A stretch of DNA of 64,000 bases from an uncultured Flavobacteriales bacterium (GCA_913063045.1 CAJXYM010000006.1:6339-70338), one strand, 5' to 3'. Shown: positions 1 through 64,000, counted from the first letter of the stretch. Notes: generated by a model not told the origin, from the letters alone. Translations and numbers: made by a program.

Positions 1-139
1 TACTTTTCATCTTCTTTATTAAACTTTAATCCTATTTTTTGAGGTGTCCATTTTGCTTCAAACAGTCTTATTATAATTCACCTATTTACAGTATATTGAT
101 TATATAATAATTAATTGTATAAATATATATAAGTATTTT

Positions 140-1243
140 TTAATAAAAAATGGAATTGATAAACTCACTAGGATTCTCTTCCTTTAGCTTGTCTATAATA
201 AATTCTTTGTGTGTTATTTTAAGATTATTCAAAGCATCAATAAGCTCCTTATCCGTAAAGCCTTCCTTTATCCTATATAAATCAACTAATTTTGCTGATA
301 TTGAATAATAAAAATCCTGAAAATCACCTCCAACTCTTTTACCCTCAACAAGGAATTTAATAAAATCCTCTCTTTCTTCTGCAGTTATTTTATTACTTAC
401 ATTTTCTAATTTCTTTTGATAAGTTTGACCACCACTACCTCCATAAATAGTTGCTATTCCTTCATTTATAAAAGTACGAAACTTATATTCTCCATTTAGG
501 ATATAATGAATCATTTCATGTTTGTTTGATAAATATTCAGGAGAAAGAAGAAGGTTTTCATCAGGTATAGTTATTCCAGTCTGCATTAAAGCATAATCAA
601 AACCGATAAAGTGTAAACTGCTTAAATAATTAATATTAATTATTTTTAATGGCTGAGTTTTTTTCTTTACCTCAAATCGTTTATACATCTCAAAATAAAA
701 GGACACATCCTTTACTAATTCCTTTTTCTCTAATTCAGTAAAAGGTTCTAGTTGGTAAAAGGTAATATTTTCAATTGAATATGTATTATAATCAGTATAA
801 TCAGGACTAATATCTAGGTATGTTTCACCTTCTTTCTTAATGAAATTCAAATTAAAAATGGCATTATAGAAATCATCATATTTCAAATTAAATGCTTCTG
901 AGTTTAATTTGTAGATAACCTTAAAGTTTGTTTTCTCTGCATCTTGCTTAGAAGATAAAATTACATATTCATTATCTTTATTTTTATAATATTTAGAGGA
1001 ATAAAAATTTAAACTATATTTTTTAAATTGTTCTGAACTATTACTTTGAATATTAATTGAATCATATTTTTTATTTAAAAAATAGTCAACTAATTCTAAT
1101 TCCTTATTTAGAGTACTATCTTGCTCTAGCTGTATTCTAAAAATTTCAGAATGTTTTATTAAAGCAGAAGTGGTATCTGAGTTTTGAGCATAAATAATTG
1201 CTGCATAAAATTGTAGGACTGAAAGTATTATAATTAATCTCAT
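140..1243 (-). CDS. Secreted putative gluzincin-type zinc metallopeptidase (element cargo)
   Basis: Signal peptide (MRLIIILSVLQFYAAIIYAQ); HEMIH followed by FINEGIA fits the HExxH...NEG gluzincin pattern. Confidence 0.6.
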   Translation of the reverse strand: MRLIIILSVLQFYAAIIYAQNSDTTSALIKHSEIFRIQLEQDSTLNKELELVDYFLNKKYDSINIQSNSSEQFKKYSLNFYSSKYYKNKDNEYVILSSKQDAEKTNFKVIYKLNSEAFNLKYDDFYNAIFNLNFIKKEGETYLDISPDYTDYNTYSIENITFYQLEPFTELEKKELVKDVSFYFEMYKRFEVKKKTQPLKIININYLSSLHFIGFDYALMQTGITIPDENLLLSPEYLSNKHEMIHYILNGEYKFRTFINEGIATIYGGSGGQTYQKKLENVSNKITAEEREDFIKFLVEGKRVGGDFQDFYYSISAKLVDLYRIKEGFTDKELIDALNNLKITHKEFIIDKLKEENPSEFINSIFY

Positions 1244-1412
1244 TTTTGTTTTTTCATGTTAAAATAAAGGTTTAACTGTACGTATTCTTTCCAAAGTGGT
1301 ATAATTTGTAAATAGATTTCGCTTTTTATAAATAAGACTGTTTTCAAGCATTAGAGTTAATTTTACATCTCCTCTTTAAAATAGAAATTAAATCATTAAA
1401 AAAATGGAAACT

Positions 1413-2222
1413 TCATTTATTATTAAAAAAACTCGTGATATGATTGATATATAAATCTCCAAAATAATTTTTACTTAGTGAATGAAATCCTTGTAAATGC
1501 CCTCCATTAAATTCTATAATATTTATTTTTTTAATCTTTTTAAGTTCTGTGATTTCAGAAAAATTATCTTCAGTTCCATGAAAAATAATTACATTTTTTG
1601 CATTTTGTAGATTTACAAAAAATAATTCATCATACTTCTTAGAAGATTTTGGGAGTAATATTTTACGATTTTTTAAATTTTCAACTTTTGTTGTGAAGTT
1701 ACTTGTATTACTGACAACTCCCTCTAAAATAATATAATCAAGAGTATGTGTTTTCAAATAAGAGTTTGTTATTATTGTTCCCATTGATAAAGCTAAAACT
1801 CCAATTTTCTTATCATTCCATTTTTCTTTTACTTTACTAATAACAGTTTCTAGGTCATCTGTAAATTCGTTATAATACAGTTGCTTTTGATTTATTTCAA
1901 AACTTGAACTTTTGCCAAACCCTCTGTAATCAAATAATACAACATTGTATCCGTTATAGCTTATGGAGTAAGCATGGTTTAATAAATAAGACATATTTCC
2001 AGCATCACCTCCTGCAATTATTATAACATTATTGTTATTATCATTTTTAACCAATGGACTAAGCCACCAACTATTTATTTTAGCTTTATCTTTAGTTAGT
2101 AGTTGATACTCTTTAAAATCTAATCCTAAAGAATCAGGTTCATATAGGTATTCAATAACTGGATTTATTGATAATGCATTTACAAAGCTAAATAGTAATA
2201 ATCCAAATAGTATTTTTTTCAT
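1413..2222 (-). CDS. Secreted alpha/beta hydrolase (element cargo)
   Basis: Signal peptide; FDYRGFGKS, nucleophile elbow ALSMG, HGTED acid motif, GGH catalytic His. Confidence 0.85.
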   Translation of the reverse strand: MKKILFGLLLFSFVNALSINPVIEYLYEPDSLGLDFKEYQLLTKDKAKINSWWLSPLVKNDNNNNVIIIAGGDAGNMSYLLNHAYSISYNGYNVVLFDYRGFGKSSSFEINQKQLYYNEFTDDLETVISKVKEKWNDKKIGVLALSMGTIITNSYLKTHTLDYIILEGVVSNTSNFTTKVENLKNRKILLPKSSKKYDELFFVNLQNAKNVIIFHGTEDNFSEITELKKIKKINIIEFNGGHLQGFHSLSKNYFGDLYINHITSFFNNK

Positions 2223-2260
2223 AATCTTATTTTATTGTTAATCTATTGTTTTAAACTCCC

Positions 2261-2268
2261 CAAACTTA
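2261..2268 (-). promoter_or_regulatory. Bacteroidota -7 element (TAAGTTTG) upstream of the cargo hydrolase
   Basis: Matches TAnnTTTG, 38 nt upstream of the ATG at 2222. Confidence 0.5.
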
Positions 2269-2772
2269 GTTATAATATATCTATTTTCAATAGTTTGAGT
2301 TTATTTATATAGGTTAAGAACTAAATACCGTAAGCAACACCTCAACTACCACTTGAAGAAACACACTTAAACAGCCACATTTAAAGTTCAATTTTATAAC
2401 TATCTATATGCTCAATTTACAGGATGTAGAGTTGTTAATTATTCTCTTTTTAAGCCTTAAAAACCTTAAAATACTTCAATATAATAAATAACTAACTTTT
2501 ATTAATTAATCATTGATAGGTTTGTTTGAGTTCGGAACTGCTGGGTAGATGTAAGTCTTAATAACAATACTTTGCCAGACATTATTTTACACTAATAAGG
2601 GTAATTCCAATAGTATAATTGTAAATAATTGATTAGTAGTTATTTACGTAATTATGATGCTATTTATAGGTAGTCAGATATATACATTAGATTCTGGCAT
2701 TTTGAGTTATTATTTTCCTAATTTAAGAGGGAGAATACATGATTTTATTATACACATGATTAGTAATGATAA

Positions 2773-2967
2773 CTAAAAATTATAAGCCATAATATGAAAG
2801 CCTGTTATATCCTGCAAAGAAGCTACTTGAAACAGCTTTAGAGCCCTTGTAGAGCTATCTAATGATACTTCTGCAATGTTACGGCTGTCTATGGGGTAAG
2901 AGAGATAAATCCCTCTGCTATCAATATAAGTTTGAACACCATTTTTGTTTATGAAATATGTATGCAT
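2773..2967 (-). CDS. Small hypothetical protein coupled to the polymerase-like gene
   Basis: 64 aa; its ATG overlaps the upstream TAA (TAATG at 2967). Confidence 0.6.
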   Translation of the reverse strand: MHTYFINKNGVQTYIDSRGIYLSYPIDSRNIAEVSLDSSTRALKLFQVASLQDITGFHIMAYNF

Positions 2968-4499
2968 TATGCTGTTTTTTTAATTGTTATAGGATTATCA
3001 GCTGACCAATAATCCACTTTAAAAGATGGTTCAAGACCTATTGCTATTATCATTTCTTCCCGCATTACTTGCTCTACATAATCCTCATTACCTAATGTAG
3101 TAGCAACAGAATCGTGAATAGTAGTAATAAATAAGTTGGGTCTTTCAATAGAAATACGCTTTGCCACTCTATTCAAAATAATAGTACTTTCAATAATTTG
3201 TAGGGTAATAGGAAGGACTGTGCTATCATTACGCTTAATATGAAAGAGTATATCATAAACAGATGGGAATAATTCCTTAAATATTCTTTTAGGTTTAGCG
3301 TCAGCTTGTCCTAAGAACCTGTTATCAGTAAACAACACTTGAAATACTGCTGCCTTAACACCCCTACCATCAATATCAGCTATACCCTGTTGTTCTAACT
3401 GCATTTCTTTTGATAGAAACTTGTACAAATCCCCACTCTGGCAAAGGTCAATATACCTTTGAATATCAACAGGAACAGCTATACTTACAGGTGGAATACC
3501 TGTTTTTGTAAACATAATATAAGAAGTATAGCTAAAGGGATTACAAGACATTGTTATAATATCACTGAAAACACTGGGTAATATGTCTGAATTATTAAGA
3601 ATATTAGGTTTTAAACCTTTTTTTAGAATTTTCTCCTCCATTTCTGCAGTTGCTGTGGCGTCAGTATTCCAAAACACTGGACTTAACAGTGTAGTACTAA
3701 GCATTGGCTGTGAATTTGCAAAATCAACTGATACTATTGGCTGACCATTATAAGTAACATAATTCCTAAGCTCACTTTTAATATTAGTAAGGTTAGTATG
3801 CACCCTATATGCAGTTGAATCTTGTGTAAAACCAAAATCTTTGTTATCAATCCTATCTATATTATCTAAACCAACAGTCAACCTAACTGTAGGATTTGCA
3901 GGTTTTTTTAATGATTTACTTTTATAAGTGGCACTAGCTACCTTTAACTCATATTTAGCTAACTTACTAGAGTATTCTAATTTATCTTGCTTATACATAC
4001 TCCAAGCACATTCAGAAGCCCCCTCTACATCAATTTCTAAGCCATCTAAATATTTATATAAGAAGCCATACTTTTTTTCAGTAGCATAAGATGAATTAGA
4101 TTTTTTAGAAAGCTTCCTTACTAAAGAACCCTTACAAATGGTTACTTTCTTAGGAGTAGCATCCGCATAACTATCTGTAAAACTAAACCCCTTACATTTT
4201 TTACCATTGATATATTGATTATCTGTTTTGAAAACATCAGCTTTAACCAACCAATCAACAGTTGCCTTATAATCATTACCAAATAAGTGTTTCAATTTAG
4301 TAGCACTTATATAGGTATAATCCCCATACAAAAGCCTTTGGTTCTCCTGCATTGGGTATAGCTCGTTAATCATTGCTAAGAGCTGATAAACCTTATATTC
4401 TTTAGGTTTATAATCCTCCTTATTAGGAGAATGAATTTTCAGTAAAATACTGTGGTTATAGTTTTTGGGTATGTATTTGTTCTTAACTTCTTTACTCAT
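2967..4499 (-). CDS. Family-A (PolA/T7 superfamily) polymerase-like protein with putative N-terminal winged helix; probable element replication protein
   Basis: YRVHTNLTNIKSELR resembles PolA GRLSSxxPNLQNIP; motif A IVSVD259FANSQ; GDLY; motif B R379GVK382AAVF386QVLF; LQ434IIES; motif C TIH462D463S. Order and spacing match Pol I apart from one insertion. Confidence 0.75.
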   Translation of the reverse strand: MSKEVKNKYIPKNYNHSILLKIHSPNKEDYKPKEYKVYQLLAMINELYPMQENQRLLYGDYTYISATKLKHLFGNDYKATVDWLVKADVFKTDNQYINGKKCKGFSFTDSYADATPKKVTICKGSLVRKLSKKSNSSYATEKKYGFLYKYLDGLEIDVEGASECAWSMYKQDKLEYSSKLAKYELKVASATYKSKSLKKPANPTVRLTVGLDNIDRIDNKDFGFTQDSTAYRVHTNLTNIKSELRNYVTYNGQPIVSVDFANSQPMLSTTLLSPVFWNTDATATAEMEEKILKKGLKPNILNNSDILPSVFSDIITMSCNPFSYTSYIMFTKTGIPPVSIAVPVDIQRYIDLCQSGDLYKFLSKEMQLEQQGIADIDGRGVKAAVFQVLFTDNRFLGQADAKPKRIFKELFPSVYDILFHIKRNDSTVLPITLQIIESTIILNRVAKRISIERPNLFITTIHDSVATTLGNEDYVEQVMREEMIIAIGLEPSFKVDYWSADNPITIKKTA

Positions 4500-4768
4500 T
4501 AGGCAGCTCTCTTATTATCGTTAAGCACTTTAAGTATTGCTTTACGCTCATAATAAAGAGTGCCCCCTATCCTAGTGTAAGGGATTTTTCCATTGATTCT
4601 ATGATTCTGTAGTGTACCTGTGGAAAGGGTTAGCATCTTCATTACCTCTGCTGACCTTAGCCACTCCTTTTGAGTAGTTGTTTTTTCTGTTATTAGTGCT
4701 ATTTCACTAATAATTTCTTCTTTCATTTTTTGAAGGTCTTGTACTGTAACTAAGTTGTTTTTATCCAT
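4499..4768 (-). CDS. Helix-turn-helix (HTH_17/MerR-like) excisionase or regulator
   Basis: WLRSAEVMKMLTLSTGTLQNHRINGKIPYTRIGGTLYY is typical of Bacteroidota element HTH proteins. Likely start is the ATG at 4768 (track start 4807). Stop overlaps the next ATG. Confidence 0.9.
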   Translation of the reverse strand: MDKNNLVTVQDLQKMKEEIISEIALITEKTTTQKEWLRSAEVMKMLTLSTGTLQNHRINGKIPYTRIGGTLYYERKAILKVLNDNKRAA

Positions 4769-4827
4769 ATTTAATATGTATTGATTTGTATTAATATCAT
4801 ATAACAAATTTTAATTGAATAATTAGT

Positions 4828-4835
4828 CAAAATTA
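4828..4835 (-). promoter_or_regulatory. -7 element (TAATTTTG) for the HTH-polymerase-small ORF operon
   Basis: TAnnTTTG match between integrase and HTH gene. Confidence 0.45.
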
Positions 4836-4937
4836 AGTATTATCTCTAATTTGCTTTTCAACATAATGTGAGTAACTAACCATTATGAGGGTCTATTTAT
4901 ACACCATGGTTTGTCGTATATAGGATTAAATATTTTT

Positions 4938-6167
4938 TTATGAGGCTTTCTGTGTTCCTTTTAAATTTATATTCATCAGTTTCTTCATGTCATCAGCTAT
5001 TTTACTGTCAATTATCTTGGCATAAATCTGTGTGGTTTTTAAATCTTTATGCCCTAGAATTTTTGCAACAGTTTCAATAGGAACTCCTTTAGTGAGTGCA
5101 TAAGTTGCAAAAGTATGTCTTGCAGTATGCATAGTTAGATTTTTGGTTATCCCACACAAATCAGCTATTTCTTTTAGATAGGCGTTCATATTTTGGTTTG
5201 AAAGGACTGGCAGAACACTGCCTTTATTAACTGCTAAGGGGTGGCCTTTGTATTTGTTAATTATTTTAAGAGCTTGTGGTATCAAAGGAATGTGAGATGC
5301 TGTATTTGTTTTTTGCCTTCTGATATGTATCCACAGGTTGCCATCAATACCTGTATGTAAATTATCAGGATTAAGTTTTTCTACATCAACAAATGCTAAG
5401 CCAGTAAGACAACAGAAAGCAAATATATCTCTGACTAGCTCCAAACGTTTTATTGTAAATTCTTTGCTAAGTAAAATCTGAATCTCATTTTCTGTTAAGA
5501 ACTCTTTTACTACCTCTTTGTTTTTCATCTTAAACTTACGGAATGGGTTTTTATCTATCCATTCATTGTCTAGAGCAATATTAATCATCTTTATTAAGTG
5601 TGATAGGTATTTATTGGTTGTGTTTCTGCTGATGTTTTTTACACTTAAAAGATAATGCTCAAAATCTGTGATGAAACCGAAAATTACTTCACCTAAATGT
5701 ATATCATCTGCTTTATAGTTAAACTTAATAAACTCCTTTAAATGTTTGTAGGAAAGCTCATATTTACCAACAGTAGCAATTGCATAACCTTTGCCTATGA
5801 GCTGATTGATTTTTTTGTTATGGTTCTCAAAAACCCCAAGAAGTGTTTTTTTATCAGGATTAATGTCTAATACAGCATTTTTAAGAGTCCCTGCTGTAAT
5901 TGATTTATTCTTTTGCATTAACTCTTGTTGATTTTCATAAACCTTAGCTTGTATAGTGTCTAGGTATTTGTTCAGTGATTTTGTTTGTTCGTTAGAGCCT
6001 TTTGCTCTGCCCTTAGTATTGTTCCATTTGTTAGGGTCAATTGTTCTTTTGGCAGAAAATTCAGCTCTTTTTCCATTGATAGTTATGCGTACATAGATTG
6101 GTACAGTACCATTTGATTTTGTTTTACTTGTTCTGATGTAGAAAAGTAGTGAGAAAGTATTTGTCAT
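4938..6167 (-). CDS. Tyrosine site-specific integrase, Bacteroidota type
   Basis: N-terminal arm-binding domain (FSLLFYIR...PIYVRITING), HTARHTFAT, LGHKDLKTTQIYA. The first catalytic Arg position reads TGLAF, as in many Bacteroides integrases. Confidence 0.95.
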   Translation of the reverse strand: MTNTFSLLFYIRTSKTKSNGTVPIYVRITINGKRAEFSAKRTIDPNKWNNTKGRAKGSNEQTKSLNKYLDTIQAKVYENQQELMQKNKSITAGTLKNAVLDINPDKKTLLGVFENHNKKINQLIGKGYAIATVGKYELSYKHLKEFIKFNYKADDIHLGEVIFGFITDFEHYLLSVKNISRNTTNKYLSHLIKMINIALDNEWIDKNPFRKFKMKNKEVVKEFLTENEIQILLSKEFTIKRLELVRDIFAFCCLTGLAFVDVEKLNPDNLHTGIDGNLWIHIRRQKTNTASHIPLIPQALKIINKYKGHPLAVNKGSVLPVLSNQNMNAYLKEIADLCGITKNLTMHTARHTFATYALTKGVPIETVAKILGHKDLKTTQIYAKIIDSKIADDMKKLMNINLKGTQKAS

Positions 6168-6279
6168 TTTAAAGTATTTTAGACTCCTATTTATTGCTTA
6201 CAATATACATAATTTTAAGTTAATATGCAACAGAATAAACTATATAATTCACATATTATCAACACTTTACACTCTTTCT

Positions 6280-6325
6280 GGTGTCCCATTTCAAAACTTA
6301 AAAAAGGACACCTAATAGGACACCT
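6280..6325. repeat. Putative integrase arm-type binding sites
   Basis: AGGACACCT direct repeats at 6305-6313 and 6317-6325, plus inverted GGTGTCC at 6280-6286. Confidence 0.6.
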
Positions 6326-6364
6326 TTAATATGGGATTTAATAGTGTTATTTGGTGATGTTGGA

Positions 6365-6401
6365 AAACAAAAAACCCCATAAACACTTAGTTTACAGGGT
6401 T
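6365..6401 (-). terminator. Intrinsic terminator downstream of tRNA-Val
   Basis: Minus-strand AACCCTGTAAAC-taagt-GTTTATGGGGTT followed by a T-rich run; the two mismatches are G-U pairs on this strand. Confidence 0.7.
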
Positions 6402-6437
6402 GTTGCTAAAATTTGGATTCTTTTGGTAGAATATCTG

Positions 6438-6512
6438 TGGGCAATGAGGGACTCGAACCCCCGACTTCCTCCTTGTAAGGGAGGCACTCTGAACCAACTG
6501 AGTTAATCGCCC
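6438..6512 (-). tRNA. tRNA-Val(TAC)
   Basis: GGGCGAT/ATTGCCC acceptor stem, anticodon arm CCTCC-CTTACAA-GGAGG, GGTTCGAGTCC T-arm; CCA not encoded. Confidence 0.97.
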
Positions 6513-6568
6513 TGAATTGTTTGCAAATATATATGAATTCTTTAATAATTAGGTTTTTTATGCAATTA

Positions 6569-7774
6569 TTATAATACTTCTGCTACTATAAAAGTACTTC
6601 CTCCAATGAAAATTAAATCATCCTTACTAGCATTTTCTTTTGCATTAATATAAGCCTGATTAACTGAGCTAAATTCATCACCATAGAGATTAAATTCTTC
6701 AGCTCTTTGCTTAAGGATGTTAGTTTGAAGTGCACGGTCTATTTTTGCTGCACAAAAATAATATTTTGCTTTTTTGGGAAGTAATTTGAATACGTTTGTT
6801 AAAACTTTGTCATTTACACTACCAAAAATAAAATGCAACTTATTAAATTTTGTTTTTTCAATTTGACGTAAAATATTTTTAATTCCATCTTCATTATGAC
6901 CGACATCACAAATGGTTAGAGGATTCTCTGATAGTTTTTGCCATCTTCCTTCTAATCCTGTGTTTTTTAAAATATTATTTATTCCCTTATTAATCTGTTC
7001 ATTGCTTATATTCCAATTTAATACTTCAATAGCTTTAATCGCTGTGCCAATATTCTCGTTTTGATAATCACCTTTCACATCAGTTGTAATATTTTTAGGA
7101 TTATCATTATAATATAATTTAGCATTTTTTTCTTTTGCAATACTCTTGAAAATTTCCTTTGTTTTATCCTGTTTTTTTCCAATAATTATTGGAGTATTTT
7201 TTTTGATAATTCCTGCTTTTTCAAATGCAATTTTTTCAATGGTATTACCTAATAAGTTTGTATGATCTAATCCAATATTCGTTATTATTGAAAGTTCAGG
7301 ATTAATAATATTAGTGCTATCTAGTCTTCCGCCTAAACCAGTTTCAATAATTGCTATGTCTACTTTTGATTCTGTAAAATAATTAAATGCCATTGCAACA
7401 GTAAATTCGAAAAATGACATATTTATTTTTTCAAATTCTAATTGATTTTCTTTTATAAAATTTATGATATATTTCTTATCTATTGTCTTGCCATTAATTT
7501 TAATTCTTTCTCTAAAATCTTTTAAATGAGGAGATGTATAAAGTCCAGTTTTATAGCCTGCTTCTTGAAGTATTGATGCTAGCATATGAGCAGTAGAGCC
7601 TTTGCCATTTGTGCCTGCAATATGAATAGTTTTTATTTTTTTTTGAGGATTATTAAGAATTTTACATGCTTTTATTATGTTCCCAATATCTTTTTTGTAT
7701 GCTGCAATGCCACTTCTTTGATACATAGGTAGTCTTTGAAAGAGATACTCTACACTTCTCTTATAATCCATCAA
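6569..7774 (-). CDS. folC: Folylpolyglutamate/dihydrofolate synthase
   Basis: IHIAGTNGKGS, YTSPHL, ETGLGGRLDSTN, DVGHN. Confidence 0.97.
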   Translation of the reverse strand: MMDYKRSVEYLFQRLPMYQRSGIAAYKKDIGNIIKACKILNNPQKKIKTIHIAGTNGKGSTAHMLASILQEAGYKTGLYTSPHLKDFRERIKINGKTIDKKYIINFIKENQLEFEKINMSFFEFTVAMAFNYFTESKVDIAIIETGLGGRLDSTNIINPELSIITNIGLDHTNLLGNTIEKIAFEKAGIIKKNTPIIIGKKQDKTKEIFKSIAKEKNAKLYYNDNPKNITTDVKGDYQNENIGTAIKAIEVLNWNISNEQINKGINNILKNTGLEGRWQKLSENPLTICDVGHNEDGIKNILRQIEKTKFNKLHFIFGSVNDKVLTNVFKLLPKKAKYYFCAAKIDRALQTNILKQRAEEFNLYGDEFSSVNQAYINAKENASKDDLIFIGGSTFIVAEVL

Positions 7775-8559
7775 TTTAATTGGAAATTATAGATGATTTT
7801 TCCTTGTTGTCTGCTAGGAGCAGATTCTTTTGCAGTAAATTTAGTTTTTAGAGCTGCTTCTTTTGCTCTTTTTAATAATTGAGGATCTAATGTTGTTGAT
7901 CCCTTAACTCCAGAAACAGCACTTATAACATTACCTAATTGGTCAACTGTAATTTCTACTACTACCTTCCCTTGAGTTTGAATTTTATATATTGGTTTTG
8001 CTTTAAAAGAAACATTCCTTCCCGATAGCTGGTAGGCTAAACCATCAATACCTATTCCTCCTCCTTCATATTCGGTTGAGTTTTGATTTCCTTCTACTGA
8101 ACCCTGGTTTCCTTTATATTCTTTATTACCATCTGAATCCTCTGGGCTTGTTTTTTTACCGGTGTAAAGTGCTTTTTTATTTACTATTGGTTCTGCTTTC
8201 TCGATAACTATTTCTTCTTGTTTTTCTTCTGGTTCTTTTTGGGTCTCCTTCTTTGTCTCTTTTGGAGCTTCTATTATTTCTGTTTTAACAAGATCTTGCG
8301 TAATAACTTCTTGTTCAATTTCAGCGACTTCTTTTATTATCTCCTCAATTTTAGGGTCAGATTCAACGGCATTATCTTCTGGTTGAACGTCTTGATTCCC
8401 TTCATCAGTAAATCCAAAATTAATAGTAATTCCCTCTTCAGGTGGTGGAGGGATTCGATATGTTAGCCCCATAAAAATAAAACAAATAGCTAACAGAGAA
8501 TGGAAAATTATTGTTCCTGCTATTCCTTTTATTTTATTGTTCTTTTCAGAAGAACTCAT
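7771..8559 (-). CDS. tonB: TonB-family energy transducer
   Basis: N-terminal TM with FHS, acidic linker, C-terminal GKVVVEITVD...AALKTKF domain; next to exbD/exbB. Confidence 0.85.
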   Translation of the reverse strand: MSSSEKNNKIKGIAGTIIFHSLLAICFIFMGLTYRIPPPPEEGITINFGFTDEGNQDVQPEDNAVESDPKIEEIIKEVAEIEQEVITQDLVKTEIIEAPKETKKETQKEPEEKQEEIVIEKAEPIVNKKALYTGKKTSPEDSDGNKEYKGNQGSVEGNQNSTEYEGGGIGIDGLAYQLSGRNVSFKAKPIYKIQTQGKVVVEITVDQLGNVISAVSGVKGSTTLDPQLLKRAKEAALKTKFTAKESAPSRQQGKIIYNFQLN

Positions 8560-8560
8560 T

Positions 8561-8953
8561 TTAATTAGGTTTTGTAGCTAGTACTATTTTGTATTTATTT
8601 CTGTAAGCAATATCCATTACTTTTACTACATGCTCGATTGCAACAGTTTTATCGGCATGTAAAATAATAGCAGGCTCTATTTCTGCGCCAATTAATTTTC
8701 TTAATTCATTTTCTAGATTTGATTCTAAAACAATATCTTCATTTATATAGAAATCAATTTCTTTATTAATTGATATGGAAATGGTTTGTTTCTCTAAAGT
8801 TTTAGATTTACTATTTGGAAGAAGTAATTTAAGAGCATTAGGACTAACCAGGGTAGAGGTTAGCATGAAAAATATAAGCAATAAGAAAACAATATCTGTC
8901 ATTGAAGACATATTAAAGTTTGGACTAACTTTATTTCTGCTTTTTAATGCCAT
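8561..8953 (-). CDS. exbD: Biopolymer transport protein ExbD
   Basis: MSSMTDIVFLLLIFFM. Confidence 0.95.
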   Translation of the reverse strand: MALKSRNKVSPNFNMSSMTDIVFLLLIFFMLTSTLVSPNALKLLLPNSKSKTLEKQTISISINKEIDFYINEDIVLESNLENELRKLIGAEIEPAIILHADKTVAIEHVVKVMDIAYRNKYKIVLATKPN

Positions 8954-9651
8954 TATTCATTAAGGTGTAAAACATCTAAAAACTCCGTTGTTCTTGCTTC
9001 TAAAAGAAAGATCACTTTATCTACTTTAGTTACTAGATAATTGTAAGCAATATAAGCTATGATCCCAACTACTAAACCACCAACAGTTGTTACCATGGCG
9101 GTATATATTCCTTTTGATAACATTTCAACATCAATATTACCTCCTGCACTAGCCATTTCATGAAAAGCTACAATCATTCCAATAACAGTACCAAGAAAAC
9201 CAATCATTGGTGCAGCACCAGCAATAGTAGCTAGATTTGCTAAATTATTTTCCATTTTATATACTTCAAGTTTTCCTTGGTTTTCGATTGCCGCAGAGAT
9301 ATCTGTCATTGGTTTATCAATTCTATCAATACCTTTCTCAATCATTCTAGAAACAGCATTATCTGTATTTTGACATAATGTTTTAGCTGCTTGCATATCT
9401 TTTTGCTCAACAAAGTTTTTTATGCTTTTAAGAAAACTTTCATCCTCTTCACTTGCTTTGTTTATAGTAGAATATCTTTCAAAAAGAATATAAATTGCAT
9501 AAATGGATAATAACCCCAGTGCACTCATGATAATATTCCCCCCTAAACCTCCAGAACTAATTAGCTCTACAACAGAAAGTGTTTTTTCTTCAACTATAAT
9601 ATTTGTTAGCGAATCTCCAGTAATTGGTATTTGAATTAAAAGTATCTTCAT
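8953..9651 (-). CDS. exbB: MotA/TolQ/ExbB proton channel protein
   Basis: APMIGFLGTVIGM, GIYTAMVTT. Confidence 0.93.
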   Translation of the reverse strand: MKILLIQIPITGDSLTNIIVEEKTLSVVELISSGGLGGNIIMSALGLLSIYAIYILFERYSTINKASEEDESFLKSIKNFVEQKDMQAAKTLCQNTDNAVSRMIEKGIDRIDKPMTDISAAIENQGKLEVYKMENNLANLATIAGAAPMIGFLGTVIGMIVAFHEMASAGGNIDVEMLSKGIYTAMVTTVGGLVVGIIAYIAYNYLVTKVDKVIFLLEARTTEFLDVLHLNE

Positions 9652-9686
9652 TATTTAAGTTTTTAATAGAACGTTTAATTTGAAAA

Positions 9687-10976
9687 TTATTGTAATAAAA
9701 TATAAGTTACTGCTCCTGCAGCATATCCAATTAGAGCTAAAAAAGATATGTTTTTAACATACCAGATAAAGTCAATTTTTAAAATACCCATTACAGCTAC
9801 TCCAGCTGCAGATCCAATTATTAATACCGATCCTCCTGTTCCAGCACAATATGCAAGGAATTCCCAGAATTTACCATCTACAGCAAAGTTTCCTGTTTCT
9901 GTTACTTCATACATCCCCATCGCTCCTGCTACTAATGGGACATTATCTACTATTGAAGAAAGTAGTCCAATTATAATGTTTATCAAGTAAATATCTCCAT
10001 TAAAAGAGTTGTCAAGAAAAGTAGCAACTATACCTAAGTGCCCAGCACTTTGAAGACTTGCTACTGCTAATAGTATTCCTAAGAAAAAGAAAATTGTTGG
10101 AACATCTATTTTTTTTAGCACACCTATAACGGATAATTGTGATTTTTGTTCATGGTTTTTACTCCTATGAATAATTTCTGTAACTAACCACAAAACTCCT
10201 AAAGAAAGTAGCATCCCTACATATGGAGGAAGATGTGTGATGGTTTTAAATATTGGAACAAATAGCAAGCCAATAACGCCTAAAGTAAAAATCAAATTTC
10301 TTTCAAATGAAGTTGTCGGATTTAATTCATGTTCTGCATTTTGAGTTTTTACTGGTCTCGTAATACTTCCCTTCATTCTAAAAGATAAGTATATCAGTGG
10401 AACTAATGCACATACAACGCTAGGTAAGAAGATTGATGTTATAATATTTGCTGCTGTTACCTGGCCTCCAATCCATAGCATTATTGTTGTTATATCACCA
10501 ATTGGTGACCATGCTCCACCTGCATTTGCTGAAAGTATAACCATTCCAGCAAACATCCATAAATCTTCTTTGTCTTTAATAAGTTTAGTTAACAAGGCAG
10601 ACATAACTATTGCTGTTGTTAAATTATCTAGAGCTGCAGAGAAGAAAAATGTAATTACGCATAAAATCCACATTAACTTTACTTTATTACTGGTTGTAAT
10701 TTTATTTGTAATAATTGAAAATCCCTCATGAGCATCAATCAGTTCAACTATAGTCATTGCTCCAAGTAGAAAGAATAATATCTCAGCAATATCTACAATA
10801 TGATGCTGTATTTCATGAGTTAAATCGTGCTGATTAACTCCAGAAAAAGCAAATAGTGCCCAGCCAAGTCCACCAATGAGTAGTGCAGATGCAGCCTTGT
10901 CAATTTTAATAGAGTGTTCTAAGGCAATTGCTGCATATCCAATAACAAAGACAACAATCATTAATGTGAAAATCAT
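9687..10976 (-). CDS. nhaD: Na+/H+ antiporter NhaD
   Basis: LDNLTT, ANAGGAWSPIGDITT, SSIVDNVPLV, GTGGSVLIIGSAAGV. Confidence 0.95.
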   Translation of the reverse strand: MIFTLMIVVFVIGYAAIALEHSIKIDKAASALLIGGLGWALFAFSGVNQHDLTHEIQHHIVDIAEILFFLLGAMTIVELIDAHEGFSIITNKITTSNKVKLMWILCVITFFFSAALDNLTTAIVMSALLTKLIKDKEDLWMFAGMVILSANAGGAWSPIGDITTIMLWIGGQVTAANIITSIFLPSVVCALVPLIYLSFRMKGSITRPVKTQNAEHELNPTTSFERNLIFTLGVIGLLFVPIFKTITHLPPYVGMLLSLGVLWLVTEIIHRSKNHEQKSQLSVIGVLKKIDVPTIFFFLGILLAVASLQSAGHLGIVATFLDNSFNGDIYLINIIIGLLSSIVDNVPLVAGAMGMYEVTETGNFAVDGKFWEFLAYCAGTGGSVLIIGSAAGVAVMGILKIDFIWYVKNISFLALIGYAAGAVTYILLQ

Positions 10977-10989
10977 AGTTTTTTAAATT

Positions 10990-12090
10990 TTAATTATTTT
11001 GCTGCAAATATACTGATGTAGATGGGAAGGCGAAATCACTATTATGTTTTTTTACTATGTCCATTATTTTGAAATTGATATCTTGTTTTGCATTTATTAA
11101 ATCCTCCCATTTTGGGCTATCAACATAATAAATAACTAGAATGTCTAGAGAGCTTGCTCCAAATTCTTGAAACCTAACTCTTCCGTCAGCATTTGTTTTA
11201 GGATGAATGTTTACCATCTCCTGCAGATCTTCAACAATGTTTTTAATTTGTTCTGGGCTAGTTGAGTACGTTAGTCCAATATGAAATTTCACTCTTCGTA
11301 CTGGTCTAAGACCAAGATTGTCTAACTCAGCATCAACCATCTTTTTGTTTGGAACTGTTACAATACTGCGATCAAATGTAATTATTCTAGTACTTCTAAA
11401 ACCTACTTTTTCAACTTTGCCGGTAACTGTCCCTACCTGAACGATATCACCAACAGTAAAGGGTCTGTCAAAGAAAATTGTAAACGAGCCTAAAAGGTTT
11501 TCAAGACTTTCTTTAGATGCCATTGCTATTGCGAGTCCTCCAATCCCAAGACCTGTGGCAAGCGCAGTAATATTAATACCAAAAACATTTCCGAGAATTA
11601 TGAAAACAGCAAATATGACTATAATAATCTTACCCAATTCTGTTGCAAAAGGAATTAATTGGTCATCCATTTTATTTTCAGTTAACTCCGCTTTTTGTTT
11701 AAGTATTAAACCCACATAGTCCACAACCTTAAGAAGAATATTAAACATTGCGTATATATAAACTAAAGAAAAACATTTTGAGATAATATTTTGAACGCTT
11801 AAATCTTTACCTGAACCGATATCTAAAAAAGAAGGCAATTGAAGATGAGTAGAACCTATAAATATTATACTTAACATTATAAAGAGTCCAATTGGTTTAG
11901 TCAATAGTTGATCAAATTTATCAACACCTACATTAGAACCTTTTTGACCAATTACTTTGTAGAGCATATGACTGAGATATTTTGACAGTAATTTCTTAAA
12001 CAATAGACCAACTACTACTGTAGAGAAAAAGAAAATATAGTCCTCTAAAGTATTTCCAAAAAATATTGATTGTAAAATTTGTTCTTTCAT
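10990..12090 (-). CDS. MscS-family mechanosensitive channel
   Basis: GLGIGGLAIAMA, DRPFTVGD, VEKVGFRSTRI, FAFPS. Confidence 0.95.
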   Translation of the reverse strand: MKEQILQSIFFGNTLEDYIFFFSTVVVGLLFKKLLSKYLSHMLYKVIGQKGSNVGVDKFDQLLTKPIGLFIMLSIIFIGSTHLQLPSFLDIGSGKDLSVQNIISKCFSLVYIYAMFNILLKVVDYVGLILKQKAELTENKMDDQLIPFATELGKIIIVIFAVFIILGNVFGINITALATGLGIGGLAIAMASKESLENLLGSFTIFFDRPFTVGDIVQVGTVTGKVEKVGFRSTRIITFDRSIVTVPNKKMVDAELDNLGLRPVRRVKFHIGLTYSTSPEQIKNIVEDLQEMVNIHPKTNADGRVRFQEFGASSLDILVIYYVDSPKWEDLINAKQDINFKIMDIVKKHNSDFAFPSTSVYLQQNN

Positions 12091-12091
12091 T

Positions 12092-13318
12092 TTATAAAAG
12101 TTTTTTTAATGCAATTTCAAAAGATGTTTTTGCAATATTGTTTTTATTTGGGTTTTTATCATATGATTCTTTTAGTGCACAATAAATTGTTTTTGATACT
12201 GCACTAAATATTTTAACATCATCCATTTTTGCGTTTTCCTCCATAAAATATGAAAATGCTCGAGCCATTCCACAATTTGAAATAAAATCAGGAATAACGC
12301 TTACGTTATTATCTGCTTTTTCAGCAATTGGTCCGAAGAATATTTCTTTATCTGCAAATGGAACATTTGCTCCAGAAGAGATTACTTCTAAATTATTCTT
12401 TATCATAGTATCTATCTGCTTTTCTGTAACTAACCTTGACGCTGCAGCAGGTATGAAAATTTCAGCTCCAATACTCCATATTTTATTATTCACCTCATTA
12501 AAAGAAAGAATATTTTCATCTTCAAGAAAGTTAGATTTTCTTTGTTCCAGCAGTTTACATATTTCTTTAAATGAATAGCCTCTTTCATTTAATAAACCTC
12601 CGTTTTTATCAATAATTCCAACTATTAAAGCTCCAGCTTGAGATAAGTAATATGCTGCTGTAGCAGCAACATTTCCCCATCCTTGTATAATTACTCTTTT
12701 GTTTTTAAGATTTCCTCCAAAAATATCATAAAAATGAAGTACAGATTCACTAACACCATATCCAGTTATTAAATCTCCTACAGAATAATCTTTTGCTGAT
12801 TCAGGTGCTAAGTTTTTATTAGTTACTATTAAAGGTACCCCACTACTTAGTTGATTAATAATTATATTTTTATTAACACCCTCAAGCTGAAGATGCCCAT
12901 TAATAATTCCTTCAAGTGGAAATAAAATACCTTCATCTTTACAGAAAGGAATAACTTCGTGAACTTCATCAACATTCATATCTCCTCCTGTTCCGTAGTA
13001 TTCTTTAAGTAAAGGCTTAGCAGCTTTGTACCATCTTCTTAAAACATCTTTTTTTCTAGGATCTCTAGGGTCAAAATTAATTCCTGACTTACCTCCGCCA
13101 ATTGGAGGGCCTGCAACAGTGAACTTGACTTCCATAGTTTTTGCTAAAGCAAGCACTTCATCTTTAGTTACCCCTTTTCTCATTCTTGTTCCTCCAGCTG
13201 CAGCGCCACCTCTAAGAGAGTTTATTACAATCCATCCTTCCGCATCAGTTTCTTTATCTTTCCATTCAAAGATTATTTCAGCTGGTTTTTCTTCAAATTC
13301 TCTCATCAATTTATTCAT
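12092..13318 (-). CDS. Glu/Leu/Phe/Val dehydrogenase family protein
   Basis: GGTRM, GGGKSG, QGWGNVA, SGANVP. Start placed at ATG 13318 because a TATATTTG element lies at 13339-13346. Confidence 0.9.
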   Translation of the reverse strand: MNKLMREFEEKPAEIIFEWKDKETDAEGWIVINSLRGGAAAGGTRMRKGVTKDEVLALAKTMEVKFTVAGPPIGGGKSGINFDPRDPRKKDVLRRWYKAAKPLLKEYYGTGGDMNVDEVHEVIPFCKDEGILFPLEGIINGHLQLEGVNKNIIINQLSSGVPLIVTNKNLAPESAKDYSVGDLITGYGVSESVLHFYDIFGGNLKNKRVIIQGWGNVAATAAYYLSQAGALIVGIIDKNGGLLNERGYSFKEICKLLEQRKSNFLEDENILSFNEVNNKIWSIGAEIFIPAAASRLVTEKQIDTMIKNNLEVISSGANVPFADKEIFFGPIAEKADNNVSVIPDFISNCGMARAFSYFMEENAKMDDVKIFSAVSKTIYCALKESYDKNPNKNNIAKTSFEIALKKLL

Positions 13319-13349
13319 GGCTTGTCTATAGTTTTTTGCAAATATAATG

Positions 13350-14417
13350 TTAATTAATTGCTGGTAAATATTCATGAATTTCTCCAGCAGAACAATCCCT
13401 TATTGCGCCAGTGACTTGGCTCAAGCAATTTACTTCTGATCTGATTTTTAATACACCTAAGAAGCCAAATATTAGAGCTTCTTTAAAGTTAATTATTTGT
13501 GTGTCTCCAAGACTAATTTTTACTTTTGAATACTTACTAATTTTTTCTATTAAAAATGAATTTAAACTACCTCCCCCTGTAACTAACACAGATTCTTCTG
13601 TTAATAATTTTCCTATTTGAAAACCAATATGTTCATAGAAAGTTGCTAGTAAATCTTCAGTTTTAAGAATCGAGACTTCTTTTATAGATAAAATGTTTTC
13701 TTTTAACCATTCCCTAGATAAGGATTTAGGGTATTTTTTTTGATAATATTTTAATGAATTTAGTTTTTGTAATAACTCAAAATTTATTTTCCCTTTTTTG
13801 CCTAATTCTCCATCAAAGTCATATTCTAGATCTTTTTTTGAGGCTAAATAGTTAAGAATTATATTTACGGGGCATACATCAAAAGCAATTATTCCATTTT
13901 TTTCCTTAGAAGAAATATTAGCAAAACCTCCTAAATTAAGACAAAATTTATATTCTTCAAAAAGTTGAAGATCTCCTATTGGAACAAGTGGCGCGCCCTG
14001 ACCATTAAGACTAACATCTAGATTTCTAAAATTAGTAATTGTACATGTTTTAGTCTCTTGTGCTATTGTTTTACCATCTCCAATTTGTAGAGTAATTTTT
14101 TTTTCTGGCTGATGAAAAATTGTATGTCCATGTGATGCAATAAAGTCAACAGTAGTATTTTTATCTTTAAATTTATTTATTTCTTTACCGATAAATTTTC
14201 CAAAGTCTTTATTTGTTTCGCTAATTATTTGTTGATTTTTAAATGGTAGATTTTCCAGCGTACTTTTCCATTTTTTGGAATACTGAATTGTTGCACATTT
14301 TTGTATTTCAAATTGCCAATGTTTAGATTTATTAAAAGTACATTGTACAAGATCTAATCCATCTAAAGAAGTTCCTGACATAACTCCAATTACCGAATAG
14401 TTACTTATCTGATTCAT
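13350..14417 (-). CDS. anmK: Anhydro-N-acetylmuramic acid kinase
   Basis: IGVMSGTSLDGLD, HGHT, GQGAPLVP, LNLGGFAN. Likely start ATG 14417. Confidence 0.95.
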   Translation of the reverse strand: MNQISNYSVIGVMSGTSLDGLDLVQCTFNKSKHWQFEIQKCATIQYSKKWKSTLENLPFKNQQIISETNKDFGKFIGKEINKFKDKNTTVDFIASHGHTIFHQPEKKITLQIGDGKTIAQETKTCTITNFRNLDVSLNGQGAPLVPIGDLQLFEEYKFCLNLGGFANISSKEKNGIIAFDVCPVNIILNYLASKKDLEYDFDGELGKKGKINFELLQKLNSLKYYQKKYPKSLSREWLKENILSIKEVSILKTEDLLATFYEHIGFQIGKLLTEESVLVTGGGSLNSFLIEKISKYSKVKISLGDTQIINFKEALIFGFLGVLKIRSEVNCLSQVTGAIRDCSAGEIHEYLPAIN

Positions 14418-14483
14418 TAAATTCAAAGATAGTTGAAAATGTGTATTTTTGTTACTACGAAATAACAAAATATATCATAAGAA

Positions 14484-15623
14484 ATGGATTTTAAATTGAC
14501 GGAAGAGCATAAGATGATTAGAGATGCGGCAAGGGATTTTGCTAATTCAGAACTTTTAGCTGGAGTTATAGATAGAGATGAAGGACAAATTTTTCCTAAA
14601 GAGCAGATTAAGAAAATGGGTGATCTTGGTTTCTTAGGTATGATGGTTAGTCCAAAGTATGGTGGAGGTGGAATGGATACAGTTTCTTATGTTTTAGCTA
14701 TGGAGGAAATTTCAAAAATTGATGCATCTGCAGCTGTTGTAATGTCAGTAAATAACTCATTAGTATGTTGGGGATTAGAAACTTATGGTAGTGAGCAGCA
14801 AAAAGAAAAATATCTAAAAAGATTAGCTACTGGTGAAATACTTGGAGCCTTTTGTTTATCTGAGCCAGAAGCAGGAAGTGATGCTACTTCACAAAGAACT
14901 ACAGCTATTGATAAAGGAGATCATTACTTACTAAATGGAACAAAAAACTGGATAACTAATGGTAATTCTGCATCTGTTCATTTAGTTATTGCTCAAACTG
15001 ATGTTGAAAAAGGTCATAAAGGTATTAATGCTTTTATTGTTGAAAAAGATACTCCTGGTTTTATTGTTGGTCAAAAAGAAAATAAGTTAGGTATAAGAGG
15101 TTCTGACACTCATTCTATAATGTTTACAGATGTTAAAGTTCCTAAAGAAAATAGAATTGGTGAAGATGGTTTTGGTTTTAAATTCGCTATGAAAACACTA
15201 TCGGGAGGAAGGATTGGTATTGCTGCTCAAGCCTTAGGAATAGCTTCTGGAGCTTATGAATTAGCACTTGCTTATTCCAAAGAACGAAAAGCTTTTGGTA
15301 AAGAGATCTCCAAACATCAAGCTATTGCATTTAAATTAGCGGATATGGCTACTGAGATTGAAGCTGCTAGATTACTGTGCATTAAAGCAGCATGGTTAAA
15401 AGATAATGATAAAAATTATGACAAGTTAGGAGCAATGGCTAAAGTTTTTGCTTCCGAGACAGCAATGAAAACAACAACAGAGGCCGTACAGGTTCATGGA
15501 GGCTATGGTTTTGTGAAGGAATATCATGTTGAGAGATTAATGAGAGATGCAAAAATTACACAGATATATGAAGGAACTTCAGAGATTCAAAGGATTGTGA
15601 TTTCTCGATTCATATTAAAATAA
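14484..15623 (+). CDS. Acyl-CoA dehydrogenase (short/branched chain)
   Basis: FCLSEPEAGSD, NGTKNWITN, QVHGGYG, IYEGTSEIQ. Confidence 0.97.
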   Translation: MDFKLTEEHKMIRDAARDFANSELLAGVIDRDEGQIFPKEQIKKMGDLGFLGMMVSPKYGGGGMDTVSYVLAMEEISKIDASAAVVMSVNNSLVCWGLETYGSEQQKEKYLKRLATGEILGAFCLSEPEAGSDATSQRTTAIDKGDHYLLNGTKNWITNGNSASVHLVIAQTDVEKGHKGINAFIVEKDTPGFIVGQKENKLGIRGSDTHSIMFTDVKVPKENRIGEDGFGFKFAMKTLSGGRIGIAAQALGIASGAYELALAYSKERKAFGKEISKHQAIAFKLADMATEIEAARLLCIKAAWLKDNDKNYDKLGAMAKVFASETAMKTTTEAVQVHGGYGFVKEYHVERLMRDAKITQIYEGTSEIQRIVISRFILK

Positions 15624-15628
15624 ATTTT

Positions 15629-18154
15629 ATGAAAAAATATATTCTTTTACTATTTATATTTAGTTTTAGTTCAATTGTTAGTGCTCAAAATAAATTTGAT
15701 AGCAGTAAAATTAATAGTTCGTTTCTCAAGTTTTTACCTTCCAATCAAAACCCTGAAGATTTACGTCCTAGCGATATTCCAAGTAAACAAGTTCTTAAAC
15801 AAATAGGGTTGTCAGATAGTGAAATAAAACAGGCCTTAGATTTTAAGTATAGTAGGGGAGAGTTTCAAACATCTAAATCAGATACAATAGAAAATTTTTC
15901 AAAACTTAAAAAATTATATTCTTCATTTGATGACACTTTAGTACTAGACACCACGTCTTATCCAAAAGGAAGAATATTTGGTCAAGATATTTTTAGAAAT
16001 CAAAACATATCTTTTTTTCAGAAAGCTTTAGATGCGAAAGCTCCTGAAAATTATAAAGTAGGCTCTGGTGATGAGATAAGTATTTCTGTTTGGGGTTATA
16101 ATGATTTCTCTGAAACACTTGAAGTAGATGAGAGAGGATATATTTCACCTAGCTCCTATGGTAGAATATATGTTAAAGGAATTACTTTTAAGAATATGCG
16201 TTCCATACTAAAGAAAAAATTTAGTTCATTTTTTGATATGCAAAACTCTGAAATTGATGTTGCATTATCATACTCAAGAGTTATTACTGTAAATATTATA
16301 GGAGAAGTATATAATCCTGGTTCTTATACTATACCAGCAATAAATACTGCTTTTAATGCTTTAATAGCAGCAGGAGGTCCAAATCAGCTAGGATCAGTGA
16401 GAAATATTTACATTAAAAGAGACGGCGTCACTATTGATTCTCTAGATATTTATAAATTTCTTTTTGATCCTCTGAAAACAAATGACATATATCTGCAGGA
16501 TGGTGATTATTTATTTATTCCGCCAGCAAATAATGTTGTGGAAATGAGCGGGGCGATTAACAGGCCATATACTTATGAGGCAAAAAAGGGTGAGAGTGTT
16601 GGAGATTTAATTAAATATGCTGGAGGCTTTATATCAACTGCTTTCAAAGACATAATTACTTTAAAACGATTAGATTATAATAATATAAAAGTTTATGATA
16701 TAAAACAATCAGATTTATTTATTGAAAACATTCAAGATGGAGATCAAATAATTGTGAACCAAATTTCTAATAAATTATCTAACGTAGTAACTGTTAATGG
16801 TGATGTAGGTGTTTCGGGAGAGTACGAGTTTACGGAAAATGAAACTTTACTCGAGCTTTTAAAAAGGTCTAAATGTATTACCAATAAGACATTTTTAGAA
16901 AAAGTATATATAATTAGAGTAAATGATGATAGGACTAAGACACACCTATCTATTAATTTAAAAGCTATAATTGATAATCCTTCCCATAAAGATAATATTC
17001 AATTAAAAGAGTTTGATGTTATTAGAGTTTTATCTATTGATGACTTTGATGATGATTTTAATATTGTTGTTAAAGGCGCAGTAAGGAATGCAGGTAAGTT
17101 TGATTTTGGTAGTGGAATGAATCTGCAAGCTGCATTAATACTATCAGGAGGTCTTACTCAGCAAGCTCAAGGAAGTAGAGTAGAAGTGTCAAGAATTATG
17201 GAGTATGATATTGAGACAAATAAGCTTAAACCTCGCAGGACAGTAGTTAAAAACATTAAAATAGGTGATGATCTAGTTTTAAGTAGTGATGCTGAAGAAT
17301 TTATTTTACAGCCTTTTGATCAGGTTTTTGTAAGATCTAATCCTGATTTCGAGCCTGCTGTAAATGTTACTATCTTAGGTGAAGTTAAATATCCAGGTAC
17401 ATATTCTATACTGAGAAAAAATGAAAAGGTTTCATCATTAATTAATAGAGCTGGAGGTTTAACTAATTATGCGTATTTAGATGGAGTAAAAATGTTTAGA
17501 TCCTTCGATATTGAAATGAGTATAGATAATGAATTCCAAGAAATGAATCTTTCTAATGAATTAAAAGAATCAATATTAAATTCTCCTGATGTTGCTAATA
17601 TTTACGCGGAGGAACTTCAGAGAAAAAATGAAGAATTTTTTAATCAAGAAAATAATGAGAAGACTTTATTTAAAAGTATAGATATGGTTTATTTAAATCT
17701 TGATAAAGCTTTAAAAAATAGTCAATCGAGATTTAATTTAGTTTTAAATGAAGGTGATAGTATTATTATTCCAAAGACTATGGATGTTGTGCATATCACT
17801 GGAGAATTAATGAATTTAGAAGGGAACTCAATAAGTGCTCCATTTTTTCAAAGGAAAAGAGCACATTATTATGTTAAGAACTTTGCTGGAGGTTTTAATA
17901 GAGGAAATGACAGATCTAATACAGTAGTTATTTATCCTAATGGAATTGCAAAAAAATCTAGAGACTTTGTACTTTTTAAAGTTTCTCCTAAAGTTTCAAA
18001 AGGTTCTACAATAAGGGTCGCAAGTAAAAAAGCTAAGCAGAAAAAAAGAAAAGAAAGTAAAGTCGATTGGAATAAACAGATTGAAAATGCGATGCTTAAA
18101 ATTTCTGCAGTTTTAACTTTATGGGTTTTAGTTGATAGGGTAACTCCACAATAA
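15629..18154 (+). CDS. SLBB-repeat polysaccharide export protein (Wza/KpsD-like)
   Basis: Signal peptide, PENYKVGSGDEI, repeated GEV..PG.Y/AGG SLBB units, C-terminal helix. Confidence 0.9.
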   Translation: MKKYILLLFIFSFSSIVSAQNKFDSSKINSSFLKFLPSNQNPEDLRPSDIPSKQVLKQIGLSDSEIKQALDFKYSRGEFQTSKSDTIENFSKLKKLYSSFDDTLVLDTTSYPKGRIFGQDIFRNQNISFFQKALDAKAPENYKVGSGDEISISVWGYNDFSETLEVDERGYISPSSYGRIYVKGITFKNMRSILKKKFSSFFDMQNSEIDVALSYSRVITVNIIGEVYNPGSYTIPAINTAFNALIAAGGPNQLGSVRNIYIKRDGVTIDSLDIYKFLFDPLKTNDIYLQDGDYLFIPPANNVVEMSGAINRPYTYEAKKGESVGDLIKYAGGFISTAFKDIITLKRLDYNNIKVYDIKQSDLFIENIQDGDQIIVNQISNKLSNVVTVNGDVGVSGEYEFTENETLLELLKRSKCITNKTFLEKVYIIRVNDDRTKTHLSINLKAIIDNPSHKDNIQLKEFDVIRVLSIDDFDDDFNIVVKGAVRNAGKFDFGSGMNLQAALILSGGLTQQAQGSRVEVSRIMEYDIETNKLKPRRTVVKNIKIGDDLVLSSDAEEFILQPFDQVFVRSNPDFEPAVNVTILGEVKYPGTYSILRKNEKVSSLINRAGGLTNYAYLDGVKMFRSFDIEMSIDNEFQEMNLSNELKESILNSPDVANIYAEELQRKNEEFFNQENNEKTLFKSIDMVYLNLDKALKNSQSRFNLVLNEGDSIIIPKTMDVVHITGELMNLEGNSISAPFFQRKRAHYYVKNFAGGFNRGNDRSNTVVIYPNGIAKKSRDFVLFKVSPKVSKGSTIRVASKKAKQKKRKESKVDWNKQIENAMLKISAVLTLWVLVDRVTPQ

Positions 18155-18156
18155 TT

Positions 18157-19197
18157 ATGACTGATAAAGACGAAATAGAATTAAAAGATATTCTCTTTAT
18201 AACTAAAGATTATATTAATGAACTTTATAAAAAAAAGTTTCGAATTATTATATTTTCTTTTGTTGTTGTTGGGATATCTCTTTCACTCACATTATTTCAA
18301 AATCCTAATTATAAAGCAGAACTAACTTTTGTTGTTGAAGATGAAAAAGTTGCAAATCCATTATCTTCTATGTCTGGAATTGCAAGTCAATTTGGATTTG
18401 ATGTATTTGGTGGAGGTACCTCTACTTTTAGTCAGCAAAACATTATGCATCTATTAAAATCAAGAGGTGTGCTTTCTAAAACACTATTAGAAGAGATTAT
18501 ACTAGATGACAATAAAAATCAAATTATTGAACATTATATTTCTATTTATAATCTAAGAGAGAAATGGAATGATAATGTTATTTTATATAATCTAGATTTT
18601 GACAATCCTATGACCTTAACTCATGATAGTATTGTAAGTGTTATTTGGAGGGAAATCATTGAAGATAAATTAAATGTTGAAATTAAAAATGATGAAACCA
18701 ATATTATATCATTATCTTTTACTTCATCCAACGAGGTGTTTTCTAAATTATTTTCGGAAAGATTGATTCGTCAAATGAGTAGAATGTATATCTCTCACCA
18801 AACAAAGCAAGCAACAAATACTATTGAATTTTTACAAAATAGAGCTGATTCTGTATTTTTTGAATTAAAAAATTCTGAACGAGAATATGCAAGAACTAAA
18901 GATATAAACCAAAGAATTATTAAAGCTTCTGGAAGATTAAAAGAATTGCAGCTTATGCGGAATGTTGAAGTGTTAAATACTATGTATTTAGAAATCATTA
19001 AAAACCTAGAGATAGCCAAAATGACTCTGTTAAATCAAACTCCTATAATTCAAGTTATTGATCAGCCAATTTTACCTTTGAAGGACATTAATATATCTAG
19101 TTTATTGGTTTTTTTAATTGCTTCTTTTGGATCAATATTTTTGTCATTAATATATTTTATTTTAGCTAAGCTTTTTAGAGATAGTCTAAAGAATTAG
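18157..19197 (+). CDS. Polysaccharide chain-length determinant (Wzz-like)
   Basis: DEIELKD start, two terminal TM helices, coiled coil, TPIIQVIDQP. Confidence 0.85.
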   Translation: MTDKDEIELKDILFITKDYINELYKKKFRIIIFSFVVVGISLSLTLFQNPNYKAELTFVVEDEKVANPLSSMSGIASQFGFDVFGGGTSTFSQQNIMHLLKSRGVLSKTLLEEIILDDNKNQIIEHYISIYNLREKWNDNVILYNLDFDNPMTLTHDSIVSVIWREIIEDKLNVEIKNDETNIISLSFTSSNEVFSKLFSERLIRQMSRMYISHQTKQATNTIEFLQNRADSVFFELKNSEREYARTKDINQRIIKASGRLKELQLMRNVEVLNTMYLEIIKNLEIAKMTLLNQTPIIQVIDQPILPLKDINISSLLVFLIASFGSIFLSLIYFILAKLFRDSLKN

Positions 19198-20457
19198 TTA
19201 TAAATATTTTACTAATTTTTCTAGCGTAATCCCTCTTGATCCTTTAATAAATATAAAACAATCTATTATTGGATTCTCTTCTAAGTTTTTAATGAAATTT
19301 TCAATTGTATCATAGCTGTTTTCTGTATTGTGATATTTGAAATTCTTACCAATAAAAAAGCTCTTTATTTTTGTTCGTTTAGCTAACTCTACAATTTTTT
19401 TATGTTCCTCAGAACTATAATCTCCTAATTCAAACATGTCTCCTAGAATAAGTATTTTATTAGAATTCTTATCACTTGCAAATGAATCTATGGAGGCTTT
19501 CATGCTTGAAGGATTCGCATTATAAGCATCTAGCAATATTTTATTATTGCTTGTTTTTATAATTTGAGATCTGTTATTTGATGGGGTGTATTCTGAGATT
19601 GCTTTAACTATATCAACATATTTAATTTGAAAATATTCAGCGATACAAATACTAAGCATAATATTGTCAAATTGATAATTACCTGATAAATTAGAGTTTA
19701 TTATCGTGCCTTTATAATTAATATTAATAAAAGGAATGGAAGATGCTATATTTCCTGCAACATCACCTGACTTCCCATAACTTATCCTTTTAATATCTGT
19801 AGATATTGTATTTAAAAATTTATCTTCATTATTAATAAAAATGCTACCATTACTTAATTTAATATAGTCATATAATTCTTTCTTAGCTCGTTGGATTCCT
19901 TCTAATGATTTGAACCCTTCTAGATGAGCTAGGCCAATATTAGTTATAACCCCATAATTAGGTTGTGTGATTTCGCAAAGTAATTTAATTTCACCTATGT
20001 GATTTGCACCCATTTCAATTATTGCAATTTGATGTGCTTTGGTGATAGTTAATATTGTTAGCGGAACACCTATATGATTATTTAAATTACCTTTAGTATA
20101 GCCGGTAGATAAGCCTTTTTGCAAGCAATTATAAATTAATTCTTTAGATGTAGTTTTGCCATTTGTTCCAGTAATAGCTATGAAAGGAATCTTTAATTTT
20201 TTTCTATGAAATTTAGCTAAATCTTGTAATGTTGTTAGAGTGTTTTCTACAACTATATATTTATTATTTAAAGCATATTTTTTATTACTAACTATTGCAT
20301 ATAATGCTCCTTTATCCAGTGCTTGTTTAGCGAATTTATTACCATCAAAATTAGGTCCTGATAAACTAAAAAATATGCAGTCTTTATCTATGTTTCTAGA
20401 GTCTGTTGAAACTTTAGGGTATTTTAAAAATATTTTATATAAATCTGATATTTTCAT
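19198..20457 (-). CDS. murF: UDP-MurNAc-tripeptide D-Ala-D-Ala ligase
   Basis: STDSR, ITGTNGKTT, EMGANH, DAYNANPSSM, KGSRG. Confidence 0.97.
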   Translation of the reverse strand: MKISDLYKIFLKYPKVSTDSRNIDKDCIFFSLSGPNFDGNKFAKQALDKGALYAIVSNKKYALNNKYIVVENTLTTLQDLAKFHRKKLKIPFIAITGTNGKTTSKELIYNCLQKGLSTGYTKGNLNNHIGVPLTILTITKAHQIAIIEMGANHIGEIKLLCEITQPNYGVITNIGLAHLEGFKSLEGIQRAKKELYDYIKLSNGSIFINNEDKFLNTISTDIKRISYGKSGDVAGNIASSIPFININYKGTIINSNLSGNYQFDNIMLSICIAEYFQIKYVDIVKAISEYTPSNNRSQIIKTSNNKILLDAYNANPSSMKASIDSFASDKNSNKILILGDMFELGDYSSEEHKKIVELAKRTKIKSFFIGKNFKYHNTENSYDTIENFIKNLEENPIIDCFIFIKGSRGITLEKLVKYL

Positions 20458-20461
20458 ATGT

Positions 20462-20492
20462 AAAAAAAAACCCCATTTTAATGGGGTTTTTT
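20462..20492. terminator. Intrinsic terminator after gldJ
   Basis: A-run, CCCCATT-tt-AATGGGG hairpin, T-run. Confidence 0.8.
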
Positions 20493-20511
20493 ATCTAATT
20501 TTTTAAAAGAA

Positions 20512-22104
20512 TTATCTTTTTTTATTATAGTCTGTACCTTTACGTTGATTTTCACCAAGTTTACTTTTAGGGTCGCCAACTCTATCCATTGCACATCTAA
20601 AACCAATTGCATCAGTAGCCTGAGATTGATCTAAATATCTTCTTGTTCCAGGATTAAGCCAATATGCTCTATCTTCCCAAGAACCACCTTTATAAACTCT
20701 TGTTCTATCAGTAATTAAGGATGAACTTCCATAATCATACATTTCACTACTATTTCCTGTTTTTGCTTCATCTTGATATTTGCTCGCTTGTTGATTCCAT
20801 TTATCTATTTTCACTCTTGAAGTATCTTTATCTGAAGTTTCACTTAAAAAGTTATTCCAGTCAATACCCATTTGAGATTCAATATCTCCATCAAGATAGT
20901 TAATATTATCAGATTTTTTGTAATTTCTTCTATACGCGTTATCTTTAACATCTACGTCAACCATAATAAGTCTACCTAAACTATCTTTTTCAGCAATAAA
21001 ACCATCTTCATCTGTAAGTGGAGTTTGGAAAACATTTCCTCTAAAAGGTCTATGGTCTGTAGTAGTAGTTTGCTCTGTTACTGGTCTATAAACATCCATT
21101 ACCCATTCAGAAACATTACCCGCCATATCAAATAAACCATAATCATTTGGCCAGTAAGTGCTAACTGGAGCTGTAACATCGGCTTGGTCGTTTAAATTTC
21201 CAGCAACTCCCATGTTATCTCCTCTTCCTCTTTTAAAGTTTGCCATTATTTGCCCTTGATTCTTGCTGCTTCCATTTCTTAAAGATGAACCATTCCAAGG
21301 AAATATTTTTCTTTCATTAATATTTTCACTATTTGTATTTCCAACATAGCCTAAAGCTGCAAACTCCCATTCAGCTTCTGTAGGTAGTCTATATTTAGGA
21401 AGTAATAAACCATCTGTTCTTTTAACCTTTCTAAATTTTTCACCAGTAGACGGGTCTAGATTTCTAAGTAACCTTCCTTCAATACCATCATACTGTCCAG
21501 CTAAATAAGCTTCAGTATTAAAAGTATTATCATCAACTTGCTCAGCATCTTCTTTTAAAATACCAGCGTTTATTAAAATTCTTTCATTTACTCTGTCTGT
21601 TCTCCAAGTACAAAAATCATTTGCTTGATCCCAACTAACTCCCACTACTGGATAGTTTTTGTATGCAGGATGTCTTAGATAGTTATCTACGAATGGTTCA
21701 TTATATCCTAATTTATCTCTCCATACAAGTGTATCTGGAAGACTTTTTAAGTATACTTCTGGATATGAACTATTATAAACTCTTTTAATCCAAAATAAAT
21801 ATTCCATGTAGTCAACATTCCTTACTTCTGTTTCGTCAAGGTAGAATGATGAAACCGTTACTTTCTTTGGAACATTATTCCAGTCGTAATGAACGTCTTG
21901 CTCTACTCTTCCTTGAACAAATGAACCTCCTTCAACGAAAGTTAGACCTGGTCCGGTAACTTGTTCTTTAAAGTTTGTGTTTACTTCATACCCGCCGTTT
22001 TTAGAGTTGTTATATGACCAACCTGTAATAGATGAGTTTTGTTTTGAGCAAGAAGCAAATATCATTATTGTACTTAGTGCTAAAATTATTTTATTTGTTT
22101 TCAT
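20512..22104 (-). CDS. gldJ: Gliding motility lipoprotein GldJ
   Basis: Lipobox FASC, TGWSYN, FGE-sulfatase motifs RLPTEAEWEFAA and MAGNVSEW, GFRCAM; next to porP and the divergent porU. Confidence 0.93.
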   Translation of the reverse strand: MKTNKIILALSTIMIFASCSKQNSSITGWSYNNSKNGGYEVNTNFKEQVTGPGLTFVEGGSFVQGRVEQDVHYDWNNVPKKVTVSSFYLDETEVRNVDYMEYLFWIKRVYNSSYPEVYLKSLPDTLVWRDKLGYNEPFVDNYLRHPAYKNYPVVGVSWDQANDFCTWRTDRVNERILINAGILKEDAEQVDDNTFNTEAYLAGQYDGIEGRLLRNLDPSTGEKFRKVKRTDGLLLPKYRLPTEAEWEFAALGYVGNTNSENINERKIFPWNGSSLRNGSSKNQGQIMANFKRGRGDNMGVAGNLNDQADVTAPVSTYWPNDYGLFDMAGNVSEWVMDVYRPVTEQTTTTDHRPFRGNVFQTPLTDEDGFIAEKDSLGRLIMVDVDVKDNAYRRNYKKSDNINYLDGDIESQMGIDWNNFLSETSDKDTSRVKIDKWNQQASKYQDEAKTGNSSEMYDYGSSSLITDRTRVYKGGSWEDRAYWLNPGTRRYLDQSQATDAIGFRCAMDRVGDPKSKLGENQRKGTDYNKKR

Positions 22105-22128
22105 TATTAAATGCAATTAGGTTAATAA

Positions 22129-23118
22129 TTAGAATTGTGGACAACTGATTGTGTTAAATGATTTAGATCTAGATTGACGAGGCATGAAATAAGTAAATGA
22201 TATTTCATGAGCACCCATTGTATTACTGTTTTTTAAGTTACTTACAGTAATATCGTAGCTATATCCAAATTTAAAGGTTTCTTGAATTACTCCAAACATT
22301 AAAATAAATGAGTCAAAGTTTTCTAAACTGTTTCTTGCCCATAATCCACCAACAAGAGGTCCTCTATAGATATAAACTCCATAATTAAATTGTTGGAAAT
22401 CTTGTTGCTTCTGGTAAAGAAAGTTGGGAGAAATAGTTGTAACATTATTTTTATATTTACTTAATGGGAAATTTCCTCCCATATGAGCTGTAAATTTACT
22501 TGGCAGCTGACTCTCACTAATAAAACCTTGTTCAGGCTGTGTCATATGGTGAAACGCCATTCCAAAAAATAAATTTTGTGTGTATCCAATAACACCAGAT
22601 GAGAAATCTATGTGGGCTACACTTGAAGGGTTATTAGCTATATCCTCTTGTGTTGGGTATATGAATCCATATTTTTGATCAATCATATCACCAAATGTTA
22701 GCTGACTCCAATCAAGATCCAGCATTCTAAATGAAGCTTCGAATCCTGCTTTTAGAGCAAATCCTCTATTTACCTGTAAATGGTATGAGTACAATGCAGA
22801 AAGTGAGTTTAGTTGAATATTCCCATCTCCACTTCGGTCATTTAAAACAATAAATCCTAGACCTCCATTTACGGCGTCTACAGGAGCATCAAATGAAGCA
22901 GATGTTGTTATAAAAGTCCTTCCAATTCCAGGCCACTGGTCTCTGTAGTTTAATGCCATTCTTGGCCCTCCATGAGCGCTAGCTCCTGTAAATGCAGGAT
23001 TTAGGTATATAGGGTTAGCATAGAACTGACTAAATGCAGGGTCTTGCGCACTAGATTGTAAGCTAATCAGTAGACTTGCTCCAAAAACTAGTATAAATTT
23101 TGATATATTATTAATCAT
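22129..23118 (-). CDS. PorP/SprF-family T9SS outer-membrane protein
   Basis: QDPAFSQFY..P..LNPA, NYRDQW, GYSYD, GAHEIS. Confidence 0.95.
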   Translation of the reverse strand: MINNISKFILVFGASLLISLQSSAQDPAFSQFYANPIYLNPAFTGASAHGGPRMALNYRDQWPGIGRTFITTSASFDAPVDAVNGGLGFIVLNDRSGDGNIQLNSLSALYSYHLQVNRGFALKAGFEASFRMLDLDWSQLTFGDMIDQKYGFIYPTQEDIANNPSSVAHIDFSSGVIGYTQNLFFGMAFHHMTQPEQGFISESQLPSKFTAHMGGNFPLSKYKNNVTTISPNFLYQKQQDFQQFNYGVYIYRGPLVGGLWARNSLENFDSFILMFGVIQETFKFGYSYDITVSNLKNSNTMGAHEISFTYFMPRQSRSKSFNTISCPQF

Positions 23119-23261
23119 ATAATTAGTGATTTCATGATTTAAACCTCACAAAAATAAACATTTTATTTGTTTTTACCCTGAAACTAATCTAAAAAAGTGA
23201 AATAATGATTTATTAATAACGTTATGTAAATGATTTTAAAATCTTAACTAACTTTGCAATA

Positions 23262-26200
23262 ATGATTAGAAGACTCTTATTTATTTTAGTTTGTTGTTTA
23301 CTTGTGTTTGTTTCAAGTGCTCAGCAAAACTCCGTTTTAAATAACGGTAAATGGTTTAAGGTTAGTGTCGAAAATGATGGTATTTATAAAATTAATTATA
23401 CTGATTTAAATGCTATGAATTTGAGTGAAAATGTAATTTCTATAAACTCAATAAAACTTTATGGTAATGGTGGCAGTATGTTGCCAAATATAAATTCAGA
23501 ACCTAGATATTCTGACTTACAAGAAAACGCTATTTTTATTGAAGATATTAATAATAATAATATTTTTGATTCAGAAGATTTTATTTTGTTTTATGGTCAA
23601 TCAACAGACACTTGGAAATATAATAGCTCATCTAATTTATTTGAACATCAAAATCATTTTTTTAGTGATGAAAATTATTATTTTATAACCATAGAGGAAT
23701 CATTATCTAATGCAAATGGTAAAAGAGTAACTAATAAAAACTTAGTAGGCTCATTTGATTTAACTATAAACACCTTTAATGATTATCAATTTCATGAACA
23801 AGATATAGAAAACCTAATTCAATCTGGTAGTAGGTGGTTCGGCGAGAGGTTTGAAATTCAAAATACATATTCATTTGATTATAATTTTCCTAATTTAAAA
23901 AATAATGTGCCTGTTTATATTAAAGCGTCTGTTGCTGCAAGATCAATAAATAGCTCTTCATTTTCCATTAAAGCAAATTCAAATTATTTAAATTCCATTG
24001 GAGTTGCTAATATTATTTATCAATATGCTTCTGAGTATGCTAAATCTTCAGATGCTACTAGATCTTTCCTCTCAGATAATGATATTATTGATATTACTTT
24101 AAACTATAGTTCTTCAGAGAATAACGCAATTGGTTGGTTAGATTATTTAGAGTTAAATGTTACTAGAGACTTAACAATGACTAATGATTTTATGTTATTT
24201 AGGTATTCTAATTTGTCTAATGACCTTACTGCTCAATATGAAATATCTAATGCAAATTCAAATACTATTATTTGGGATATAACTGACCCCATTAATATTC
24301 AAAATTTGCAAAAATCATACTTGAATTCAAAGTTGATTTTTAATGATTCAATAAATATATTAAAGCAGTACTGTATGTTTAACGGAAATAATTTTAATAG
24401 TCCAAATTTTGTGGGATTAATTGAGAATCAAAATTTGCAAGCTCTTCCATCCACTATAGAATATGTGATAATATCTCATCCTAATTTTTTGAATGCAGCT
24501 AATCGACTAGCAAATTTTCACAAGGAGAATGATGGTTTATCATCTTTTGTTGTAACTCCTCAGCAAATATATAATGAGTTTTCTTCTGGAGTAGAAGATG
24601 TTACTGCTATTAGAGATTTTATTAAGATGTTATATGATAGAGATAACGCATCAATTGAATATGTACTATTGATGGGTGATGGTTCATATGATCATAAAAA
24701 CAGGATATCACCAAATCATAATTTTATTCCTACTTTTCAATCACCAAATTCTTTACACCCTACATTAAGTTATGTTACCGATGATTATTTTACATTATTA
24801 GATATTGACGATGGTGACTTTAATAATGATATTGTTGATATTTGTTTGGGTAGGATACCTGTTGTTTCTCTAACTCAAGCTAATCAAGTTGTTGATAAGA
24901 TTGAGGCTTATTATGATGAGAGATCTTTAGGAGATTGGAGAAACAACATCACTTTTGTTGCTGATGACGGAGATAATGGTACACCACCAGATGGAAATCT
25001 TCATATGCGTGATGCTGATAAATTAGCAGAAAATTTAGATACTGTATATGCTAATTTAAATTTAAAAAAAATATATTTAGATAACTTTTTACAAGAATCA
25101 ACTCCCGGAGGGCCTAGAAGTCCTCAAACTCAAAGTGCTATAAATAAATGTATTGAAAAAGGAACATTTTTAATTAATTACACTGGCCATGGAGGACCTT
25201 TAGGATGGACTCAAGAGAGAATATTGGAGATTGATCAAATCCAAAATTGGGATAATTTATATAAGCTTCCTTTATTTATGACTGCAACATGTAAATTCTC
25301 AAATTTTGATGATCCAGAAAAAACTTCAGCAGGAGAATTAGCTTTATTGAACCCCAAAGGAGGTGCTATTGCACTTTTAACAACAACTCGCCTTGTTTAT
25401 GCTGCACCAAATTATACGCTTAATAAAAATTTTGTTAGTGTATTCTATGAAAAAAATAATGGTCAATTTCCAACTTTGGGTCAGCTTTTTAAGAAAACTA
25501 AAGTATTAAGTGGCTCCAACACGAATACAAGAAATTTTACGCTCCTCGGTGATCCAGCATTAAGACTTTCTTATCCAGAATATAATATTAGCTCAACAAC
25601 AAATATCGATACAATGAAAGCATTAGAAGAAGTAATAGTTTCAGGAGAAATTCTTGATAATAACGGATTACTAATGAATAATTTTAACGGTATTGTTTAT
25701 CCTACAGTTTTCGATAAAGAAGTCGTTTCTCTAACATTAGGTCAAGAATCTTGCACCCCAATGCCATATAGGAATCAAGATAATATTATTTATAAAGGTT
25801 TAGCAACAGTCAACGCAGGACAGTTTACATTTTCTTTTGTTGTTCCCAAGGATATTGAGAATAATTTTGCTAATGGAAAAATAAGTTATTATGCTAAAAG
25901 TGATGATGGAGATGATGCTAGCGGGCATGATGATTCTTTTTTGATAGGTGGTTTGTCTGATAATATAAATTACGATTTTGAAGGTCCATCTTTATCGTTA
26001 TTTATGAATAATAGAAATTTTTTAGATGGAGGTATTACAAATAGTAGCCCTAGCTTATTAGTTGATATTGAAGATTTAAATGGAGTGAATACAGTTGGTA
26101 ATGGTATCGGGCATGATATTATTGCATATTTAGATAATAACACTTCGGAACCAATCAATTTGAATGATTATTATACTTCTGAAATTGATAATTATAAAAA

Positions 26201-26642
26201 GGGTGAGGTGCTATTTCCTTTTCAAGATTTAGATTTAGGTGAGCATATAATAACGATAAAAGTTTGGGATGTCTTTAATAATTCATCTCAACAATCTCTT
26301 GCTTTTAATGTAGTTGAAGATGATAATATAATAATTTCAAACTTTAAATGTTATCCAAACCCTGTTAGCTCATCAGCAGAATTCTTTTTTGAATATAACA
26401 AGAGTGAAAATATTTCTGATTTTTCTTTTGAAATATTCTCTACCACAGGACAATTAATTAGAACAATTAATAAGAATATGTTTATTGACGGTTACAGAAT
26501 TGGTCCTATAATCTGGGATGGGAAAAATAGTTATGGCAATTCCTTAAGTCCTGGAATATATATAGTCAAGTTAAATATTTCATCAGAAGATGGTATGCTT
26601 AGTTCAGAATCTATACCTATTGCAATAACTCCAAATTATTAA
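23262..26642 (+). CDS. porU: T9SS sortase PorU (peptidase C25)
   Basis: SVLNNGKWFK, IYNEFSSG, NYTGHGG, MTATC, LLGDPAL, C-terminal T9SS domain. Confidence 0.96.
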   Translation: MIRRLLFILVCCLLVFVSSAQQNSVLNNGKWFKVSVENDGIYKINYTDLNAMNLSENVISINSIKLYGNGGSMLPNINSEPRYSDLQENAIFIEDINNNNIFDSEDFILFYGQSTDTWKYNSSSNLFEHQNHFFSDENYYFITIEESLSNANGKRVTNKNLVGSFDLTINTFNDYQFHEQDIENLIQSGSRWFGERFEIQNTYSFDYNFPNLKNNVPVYIKASVAARSINSSSFSIKANSNYLNSIGVANIIYQYASEYAKSSDATRSFLSDNDIIDITLNYSSSENNAIGWLDYLELNVTRDLTMTNDFMLFRYSNLSNDLTAQYEISNANSNTIIWDITDPINIQNLQKSYLNSKLIFNDSINILKQYCMFNGNNFNSPNFVGLIENQNLQALPSTIEYVIISHPNFLNAANRLANFHKENDGLSSFVVTPQQIYNEFSSGVEDVTAIRDFIKMLYDRDNASIEYVLLMGDGSYDHKNRISPNHNFIPTFQSPNSLHPTLSYVTDDYFTLLDIDDGDFNNDIVDICLGRIPVVSLTQANQVVDKIEAYYDERSLGDWRNNITFVADDGDNGTPPDGNLHMRDADKLAENLDTVYANLNLKKIYLDNFLQESTPGGPRSPQTQSAINKCIEKGTFLINYTGHGGPLGWTQERILEIDQIQNWDNLYKLPLFMTATCKFSNFDDPEKTSAGELALLNPKGGAIALLTTTRLVYAAPNYTLNKNFVSVFYEKNNGQFPTLGQLFKKTKVLSGSNTNTRNFTLLGDPALRLSYPEYNISSTTNIDTMKALEEVIVSGEILDNNGLLMNNFNGIVYPTVFDKEVVSLTLGQESCTPMPYRNQDNIIYKGLATVNAGQFTFSFVVPKDIENNFANGKISYYAKSDDGDDASGHDDSFLIGGLSDNINYDFEGPSLSLFMNNRNFLDGGITNSSPSLLVDIEDLNGVNTVGNGIGHDIIAYLDNNTSEPINLNDYYTSEIDNYKKGEVLFPFQDLDLGEHIITIKVWDVFNNSSQQSLAFNVVEDDNIIISNFKCYPNPVSSSAEFFFEYNKSENISDFSFEIFSTTGQLIRTINKNMFIDGYRIGPIIWDGKNSYGNSLSPGIYIVKLNISSEDGMLSSESIPIAITPNY

Positions 26643-26664
26643 CGTTATTTAAAAAGTAATTATT

Positions 26665-26898
26665 ATGATTATTAAAATGTATAGTGCTTTATGGTGTCCA
26701 GCTTGCGTAAGTGCAAGAAAATTTTTAGATGAAAAAGAAATAAATTATGAGTATATAGATATTACTAATAATACCGAAGCAATAGACTTTATTAAGAAAG
26801 TAAATAATGGAAAACGAATTATTCCAACTTTTGTAATTAATAATCAGATTTATGCCAATCCTGGAATAAGTAAATTAAATAATTTATTACAACAATAA
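26665..26898 (+). CDS. Glutaredoxin/NrdH/mycoredoxin-like protein
   Basis: WCPAC CxxC motif, NNGKRIIPT cis-Pro loop. Confidence 0.9.
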   Translation: MIIKMYSALWCPACVSARKFLDEKEINYEYIDITNNTEAIDFIKKVNNGKRIIPTFVINNQIYANPGISKLNNLLQQ

Positions 26899-26927
26899 TC
26901 ACTAATTTTGTAAATCAATAATATAGT

Positions 26928-28112
26928 ATGAATAAAAGTATTTTAGTATTAATCTTTTTTGTTTTTGCAATTAAATTATTTGCTCAAGACCCTTCTCTTG
27001 AAGAATTGTCTGGCGGTAATTTAAATACAATTACTACAGCTGTCCCATTTCTCCTTATTTCTCCAGATTCAAAAGCTGGTGCTATGGGTGATGTGGGTGT
27101 AGCAACTTCTCCAGATGCCAATTCTTTACATTGGAATCCTGCAAAGTATTCTTTTGTTGAAGATGAGGTAGGGTTTTCTGTTTCTTATGTTCCATGGCTA
27201 CGAGCTCTAGTTCCAGATATAAACTTATCCTATCTTTCAGGATATAAGAAAATTAATGATAACGAAACTGTAGCAATGGAGCTAAGGTATTTTACATTAG
27301 GTGATATTACTTTTACAGATGTAATTGGAAATACAATCGGACAATATAAGCCAAGTGAATTTGCTTTAGGTACTGCATATTCTAGAAAACTGTCTGATAA
27401 TTTTTCTTTAGCAATTGCAGCAAGATACATTTATTCTAATCTTACTGGTGGACAATCTGCAGGAGGAATTAATACAAATGCAGGTCAGTCTGTAGCTGCT
27501 GATGTTGCTGGGTTTTATCAGAAATCTATTAGAATAGCTCAAAAAGATTTAAACCTTGCTTTTGGTGGAAATATTTCAAATATTGGAAATAAAATTTCAT
27601 ATACAGAAACATCTACAAGAGATTTTATTCCTATTAATCTAAGATTAGGTACAGCAGTTTCTATGGATTTTGATGAATATAATAGAATGTCTTTTGCTTT
27701 TGATATTAATAAGCTACTTGTTCCTACTCCTCCAATATATAACGATACCATTCAGGGTCAAATTGATTATGGTAAAGATCCAAATGTTTCAGTTGTAAGT
27801 GGGATTTTTCAATCATTTGGAGATGCTCCAAATGGTTTTAAAGAGGAGATGAGAGAAATAAATTTCTCATTAGGAACAGAATATTGGTATGCAGATCAAT
27901 TTGCTTTAAGAGCAGGTTATTTTTATGAACATGACACCAAGGGTGGGAGGAAGTTTTTTACATTTGGTTCTGGTGTTAAGTATAATGTTTTTGCTCTTGA
28001 TTTTTCCTATTTAATAAATGCAAGTAGATCAATCAACGGAAATAACCCATTAGCTAATACCATGAGATTTACTCTAGTATTTGATTTTGGGGAAATGGAA
28101 ATTTTGAATTAA
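26928..28112 (+). CDS. porV: T9SS outer-membrane protein PorV
   Basis: ITTAVPFLLISPD..AGAMGD, WNPAKY, SYVPWL, NPLANTMRF. Confidence 0.96.
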   Translation: MNKSILVLIFFVFAIKLFAQDPSLEELSGGNLNTITTAVPFLLISPDSKAGAMGDVGVATSPDANSLHWNPAKYSFVEDEVGFSVSYVPWLRALVPDINLSYLSGYKKINDNETVAMELRYFTLGDITFTDVIGNTIGQYKPSEFALGTAYSRKLSDNFSLAIAARYIYSNLTGGQSAGGINTNAGQSVAADVAGFYQKSIRIAQKDLNLAFGGNISNIGNKISYTETSTRDFIPINLRLGTAVSMDFDEYNRMSFAFDINKLLVPTPPIYNDTIQGQIDYGKDPNVSVVSGIFQSFGDAPNGFKEEMREINFSLGTEYWYADQFALRAGYFYEHDTKGGRKFFTFGSGVKYNVFALDFSYLINASRSINGNNPLANTMRFTLVFDFGEMEILN

Positions 28113-28114
28113 TT

Positions 28115-28603
28115 ATGAATTTTAGAATTGGTTTTGGTTTTGATGTGCATCAGTTGACTGAAACTAGAGATTTTTGGCTAGGCGGTATTATGATACCTCA
28201 TTATAAAGGTGGTCTGGGTCATTCTGATGCTGATGTTTTAATTCATGTCATATGTGATGCTTTACTTGGAGCTGCGAATATGGGGGATATTGGAATGCAC
28301 TTCCCTGACACCTCAGATAAGTATAAAAATATAGATAGTAAAATTTTGCTAAAAAAAGTAATGTTGTTAGTTAGAGAAAAAGGTTTTGAAATTGGTAATA
28401 TTGATTCTACAATTTGTTTGCAAACTCCAAAGCTTTCTCCATACATTAAACAAATGCAAGATACTTTGGCCGAATGTATTCAGATTGATACTGAGCTTAT
28501 TTCTATTAAAGCAACGACAACTGAGAAGTTAAGCTTTGTGGGTAGAGAAGAGGGAGTTTCGGCTTACGCTACTGTATTAATTAATAAAGTTAGGATCTCT
28601 TAA
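28115..28603 (+). CDS. ispF: 2-C-methyl-D-erythritol 2,4-cyclodiphosphate synthase
   Basis: RIGFGFDVH, HSDADV, KATTTEKL. Confidence 0.98.
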   Translation: MNFRIGFGFDVHQLTETRDFWLGGIMIPHYKGGLGHSDADVLIHVICDALLGAANMGDIGMHFPDTSDKYKNIDSKILLKKVMLLVREKGFEIGNIDSTICLQTPKLSPYIKQMQDTLAECIQIDTELISIKATTTEKLSFVGREEGVSAYATVLINKVRIS

Positions 28604-29059
28604 ATATGTCGTAATTTGAGCATTAGCACAAATTACTTGTTTTTTGTTTAAAGCATTAACCTCGTTTTTTACTTCATATTTCCCATGTAATTTTAATCCC
28701 TTTTCTATGTCCTTTATTTGGGATTCATTAATTTTAAATTCAAGTAATAGGGAAGTATCTGCAGGCTGTAAATAATTAATCTCTGCATTTTTCACCCATA
28801 TAATTAAATTACAATTTTTATTTTTAAAAATGTAATAATACATGGTAGGAAAGAAAGGGTCACAAGCTGAGAATATTGTTCCTCCAAAGATAGTTTTATG
28901 AAAATTAATATTGAAAATTGTTTTTTTTATAACAACAGTCATCTTTCTGTAATCTGCAGATATTTTTTTTAAAATAATTCTATTAAAAAATAAAGGAGGG
29001 TATAAGTTAAATAAGATCTTAAGACTCAGTCTTGAAGATAAATATTCTTTGATTTTCAT
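28577..29059 (-). CDS. Hotdog-fold thioesterase-like protein (DUF4442/YiiD-like)
   Basis: NLYPP, TIFGGTIFSACDP, WVKNAEINY. Confidence 0.8.
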   Translation of the reverse strand: MKIKEYLSSRLSLKILFNLYPPLFFNRIILKKISADYRKMTVVIKKTIFNINFHKTIFGGTIFSACDPFFPTMYYYIFKNKNCNLIIWVKNAEINYLQPADTSLLLEFKINESQIKDIEKGLKLHGKYEVKNEVNALNKKQVICANAQITTYLRDPNFIN

Positions 29060-29078
29060 TTCTGCTTTTTTAGAGCAA

Positions 29079-29648
29079 CTACTTTTTTACTGGACAGAAT
29101 TCTCCATTTTTTTCAAAATAAATAAGCGCATCAACAGTTCTCAATTCTTCACTTACATTCCTAACTAGAGTAAAAAAATTGATTAATTGATGTTGCACAA
29201 TACCACTTTTATCAATTAGAAATAAACCTCTGTAGGGAATCATTGGTCCAGTAGCAATAAGTTGATCATCTTCATCCATTTCATATTCTCCAGCTAATGT
29301 GCCATAATTTGCACTAATAGTTTTAGACATATCTGATATAAGAGGATATTTTATTCCTTTTATGCCTCCTTTATCTTTAGCTAAATCTAGCCAGTTTAAA
29401 TGGGACTCTTCTGAATCAGTAGAGCACCCAATTACTTCTACATTTCTTGATTGAAAATCAGATAATTTTTCTTGAAAATCATGTAGCTCAGATGGGCAAA
29501 TTCCTGAAAAATCTTTTGTGTAAAAAAATAATAAAACATATTTTTTATCAATAAATTGATCTAGTGAAAAATTATTTATTACTTCATTGCCATTAACTAC
29601 CGCAGTAGCATTAAATGATGGTGCTTTTTTTCCTACTAGTGATCCCAT
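29079..29648 (-). CDS. ahpC: 2-Cys peroxiredoxin (AhpC family), divergent
   Basis: KDFSGICPSE, STDS..SH, RGLFLID, GEFCP. Confidence 0.85.
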   Translation of the reverse strand: MGSLVGKKAPSFNATAVVNGNEVINNFSLDQFIDKKYVLLFFYTKDFSGICPSELHDFQEKLSDFQSRNVEVIGCSTDSEESHLNWLDLAKDKGGIKGIKYPLISDMSKTISANYGTLAGEYEMDEDDQLIATGPMIPYRGLFLIDKSGIVQHQLINFFTLVRNVSEELRTVDALIYFEKNGEFCPVKK

Positions 29649-29708
29649 ATTAATTATATTTAAGTTAAACCCAAAATTAAACTAATAACTTTAATTAAAA
29701 AAAATAAT

Positions 29709-31916
29709 TTAAAATTTATCTAAATTCATAATCTTAGTCCATACGTTTACAAAGTCGTTAATGAATTTTTCATTTGCATTGTCACATGCATAAACTTCTG
29801 CAATTGCTCTTAGTTGAGAATTTGAACCAAAAATTAGATCTGCTCGTGAAGCCATCCATTTGATATCTCCACTTTTTCTATCTATTCCCTCGTAAAGTTT
29901 TGGGTTATCATGTGATACTTGCCATTCTGTATTCATGTCCAATAAATTTAGAAAAAAGTCATTAGATAAAACACCTGGATTTTTTGTTAAGACTCCCGTA
30001 GATAATCCTCTTATATTTATATTTAAAACTCTCATTCCAGCTAAAAGAACTGTCATTTCAGGAGCAGTTAATGAAAGAAGGTGTGCTTGGTCAAGAAGCA
30101 ACTCTTCAGCTTTGACTGATACTCCTTTTTTAACATAATTTCTAAAAGCATCTGATTTTGGTTCTAAAAATCCAAATGATTCTTCATCAGTTTCCATTTG
30201 AATAGCATCATTTCTCCAAGGAATAAAATTATTTATAATTTTATTATTTGATAAATTTGCTGCTTTTTCAACTCCCACATATCCTGCAAGTACTATTAAA
30301 TCTGACAATGAAATCTCTCTAGAGGATTGAGAGTTGTTAAATTTCAATCGTATTTCTTTAAGGGTATCTAAAACATTTCTGATTTTTTTTGGTTGATTAA
30401 CCTCCCAATTAATTTGCGGTAATAAGGCAAGTCTGGCTCCGTTAGCTCCACCTCTTTTATCTGTAGCTCTAAAAGTTGATGCAGATGCCCACGCTGTAGA
30501 AATTAGTTGAGAATTTGACAAATCAGATTCCTGTATTTTTTGTTTAAGTATTTGAATATCATCGCTATTAACAAGGTTGTAGTTAATAGTTGGAATTGGG
30601 TCTTGCCAAATTAACGTTTGAGCTGGTACTTCTTTTCCTAAGTATCTGCTTTTTGGTCCCATATCTCTATGAGTTAATTTATACCATGCTTTTGCGAATA
30701 CATCTTCTAATTCATCTATATTTTCATAAAATCTTTTTGAAATTTTTGCATATTCAGGGTCATATATAAGTGCAAGGTCAGTTGTTGCCATCATTGGAGC
30801 ATGTCTAATTGATTTGTCGTGTGCATCTGGAACAGTATTTATTCCCTTAGAGTTTTTAGGAGTCCATTGTTGAGCTCCAGCAGGACTTTTTGTTAACTCC
30901 CATTCATAACCAAATAATGTTTCAAAATAACTATTATCCCACTTAATAGGTGTTGGGGTCCAAGCGCCTTCTAAGCCACTTGTAATTGTATCAATGCCTT
31001 TTCCCGTTTTAAAGCTATTTTTCCATCCAAAACCCATTTCTTCAATGTTCGCTCCTTCTGGTTCTGCCCCTACATTTGAAGGGTCTCCAGCTCCATGAGT
31101 TTTACCAAAGGTATGCCCGCCTGCAATTAAAGCTACTGTTTCTTCATCATTCATTGCCATTCTAGCAAATGTTTCTCTAATATCTTTAGCGGATGCTAAT
31201 GGGTCTGGCTTACTATTAGGGCCTTCTGGATTTACATAAATTAATCCCATTTGAACAGCTCCTAATGGGTTTTCTAAATCTCTATCTCCTGAATATCTTT
31301 CATCCTCTAGCCAATCAGATTCTGGCCCCCAGTAGATGTCTCCTTCAGGCTCCCAGATATCTACTCTTCCTCCACCAAAACCAAAAGTTTTAAACCCCAT
31401 TGATTCTAAAGCGCAATTTCCTGTAAGAATCATAAGATCTGCCCAAGAAATTTTATTACCATATTTCTGCTTGATAGGCCACAATAATCTGCGGGCTTTA
31501 TCTAGGTTTCCATTATCAGGCCAGCTATTTAAAGGTGCAAAACGAAGTGTCCCTGAACAAGCTCCACCACGACCATCACCAACTCTGTATGTCCCAGCAC
31601 TATGCCACGCCATTCTAATAAAAAAAGGTCCGTAATGTCCATAATCTGCAGGCCACCAGTCTTGTGAATCAGTCATTAAACTGTATAGATCAGATTTAAG
31701 AGCATCTAAATCAAGACTTTTAAACTCATTTGCATAACTAAAACCCTTATTCATTGGGTTTGTCATGTCAGAATTCTGATGTAGAATTTTAAGATTTAAT
31801 TGATTAGGCCACCATGTGGAATTGGAAAATGCTTTTTTTGATGTTTCTTTTTTATCTCCAAATCCAAAAGGACATTTTTCTTCATTATCTTTTTGAGTAT
31901 TGTTTTCGTCTTTCAT
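29709..31916 (-). CDS. katG: Catalase-peroxidase
   Basis: [42 protein letters not shown]. Confidence 0.99.
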
Positions 31917-32144
31917 TTTTTGATTTTTATATGGTAATTTAGATATGACAGCTATATAAACAAATTTAGTAAAAGTGTTTTTTTAAAAAAACTTAAAATC
32001 ATGTAAATATTTTAATATTCTTTAATTTAGAAGTGTTCTAAATATGACAGGATTGAAAATTTTATTACAATTGTGATTACTAAAAAAAACAATTTATGTG
32101 ATATTTTTTAGTATTAATATCAGTAAAGATCTGTTTCTCTTTAT

Positions 32145-32837
32145 TTAGATAGATAAAATAGAGACTATCAGACCTAAAATGATTGTTATTATTTTAGGTC
32201 TTGTAAACTTATGACTATTGCTTGATTCAAATATAATTGTTGTTGATATATGAAGAAGTATTCCTATTACAATTGCCATAATCTGATTTTGAAATTCTAA
32301 TATCCCATTAAAAAAATGACTTGTAATTAATCCTAAAGGTGCCATTAAAGCAAATATGAAGAGATAGAAGTAAGCTTTTGTTTTTGAAAATCCATTATCT
32401 AAGAAAATAGTTAGTAAAACAATTGAAACTGGTAGTTTGTGCATTACTATCGCAGTTAATAAATTATTATGTGAATGATGTTCAAGATGGCCTGAAAGTG
32501 GGATTCCTTCAATAAATGCATGAATACATAAGCTAATAAGAATAGTTAATGGAATAGATTTTTTTTTATGATAATGACCATGCTCAATACCTTCAGAAAA
32601 GTATTCAAGAAGAATCTGAAAAATAAAGCCTAGTAATATAAAAACACCAATACTGTGACTTTTACTGTGTAAAAAAAGTTCAGGTAACAGATGTTGGGTA
32701 ATTGTTCCGAGCAGGTAGGCTCCACTAAATGTTATAAGTAATGATAGATTGTTTTTTTTTGTTTTTTTAAAAATCTCGACAATAATTATTGCTAAAAACA
32801 CTGAGGCAAATAAAATAGTTTGAGTAGTTATATTCAT
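32145..32837 (-). CDS. ZIP-family metal transporter
   Basis: His-rich loop, HAFIEG, HKLP, multiple TM helices. Confidence 0.9.
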   Translation of the reverse strand: MNITTQTILFASVFLAIIIVEIFKKTKKNNLSLLITFSGAYLLGTITQHLLPELFLHSKSHSIGVFILLGFIFQILLEYFSEGIEHGHYHKKKSIPLTILISLCIHAFIEGIPLSGHLEHHSHNNLLTAIVMHKLPVSIVLLTIFLDNGFSKTKAYFYLFIFALMAPLGLITSHFFNGILEFQNQIMAIVIGILLHISTTIIFESSNSHKFTRPKIITIILGLIVSILSI

Positions 32838-33553
32838 TTTTGAACAATTAGTATTAAACGATCTGAAGTTAAAGCGTCAAATTTTTCAAGATTATAGTTT
32901 CCAAAGACTTGAAGGATTTTCATCTCATTTTCTTCAAATAATTCAGTAAAGTTATATAAGTCTAAAGCATGAACTTTTTCTTGAAAATTATAAGTTTTTC
33001 CATTATCAATAATCTCAATATCTTTAATTATAAAATTATCAATAACAGATCTATTGATTCTGAAATTAATATTATTTATTTCTAAATGTTCTTTTTTTAC
33101 AAGATTAGCTATTGTTTTTTTACTGTTGAGGAAATCGAAAATTAACAATCCATCCTTTTTTAGATTATTTCTAATTGCAAGAATAGTTTTTTGTTCATCT
33201 TTGATGTTTTTGAAGTAACCAAAAGATGTGAATAGGTTGGTAGCAATATCAAATGTGTTGTTTGAAAAAACCTTTCTCATGTCGTGAACGAAGAATTTTA
33301 AATTTTTATTTTCAAACTTTTTAGCATGAGAAATACTATTTTCTGATAAATCAATTCCCACAACATTAAACCCTAAAGTATTTAGAAAATTAGCATGCCT
33401 GCCTTTACCGCAAGCAATATCGATGATTTTGTGATCTTTTAGCTTTAGTTTAGAGACTAGATTTTCAATAAAATTCTTAGCTTCATTATGATTTCTGTTC
33501 TTATAAAGAATATGATAATACTCAGAATCAAACCAATTTTTATACCAGGTCAT
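32834..33553 (-). CDS. Class I SAM-dependent methyltransferase
   Basis: IDIACGKGRH, NLFTSFGYF. Confidence 0.92.
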   Translation of the reverse strand: MTWYKNWFDSEYYHILYKNRNHNEAKNFIENLVSKLKLKDHKIIDIACGKGRHANFLNTLGFNVVGIDLSENSISHAKKFENKNLKFFVHDMRKVFSNNTFDIATNLFTSFGYFKNIKDEQKTILAIRNNLKKDGLLIFDFLNSKKTIANLVKKEHLEINNINFRINRSVIDNFIIKDIEIIDNGKTYNFQEKVHALDLYNFTELFEENEMKILQVFGNYNLEKFDALTSDRLILIVQK

Positions 33554-33555
33554 TA

Positions 33556-34296
33556 CTAGTTTCTTTGTCTTAGAGCTTCATAGCAAATTACTCCTGTAGC
33601 AACCGAAACATTTAAAGAAGATATTTTTCCATTTAATGGGATTTTTGTTTTTAAATCACACATCTTTAAATATTCAGGAGAAACTCCATCTTCTTCAGAG
33701 CCAAGTATTATTGCAGTTGGTTTTGTGAAATCTGCTTGATAAATATTACTTTGTGTCTTTTCAGTACAAGCAATAATTTGAATTCCAGAATCTTTTAAAA
33801 ACTGAATACTTAATCTTAAATTCCATGTCCTGCATATATTCATTTTATGAAGCGCCCCTGCTGATGTCTTAACAGCATCTGCATTTACAGCTGCGCTATT
33901 TTGCTCAGGAATTAATATGGTATCTGCCCCTACACATTCACAGGTTCTTGCAATTGCACCAAAGTTTCTAACATCTGTAATACGATCTAATATTATAATC
34001 AAAGGGTTTTTTCCTTCTTCAAAAATTTTTGGGACAACATCCTCAATATTATGGAAATCAATAGGAGAGATAAATGCAAATACACCTTGATGATTTTTTC
34101 TAGTTAACCTATTAATCTTTTCAAGAGGGACATGCTTGTAATTGATTCTTCTTACTCTCACCAGCTTCCAGAGTTCCGCAAATAAATCATTGTGAAGTCC
34201 TTTCTGAATAAATAATTTGTCTATAGTTTTTCCTGATTTTATAGCTTCTATAATTGGTCTTATTCCAAATATGAAATTCTTTTCTTCTATTTCCAT
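33556..34296 (-). CDS. rlmB: 23S rRNA Gm2251 methyltransferase
   Basis: NHQGV, DVRNFGAIAR, KTSAGA, GSEEDG, SLNVSVA. Confidence 0.95.
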   Translation of the reverse strand: MEIEEKNFIFGIRPIIEAIKSGKTIDKLFIQKGLHNDLFAELWKLVRVRRINYKHVPLEKINRLTRKNHQGVFAFISPIDFHNIEDVVPKIFEEGKNPLIIILDRITDVRNFGAIARTCECVGADTILIPEQNSAAVNADAVKTSAGALHKMNICRTWNLRLSIQFLKDSGIQIIACTEKTQSNIYQADFTKPTAIILGSEEDGVSPEYLKMCDLKTKIPLNGKISSLNVSVATGVICYEALRQRN

Positions 34297-34299
34297 GTA

Positions 34300-35463
34300 T
34301 TAATCTTTAAACTCAATCTTAGTAGTTATTTCAGGTATTTCTCTCATTTCTATTTCTTTTTTTAGTTGCTCTGATTTTTCTTTCAAGTCTTTTGTAAGAA
34401 TTTCTTTATTTCTTTTTTCCATAGGAGGATTAAGTTTATCTGCATTTTCAAATTGTATAACGCTTTCTAAGATTTCTCTTGGTAATTGTTTGGCTTTACT
34501 TAACGTGTCAAGAAACTCTTCTGCAAAAAACTGATCAATTTGAATTCTTCTTTTTGTAGTGTGAGCAAATTTACCAATGATTCTACAGATATTATCTCTC
34601 TCTTCAGGGCTAAGTTTATCAGCGAACTCATATTCCTCAATTTTTTTTAAGCTTAATATTATTGGCTCTAAAGCATCCTTGGTAATTATATATACATTAT
34701 AGTCACCAATGTTGTATGTAAACTGTTTTATTACACTTAAAGTATTAGAGGGTATGACTAAGAAAAGGTCATTCTTGACATTATCATGCTTGGCATATTT
34801 TTTAAGATTCTCTGTCTGTAATTTAATGTATTTAGGGAAATTAGTTAGATCATTATTAGCAGGACTTTTTGCGTCAAAAATTATTAACTGATCCATTATC
34901 TCTATTGAATTATCTGGCTTATTTCTGGGGTGAGGAAAGTCTTCTTGACTAATATAATTGATAATATTATTTCTGCAAATTAATTTTAAATGACTTTCTA
35001 CATCTTTTTCATGATTCCCCCAGGTTAATTTCATCTTTTCAAAATACTCTTCACTTTCTTTAACTCTTTCGTCATTTAATCTTTCTTTTTCTTTTTCTAA
35101 TGATTCTTGAAGAGTAACTGTAGCGTTAAGAGATTTTCTGATATTCTCATTTCTAACTTCTTCAGCTTTATTTAAAGAAATATTTGAGTTTTTAAGAGAG
35201 TTTCTCTCATTTTCAACATTTTTTAATCTTTCTTCAATTTGTGTTTTTTCTGATTTTACCTGCTCAAATGAAGTAGTTTTGGCATTTGCAATGTCAATTT
35301 TTTGTTGTTGTTGTTTTACTTCAGATTCTGTTGTAGCTAGTTTTATTTCTAATTCTGAAATTCTTGTTTTATCTTCTTCTGAATTATCCTCAACAACTGC
35401 TTGTTTCTTAAAATAAAGAGCTGCCAATCCGCTAATAATTATTAGATAAAATACATATTCCAT
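34300..35463 (-). CDS. RmuC-like membrane-anchored coiled-coil protein with PD-(D/E)xK nuclease motif
   Basis: N-terminal TM, long coiled coil, TWG..E, KPD...IIFDAKSP, LFLVIP. Confidence 0.7.
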   Translation of the reverse strand: MEYVFYLIIISGLAALYFKKQAVVEDNSEEDKTRISELEIKLATTESEVKQQQQKIDIANAKTTSFEQVKSEKTQIEERLKNVENERNSLKNSNISLNKAEEVRNENIRKSLNATVTLQESLEKEKERLNDERVKESEEYFEKMKLTWGNHEKDVESHLKLICRNNIINYISQEDFPHPRNKPDNSIEIMDQLIIFDAKSPANNDLTNFPKYIKLQTENLKKYAKHDNVKNDLFLVIPSNTLSVIKQFTYNIGDYNVYIITKDALEPIILSLKKIEEYEFADKLSPEERDNICRIIGKFAHTTKRRIQIDQFFAEEFLDTLSKAKQLPREILESVIQFENADKLNPPMEKRNKEILTKDLKEKSEQLKKEIEMREIPEITTKIEFKD

Positions 35464-35478
35464 TTGAAAAATTTTGAA

Positions 35479-36069
35479 TTATAAAATGAGGACCAAAGTA
35501 CCAATTGCAACATCTTTATACAAATCAATTACATCTTTATTTTTTAATCTTATACATCCATGAGAAGCTGGTTGACCAATTAACCCTTCCTCAGAGGTGC
35601 CATGTATGTAAATATATCTTTTAAAAGAATCTATATTTTCTCCTTTATTAATTTCATCTTCTTCTCCTTGAAGCCAAAGAATTCTCGATGTTATATCATC
35701 AGTTTTACTTCTTGAACCATCTAAGTAAATAATTGATGTTTCGCCAGTGAAAACTCTAGCTATCATTCTTCCATTTATTGGTGTTTTTTCGCCAATTTTT
35801 CGCGCTATTGTATGTAGGCCTAGAGGGGTCTTGTTACTTCCATTTTTATTGCCAATTCCATATTCAGATGATGAAATGCTATAAGATTTTATTATAATAT
35901 TCTTTTTAATCAAATATAGTTTTTGAGCATCTATTGAAACAAAAATAATTGTTTTGTTTTCTATGTTAATGTTCAAATAATCGGTGATGGAAGATAAGAT
36001 CAGTTCATCATTTGAGGTATACATAAAGCTTGAAATTAAAAGTAGTGTTGTGATTAGTGTTTTTACCAT
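35479..36069 (-). CDS. L,D-transpeptidase (YkuD family)
   Basis: TPLG, YIYIHGT, SHGCIRL. Confidence 0.92.
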   Translation of the reverse strand: MVKTLITTLLLISSFMYTSNDELILSSITDYLNINIENKTIIFVSIDAQKLYLIKKNIIIKSYSISSSEYGIGNKNGSNKTPLGLHTIARKIGEKTPINGRMIARVFTGETSIIYLDGSRSKTDDITSRILWLQGEEDEINKGENIDSFKRYIYIHGTSEEGLIGQPASHGCIRLKNKDVIDLYKDVAIGTLVLIL

Positions 36070-36752
36070 TTTATCTGGTTATGATTTAAGTTTTTAAGTA
36101 TGTAATTAACCTTTAAGAAATGCTTACATCCAAAAAAACCTCTGTATGCGGATAGAGGCGATGGATGCGGAGCTTTTAATATATGATGTTTTTTTTCATT
36201 AATTAAAGATTGTTTATCAAGTGCATGTTTCCCCCAAAGCAAAAAGATAATATTACTTTTATTATCTGATAAGGATTTAATAATAAAACTGGTAAGTTCT
36301 TCCCACCCCATATTTTGGTGAGATCCAGCCTTCTTTTCTCTTACTGTTAATACACTATTCAAAAGTAGAACGCCTTGCTGCGCCCAACTTTCTAACGAAC
36401 TATCAAACTCATTTTTGTGTGGATAATTATCTGATAATTCTTTAAAAATATTTCTGAGAGATGGTGGGATTTTCTCTCTGTCATTCACTGCAAAGCTCAG
36501 ACCATTTGCTTGACCATTATTGTGATAAGGGTCTTGTCCAATAATTACAACTTTTGTTTCTGAAAATGATGTTAGGTTTAAAGCTCTAAAAATATTTTTT
36601 TTATTTGGATAAACTGTTGTAATCAAATCTTCTTTAGAAAGAAATTTATTTAATTTAAAGATATATTTTTTACTAAATTCTTTTTTTAAAAATTTAGACC
36701 AGTCATTATTTATTTTATTGATGTTAATTATCATAATAGATTTGAACATCAA
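36063..36752 (-). CDS. ung: Uracil-DNA glycosylase
   Basis: GQDPYH, PPSLRNI, GVLLLN, HPSPLS. Exact start uncertain. Confidence 0.98.
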   Translation of the reverse strand: MMFKSIMIININKINNDWSKFLKKEFSKKYIFKLNKFLSKEDLITTVYPNKKNIFRALNLTSFSETKVVIIGQDPYHNNGQANGLSFAVNDREKIPPSLRNIFKELSDNYPHKNEFDSSLESWAQQGVLLLNSVLTVREKKAGSHQNMGWEELTSFIIKSLSDNKSNIIFLLWGKHALDKQSLINEKKHHILKAPHPSPLSAYRGFFGCKHFLKVNYILKNLNHNQIKW

Positions 36753-36820
36753 ATATATAGAACTATCATAAGTTAGGTCTAATTATAAAAAACAAAAATG
36801 TATTTTTGCATAAAAAAAAC

Positions 36821-36943
36821 ATGAAAAATCTATTAATATTTGCAGCTTTTCTTTTTATTTTTTCTCTTTTAAGTTCATGTAATATGTACAAAGCTCCATG
36901 TGAGGGCGTCTCTAGTATTGAATCTCCAAAAATTAAAATATAA
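36821..36943 (+). CDS. Small lipoprotein, 40 aa (not in ORF track)
   Basis: Hand translation MKNLLIFAAFLFIFSLLSSCNMYKAPCEGVSSIESPKIKI*; lipobox LSSC; TATTTTTG at 36801-36808; stop 6 nt before lipA. Confidence 0.75.
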   Translation: MKNLLIFAAFLFIFSLLSSCNMYKAPCEGVSSIESPKIKI

Positions 36944-36949
36944 GTTCTC

Positions 36950-37885
36950 TTGTCAGTGATCGAAAAAGGAAATACACAAAAATGGTCTAGTGTTAGCATT
37001 AGACCAGTGAAAAATAGTGGTACTGATTTAGTTAAAGAGAAATCTCTCAAAATTAGAAAGCCTAAATGGTTGAAAGTAAAACTTCCAACTGGTCAGGCCT
37101 ATAAAAGTGTAAGAGAGATTACTAAATCCAAAAATTTACATACAATCTGTGAAAGTGGTAATTGCCCCAACATGGGGGAATGTTGGGGGGCAGGTACAGC
37201 TACATTTATGATTCTGGGAAATATTTGTACAAGATCTTGTGGTTTTTGTAATGTTATGACGGGTCGCCCATTGGAAGTTGATATTTTAGAGCCTCTTAAA
37301 GTAGCACGTTCTGTTAAATTAATGAAAGTAAAACATGCGGTTATAACATCAGTTGATAGAGATGATTTGCGAGATGGAGGAGCAAGTATATGGGTTGAAA
37401 CAATACATGCTATTAGAAAACTTAACCCTACAACTACAATGGAAACTTTAATTCCTGATTTTAAAGGTAAAGAAAAACATATTCAAAAAATAATTGAAGC
37501 CAAGCCAGAGGTTGTTTCTCATAATTTAGAAACTGTTCGAAGCTTGACAAAGCGAGTAAGGATTCAGGCTAAATATGATACAAGTCTAAATACACTTCAA
37601 ACTCTTTTCAAGGGAGGGATACGAACTAAGTCAGGAATTATGCTTGGTCTTGGTGAGAAAGAATCTGAGGTAATAGAAGCCATGAAAGACTTAAGAAATG
37701 TTGGTGTAAAAATTCTAACGCTTGGGCAATATTTACAGCCTTCTAAAAAACATCTTCCAGTGGTTGAATTTATAACTCCAGAGCAATTTTCTTATCTAAA
37801 AGAAGTTGGTTTGTCATTAGGCTTTGAACATGTTGAAAGTAGTCCTCTTGTTAGATCCTCATATCACGCAGAAAAACATATTTAA
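36950..37885 (+). CDS. lipA: Lipoyl synthase
   Basis: [26 protein letters not shown]. Confidence 0.98.
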
Positions 37886-37972
37886 ATATTATATAAACTT
37901 ATTTTTTTTTAAGTTTAAAATAATAACAGAATTCTTATATTTGTTAACTTATAATGTATAAAAATATTTAAT

Positions 37973-40420
37973 ATGAATTCAAGATTTTTACCTACTATTT
38001 TCTTTTTCACTATACTGTCATTATTTATTACTGGTCCAGTAACACTTGTTGCTCAAGAGGTTTGTGGCACACATATTGGTTCACTTGAAGAGCAAATGAA
38101 TAAATACCCTAGCTTTTATCAAGGATTAAATGAGAACAATATTAAATTAGAAGAACGAAATTCAAGATTAATTAAATCTCTTAATTCTAATAAGTCTAAT
38201 ACTGCTAAAAAAATAATTCCTGTTGTTGTACACGTTATTCATAATTTTGGAAATGAAAATGTAACAGATGCTCAGATTCATGAAGCTTTATCTCTTTTAA
38301 ATAGAAATATAAATGGTCAAGATGATGATTTCTTATCCAGAACTCCAGATGTTTTTGCTGCTGTAGCTGGAAGTGCAAATATTGAATTTCGTTTAGCAAC
38401 TATTGATCCTAATGGTAATCCATCATCTGGAATAAATAGAATAAGATCTGAACTAACTTCAGAGGCAGAACCAAGAGATTTAGTTAAGTCTGTTAGTTAT
38501 TGGAACTCTTATCAATACCTTAATATCTGGGTAGTAAAAAAGTTTGTAGCTGAAGCTAACGGAGGTACATTGCTTGGATATGCTCAATTTCCTAATTCTG
38601 GTCAAATGTCTACTGATGGTGTTGCATTACTGGCAGGGCAATTTACTAGCTCTACATCTACTACATTAACGCATGAAGTAGGGCATTGGCTTGGTTTACG
38701 TCATGTGTGGGGAGATGCGGTATGTGGAGATGATGGTGTTGCTGACACACCACCACAAAGATATTCTAATGGTTTTGGAGACAATCCAGGTCCATTACCT
38801 ACAACAAATTCTTTTCCATATCATGTAGGTCTTCAAAATTTAGGATGTATTGCAGATTCTTTAAATTGGGCAGGTGAAATGTTTATGAATTATATGGATT
38901 ATACCTCTGATGCTTATTGCACCATGTTTTCTAAAGGTCAAGTGGGAATCTTTAATGAAACACTCGATGGCTTGGATGGAGAAATTGGTTACAGAGAATA
39001 TATGTGGCAAGAAGAGAATCTAATTGCTACAGGAACATCTTATGGTGCTTTAGCTCCAACTTGCACAAGACAAGCAGATTTTTCTGAAGGCTTTAATAAT
39101 TCTGCGATTTGCCTTGGTGAAGAGATGTGGTTGAAATCTAATAAATCAATGTTTGGTTCATCTATTACTTCTGTAACATGGGATCTTGGCGATGGAAATA
39201 CTAGTAATGTAGAAAATAATTTATTAACAACATATTCAAGTGCTGGAACATATGATGTGTCACTTACTATTGAATATGAAGAAGTAACAATGTCGCAGTC
39301 TGAAAATTTATCTGATCTAGACTTATCTTCAGCCTCATCATATGATTCTACAGTTACTGCTCATATTATTCAAGGAACACAGTCAGAACTTCAAGCAATC
39401 AATGCTTCAAATATCTCATCAATATCTATTGATAGTTTAGGTGTTTTTTGGGGGTTACAGGACTCTACATTCTACAGAGGCGAGATAGATAAAAAAGTTT
39501 ATACTGCTTATTACACTAATAGCTGTATTTCTTCTAAGGTTAAATCAAATTTTATTACTGTTAATACCTTAACTGCTTCTAATACTTCTTCTTCTTATTC
39601 TTATATGTTTGATTCTGAGAGTGATTTAAATGATAAGTGGCGTGTGAAGACTTCTGAAGACGCAACAAATATATGGGCATTTAATACAGATGATGTTACT
39701 AGTTGGAAATGGTTCGCTGGTAATGATATTAATGACAATTCTTGTGTTATGATGTCTTCAAAAAATGGCAAATCAACTGTAAATGATGAATTAATTTCAG
39801 AAGCATATGATTTAAGTAATTTTACTAGCCCAGCAATAAGTTTTAAGTACACTGGGGCCTCGTACAATACTTTCCCTTCTAATGAAGTTAAAGTTTACTA
39901 TTCAACAGATTGTGGAGAGAACTGGGCTAATCTAGGAGCTCTTTCTAATGTAGAAGTTTCAAGAGCCGGATTATATACAAATTCTTATACACCATCCTCT
40001 TTAGATTGGGCAGATACTGTAATGACAAAGTCAGGACTGAAAAACAATAACGTTAGATTTAAATTTGAATATATTACAAATGGTCAGAGTAATAATTTTT
40101 ATTTGGATAATATTATGATTGGAGAAGAATCTAGCCTATTACTAGAGCCTTCGAATTCTCTTCAAAGAATATCAGTTTTCCCAAACCCTACTGTGGATAA
40201 TACTAACATAATTATAGAAAATGTTTTAGATAATAACTTAGATGTTAATATTGTTAATGTCTTAGGTAAAAAAGTTAAATCTTTATTTAGTGGAATAGTT
40301 TTAGATAATAGTCTTCAATTAAGTACTAATCTAACATATTTAGATAGAGGTATTTATTTCATAAATGTTTATAGTGAGGGTGTTAACATTCTAACAGAAA
40401 AAGTAATTCTTAATAAATAG
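37973..40420 (+). CDS. M43 (pappalysin/ulilysin-like) metalloprotease with PKD domain and T9SS C-terminal domain
   Basis: CG cysteine switch, IPVVVHVIH, HEVGHWLGLRH, NYMDY Met-turn, WDLGDG PKD, FPNP...GIYFI. Confidence 0.93.
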   Translation: MNSRFLPTIFFFTILSLFITGPVTLVAQEVCGTHIGSLEEQMNKYPSFYQGLNENNIKLEERNSRLIKSLNSNKSNTAKKIIPVVVHVIHNFGNENVTDAQIHEALSLLNRNINGQDDDFLSRTPDVFAAVAGSANIEFRLATIDPNGNPSSGINRIRSELTSEAEPRDLVKSVSYWNSYQYLNIWVVKKFVAEANGGTLLGYAQFPNSGQMSTDGVALLAGQFTSSTSTTLTHEVGHWLGLRHVWGDAVCGDDGVADTPPQRYSNGFGDNPGPLPTTNSFPYHVGLQNLGCIADSLNWAGEMFMNYMDYTSDAYCTMFSKGQVGIFNETLDGLDGEIGYREYMWQEENLIATGTSYGALAPTCTRQADFSEGFNNSAICLGEEMWLKSNKSMFGSSITSVTWDLGDGNTSNVENNLLTTYSSAGTYDVSLTIEYEEVTMSQSENLSDLDLSSASSYDSTVTAHIIQGTQSELQAINASNISSISIDSLGVFWGLQDSTFYRGEIDKKVYTAYYTNSCISSKVKSNFITVNTLTASNTSSSYSYMFDSESDLNDKWRVKTSEDATNIWAFNTDDVTSWKWFAGNDINDNSCVMMSSKNGKSTVNDELISEAYDLSNFTSPAISFKYTGASYNTFPSNEVKVYYSTDCGENWANLGALSNVEVSRAGLYTNSYTPSSLDWADTVMTKSGLKNNNVRFKFEYITNGQSNNFYLDNIMIGEESSLLLEPSNSLQRISVFPNPTVDNTNIIIENVLDNNLDVNIVNVLGKKVKSLFSGIVLDNSLQLSTNLTYLDRGIYFINVYSEGVNILTEKVILNK

Positions 40421-40440
40421 GGATCTACTTAATATTAAAT

Positions 40441-40474
40441 AAAAAAAGGAGCGAAAATTTTCGCTCCTTTTTTT
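40441..40474. terminator. Bidirectional intrinsic terminator
   Basis: Perfect inverted repeat AAAAAAAGGAGCGAAAATTTTCGCTCCTTTTTTT between convergent genes. Confidence 0.9.
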
Positions 40475-41213
40475 ATTTAAAAGTTTTAAGTTTTAATGAT
40501 TTTTGATAAAGAACAGCGTATGTATTATAGTTGATCCAATCTCCTAAGTTGACATATTTGTACTCACTATCAATATCTATTTCTAAGGGGCTATGGGTAT
40601 GTCCAAAAATATAATAATCTACTTTATTAAGTTTTTGTTGTTGTTTGCTATAATTAATAAGTTGATTATTTTTGAGTTTATTTATGTTTTGATTATTTTG
40701 ACTTTTACTACTGCTTAACGACCATTTTTGTCCAATTAATAATCCTAAATTTGGATGTATCCTAGAAAATAACCAATTACAAACTTTTGATTTAAAAATA
40801 TTTTTTAATATTTTGTATTTATTGTCTCCATTTCCTAAGCCATCTCCATGACCAATAAATAACTTAACCCCACTAATACTTACTATACATTCTTTTTTTA
40901 TGACAGATATTCCAAGTTCTTTCTGAAAGTAATCGCTAACCCACATATCATGATTGCCAGTGAAAAATATAATATCAATACCTTTATCAGTTAATTCAGC
41001 AATTTTTCCAAATAACCGAACAAACCCTTTTGGAACTACCTTCTTGTATTCAAACCAAAAATCAAATATATCCCCCATAAGATAAATAGATTTAGCATCT
41101 TTTTCTATAGTATTTAACCATCGAATTATCTTTTTCTCTCTATTTAGACTAGCTTGAAAATTTGGTGATCCTAGATGAAAGTCTGAAGCAAAGTAAATTT
41201 TATCTTTTATCAT
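40473..41213 (-). CDS. lpxH: UDP-2,3-diacylglucosamine diphosphatase
   Basis: SDFHLG, GDIFDFW, GNHD, HGD, GHTH, NLGDW. Confidence 0.9.
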   Translation of the reverse strand: MIKDKIYFASDFHLGSPNFQASLNREKKIIRWLNTIEKDAKSIYLMGDIFDFWFEYKKVVPKGFVRLFGKIAELTDKGIDIIFFTGNHDMWVSDYFQKELGISVIKKECIVSISGVKLFIGHGDGLGNGDNKYKILKNIFKSKVCNWLFSRIHPNLGLLIGQKWSLSSSKSQNNQNINKLKNNQLINYSKQQQKLNKVDYYIFGHTHSPLEIDIDSEYKYVNLGDWINYNTYAVLYQKSLKLKTFK

Positions 41214-42658
41214 ATTTCTAGCTGATCTCTTAGTAAAATATTTGTAATCTTTGGATCTGCCTTTCCTTTAGATAGTTTCATCACTTCACCCATAAACATG
41301 CCTATAAGACCTTTCTTACCATTTCTATACTCCTCAACTTTTTGAGGAAATTTTGCCAATACGTCTTTAATTAATTCTTTTAAAACTTTATCGTCACTTT
41401 CTTGAATCCAATTATTCTCAATAGCAATCATTTCTGCAGTTTGATTTGAATTCAATAAAATTGGAAATATTTTTGATGTCGCCACTGAATTGCTGATTTT
41501 CTTGTCATCTATTAATCTGATTAAATCAGATATTTCTACTGGCTTTATATTTAACTCAGTAATATTTAGTGCTTTTTCATTAAGGTGTGACTTTATTACT
41601 CCGTTAATGAAATTTGCTGCAGCCTTGTAGTTATTAGTTAATTTACATAGCTGATTAAAATATGATGCAATATTTTTGTCTTCTATAATTAATGAAGCGT
41701 CATAATCAGATAATTTATATTGTTCTGTATATGTTACAAAAAGCTCTTTTGGAAGTAAAGGCATATTTTCTTTTACCTTACTAATATACTCCGTTGTTAT
41801 TTCTATTGGTTGTAAATCTGGCTCAGGAAAATATCTGTAATCATTCGCTTCTTCTTTATGTCTTTGAGATAAAGTTACTCCTTTACTCGCGTCAAAACCT
41901 CTTGTTTCATGAACAATACTACCACCTTTTTCAATTATATCTATTTGACGTTTTATTTCAAAATCTATCGCATTTCTAACATTTCTAGAGGAATTCATAT
42001 TTTTTACTTCCACTTTAGTTCCAAATGTTTTAGCTCCTTTAATCATGACAGATATATTAGCATCACACCTTAAACTTCCTTCTTCCATATTACCATCACA
42101 AATACCCAAGTGTCTCACTAGTTTCCTTACCTCCATAATATAATCAAATGCTTCTTCTCCACTTTTTATTTCTGGTTCTGAAACAATCTCTAATAGAGGA
42201 ACCCCAGCTCTATTAAGGTCAATGAGAGTATTAAAAGGATCAAGATCATGAATGCTTTTTCCAGCATCTTCCTCCATATGAATTCTTGTGATATTTATTT
42301 TTCTAGTTTTATTTTTCTTACACGGAATTTCTATAAACCCACCATTACAAATTGGGGTGTCATCTTGAGTGATTTGATATCCTTTAGGAAGGTCAGCATA
42401 GAAATAGTTTTTTCTAGCATATCTATTTACTTTTCTAATTTCTGCGCCCACTGCAATGCCTAGCTTTACTGCATACTCAATAACTTTTTTATTACTAACA
42501 GGAAGTGTTCCTGGGTGGCCTAAGGTTATTGCAGATGTTTTTGTGTTAGGAATTGCTCCATAAATATTTTCATCACTAGAGTAGGCTTTGGTGTTTGTAA
42601 GTAATTGAGCATGAACTTCAAGGCCTATTACTGCTTCATATTTATTATTATTCTCCAT
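41210..42658 (-). CDS. gatB: Asp/Glu-tRNA amidotransferase subunit B
   Basis: IGLEVHAQL, RKNYFYADLPKGYQITQ, HMEEDAGK, DYRYFPEPDL. Confidence 0.98.
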   Translation of the reverse strand: MENNNKYEAVIGLEVHAQLLTNTKAYSSDENIYGAIPNTKTSAITLGHPGTLPVSNKKVIEYAVKLGIAVGAEIRKVNRYARKNYFYADLPKGYQITQDDTPICNGGFIEIPCKKNKTRKINITRIHMEEDAGKSIHDLDPFNTLIDLNRAGVPLLEIVSEPEIKSGEEAFDYIMEVRKLVRHLGICDGNMEEGSLRCDANISVMIKGAKTFGTKVEVKNMNSSRNVRNAIDFEIKRQIDIIEKGGSIVHETRGFDASKGVTLSQRHKEEANDYRYFPEPDLQPIEITTEYISKVKENMPLLPKELFVTYTEQYKLSDYDASLIIEDKNIASYFNQLCKLTNNYKAAANFINGVIKSHLNEKALNITELNIKPVEISDLIRLIDDKKISNSVATSKIFPILLNSNQTAEMIAIENNWIQESDDKVLKELIKDVLAKFPQKVEEYRNGKKGLIGMFMGEVMKLSKGKADPKITNILLRDQLEI

Positions 42659-42660
42659 AT

Positions 42661-44007
42661 TTATTCAAAAATAATTTTTCCATTTGAAATGGTTTGATTA
42701 TTGTTAGATAATTCATAAAAATAAAGACCACTCCTTAGATTTTTTATATTTAAGGTGACTAACTCTTGATTCAAATTCCTTTCAGTTACTTTCCTTCCAA
42801 AACTGTCAAATAACTTAATTTTATCTGCTTGCTTTGAGATTATATTTAACACGTTTGAGGCAGGGTTTGGGTAAATCTTGTGATTCTTTGACAATATATT
42901 TATAGTTTGTGTTGAGTTACTCGTCATCTCTAAAACATACAGCCCAGATTGCATATCAGAGACTAAAATATTTCCTGAATTTAAATTAGGGTATACTCCC
43001 CATGCTCCTTTATATGATGTATGATTGTTAGGAGCATATGTGTCATAATTATTTACTTGAACAGGGCTACTTGGGTCACTTATGTCAAAAATTCTTAAAC
43101 CATCATGATAATAGGCGACATATAAAAGGTCGTCTTTAATAATTCCATTATGAGCCATAGATTGTCCGTCAACTCCAGAATTTAATGTGGCAATGACGCT
43201 TATATTGTTGAAATCACTTACATCTAGTATTTTCATGTCATAGCCGTGATTTTCATCTTGCATTGCATAAACTGTTCCATCATCACTTAGCCATCCTGAA
43301 TGATTATATCCTGCATCAGGATATGACGTTAATGAAGCTAATTGAGTAGGTTGATCTCCCATATTATTAACCATAGAAAAATCCATTATTCTTAAGCCTT
43401 GATTACCACAATTCAGAAAAGCTGTATCGTTCCTTACATAGGCATCATGGACATGTCCTACTGCACTGTAACTATAAATTAATTCTGGCGCAGTGGGTAT
43501 GTGTAAGCTGTAAACATCCATTGCATTATTAGAAGCACAAGCATATAGTTTAGCTGTAGCAGTATCAATAAAAATATTATGAGATTTTGTAAATAAATTA
43601 TTTGAATCATACACTGTGTTTATCGATGTTGGTAAGTTACTTATGTCTACAATTTGCAAAGTAGATGTACTTCCTTCATCGCAAACAATATAAAGATATC
43701 CATTAAAATCATGATAATCTCTGTGAATAACGCCAGTACCAGTATAGGCTCCTGCTAAAAAAGCTACTTCAAGACTATTAATTGGATTGGTTACATCAAA
43801 GAAATGTGTACCCGCAGTAGATCCAATAATTGCAATTTCTGAGCTATTAATGTTTAAACCCCAGATTTCATTGTAAGTATTATTATACGCAGATGATCCT
43901 ACTAATGATGTGTCATTCCAATTAAATAAAAGGCTAGTATTAAGTTGTCCATAAGAGGTGAATTGGAATATAAATAAGATTATTGTAATTAAAATATATT
44001 TTTTCAT
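42661..44007 (-). CDS. Choice-of-anchor B/LVIVD beta-propeller protein with T9SS C-terminal domain
   Basis: YNEIWG, repeated LQIVD/LRIMD/MKILD/LRIFD strands with His residues, GAWGVYP, YPNP C-terminal domain. Confidence 0.85.
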   Translation of the reverse strand: MKKYILITIILFIFQFTSYGQLNTSLLFNWNDTSLVGSSAYNNTYNEIWGLNINSSEIAIIGSTAGTHFFDVTNPINSLEVAFLAGAYTGTGVIHRDYHDFNGYLYIVCDEGSTSTLQIVDISNLPTSINTVYDSNNLFTKSHNIFIDTATAKLYACASNNAMDVYSLHIPTAPELIYSYSAVGHVHDAYVRNDTAFLNCGNQGLRIMDFSMVNNMGDQPTQLASLTSYPDAGYNHSGWLSDDGTVYAMQDENHGYDMKILDVSDFNNISVIATLNSGVDGQSMAHNGIIKDDLLYVAYYHDGLRIFDISDPSSPVQVNNYDTYAPNNHTSYKGAWGVYPNLNSGNILVSDMQSGLYVLEMTSNSTQTINILSKNHKIYPNPASNVLNIISKQADKIKLFDSFGRKVTERNLNQELVTLNIKNLRSGLYFYELSNNNQTISNGKIIFE

Positions 44008-44009
44008 TT

Positions 44010-44819
44010 TTAAATATTAGATATTAGTTCTTTAATAATTAAAGTTAGTTTAGGCTCAGCTATTTCAGCAACTGACTGAACATCTTCATGAGTTATTTTC
44101 TGTATTTTTCCAGGGACACCTAAATCTGTTATGACAGAAATTGCAAAGCAGTCAATATTCATATGTCGAGCTATTATGACTTCTGGTACTGTTGACATTC
44201 CAACAGTATCCCCTCCAATAAAACGAAAATAGGAGTATTCTGCCGGAGTTTCTAAAGTTGGACCAGTAACCCCTACATAAGTACCTACATGGTTTTTAAT
44301 ATTATTGTCATTGGCAATCTTAGTTGCAAGTTGAATCATTGTAGGATTATATGGCTCACTCATGTCAGGAAAACGTGGCCCCAGCTCATTTATGTTTCTA
44401 CCTATTAACGGATTTGGTATTAAATTTATATGATCATCTAAAATCATTAAATCTCCAATTTCATAATCAGGATTAATTCCTCCGCTAGCATTTGAAACTA
44501 AAAGTTTTTTTATTCCTAAAGCATTCATAACTCTAACCGGAAAAACAACGTCATGAATATGATATCCTTCGTAAAAATGAAACCTTCCTTGCATAACAAC
44601 AACTTGTTTTCCCTCAATCAATCCAAATATTAATTTTCCACTATGCCCTTCAACTGTAGATAAGCAGAAATTAGGAATATCTTTGTATGATATCGAGTGC
44701 TTAATATCAATTTCATTAACAAGCTTGCCAAGTCCAGTTCCTAGAACAATTCCAATATTTGGATTGAAATTTGTTTTAGATTTTAAAAAATTAGCTGTTT
44801 CTTTTATTTTTTCTAACAT
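44010..44819 (-). CDS. punA: Purine nucleoside phosphorylase (trimeric type)
   Basis: IVLGTGLG, QGRFHFYEG, ETPAE, VGMSTVPE. Confidence 0.95.
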   Translation of the reverse strand: MLEKIKETANFLKSKTNFNPNIGIVLGTGLGKLVNEIDIKHSISYKDIPNFCLSTVEGHSGKLIFGLIEGKQVVVMQGRFHFYEGYHIHDVVFPVRVMNALGIKKLLVSNASGGINPDYEIGDLMILDDHINLIPNPLIGRNINELGPRFPDMSEPYNPTMIQLATKIANDNNIKNHVGTYVGVTGPTLETPAEYSYFRFIGGDTVGMSTVPEVIIARHMNIDCFAISVITDLGVPGKIQKITHEDVQSVAEIAEPKLTLIIKELISNI

Positions 44820-45825
44820 ATTCTGATATGAGTTTTTTAAATTTTACTTCTTCTTGAAATTTAATATTAATTGGTAAATAATAAATAGGTAAGTCTTTTA
44901 AAAGGCTTTCAAACTCTAAAAGTTTGACAGCATCTTTTTCGGTGGTCAATATAAGTCTTTTTGTTGTTTGGTTTATCTCAAAATGTTGGATAATTTTTCG
45001 GATATCTTTTTCATTATAATCATGATGATCTTTAAAAGTGATGTGCGTAAATCTGGTATTACTACTCACTAAATATTCAATTAATGAATGAGTGTCAGCA
45101 ATTCCTGTTACGAGTAAAACCTCTTCAGGTATTTTTTGTTTTGAGCTATTAAAAAGATGTATGCATTTTTCATATTTAATCTCTGAAAAAAAACATTCAT
45201 CCTCTTTATGGAACATGGCTTTTTTAGTTATTTCTTTTTTCTTTAATAAAGAAATTAGATTTGGACTTTTAGTGATGATTATATTATCTGCTCGTTTACT
45301 CTCATTTTTTCTATCTCTTAACGATCCAAATGGAAATAAATAATCATTAAAATACAGATTGTGATATGGTGTTAATAATATATTTAAACCAGCTTGAATT
45401 TTTCTATGCTGTAAGCCATCATCAAGAATAATGACATCTATATCCTTATGTTCCTGTATGATTTTTGTGATTGCAAATTTTCTATTTTCACATACAATTA
45501 CAAGTGAGTTTGTGTGTTTTCTTTTTAGTAAAAGGGGCTCATCTCCAACTCTTCTAAAACTATCATTTATATTTACCTCAATAAAACCACTACTTTTCCT
45601 TTTATATCCCCTGCTTAGAATGGCCACTTTATATTTTTTCTTTAAAAAATTAACAATAAAGTCTGTATGGGGAGTTTTTCCTGAGCCTCCAAAAGATAAA
45701 TTACCAATACATATCACAGGGATATTAAATTGAGTAGATTTTAGAATTCCAGAAATAAATAAAAAATTCTTAATATTTAAATAAATAAGGTAAATAATCG
45801 ATAATGGTATTAAAAGAATCCTCAT
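44791..45825 (-). CDS. lpxK: Tetraacyldisaccharide 4'-kinase
   Basis: GNLSFGGSGKTP, SRGY, GDEP, LDDGLQH, TTEKD. Confidence 0.97.
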   Translation of the reverse strand: MRILLIPLSIIYLIYLNIKNFLFISGILKSTQFNIPVICIGNLSFGGSGKTPHTDFIVNFLKKKYKVAILSRGYKRKSSGFIEVNINDSFRRVGDEPLLLKRKHTNSLVIVCENRKFAITKIIQEHKDIDVIILDDGLQHRKIQAGLNILLTPYHNLYFNDYLFPFGSLRDRKNESKRADNIIITKSPNLISLLKKKEITKKAMFHKEDECFFSEIKYEKCIHLFNSSKQKIPEEVLLVTGIADTHSLIEYLVSSNTRFTHITFKDHHDYNEKDIRKIIQHFEINQTTKRLILTTEKDAVKLLEFESLLKDLPIYYLPINIKFQEEVKFKKLISEYVRKNKRNS

Positions 45826-45886
45826 ATTACAAAGATAGAAATTTTAGAATTTACTTTGTTTTATTCAAGTTTATTAAATTTGAAAA

Positions 45887-46981
45887 ATGAAAATACATAA
45901 TATAACCAATATTCTTGAGGAATGGGCTCCACTTTCCTATCAAGAAAATTACGATAATTCAGGATTAATTGTTGGTAGTCTTAATGATAATTTAGAAGGA
46001 GTTTTAGTAACATTAGATTGCACAGAAAAGATTATTGACGAGGCTATTAAAAAGAAATGTAATTTAATTATAGCTCATCATCCTATTTTATTTAATCCAT
46101 TGAAAAAACTAAGTGGAGATACTTATGTTGAAAGAATAATTATAAAAGCCATTAAAAATAATATTTCGATTTATGCTATTCATACTAATCTAGATAATAT
46201 TATTGACGGTGTTAATTCTTCTATAGCAAATAAGTTAGGTCTTTTAAATTGTAAGATTTTACAACCTAAATATGATGTATTAAAACAACTTGTTGTTTAT
46301 TGTCCTAAAGATCATGTAGAATTTTTAAGAGAAAATCTTTTTCAAATAGGAGCAGGGTCTATTGGAGATTATGATAATTGTAGCTTTTCTTCAAAAGGAA
46401 TAGGTACTTTTTTGCCAAAATCTGAGAGTAATCCTTTTGTAGGAGAAAAGGGAGTTCTACATAAAGAAAAAGAAATAAAATTAGATTTAGTATTCCCGAA
46501 AAATATTGAGTCAAAAATTATTAAATGTTTAGAAGATATTCATCCTTATGAGGAAGTTGCATATCAAATTTTCTCTTTAAATATTAAATTTAAATCTGTT
46601 GGTGCTGGCTTAATAGGTGAATTAAATGAATCTATTGATCCTGCAAAGTTTATATCAAGTTTAAAAATTAAAATGAATACAAGTTGTGTTCGCTACACAG
46701 AGTTAATTGATAAAAAGATTAAAACTGTAGCAGTATGTGGAGGTTCGGGAAGTTTTCTCCTATCAACTGCTATTAATAGTCATGCAGATATTTTTATCTC
46801 TAGTGATTTCAAATATCATGAGTTTTTTGATGCAGATAATAAGATAATTATAGCTGATATTGGACACTTTGAAAGCGAACAATATACAAAGGACTTGATT
46901 TATGATTTCCTTAGAAAAAAAATCACTAAATTCGCCGTCCATTTATCACAAGTTAAAACGAATCCTATAAATTATATATAA
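45887..46981 (+). CDS. Nif3-like dinuclear metal protein (with PII-like insert)
   Basis: YDNSGL, AHHP, HTNLD, HPYEEVAY, GHFESE. Confidence 0.95.
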   Translation: MKIHNITNILEEWAPLSYQENYDNSGLIVGSLNDNLEGVLVTLDCTEKIIDEAIKKKCNLIIAHHPILFNPLKKLSGDTYVERIIIKAIKNNISIYAIHTNLDNIIDGVNSSIANKLGLLNCKILQPKYDVLKQLVVYCPKDHVEFLRENLFQIGAGSIGDYDNCSFSSKGIGTFLPKSESNPFVGEKGVLHKEKEIKLDLVFPKNIESKIIKCLEDIHPYEEVAYQIFSLNIKFKSVGAGLIGELNESIDPAKFISSLKIKMNTSCVRYTELIDKKIKTVAVCGGSGSFLLSTAINSHADIFISSDFKYHEFFDADNKIIIADIGHFESEQYTKDLIYDFLRKKITKFAVHLSQVKTNPINYI

Positions 46982-46982
46982 G

Positions 46983-47732
46983 ATGGCTAAAAAAGAAAAA
47001 TTATCAGTAACAGTTGAAGATAGATTAAGAGCATTACATCAGCTTCAAATCATTGATTCAGAAGTTGACAAAATTAGAATTGTTAGAGGAGAGCTTCCTC
47101 TTGAAATAGAAGATTTAGAAGATTTAATTGAAGGATTAAAAACTCGCTTAGAAAAACTTTCTAATGAACTTGAAGAAGTTAATTCAAATTTAACAGCTAA
47201 GAACAATAATATTTTAGAAGCTACAGAACTTATAAAAAAGTATGAAAAGCAACTAAAAAATATAAAAAATAATAGAGAGTTTTCTTCTTTAACTAAAGAG
47301 CTAGAATATAAAAATCTTGAGATTCAATTAAGCGAAAAAAATATTATTGAACTTAAGGCTAAGGTGCTTCATAAAACAGAAATAATTGATGCTTCTAAAC
47401 TGCAAATAGCTGATAGGGAAGAAGAATTAAAATTAAAGAAGGAAGAGTTAGATGCTATTGTAAAAGAGACAGAGAAAGAGGAGAAAGTATTAATGAAGAA
47501 ATCTGAAAAAGCTCAGAAAGTAATTGAAGATAGACTCTTAGGATCTTACACTAGAATTCGTAACAAGGTTAAGAATGGTTTAGCTGTTGTTTCTGTTGAC
47601 AGAGATGCTTGTGGGGGATGTTTTAATCAAGTACCACCACAACGTCAATTAGATATTCAAATGCATAAAAAAGTAATTGTTTGTGAGCATTGTGGTAGAA
47701 TTTTAGTTGATTCAAATTTTCTTGAACAATAA
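46983..47732 (+). CDS. Coiled-coil C4 zinc-ribbon protein (DUF164-like)
   Basis: Long coiled coil, ACGGCF...CEHCGRIL; follows nif3 as usual. Confidence 0.92.
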   Translation: MAKKEKLSVTVEDRLRALHQLQIIDSEVDKIRIVRGELPLEIEDLEDLIEGLKTRLEKLSNELEEVNSNLTAKNNNILEATELIKKYEKQLKNIKNNREFSSLTKELEYKNLEIQLSEKNIIELKAKVLHKTEIIDASKLQIADREEELKLKKEELDAIVKETEKEEKVLMKKSEKAQKVIEDRLLGSYTRIRNKVKNGLAVVSVDRDACGGCFNQVPPQRQLDIQMHKKVIVCEHCGRILVDSNFLEQ

Positions 47733-47798
47733 TTAGAGCGTCTTCTTTGTAAATTATTTAGATGGGATTTCATATTTTTGAAATCCCATTTTTATTTT

Positions 47799-49283
47799 AT
47801 GAGAATCTTAACATTTCTTTTCCTTTTTATTTCTAACACTTGTTTTGCATCATTTGAGATGAATAGTAATATGCATAAAGCTTATAAGCATATTATGAAT
47901 CTTGAATTTAGTCAAGCACAAAATTATATTAATTTAGAAAAGAAAAATAATTCCTCTAACGGTCTTATTATTATAAATGAAAATTATATAGATTTCTTAA
48001 AAATTATAGTAGGCGAAGAGCAGTTATATTTTTTAGAAGCAAAAAAAAATAAATCTAATAGGCTGTATGCGTTATATAACTGTGATAGAGAATCTCCTTA
48101 TTATCTTTTTTCTCAGGCAGAATTGCACTTGCAATGGGCTTTTGCTAGAATAAAATTTAAAGAATATGTTCAAGCAGCTTATGAACTTCAAAAAGCATAT
48201 AGACTGTTGCAGAAAAATTCAAAAAAATTTCCTGAATTTATTCTTAATCAAAAAAGTCTAGGTGTATTACAAATATTAATAGGATCTGTACCAAAATCTT
48301 ATAGTTGGATTATAGATGTTATAGGATTGAAGGGGAGTATTAACTCCGGTTTCATACAATTATATTCCTTTTTAGAATCTACAGAGATTTCTGAAGATTA
48401 TAAGATATACAAATTAGAAACATTATTTCTAATTTCATTTTTAGAAATGAATATGAATAATGATAATAGTTCTTATGAAAAGTTAATTGAAACAATTGGA
48501 GATGCATATTTAAGCAGTGATTTGATGAAGTTTTGTGTTGCTCGCTTACATAGCAAATTAGGCCAGAATGATTTATGTATCCAAATTTTAGAATCAGATT
48601 CAAAAGCTTATGAAGCATATCCATTTCCTTATCTAAAATATTTGTCTGCAATGTCAAAAATGTATAAACTTGATTTTAAAGATTCAAAAAAATATTTTAA
48701 TGCTTTTATAAATGAGTTTAAAGGTAGAAATTATATAAAATCAGCATATAATAAATTATCGCTTATTTCATTTTTAGAAGAAGATTCAATAAAAGAATAT
48801 CTATATGATAGTCTAACCCTCTCTAAAGGATATATTGTAATTGACGAAGATAAACAAGCTTTAAATTACGCTGTAAATGATGCTATATTAGATAAAGAAA
48901 TTTTAAAATCTAGATTGCTTTACGATGGGGGGTATTTTACAGAGTCAAAGAAAATATTAGGCCTTATAAATATATCTGATTTTCGTGATTCTATCCATTT
49001 TATTGAATACTATTATAGGTATGCAAGAGTATCCCAGAAACTAGATAAGAGTTCGGAAATTACTATAAATTTATACAATAAAGTATTGAGCTTGAGTGAT
49101 GAAGATAATCTTTACTATTTACCTATGTCAGCTCTTCAAATCGGCTTGATTTATGAAAAAAATAATTCTCTAAAATTAGCAAAGAAATATTTTCATAAAT
49201 GTTTAGAGTTTCAAAATTTTAATTATTCTAATGGCATTCATCAAAGCGCAACTTCTGGATTAAATAGAATAGCTAGTATCTAA
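47799..49283 (+). CDS. Secreted TPR-like helical repeat protein
   Basis: Signal peptide from ATG 47799 (TATTTTTG at 47773-47780), helical repeats, RLLYDGGY. Confidence 0.7.
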   Translation: MRILTFLFLFISNTCFASFEMNSNMHKAYKHIMNLEFSQAQNYINLEKKNNSSNGLIIINENYIDFLKIIVGEEQLYFLEAKKNKSNRLYALYNCDRESPYYLFSQAELHLQWAFARIKFKEYVQAAYELQKAYRLLQKNSKKFPEFILNQKSLGVLQILIGSVPKSYSWIIDVIGLKGSINSGFIQLYSFLESTEISEDYKIYKLETLFLISFLEMNMNNDNSSYEKLIETIGDAYLSSDLMKFCVARLHSKLGQNDLCIQILESDSKAYEAYPFPYLKYLSAMSKMYKLDFKDSKKYFNAFINEFKGRNYIKSAYNKLSLISFLEEDSIKEYLYDSLTLSKGYIVIDEDKQALNYAVNDAILDKEILKSRLLYDGGYFTESKKILGLINISDFRDSIHFIEYYYRYARVSQKLDKSSEITINLYNKVLSLSDEDNLYYLPMSALQIGLIYEKNNSLKLAKKYFHKCLEFQNFNYSNGIHQSATSGLNRIASI

Positions 49284-50760
49284 ATCCTAAAGTGACAAGC
49301 AAGTTGTGATTTGTGTGTATAAGATCTTTAGAGGCTATAAATTCTTCATTATACATCTGATAATTTTCTTTATATTGTGATAAAACATATGCAAAGTCGA
49401 TATAATAACCACCATTATTAACTCCTAACCCAAATGAAAAGTTTTCTCTGTTTAGAGATTCATCATTATCGTTTTTATATGGGCTTCCATAAAGCGCATA
49501 TCCTGCTCTTAGATTTAATTTTTTAAATTTAGTCTCGGCTCCAAATCTAATATTCTCAGTTTTAATAAATGTATTATTTATAGCATTGTTTTCATCATAG
49601 AAAACTTGACTACCATCATCCATATAATAATTTTCTATATCAAATGAAGCAGTGGAATAATCAATTATTTCATATTCAATACTAATTATCGAGCTACTGA
49701 AATTAGCCGAAACGCTAGCAATTGCTTTCCAAGGAGTAATTAAATTGTATTCGAAAAAATTATTTGGTGAATATTCATTGTAACTTGTATCGTTAAATCT
49801 TGTTGTTGTAAGTGTTTGAAATTCTTCTTGAATTGTGAAATATGTTGGGGAATGAAGAGCTCCTCCAATTTTTATTTGATCATTTAATCTATATATCCCT
49901 CCTAATTTTAGATTTATTCCTGTACCGCTAGCTATAAGATCTTGAGTATATGAAAACGCCTCTAAATTATTAATGGTGTCTTCAAACCCGCTCTCAGTAT
50001 GTTTAGTGGATTCGCTGTAGTTAAGGCTAGGGAAACCTAATGTTGCTCCTATATAAAACTTCTCTTGATAAGAAGAGCCTATAGATAAAACAAATTCATT
50101 CATACCTCCATTTGCATTAACCATATGAATCTGATTTTTGTTACTGTTACTAGCAACATGTGAAATATAATTTCCATTATCATATATATAGCCATTAGAA
50201 TCAGTAGAATTATCTGACAAGTCAATAATGTCAGTCCAAAATGCAGGTGCAGCAAAAAATGAATTTAGATTATTAATTGTATTGCCTTGCGCTATTGATA
50301 GAAAATTATCAGCTAAGCTGGATGTTTGATTTTGATTATATATGTAAATATTTTTATTGTAGTCTGCAAGTTGATTCCAACCTATTCCAAAGTTAACTCT
50401 TTTCCAGTCTGGGTCATCTTTTGCATAGGAAAGTACTAAGCCAATATTTCCTATTCTCCCATCTGAACTTTCTTCTTCAAATGATAAGTTGTTATAGTAT
50501 GATGTTGTATTATTAGAAATCAAATGAGGGGTAAATGTTACTTCTGTAAATTGATACATACCTAAACCAGCTGGGTTACTACTTAGTCCTGAAAAATCGC
50601 CTCCTAATGAACCGAATGCTCCAGACATTGATGAATATTTTGCTGTCCCGGAGATATTCATTTGTGAATATCTTAAGGCATCAAATTCATTTTGAGCCTT
50701 ACATTCTATAATGCTAAGAAAAGATAATATTACGATAGATATTTTGTAGTATATTTTCAT
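49273..50760 (-). CDS. OmpP1/FadL-family outer-membrane beta-barrel
   Basis: DALRYS..GTA...MSGAFGSLGGD...NPAGLG, C-terminal LGFRY. Confidence 0.88.
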   Translation of the reverse strand: MKIYYKISIVILSFLSIIECKAQNEFDALRYSQMNISGTAKYSSMSGAFGSLGGDFSGLSSNPAGLGMYQFTEVTFTPHLISNNTTSYYNNLSFEEESSDGRIGNIGLVLSYAKDDPDWKRVNFGIGWNQLADYNKNIYIYNQNQTSSLADNFLSIAQGNTINNLNSFFAAPAFWTDIIDLSDNSTDSNGYIYDNGNYISHVASNSNKNQIHMVNANGGMNEFVLSIGSSYQEKFYIGATLGFPSLNYSESTKHTESGFEDTINNLEAFSYTQDLIASGTGINLKLGGIYRLNDQIKIGGALHSPTYFTIQEEFQTLTTTRFNDTSYNEYSPNNFFEYNLITPWKAIASVSANFSSSIISIEYEIIDYSTASFDIENYYMDDGSQVFYDENNAINNTFIKTENIRFGAETKFKKLNLRAGYALYGSPYKNDNDESLNRENFSFGLGVNNGGYYIDFAYVLSQYKENYQMYNEEFIASKDLIHTNHNLLVTLGFRY

Positions 50761-50783
50761 TATTAAAATATTATAAGCCTAAT

Positions 50784-51659
50784 TTATTTTTTAGGCTTTG
50801 TTCTTCCTGATCCTCCACCTGAAGGCCTAGAATTAGATCGGTTATTTGATTTAAATGAATTAGATCGGTTGTTTGATTTGAATGAATTTGATTTATCATT
50901 TGATCGATTATTAGATTTGTAAGAATTATTTTTTTTGAAAGTTTTATTAGATTTTGTTTTAGTCTCTGAAGGACTATTGATAGAATTATTATTATTATTA
51001 TTTACGTTGTTGTTATTCCAAGGTCTTTTAACAGTAGATCTGGAATTATTATTAAAGCTATTCTGTTGTATATTTTGAAATGATTTATTGTTAAGGGTGT
51101 TGTATTTGACTCCTGTTTTACTCGAGCCTGAGACTAAAGATCCTCTTGGTCCAAAAGAAGAATTGCTATTTTCACCGTATTGATTATTGGTGTAATTATT
51201 ATACCCATAGTAGTTGTTATACATGCCGTGATGCCCATTATAACCGTAGTGATTATAGTATGAGTTATATCCAAAAGGAGAATATGAGTAATATGGGCTA
51301 AATCCATTATGTCCAAAATAAATACTTGATCCATAATAAAAAGGGTCTTGATTATACCAGTAATAATCTGTATAAATTCCAGAGTAAAACCCTGTAGAAT
51401 ACATCATTGGCGAATGAAATCTCCTTATTCTTGAAGAATAACTGAAATCATAATAATTATTTGCTTCAAATCTATTATCTTCATAATAAGTAATTGTGTC
51501 TTCATTATTTTCAGTATTTAGATTATATGCTTCCTCTAAAGTCGCAATTGAACTAAACTCATTGCTTGATAAATAATTAGGGTCAGAAAAAAAACTCTGG
51601 TTAGTTGAGATGCATGAGGTGAAGGAAATCACAACTATTAATATTAAATAATTTTTCAT
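50784..51659 (-). CDS. Lipoprotein with Y/N/G-rich and N/S/R-rich low-complexity regions
   Basis: Lipobox FTSC, YSSRIRRFH core, disordered tail ending GGGSGR. Confidence 0.85.
   Translation of the reverse strand: MKNYLILIVVISFTSCISTNQSFFSDPNYLSSNEFSSIATLEEAYNLNTENNEDTITYYEDNRFEANNYYDFSYSSRIRRFHSPMMYSTGFYSGIYTDYYWYNQDPFYYGSSIYFGHNGFSPYYSYSPFGYNSYYNHYGYNGHHGMYNNYYGYNNYTNNQYGENSNSSFGPRGSLVSGSSKTGVKYNTLNNKSFQNIQQNSFNNNSRSTVKRPWNNNNVNNNNNNSINSPSETKTKSNKTFKKNNSYKSNNRSNDKSNSFKSNNRSNSFKSNNRSNSRPSGGGSGRTKPKK
50830..50883. repeat. 27-bp in-frame tandem duplication
   Basis: GAATTAGATCGGTT(A/G)TTTGATTT(A/G)AAT twice, encoding the SFKSNNRSN repeat. Confidence 0.85.
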
Positions 51660-51769
51660 GATGATATTGTTTATTAGACAGCTTTACTATATTAAAAGTT
51701 TAATTAGATTTGTAGGTGCTTAATTATTAAACGTATTTAATATTACAAAATTACATTATTTAAGATAAA

Positions 51770-53242
51770 ATGTCAAAAAAAATAACACCTAGAGAAAAAG
51801 ATTATTCAATATGGTATAATGATATTGTTCAACATGCTGATTTAGCAGAAAATTCCGGAGTGAGGGGATGCATGGTAATTAAGCCTTATGGCTATGCAAT
51901 ATGGGAGAAAATGCAAGCAGAACTTGATAAGAAATTTAAAGAGACTGGACACCTTAATGCTTATTTCCCTCTATTTATACCTAAATCATATTTTAGTAAA
52001 GAAGCAAGTCATGTTGATGGGTTTGCTAAAGAATGTGCTGTTGTTACTCATTATAGATTAAAAACATCTGAAGATGGTAAAGAAATAGTTGTTGATGAGA
52101 CTGCTAAATTAGAAGAGGAGTTAATTGTTCGCCCTACTTCGGAAACAATAATTTGGGATACTTACAGGAAATGGGTGCAATCATATAGAGATTTGCCATT
52201 ACTTATAAATCAATGGGCAAATGTTGTAAGGTGGGAAATGAGAACAAGACTGTTTTTAAGAACAACAGAGTTTTTATGGCAAGAAGGACACACTGCTCAT
52301 GCTACAAAAGAAGAGGCAATTATTGAAACAGAAAAGATGATTAATGTTTACGCTGATTTTTCACAGGATTTTATGGCAATGCCGGTTGTTATTGGATTAA
52401 AGTCAGAAAATGAAAGATTTGCAGGTGCACTTGAGACTTATTGCATAGAGGCACTTATGCAAGATGGTAAAGCACTTCAAGCTGGAACATCGCATTTTTT
52501 AGGTCAGAATTTTGCAAAAGCCTTTGACGTTAAGTATGCTAATAAAGAAGGGAAAAAAGAATATGTTTGGGCAACTTCTTGGGGGGTTTCTACGAGATTG
52601 ATGGGGGCTTTAGTTATGACGCATTCTGATGATAAAGGTTTAGTTCTTCCTCCAAAACTTGCTCCATATCAAGTTGTTATTGTTCCTATTTATAAAGGAG
52701 CTGAGCAATTAGAGGAAATTACAATATCTGTTTTAAAAGTTAAGTCTGACCTTGAAAAAAGAGGAATTTCAGTTAAATTTGATAATAGAGATACTCATAA
52801 GCCAGGATGGAAGTTTGCTGAATATGAATTAAAAGGAGTTCCTGTAAGATTAGCTATAGGAATGAGAGATTTAGAAAATGGAACTATAGAGGTGGCAAGA
52901 AGAGACACTCTTGAAAAGGAAACTTTGCAAATCATAGATATTGATTTGAAGATAGATAGCTTATTAATAAATATTCAAGAAAATTTATTTAATAAAGCAA
53001 GTAATTTTCGTGATGCTAACACATTTAAGGCTAGTTCTTATGATGAATTTAAAAAATTAATTAAAAAGGGAGGATTTGTTTATGCGCATTGGGATGGGAC
53101 AAGTGAGTCAGAATTAAAAATTAAAAACGATACTAAAGCAACTATAAGATGTATTCCTCAAATTAATACTGATGAAGAAGGAACTTGTATTATTAGTGGA
53201 AAACTATCTAAGCAAAGAGTGTTATTTGCTAAATCATATTAA
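51770..53242 (+). CDS. proS: Proline-tRNA ligase (archaeal/eukaryotic type)
   Basis: [32 protein letters not shown]-terminal FAKSY. Confidence 0.98.
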
Positions 53243-53248
53243 ATAATT

Positions 53249-53920
53249 ATGAGTAAAAGTAATAAAATAGTAGAATTATTAAAAGAAAAGTCTGCAACTA
53301 AGCAATTGATTTATAGAAATACAAAAGAAGTTTTTGAAAATTTAGTTATTTCGTTAAAGGCAAAAGAAAAATCTTTATCTAAGTTATTAAAAAAAGAAGA
53401 AAATGCTGTTAAATTAGAGTTTAAATCAAATGGAATATTTGATGTGCAGCTTAAATTTGCTGGAGACACACTTCTTTTTCATATGCACTCTAATGTTTTT
53501 GATTTCCCTCCAGATCATAATATTTTTAAGTCTAAATATGTAAAGAAAGATAATTCAAGAAGTTTCTGTGGCGTTATTAATATTTATAATTTTCTTTCAG
53601 ATTCATTAAAATATAATCGCTTAAATGATGAGGGAGTATTAATTGGTAGAGTTTTTATTAATAAAGAAAAAAAATTCTTTGTTGAGGGCGACGAAGATTT
53701 AGGGTCTTTATTTAAAGATTTCTCTAAAAAAGAAATTAATGCTGAATCTATAGATGAGATTATAAATACATGTATGATTTTTACTTTAAATTTTGATTTA
53801 TGTTCTCCTAATTTTAATGATGTGAGATTAGTTTCTGTTCATAATTTGTTAGCAATGAGTATGAATCAAAAAATCAAAACTTCTAAAAGACTAGGATATA
53901 AGTTGTCGCATGAAAATTAA
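53249..53920 (+). CDS. Hypothetical protein, probably conserved
   Basis: 223-aa ORF 6 nt after proS; FAGDTLLFHMHSNVF and IYNFLSDSLKYNR look like conserved blocks; no function recognised. Confidence 0.75.
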   Translation: MSKSNKIVELLKEKSATKQLIYRNTKEVFENLVISLKAKEKSLSKLLKKEENAVKLEFKSNGIFDVQLKFAGDTLLFHMHSNVFDFPPDHNIFKSKYVKKDNSRSFCGVINIYNFLSDSLKYNRLNDEGVLIGRVFINKEKKFFVEGDEDLGSLFKDFSKKEINAESIDEIINTCMIFTLNFDLCSPNFNDVRLVSVHNLLAMSMNQKIKTSKRLGYKLSHEN

Positions 53921-54077
53921 TTTTTTCAGATGGAAATTTGAACTACATAATAATTTATAAGATAATTCTTAGTTGTTAAAACCAAAATGGTTTTAGAAAA
54001 AATATGAATATTTATAGACTAATCTTAGCGACAATTTTGTATTAATTTATTTTATCATAATTATTAATTATTAAATA

Positions 54078-54108
54078 TTTGCTAGGTTTTAAAAAAAGTA
54101 TAAATTTG
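54078..54108 (+). promoter_or_regulatory. Consensus Bacteroidota sigma-A promoter for tRNA-Glu-rpsT
   Basis: TTTG (54078-54081), 19-nt spacer, TAAATTTG (54101-54108). Confidence 0.8.
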
Positions 54109-54132
54109 CAGCCTCGATTTGAGAATCATTAT

Positions 54133-54204
54133 GGCCCGGTCGTCTAGTGGTTAGGACGCCAGGTTTTCATCCTGGTAACCGGGGTTCGATTCCCCGTCGG
54201 GCTA
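54133..54204 (+). tRNA. tRNA-Glu(TTC)
   Basis: GGCCCGG/TCGGGCT acceptor, CCAGG-TTTTCAT-CCTGG anticodon arm, GGTTCGATTCC; CCA not encoded. Confidence 0.97.
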
Positions 54205-54219
54205 CAAAAAAACAAAAAT

Positions 54220-54474
54220 ATGGCAAATCATAAATCAGCATTAAAAAGAATAAGACAGTCTGAAACACGTAGACTTCTTAATAAATATAAACATAAAACA
54301 GCTCGTAATTCTGTAAGAGAGCTGCGCGCATTAACAGATAAGAAGGCAGCAGGTACTATGTTGCCTAAAGTTGTCTCAATGCTTGATAAATTAACTAAAG
54401 TTAATATTATTCATAGAAATAAGGCATCTAATCTCAAGACAAGTCTTACCAAGCATGTTAACGCATTAGCTTAA
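54220..54474 (+). CDS. rpsT: 30S ribosomal protein S20
   Basis: [13 protein letters not shown]...IIHRNKASN. Confidence 0.99.
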
Positions 54475-54501
54475 ATCTTTATCCCTTTACAAAATAATTT
54501 G

Positions 54502-54533
54502 AAAAGGCTTATCATTTTGATAAGCCTTTTTTT
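54502..54533 (+). terminator. Intrinsic terminator after rpsT
   Basis: AAAAGGCTTATCA-ttt-TGATAAGCCTTTT plus T-run. Confidence 0.9.
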
Positions 54534-54575
54534 GGTTAAAAATTTAACTTTACAAAAAATAATTTATAATTTTCA

Positions 54576-55268
54576 ATGAAAATAACGCATGTTTTTTTTG
54601 ATTTGGACAGAACACTTTGGGACTTTGATCTTAACTCATACAACACCTTATTAGATATTTTTCATGATTTTTCTCTAAAAGATAAAGGAATTAAAGATCC
54701 TGTTTTTTTTATTGAACAGTATATCAAGATAAACGAATCTCTTTGGGGTCTTTACAGGGATGATTTAATAACTAAAGAAGACTTAAGATCTAGGAGGTTT
54801 TATCAAACATTACAGGAATATTCAATTCAAGATCTTCAATTAGCAAAAGATATTGGTGATGCATATGTTAAAAATTCTCCATTACAAACAGTATTGTTTC
54901 CTCATACAATAGAAATTTTAACTTATCTTAAAAAAAAATACTCTCTGAGTATTATTACTAATGGGTTTGAAGAAGTTCAGCATATTAAATTAAAGGCATC
55001 TGCTATTGATCATTTTTTCGACCATGTTGTAACATCTGAAGCGGTTGATGTTAAAAAACCAAATCCTATTATATTTCAATATGCTCTGGATAAAGCAAAA
55101 GTCAGTGCCAAAAGTAGTATAATGATTGGTGATGACTTGCCTGTCGATATTCTTGGAGCAAAATCAATGGGTATGTCTCATGTGTTTTTTAACCCCAAAA
55201 AGAATAGTCATTCTCAAAAAATAGATTTTGAGATTTCATGTCTTAGTGATTTGAAAAATATTTTATAG
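54576..55268 (+). CDS. YjjG-family HAD nucleotidase
   Basis: FFDLDRTLWDF, ITNGF, KP.P.IF, MIGDD...D. Confidence 0.93.
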   Translation: MKITHVFFDLDRTLWDFDLNSYNTLLDIFHDFSLKDKGIKDPVFFIEQYIKINESLWGLYRDDLITKEDLRSRRFYQTLQEYSIQDLQLAKDIGDAYVKNSPLQTVLFPHTIEILTYLKKKYSLSIITNGFEEVQHIKLKASAIDHFFDHVVTSEAVDVKKPNPIIFQYALDKAKVSAKSSIMIGDDLPVDILGAKSMGMSHVFFNPKKNSHSQKIDFEISCLSDLKNIL

Positions 55269-55271
55269 AAA

Positions 55272-56858
55272 TTATTTAATAATTTCCGTTAGTGGATTTC
55301 CAGAACATCCGTTGGGAAATGAAATGCCTAGTATAGAGCTTACGGTTGGCGCAATATCTTTTATATTAACTCTGTTGTATGTTTTTCCTTGTTCAACCTC
55401 CCCACCCCAAAATATTAAAGGGACATGCGTATCATAATTATGTGAAGACCCATGAGTTGTACCGCCCTTCTCGTAACTTTTACTAATCCACCCGGGCTGA
55501 AGAGCTACTATTACATCTCCGGATCTTTTTTGATTAAAACCTCTTTGTATTTTAGCATGTTGAGAGTTATTATATTCATAATTGTGCATTTGATATGCTG
55601 TATATGAATTTTTCACCCAACTATATTTAAGTAGAAATTTAGCGCAAATTTCTTGAATTTCTCTTATTTCAATATCTAAATTTTCTGCTATTAAATCATG
55701 ATTTAAAAATACTTGATTGTTCGAATAACTTAAAATATAATTATTTTCATCAGTAATCTGTGCTGGCCAATTGAAGTAATCTTTCAAATAAAGATTTAAT
55801 TCATTTTTCATTTGTAAACTTGAGAAATAACCTGATGGTATTTTATTTTCTTGTAGTTTATGAGGCTCAGATACTACACCATGATCTGCTGTTAAAAAAA
55901 CTAAAGTATTTTCAAAGCCTATGTGCTCCTCAACATATTTAAGAATTCTTGAAATTTCTTGATCAAGCTTTACATAAGTATCTAAGATTTCGAATGAATG
56001 AGGTCCATATTGATGTCCAATATAATCTGTAGATGAAAAACTAATTGATAGAAAATCAGTTGATTTTTGTTGTCCTAATTTTTCATTTTTAAGAATTTCC
56101 AAGGAAAGGTCTGCAAGAATTGTATTTCCTTGAGGGGTGCTTTTAATAATGCCGGCTCCATTAGCGTCAAATAATGAGTCTAAGTTATGTTTAAAGTGGT
56201 TTTTAAGACTCCATTCTCCTTTTAGGTAACTTGAGGCTGAGGTGTTGTTTTGATGCGTTATAAGCCATTGTGGTAGTTGATTCATATAAAAGCTACTTGT
56301 GATCCATTGACCATTTTTATCCATCCAATATGCAGCGTCAGCAGAATGGCCTGCTGAGAGAATTGCTCCTCTATCTTTTAATGATATTCCAATTACCTTA
56401 GATTCTGGGTTGAATAACTGAATTTCGTCTCCAATAGTTGTTGTTAGCATATGATGAGGAGACATTTTTCCATCTGATGATTCTATATCTTCAATATTCT
56501 CATTACAATTACATACGGTATGCATATCACCATTACCTGCACAGTAAACTGATTTTTTTTTGTTTTTATCATACCAGTTATTAGCAATAATTCCATGAGA
56601 AGATGGAGTTGTTCCTGTAAATATACTTGCATGACCAGGGCCTGTATATGTTGGTACATAACTAAAGTGAGTATTTCTGAAAAAATAACCATCATTTACA
56701 AGTTTTTTAAATCCATTTTTTTCAAATTTTTCCCAAAAACGGTCTATATAATCATATCTCATTTGATCTACCACAATACCAATTACTAATTTTGGTTTTT
56801 TTGCATTTAAATTAATAGATGTCATAAATATTAATGTAATCAAAAGAATTTTTTTCAT
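55272..56858 (-). CDS. pafA: PafA-type alkaline phosphatase
   Basis: VVDQMR, PTYTGPGHA (Thr nucleophile), SLKDRGA, DYIGH, TADHG, THGS. Confidence 0.92.
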   Translation of the reverse strand: MKKILLITLIFMTSINLNAKKPKLVIGIVVDQMRYDYIDRFWEKFEKNGFKKLVNDGYFFRNTHFSYVPTYTGPGHASIFTGTTPSSHGIIANNWYDKNKKKSVYCAGNGDMHTVCNCNENIEDIESSDGKMSPHHMLTTTIGDEIQLFNPESKVIGISLKDRGAILSAGHSADAAYWMDKNGQWITSSFYMNQLPQWLITHQNNTSASSYLKGEWSLKNHFKHNLDSLFDANGAGIIKSTPQGNTILADLSLEILKNEKLGQQKSTDFLSISFSSTDYIGHQYGPHSFEILDTYVKLDQEISRILKYVEEHIGFENTLVFLTADHGVVSEPHKLQENKIPSGYFSSLQMKNELNLYLKDYFNWPAQITDENNYILSYSNNQVFLNHDLIAENLDIEIREIQEICAKFLLKYSWVKNSYTAYQMHNYEYNNSQHAKIQRGFNQKRSGDVIVALQPGWISKSYEKGGTTHGSSHNYDTHVPLIFWGGEVEQGKTYNRVNIKDIAPTVSSILGISFPNGCSGNPLTEIIK

Positions 56859-56859
56859 T

Positions 56860-57003
56860 TTATTTTTTTTTAAATTTATAGACTATAATTGATAGTACTA
56901 CCGCAACAATAACATCATAGATAGGCTTGACTTCAGGCCAGCCAAAATTCCAAAGAATAACCATTAATAACCAAAAAAACCAAATTTTATTAAACTGTTG
57001 CAT
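56860..57003 (-). CDS. Small two-helix membrane protein, 47 aa (not in ORF track)
   Basis: Hand translation MQQFNKIWFFWLLMVILWNFGWPEVKPIYDVIVAVVLSIIVYKFKKK*; fills the gap between PAP2 and pafA. Confidence 0.75.
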   Translation of the reverse strand: MQQFNKIWFFWLLMVILWNFGWPEVKPIYDVIVAVVLSIIVYKFKKK

Positions 57004-57541
57004 TAAGTTTAATTTTAAGTGTTTTATATGAGATTATACTTACTAATATTCCCCAAAACATTCCTCCTAAAATATCAAGAGGGAAGTGAACTCCTAAATA
57101 TATTCTACTAAAGCCAACAAGGCTAGCCAGAGTAAATAAGCTTATAAAAAGTTTTAGATCTTTTAATATTAAACTAATAAAGAAAGAAATTGAGAACATA
57201 TTAGCTGCATGAGATGAAATAAATCCATATTGTCCACCACAATCGCCAATAAGACGAATTTCATTCAAGTTTAAAAGATGACATGGTCTAAGTCTTTGTA
57301 TCATATTTTTGAATAGATGAACGCTGCCAAAGTCTGCCAAAAAAATTAACACTGCTATTGACAATAATATCCAGAAAAATTTCTTTGGATTAAAATTATA
57401 AAGTTTATATAATAGAAATAAATAAAGAGGAATAAAAATAATTTTATTACTCAACAAAATCATTATATTATCTATGCTCTCAAAGCCACTATCATTAATG
57501 AGCTTAAATAAAAATATATCTATATTAACTAATGTTTCCAT
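56990..57541 (-). CDS. PAP2-family membrane phosphatase
   Basis: K..IQRLRP, SSHA, SRIYLGVHFPLD. Confidence 0.93.
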   Translation of the reverse strand: METLVNIDIFLFKLINDSGFESIDNIMILLSNKIIFIPLYLFLLYKLYNFNPKKFFWILLSIAVLIFLADFGSVHLFKNMIQRLRPCHLLNLNEIRLIGDCGGQYGFISSHAANMFSISFFISLILKDLKLFISLFTLASLVGFSRIYLGVHFPLDILGGMFWGILVSIISYKTLKIKLNATV

Positions 57542-57544
57542 TCT

Positions 57545-58540
57545 TTAATTTAATTTATCCCAGATAAGATCTTTTAGTTCTGTTATTCCTTTTAATGTAA
57601 TTGATGATATGAAAATATGGGGAATATTTGCAGGAAGTTGCTCTGTAATTTCATCTATTAGCTCTTGATCAAGCATATCAGACTTACTAATTGCAAGTAT
57701 TCTTTGTTTATCTAACAGTTCGGGATTGTATTTTTTTAACTCAAGAATTAATACTTCATATTCTTTTTTGATGTCATCAGAATCTGCAGGAATCATGAAA
57801 AGTAGTGAAGAATTTCGTTCAATATGTCTTAAAAATCTTAACCCTAATCCCTTGCCTTCCGCTGCACCTTCAATTATCCCAGGAATATCAGCCATAACAA
57901 AGGACTTATGATCTCTGTATGCTACAATACCTAGGTTTGGAACTAATGTTGTAAAGGGATAATTTGCAATTTCTGGTTTGGCAGCTGAAACTACAGAAAG
58001 TAATGTTGATTTTCCTGCATTTGGAAAACCAACTAAGCCTATGTCAGCTAATACTTTTAGTTCTAAAATAAACCAGCTTTCAGTAACATCAACACCGGGT
58101 TGAGAGTAATGTGGAGATTGGTTTGTTGAAGACTTAAAATGAGAATTCCCTCTTCCACCAATTCCTCCTTTAATTAAGATCACTTCTTCTCCTTCTTCTG
58201 TTATTTCAAAGAGAATTTCTCCTGTTTCTGCATTTTTAGCTATTGTACCTAAAGGAACCTCAATAAATCTATCCAGACCTTCTTTACCTGATGAATGATT
58301 TCCACTTCCTGGACCTCCGTGGTCAGCAAAAATATGTTTTGTGTATTTGAGTGGTAAGAGTGTCCACATTTGCTTATTCCCTTTAATAATAATATGCCCG
58401 CCTCTTCCACCATCTCCACCATCAGGACCACCTTTAGCTGTGTTTCTATCTCTTAAAAAATGAGAGGATCCAGCTCCGCCTTTTCCTGATCGGCAAAATA
58501 TTTTTACATAATCTACAAAATTAGAGTTTTTAACCTTCAT
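57545..58540 (-). CDS. obgE: GTPase ObgE
   Basis: [30 protein letters not shown]. Confidence 0.98.
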
Positions 58541-59113
58541 TTATAATTTGTTAATCACTTGATTAATTCTATCATTAATTTCACTTATCGTTCCAAGACC
58601 ACTAATTTCTTTAAGTTTATCTTGTTTGCTGTAGTATAGTTTTAATGGTGCTGTTTTATTGTTATATTCTTTAATTCTATTTGCTATTATTTCAGAGCTT
58701 TGATCGTCTGCTCTGCCAGAATCTTTACCTCTTTCCAGTAACCTTCTAATTAATTCGTTATCATCAACTTTTAAAGAAATCATCGATGAGATTGATTGCT
58801 TATTTCCATCAAGGAGCTGATCTAAAGCAATTGCCTGTTCACTTGTTCTTGGAAACCCATCAAAAATAAAGCCTTTAGATTTTATATTATTTTTAAGTCT
58901 CGATTCAATCATACCTATAACGACATTGTCTGGAACAAGCATTCCGCTATCCATAAGTTCTTTTGCTTTTAGTCCCAATGAAGTCTTTTCACTAATTTCA
59001 TTTCTTAAAAGATCTCCGGTTGAAAGATGCACGAGATTAAATTCTTTTATTAGCATTTCTGACTGAGTTCCTTTTCCTGCTCCTGGAGGTCCAAATAATA
59101 CAATATTTAACAT
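58541..59113 (-). CDS. adk: Adenylate kinase (short LID)
   Basis: GPPGAGKGTQ, STGDLLR, DGFPR. Confidence 0.98.
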   Translation of the reverse strand: MLNIVLFGPPGAGKGTQSEMLIKEFNLVHLSTGDLLRNEISEKTSLGLKAKELMDSGMLVPDNVVIGMIESRLKNNIKSKGFIFDGFPRTSEQAIALDQLLDGNKQSISSMISLKVDDNELIRRLLERGKDSGRADDQSSEIIANRIKEYNNKTAPLKLYYSKQDKLKEISGLGTISEINDRINQVINKL

Positions 59114-59116
59114 TTC

Positions 59117-59677
59117 TTATTCTTTTAATTTATAAATACAAGGAAGATTTCTACCTAGCTCATCATAGTCTAAGCCATATCCGACAACAAAATCATTTTC
59201 AATTTTTTTCCCTATAAAATCAATTGCAAAACTCTTTTTATATGCCTTTGGTTTAAATAATAATGTAGCAATACTTAAACTTGCTACTTCTTCTTTATCT
59301 ATTAAAGCAATCAATTTTTCAAGGGTTATCCCACTATCAATTATATCTTCTACAATGATAATATTTCTATTTTTAATTGATTGATTTATTCCAATTAACT
59401 CATTTACCTTACCTGTTGATTCTGTACCTTCATAAGAGGCTAATTTTATAAATGAAACTTCTAAATTTTTAAGTTTAATTTTTCTTATTAAGTCTGCAGC
59501 AAATAAGAAGGCCCCATTTATAACAACTAAAAAAACTGGATCTATAATATTACTTTTATTAATCTTCTCAGATATTTTTTTTATTATATCTTCTAACTCT
59601 TTATCATCAATAAAAATTTCAAATACTTTATCATGTATCTTTATAGAAGAACTTTTTTCTAATTTTAGCTTAGCCAT
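59117..59677 (-). CDS. hpt: Hypoxanthine phosphoribosyltransferase
   Basis: VEDIIDSGITL, FVVGYGLDY..GRNL. Confidence 0.95.
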   Translation of the reverse strand: MAKLKLEKSSSIKIHDKVFEIFIDDKELEDIIKKISEKINKSNIIDPVFLVVINGAFLFAADLIRKIKLKNLEVSFIKLASYEGTESTGKVNELIGINQSIKNRNIIIVEDIIDSGITLEKLIALIDKEEVASLSIATLLFKPKAYKKSFAIDFIGKKIENDFVVGYGLDYDELGRNLPCIYKLKE

Positions 59678-61371
59678 TTTTTTCTCATATTAGATTGTTT
59701 ATTATTTATTTCTTCAGATTTTTTAATTTCAAATAATTTATAGAATTTTTTAGTTGTAACAAGATTTGTTGTAAATGTTTTAAATTTATTCTTAAATTTT
59801 AATTCAATTTTATTTTTATAGCCTTTAAGACTTTCATTAGTAGAAATAGTGATTTCTTTATTGTTAATTTTTAATAATTCATCTTCTACAGCTACCCCAG
59901 CTAAATCAATAATTGATCCGGGTTCAATAAATCGAACGATATATTTATCATTTACCTTTTGAGTTATAAAACCAAATAATTTAGCGGTAAGGTTTATATT
60001 TTCTTTTTCAATTAATTTCACTCCTACATATTCAAGATTTTCTTTTAATGACGGAATATAATCCTTACTACCATAAAGATGATTCTTGAAAATAGTGTTT
60101 ATTTTTTCACCACCAAATTTAACGCATAAGTCTTTAAAGTTTTTTTCAGAGTATCCAATATTTTTTAGACCATAATTAACAAATAATTCTTTCATAACAT
60201 TATGAAGACTATGTTTTCCTTTTGAGAAGTTTATAATTATTAAATCAATCATTAGCATGCAAAGAGCTGCGTCAGCATAAATGGAAACTTTTCTATTTGG
60301 TATTCCTAATTTATAACCATCAAGCCAGCTGTCAAATCCGCTATCTGCTACAGATAAATTAAATCTGCCCCCATAAGTGAGGTGTCTTTCTAAGTTCTTA
60401 TTTTGTGTAGCTATAAAATCATTCCAATTAAATACTTTGGAGTTGATTAGCATAAGATCTCCCATATAAGTAGTGACTCCTTCTGCAACATAACCTGTTC
60501 TAAAGTAGTTTTCTTTACTGTAGTCATAAGGAAGCATCTCTTTAGGCCTTATTGATTTAATATTCCAAGTATGATATAGCTCATGTGAGCTTACACCTAG
60601 TAAGTCATTGTAATGCTTTGTATCTATATCAGATTCAGGTCCCAGTAAAATCACAGTATTTGTTGTGTGTTCTACACCATGATAACTTCGGTAAGGGGTG
60701 ATCTGAAAAAAGAAATAGTATTCCTTTACAGGAAAACTGCCAAAATGATTTATTTGAGAAATTATGAATGCTAGAAAATCTTTTTTTAGCTTTTTCCAGT
60801 TCGGTTTTTTTAGCCCTTGAAACACAATTTTAAAATTAATTCCAGAGACATTTATGTTCTCCATAACAATTGATGGAGAGCAAATTATGGGGTTTTCAGC
60901 AAGAGCATCAAATCCTTTAATATCAATTCGATTATCATTACTTTTAATAGCACTAGCTATTTTATAATGCTTTGGAATATCAAAATTTAATTGATATTCT
61001 TCATTCATTCTAGAGGGAATATAAAAGAAACAGTGAACTGGGTTAATATAAAGCTGAAACTCATCGAGGTAGCAAGCTCCAGCGTCAAGCTGATTAGAGT
61101 AGTAATTGTATTTAATCACTACTTGATCTATGTTTTTTGTATCAACTTCCCAAAGATCTTTTGTTAGTTTTTGAAAATTTAGAGTTTTCCCATTTTCATC
61201 ATATGCCTGCCAAAACTGAATGTTTTGTGAAAAATTAGCTAATTCATATCTTCCTGGTCTCCAAGCAGCAAGTTGAAAAAGTAATTTATTTTGATTCTTT
61301 GTTTCAGTAGAAAGTTCAAAATCAACAAAATGTTGATGAGGAAATTTATATGAGATTTTATACTTAATCAT
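59665..61371 (-). CDS. M61 glycyl aminopeptidase with PDZ-like domain
   Basis: AWRPGRY, GVEH, HELYHTWN, AEGVTTY. Likely start ATG 61371. Confidence 0.9.
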   Translation of the reverse strand: MIKYKISYKFPHQHFVDFELSTETKNQNKLLFQLAAWRPGRYELANFSQNIQFWQAYDENGKTLNFQKLTKDLWEVDTKNIDQVVIKYNYYSNQLDAGACYLDEFQLYINPVHCFFYIPSRMNEEYQLNFDIPKHYKIASAIKSNDNRIDIKGFDALAENPIICSPSIVMENINVSGINFKIVFQGLKKPNWKKLKKDFLAFIISQINHFGSFPVKEYYFFFQITPYRSYHGVEHTTNTVILLGPESDIDTKHYNDLLGVSSHELYHTWNIKSIRPKEMLPYDYSKENYFRTGYVAEGVTTYMGDLMLINSKVFNWNDFIATQNKNLERHLTYGGRFNLSVADSGFDSWLDGYKLGIPNRKVSIYADAALCMLMIDLIIINFSKGKHSLHNVMKELFVNYGLKNIGYSEKNFKDLCVKFGGEKINTIFKNHLYGSKDYIPSLKENLEYVGVKLIEKENINLTAKLFGFITQKVNDKYIVRFIEPGSIIDLAGVAVEDELLKINNKEITISTNESLKGYKNKIELKFKNKFKTFTTNLVTTKKFYKLFEIKKSEEINNKQSNMRKKWLS

Positions 61372-61469
61372 ACATATTTTATTAGTGAGCAAAAATACAA
61401 ATTTTAAGAATGAATTAGAGATATTTTAGCTAATATTGCAAAGTAATAATTAACTAAAAAAAGAAAAAA

Positions 61470-62855
61470 ATGAACTTTGATGTTATTGTTTTAGGTAGTG
61501 GTCCTGGTGGTTATGTTACTGCAATTCGTGCCTCACAATTAGGGCTTAAAACTGCAATTATAGAAAAAGAAAGTCTTGGTGGTGTTTGTTTAAACTGGGG
61601 TTGTATCCCAACAAAAGCGCTTCTTAAAAGTGCTCAAGTTTTTGAGTATATCAATCATGCTGAAGATTTTGGTATTTCTGTTTCTAATGCAAAGGCTGAT
61701 TTTTCAAAAGTAATTAAAAGAAGTAGAGATGTTGCTGATGGCATGAGTAAAGGAATTGCATACCTAACAAAGAAAAATAATGTTGAAGTTATTTATGGTT
61801 TTGGTAAGTTAAAGAAAGAAGGGGTTGTTTCTGTTACCAATGATGGCATAACAAAAGAATATTCAGCTAAAAATATAATTATTGCTACTGGGGCTCGCTC
61901 GCGAATTTTGCCGAATTTGCCTCAGGATGGTAAAAATGTAATAGGCTATCGAGAAGCGATGACCTTAAAAGAAATGCCTAAGAAAATGGTCGTTGTAGGC
62001 TCTGGAGCTATTGGAGTTGAGTTTGCTTATTTTTATAATACAATGGGTGTTGATGTTACAGTTGTTGAATATATGCCAAATATAGTTCCTGTTGAGGATC
62101 TAGATATATCAAAACAACTCCAGCGATCGTTTAAAAAATCAGGAATTAAGGTAATGACAAATTCTTCTGTAGAGAAGGTTAATATTACAAGTGATGGATG
62201 TGAGGTTGTAATTAAAACTAAAAAAGGAGAGGAGAGGATTAGTACTGATATTGTGCTTTCTGCTGTTGGAATAACTCCAAATATTGAAAATATTGGTTTA
62301 GAGGAAGTAGGTATAAAAACTGAAAATGGAAGACTTGTTGTTGATGAATTTTATAACACAAATATTAAAGGCTATTATGCTATTGGTGATTTATTACCTA
62401 CACAAGCTCTCGCGCATGTTGCATCTGCAGAAGGAATTGTTTGTGTTGAAAAGATTGCAGGTGAAAATCCAGACCCGATAGATTATGGAAATGTTCCTGG
62501 CTGTACATACTGCAGCCCTGAAATCTCATCGGTTGGAATGACAGAAGCAAAAGCTATAGAAGCTGGCTACGAGGTTAAAGTTGGTAAATTTCCATTTACT
62601 GCTTCAGGAAAGGCTTCAGCATCTGGTCATAAAGATGGTTTTGTTAAAGTTATTTTTGATGCAAAATATGGCGAATGGTTAGGATGTCACATGATAGGTT
62701 ATAATGTAACTGAAATGATAGCGGAAGCAGTGGTAGCAAGAAAACTTGAGACTACTGGTCATCAAATATTAAAAACAATACACCCTCACCCAACCATGAG
62801 TGAAGCAGTTATGGAAGCTGTTGCTGATGCTTATGGCGAAGTTATTCATATTTAG
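61470..62855 (+). CDS. lpdA: Dihydrolipoyl dehydrogenase
   Basis: GSGPGG, GGVCLNWGCIPTK, HPHPTMSE. Confidence 0.98.
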   Translation: MNFDVIVLGSGPGGYVTAIRASQLGLKTAIIEKESLGGVCLNWGCIPTKALLKSAQVFEYINHAEDFGISVSNAKADFSKVIKRSRDVADGMSKGIAYLTKKNNVEVIYGFGKLKKEGVVSVTNDGITKEYSAKNIIIATGARSRILPNLPQDGKNVIGYREAMTLKEMPKKMVVVGSGAIGVEFAYFYNTMGVDVTVVEYMPNIVPVEDLDISKQLQRSFKKSGIKVMTNSSVEKVNITSDGCEVVIKTKKGEERISTDIVLSAVGITPNIENIGLEEVGIKTENGRLVVDEFYNTNIKGYYAIGDLLPTQALAHVASAEGIVCVEKIAGENPDPIDYGNVPGCTYCSPEISSVGMTEAKAIEAGYEVKVGKFPFTASGKASASGHKDGFVKVIFDAKYGEWLGCHMIGYNVTEMIAEAVVARKLETTGHQILKTIHPHPTMSEAVMEAVADAYGEVIHI

Positions 62856-62858
62856 ACT

Positions 62859-64000
62859 TTAATAAATTACAATCTTTTCACTAAATGTAATTTTACTGTT
62901 ACTAAATCTAATAAGATAGATTCCCGATTTAGGATTTTGTAATTTAATGTTATAGAGGTCTGATAATATTTCACCAGTTTTTATCTTTTGGTTCAAACTA
63001 TTATAAATTGTATAATCAAGGTTCGTGTAATTTGATAATATTGAAAATTCTCCATTATTTGGATTTGGAAAAATCTCTAATGATTGATTTTTAATAAAGT
63101 TAGTTTCTAGTATGTTTTGACCTTTTATACTTACATTATCCATAAAGAATTGGTTTCCATAGTCATTAATACCAACAAATCTTATCATGATTGTATCTTC
63201 ATTATAGCCTAATTGAGTTAGATTTATACTGTCTGTTTGCCAAGAATTACACGTAGGAGACCACTCATATGTTTGGTATGATGTTGTTTGTAAGTCTGTG
63301 CCAGATGCTCCGTAAATTGAATCCCAGCTCATCCCACAATCTGTAGAAATATCAATCCTAAATCCATCATTATATGCAGCTGAAAAACCGGAGTAAGAGT
63401 AGTCATATGTTAAATAATTAATAGCATTATTTCCTCCTCCTAATTTTATTTTATTACTAATTAAATATGCTTCATCGCCTCTTTTGTTAGTATTGTAATG
63501 ATCTATATATGTTACTTTATTTGGGAAGCAATTAATACCTGTATCTACAGTTAACGCTTGCCAGGAAAATGAAGCAGAAGGACTATTCCATGATTGAGGA
63601 GGGAAATTATTTATCTCAAAATCTTGCTTATAGTTATTTGTACTTGTAATTTTAGAAGTTGAATCTTTATAAGTGATAAAGTTATTTAAGATTTGAGTAC
63701 TTGTTCCAAATGCATCAGTTACTGTCAATGAAACATCATAAGTTCCCGCTTGATTATATATAACAATTGGGTTTTCTTGAAAAGATGAACTTGGACTTCC
63801 CCCTGGAAAAATCCAGTTCCAAGATGCGCTAGACAGTCTTAGGGCTGAGTGGTCAATAAAACTAACGGTATCATTAATGCAGTTAATGGTTAATTTATCT
63901 GCAGCAATTTGTGCAGATGGGGGAGAGTTTTCAAAAAGATCTATTTCATAAGCACTTCTATTTGTTCCATTAAATAATAGCCCTTTTCTGTAATGAGGAA
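62859..64000 (-). CDS. C-terminal part of a T9SS substrate with PKD domain; gene starts beyond the window
   Basis: Frame stays open from 63998 (PHYRKG...WNWIFPGGSPSSSFQENPIVIYNQAGTYDVSLTV = PKD), then ISTDCG domain and FPNP...GIYLI C-terminal domain. Confidence 0.88.
   Translation of the reverse strand, partial: PHYRKGLLFNGTNRSAYEIDLFENSPPSAQIAADKLTINCINDTVSFIDHSALRLSSASWNWIFPGGSPSSSFQENPIVIYNQAGTYDVSLTVTDAFGTSTQILNNFITYKDSTSKITSTNNYKQDFEINNFPPQSWNSPSASFSWQALTVDTGINCFPNKVTYIDHYNTNKRGDEAYLISNKIKLGGGNNAINYLTYDYSYSGFSAAYNDGFRIDISTDCGMSWDSIYGASGTDLQTTSYQTYEWSPTCNSWQTDSINLTQLGYNEDTIMIRFVGINDYGNQFFMDNVSIKGQNILETNFIKNQSLEIFPNPNNGEFSILSNYTNLDYTIYNSLNQKIKTGEILSDLYNIKLQNPKSGIYLIRFSNSKITFSEKIVIY

Follow-up and report, generated by a model that had tools for sequence, protein, structure and literature searches.

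A TV-Pol-type minimal family A polymerase, the probable replication enzyme of a tRNA-Val island in an uncultured Flavobacteriales bacterium

The window, which is the whole stretch of DNA that was analysed, consists of 64,000 nt from an uncultured Flavobacteriales bacterium (GCA_913063045.1 CAJXYM010000006.1:6339-70338), and the genes and protein segments described here lie on its minus strand. Starting from a tRNA-Val(TAC) gene (6436..6512), the 3' end of which (6436-6459) constitutes the left attachment repeat, the locus comprises a tyrosine integrase gene (4938..6167; Pfam Arm-DNA-bind_5, SAM_5 and Phage_integrase), an HTH_17/excisionase-like gene (4499..4807; Pfam HTH_17, E 1e-08; PHROG excisionase/regulator) and a gene of 510 codons (2967..4499, stop included in the coordinates) whose product fits a TV-Pol-type minimal family A polymerase. 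Between the HTH stop and the polymerase start there is an overlap of 1 nt, an arrangement found in 23 of 44 related loci. The TTG start listed for the HTH gene (4748-4807) is probably too far upstream, the relatives starting with the Met equivalent to residue 20. Rfam, applied to window positions 1-7000, matched only the tRNA. Downstream of the polymerase gene, and overlapping its stop by 1 nt, a 64-aa ORF (2773..2967) is unconserved and doubtful as a gene: it has no family match and no homologue among the ORFs that follow the polymerase in 32 loci, and its candidature as an MP-like partner was dropped for this lack of conservation. The cargo of the island consists of an alpha/beta hydrolase gene recognised by Pfam (1413-2222) and of a gene for a 367-aa protein outside any Pfam family (140-1243), which displays a HEMIH (HExxH) motif and a hydrophobic N terminus and which, by these sequence features, may be a secreted metallopeptidase. 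This cargo region (140..2222) lies within the attachment repeats and has no counterpart in four sister genomes save for a short repeat. A stretch of 50-60 nt immediately upstream of the hydrolase gene, at 2197-2268, recurs in several places of two sister genomes with 81-89% identity, and in two DNA runs the depth rises threefold there; it is therefore a short dispersed repeat. Among the ORFs of the island, Pfam revealed no other primase, helicase or Rep gene.

The 3' end of the tRNA-Val gene has no repeat inside the window. The right attachment repeat was located at G000:C6:5749-5772 (locus L091), 566-589 bases before the first base of the window and 7025 bases from the tRNA-Val 3' end; it agrees in 21 of 24 bases (17 exact), and behind it comes a terminator-like hairpin, which the sister genomes have immediately after tRNA-Val. 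In five of nine sister-genome loci the DNA from beyond the right repeat comes immediately after the tRNA (with an identity of 79-89% over 47-81 bases), two others match the repeat only and two end at the tRNA. A 7.0-kb island thus occupies the 3' end of tRNA-Val, and the same site is empty in sister genomes. Candidate arm sites for the integrase are three copies of AGGTGTCC, two of them direct (6306-6313 and 6318-6325) and one inverted with 1 mismatch (6279-6286), and the same motif is listed at window positions 42-49 and at L091 5823-5842. Direct pairs, 12 nt apart, stand just inside both island ends, the far pair being outside the window, and 10 matches were counted against 2.76 expected. 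The pairs and the inverted copy are likely, judging from the sequence, to be the integrase arm sites.

The polymerase ORF has no Pfam match (0 families at E<=1), no PHROG or NCBIfam match and no PADLOC match, and in the protein atlas it matched only a cluster of its own kind; the host genome's own PolA scores 533.5 bits against Pfam DNA_pol_A (PF00476). A PDB match to GAPDH was discarded as a chance match (E 0.27 with the protein as query, 0.75 with the 51-row profile), and no other PDB sequence matched. An AlphaFold2 model built on a 51-row alignment (pLDDT 84.3, pTM 0.83) finds Pol I enzymes at the top ranks of Foldseek (E ~1e-5). A second structure search, independent of Foldseek, gave scores of 15.5 for Klenow, 15.2 for Pol theta, 13.8 for the apicoplast Pol and 13.0 for T7 DNA polymerase, followed at lower values by the yeast mitochondrial RNAP (11.3), T7 (10.0), N4 RNAPII (9.2), the human mitochondrial RNAP (8.4) and N4 mini-vRNAP (7.9). 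The part of the model that aligns, ~275 residues with the DNA polymerases, rises to 361-400 residues with the mitochondrial and N4 RNA polymerases, for which it takes in the N-terminal domain; there is a hint in the model that the position of the N-terminal domain may match that seen in the mitochondrial/N4 RNA polymerases. The protein is best described as a minimal family A polymerase, made up of thumb, palm and fingers and lacking an exonuclease, to which a winged-helix-like domain is fused at the N terminus, and the fold of its polymerase domain is the one shared by family A DNA polymerases.

The N-terminal domain (residues 1-135; 4095..4499) matches winged helices only, and weakly, and is not an exonuclease; the original prediction, which rested on the DNA alone, had recognised no exonuclease motifs, and no Pfam family matches. 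The thumb is formed, according to DSSP of the model, by two long antiparallel helices (residues 158-189 and 203-218; 3846..4028), and residues 153-223 match coiled coils when the model is used in a structure search. Conservation and the PolA alignment define a beta-hairpin (3795..3827; D227, R232, H234), in which the invariant R232 is placed by the model between the short strands 225-226 and 233-234. Motif A (D259-F-A-N-S-Q264-P265; 3705..3725), in the context VSVDFANSQPM, provides the catalytic Asp (D259, 3723-3725) and the gate position (Q264, 3708-3710). Motif B, or O-helix (residues 378-393; 3321..3368), in the context GVKAAVFQVLFTDN, contains G378, R379, K382 (3354-3356), F386, F390 (3330-3332) and N393, the model showing a helix over residues 378-390. 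Motif C (I-T-T-I-H462-D463-S464-V; 3105..3128), in the context ITTIHDSVATT, has H462-D463-S464 at 3108-3116 and aligns to both PolA and T7 RNA polymerase. The motif A DFANSQ, the Phe at K+8 and the motif C TIHDSV of the original prediction are therefore all found within 3100-3730, in the order A, B, C, and its F390 follows the numbering of the 510-aa ORF.

These residues are not a peculiarity of one protein. A word-indexed search yielded 220 homologues at E<=0.001 among 6944 candidates, and a profile search of 1.84 billion cluster representatives yielded 7690 at E<=1e-3 and 2442 at E<=1e-30. Conservation was counted on the alignment of 243 retrieved proteins of 400-700 aa, 8 of 251 having been left out by length or, for one, as the host PolA. 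The two metal-binding positions are Asp in 242/243 (Asp259) and 243/243 (Asp463), Arg232, Lys382 and His462 are present in 243/243, and Gln264 in 242/243; around them, Asn262 is found in 230/243, Ser263 in 217/243, Pro265 in 240/243 and Ser464 in 232/243. D259, D463, K382 and R232, invariant or nearly so in the 243 sequences and aligned with their counterparts in PolA, are the catalytic set. Position 386 is Phe in 207/243 (Leu in 24, Tyr in 8, Met in 4) and position 390 Phe in 204/243 and Tyr in 38. Arg stands at 378 (K-4) in 207/243; the window protein has G378 at K-4 and R379 at K-3, and is one of two proteins with Gly at K-4. At position 266, it has Met, where 148/243 have Tyr. Distant relatives lie on 22 viral/phage loci, including versions of 387-417 aa on contigs of 187-595 kb, with Gln at D+5 in 21/21 rows covering motif A and HDS in 20/21 rows covering motif C. 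In the aligned sequences, the signature DxxNSQP / RxxxKxxxFxxxF / TIHDS is a property of the whole clade. Two variations of the gene deserve mention: in a Tenacibaculum locus (L030, 5965-8025) the polymerase ORF extends into a GIY-YIG + NUMOD1 tail and looks like the site of a homing endonuclease insertion, and L037, L038, L041 and L044 harbour a truncated polymerase gene copy (145-299 aa) together with a second, distant paralogue (~21-22% identity, 476-525 aa) some ~4 kb off on the opposite strand.

The equivalence of these positions with those of better known enzymes was examined with a profile of 30 Bacteroidota PolA polymerase domains. The motifs of the host PolA read DYSQIE, K..NF...Y and QVHDE, and T7 RNA polymerase (NC_001604) has D537 G S C S G542, R627, K631, M635, Y639 and I810-H811-D812-S813, and the comparison residues are those given in the original prediction. 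Global hhalign of the protein against PolA was without success, local pieces alone aligning: residues 226-261 to PolA '..D...GR.HT....N.QNIP.R......F.....L.SADYS' (E 0.009) and residues 458-496 to 'LLQVHDE...' (E 0.013). With cut-out regions, motif A aligns ungapped to PolA DYSQIEL (E 0.14, in a forced short global alignment) and the motif B pattern R..K...F...F to R..AK..NF...Y (E 0.064). Residues 461-483 align to T7 RNA polymerase 810-832 (E 0.17), the best fit of motif C, and in an ungapped comparison with the same enzyme the Ser at D+4 and a hydrophobic pair at D+12/D+13 coincide. In E. coli numbering, we take D259 to be D705, Q264 to be E710, K382 to be K758, F386 to be F762, F390 to be Y766 and H462-D463-S464 to be H881-D882-E883; these numbers agree with the distance from the motif C His to the C-terminus, 47 residues in the host PolA. 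The equivalences are thus supported by profile-profile alignments, all of them weak, in which Q264 falls without gap on E710 and no Glu stands at the gate, as originally proposed. Because the helix after motif A begins at S263 (D+4) in the model, a two-residue shift that would bring M266 to the gate instead of Q264 is possible.

As a description, the mixture of Pol I and T7 RNA polymerase features is correct: F386, the Phe at K+4, is what Pol I has (T7 RNA polymerase has Met there), HDS is what T7 RNA polymerase has, and neither enzyme has Phe at K+8. The altered sugar selectivity that had been deduced from it does not follow. At D+5 the window protein has a bulky Gln, as bulky as Glu, versus Gly (G542) in T7 RNA polymerase. 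In the latter enzyme, the hydroxyl of Tyr639 selects ribose; a Phe at K+8, devoid of this hydroxyl, therefore argues against an RNA polymerase and not for one. Hohlbein et al. 2013 (PMC3715850) describe E710 and Y766 as conserved universally among the family A polymerases. In the sections of that paper drawn on here, the E710Q variant of Klenow acts as a mutator that incorporates slowly and binds dNTP weakly (Kd2 230 vs 0.83 uM), its closure on rUTP is no better than that of the wild type (K2 0.056 vs 0.083), and Y766F is like wild type, which speaks against both Gln at the gate and Phe at K+8 as signs of relaxed ribose discrimination. By analogy, the replacement of Glu-Tyr by Gln-Phe predicts weak dNTP binding and low fidelity, which would be tolerable in a short-patch initiator. 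From the Klenow E710Q data, the Gln at D+5, the Pol I-like Phe at K+4, the Phe at K+8 and the DNA primers made by CcPol, we would expect a dNTP-using, low-fidelity initiator polymerase with a high Km.

The related genome loci delimit a conserved core. The order integrase-HTH-polymerase is found in 29 of 44, three short contigs hold part of it, and it is absent in 12 (L009, L015, L030, L033, L037-L044). A tRNA gene lies just upstream in 24 of the 33 loci scanned, namely 23 tRNA-Ser(TGA) and one tRNA-Asp, the other nine having none. When islands of different genomes are compared from the tRNA onwards, their similarity reaches as far as the polymerase stop codon and no further in 10 of 14 comparisons, ends 37 bases before it in one and continues for 225-276 bases past it in three. 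Beyond it, a restriction-modification/restriction gene or a PLD-SNF2 helicase was recognised in 10 of 14 downstream proteins scanned (first large downstream ORF of L004, L006, L007, L011, L012, L013, L018, L019, L021 and L024), the types encountered being type I HsdR/HsdM, type III methylase, MmeI, Dam-like methylase, GmrSD and PLD-SNF2. A search of ~6 kb downstream in the related loci revealed no repeat of the tRNA-Ser. In L019 alone, a 17-nt tRNA-Ser end (3879-3897 and 4041-4059) is repeated 143 nt past the tRNA, just before the island, and looks, from the sequence, like a scar left by an insertion that was earlier or in tandem. Copies nearly identical to the island described here occur in 19 runs (13 DNA, 6 RNA) from 15 studies. 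The polymerase gene is covered by contigs of two metatranscriptome runs, perhaps a single data set, which gives a weak hint that it is transcribed, DNA carry-over being possible. In these two runs, no contig covers the flanks (L091 bins 5500-5743 and 12576-12800), although contigs cannot show absence, and almost none covers the non-coding DNA between the cargo and the 64-aa ORF. Neither an excised circle nor an empty-site joint was found in the contigs of four runs, contigs being apt to drop rare forms.

The model which we consider probable, if by a limited measure, is that the TV-Pol-type enzyme is the one conserved replication gene of the tRNA-Val island and acts as a dNTP-using primase-polymerase. 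The island would first be excised by the action of Int and the HTH protein; the polymerase would then bind the island DNA, perhaps via its N-terminal domain, and start DNA synthesis with dNTPs, as a DNA primase-polymerase in the manner of CcPol-MP, after which the host replisome would take over. The analysis itself shows the fold, the catalytic residues with their conservation, the borders of the island together with the empty sites of sister genomes, and the conserved gene order; that the island is excised, that the enzyme binds an origin and primes de novo, and that it prefers dNTPs, we infer. The primase-polymerase role offered as a possibility in the original prediction is in agreement with the prediction made for the TV-Pol family (PMC2579912, in the sections consulted) and with the gene context, its de novo priming component sharing the conditional status of the other steps. 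A rather doubtful alternative, yet one to be taken seriously, is that the enzyme is a primer-dependent DNA polymerase only, the primer being supplied by the host primase, by a nick or by a recombination-made 3' end, with gap filling at the excision/integration junctions or second-strand synthesis after transfer as variant roles. Its fold and catalytic residues are indeed those of primer-dependent family A polymerases, and CcPol without MP only extends primers (PMC10061031, sections cited), while no conserved partner gene is present here. The core of the island, however, has no other initiator, a plain extender would be redundant with the host PolA encoded in the same genome, and TV-Pols are described as replacing AEP prim-pol domains in fusions with D5-like helicases (PMC2579912).

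An RNA-synthesising enzyme, RNA primase or transcriptase, using rNTPs, would account for the HDS of motif C, as in T7 RNA polymerase, for the absence of the steric-gate Glu and for the larger part of the model, 361-400 versus ~275 residues, over which the mitochondrial/N4 RNA polymerases align; moreover, most primases make RNA (PMC7581432, sections cited). The predicted active-site residues argue nevertheless for DNA rather than RNA synthesis, and we hold this explanation to be unlikely. That the protein is no replication enzyme at all, being instead part of the defence cargo or a regulator of it, or else a decaying remnant, appears highly improbable: restriction-modification genes do lie just downstream in related islands, and defence has been raised as one possible role of the PolA-SSB primases (Rice 2023, PMC10061031, sections cited), but the polymerase gene keeps its place beside the integrase and HTH genes as the cargo varies, PADLOC has no match for it, and all catalytic residues are kept across 243 sequences, so that the gene is not decaying.

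Beyond the dNTP-using primase-polymerase of the tRNA-Val island, a wider proposal can be made for the clade, which we advance tentatively and regard as less likely than not to hold in full: its members would be self-sufficient, origin-specific DNA primase-polymerases whose N-terminal domain holds the template and whose Gln-Phe pair and HDS represent an adaptation to initiation. If this were true, the N-terminal domain would occupy the place of the promoter-binding domain of T7-like RNA polymerases; the template would be held by this domain, so that an SSB partner and a helicase would be unneeded; and the Gln-Phe pair together with the change of HDE to HDS would let a Pol I fold accept the initiating nucleotide, at a cost in fidelity. 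It would then be this enzyme that drives thousands of small islands, many with restriction-modification genes, to spread in marine Bacteroidota and in some very large phages. Large, single-chain and endowed with a natural Gln/Phe swap of a pair described as universal, the clade is convenient for studying how a primer-dependent polymerase can become an initiator, and useful for asking how small restriction-modification islands replicate.

Several known systems frame this interpretation. DNA polymerase I (Klenow, Taq, Bst) has exonuclease domains and a Pfam DNA_pol_A match, neither of which is found here; Glu710-Tyr766 is replaced by Gln-Phe and Glu883 by Ser, and the fingers are much smaller. 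The T7-like single-subunit RNA polymerases share the IHDS motif C and an extra N-terminal domain but combine a small D+5 residue (G542) with Tyr639 at K+8, where the present protein has Q264 and F390. With piPolB and the AEP prim-pols there is analogy only, as element polymerases that start their own chains, their folds (family B, AEP) being unrelated.

Closer are CcPol-MP and the PolA-SSB primases of SCCmec and Bacillota elements, in which a family A domain is likewise carried by an integrative element (PMC7581432, PMC10061031, sections cited). These enzymes act, or are proposed to act, as dNTP-using DNA primases and are counted among the TV-Pols by the authors; CcPol-MP, a distant member and the only TV-Pol to have been assayed, makes DNA primers (PMC7581432, PMC10061031), and Bebel et al. 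stated in 2020 that characterisation of any other TV-Pol was lacking (PMC7581432). Our literature search (TV-Pol, A-family primases on mobile elements, gate mutants) found no assay of the present clade. CcPol keeps the Glu gate (E174) and the F762 equivalent, as opposed to the Gln gate found here (PMC7581432); it needs an OB-fold partner; the island protein has a fused N-terminal domain and no conserved partner gene; and its gene is followed by a helicase and serine recombinases, whereas the island has a tyrosine integrase and no helicase.

The TV-Pol (Transposon-Virus polymerase) family was defined by Iyer, Abhiman and Aravind in 2008 and predicted to be the primase-polymerase of integrase-linked elements (PMC2579912). 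In the sections of that paper used here, it is characterised by a reduced family A core in which the thumb is a coiled coil, an Arg hairpin precedes an RRM-like palm with its two Asp, and the fingers, inserted in the palm, carry RxxxK; nuclease domains, fused or linked, are lacking, and a subset has an extra N-terminal domain, an adjacent lambda-type integrase, R-M genes nearby and members in Bacteroidetes. The window protein displays the coiled-coil thumb, the Arg hairpin and the two-Asp palm; the RxxxK of the fingers is present in the clade, the window protein having G378 and R379 instead of Arg at K-4. It likewise lacks a fused nuclease, the GIY-YIG/NUMOD1 tail being confined to its relative L030, and it shares the mobile-element neighbourhood, with a tyrosine integrase, an HTH gene and defined island borders, as well as the Bacteroidetes membership and, in related islands, the R-M genes close by. 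The differences are an N-terminal domain described as all-helical in PMC2579912 and modelled here as alpha/beta winged-helix-like, and the D5-like helicase link, for which there is no counterpart here; the sections of PMC2579912 cited make no mention of the Q/F/HDS signature. A search with the polymerase A1 profile retrieved nothing from Microcystis phage Ma-LMM01, a genome named in that paper, and for this reason there is no direct sequence link to a named TV-Pol. The odd residues of the active site are thus real but are a family signature, the primase-polymerase role was already predicted in 2008 (PMC2579912), and by its features and its context the protein fits the TV-Pol type.
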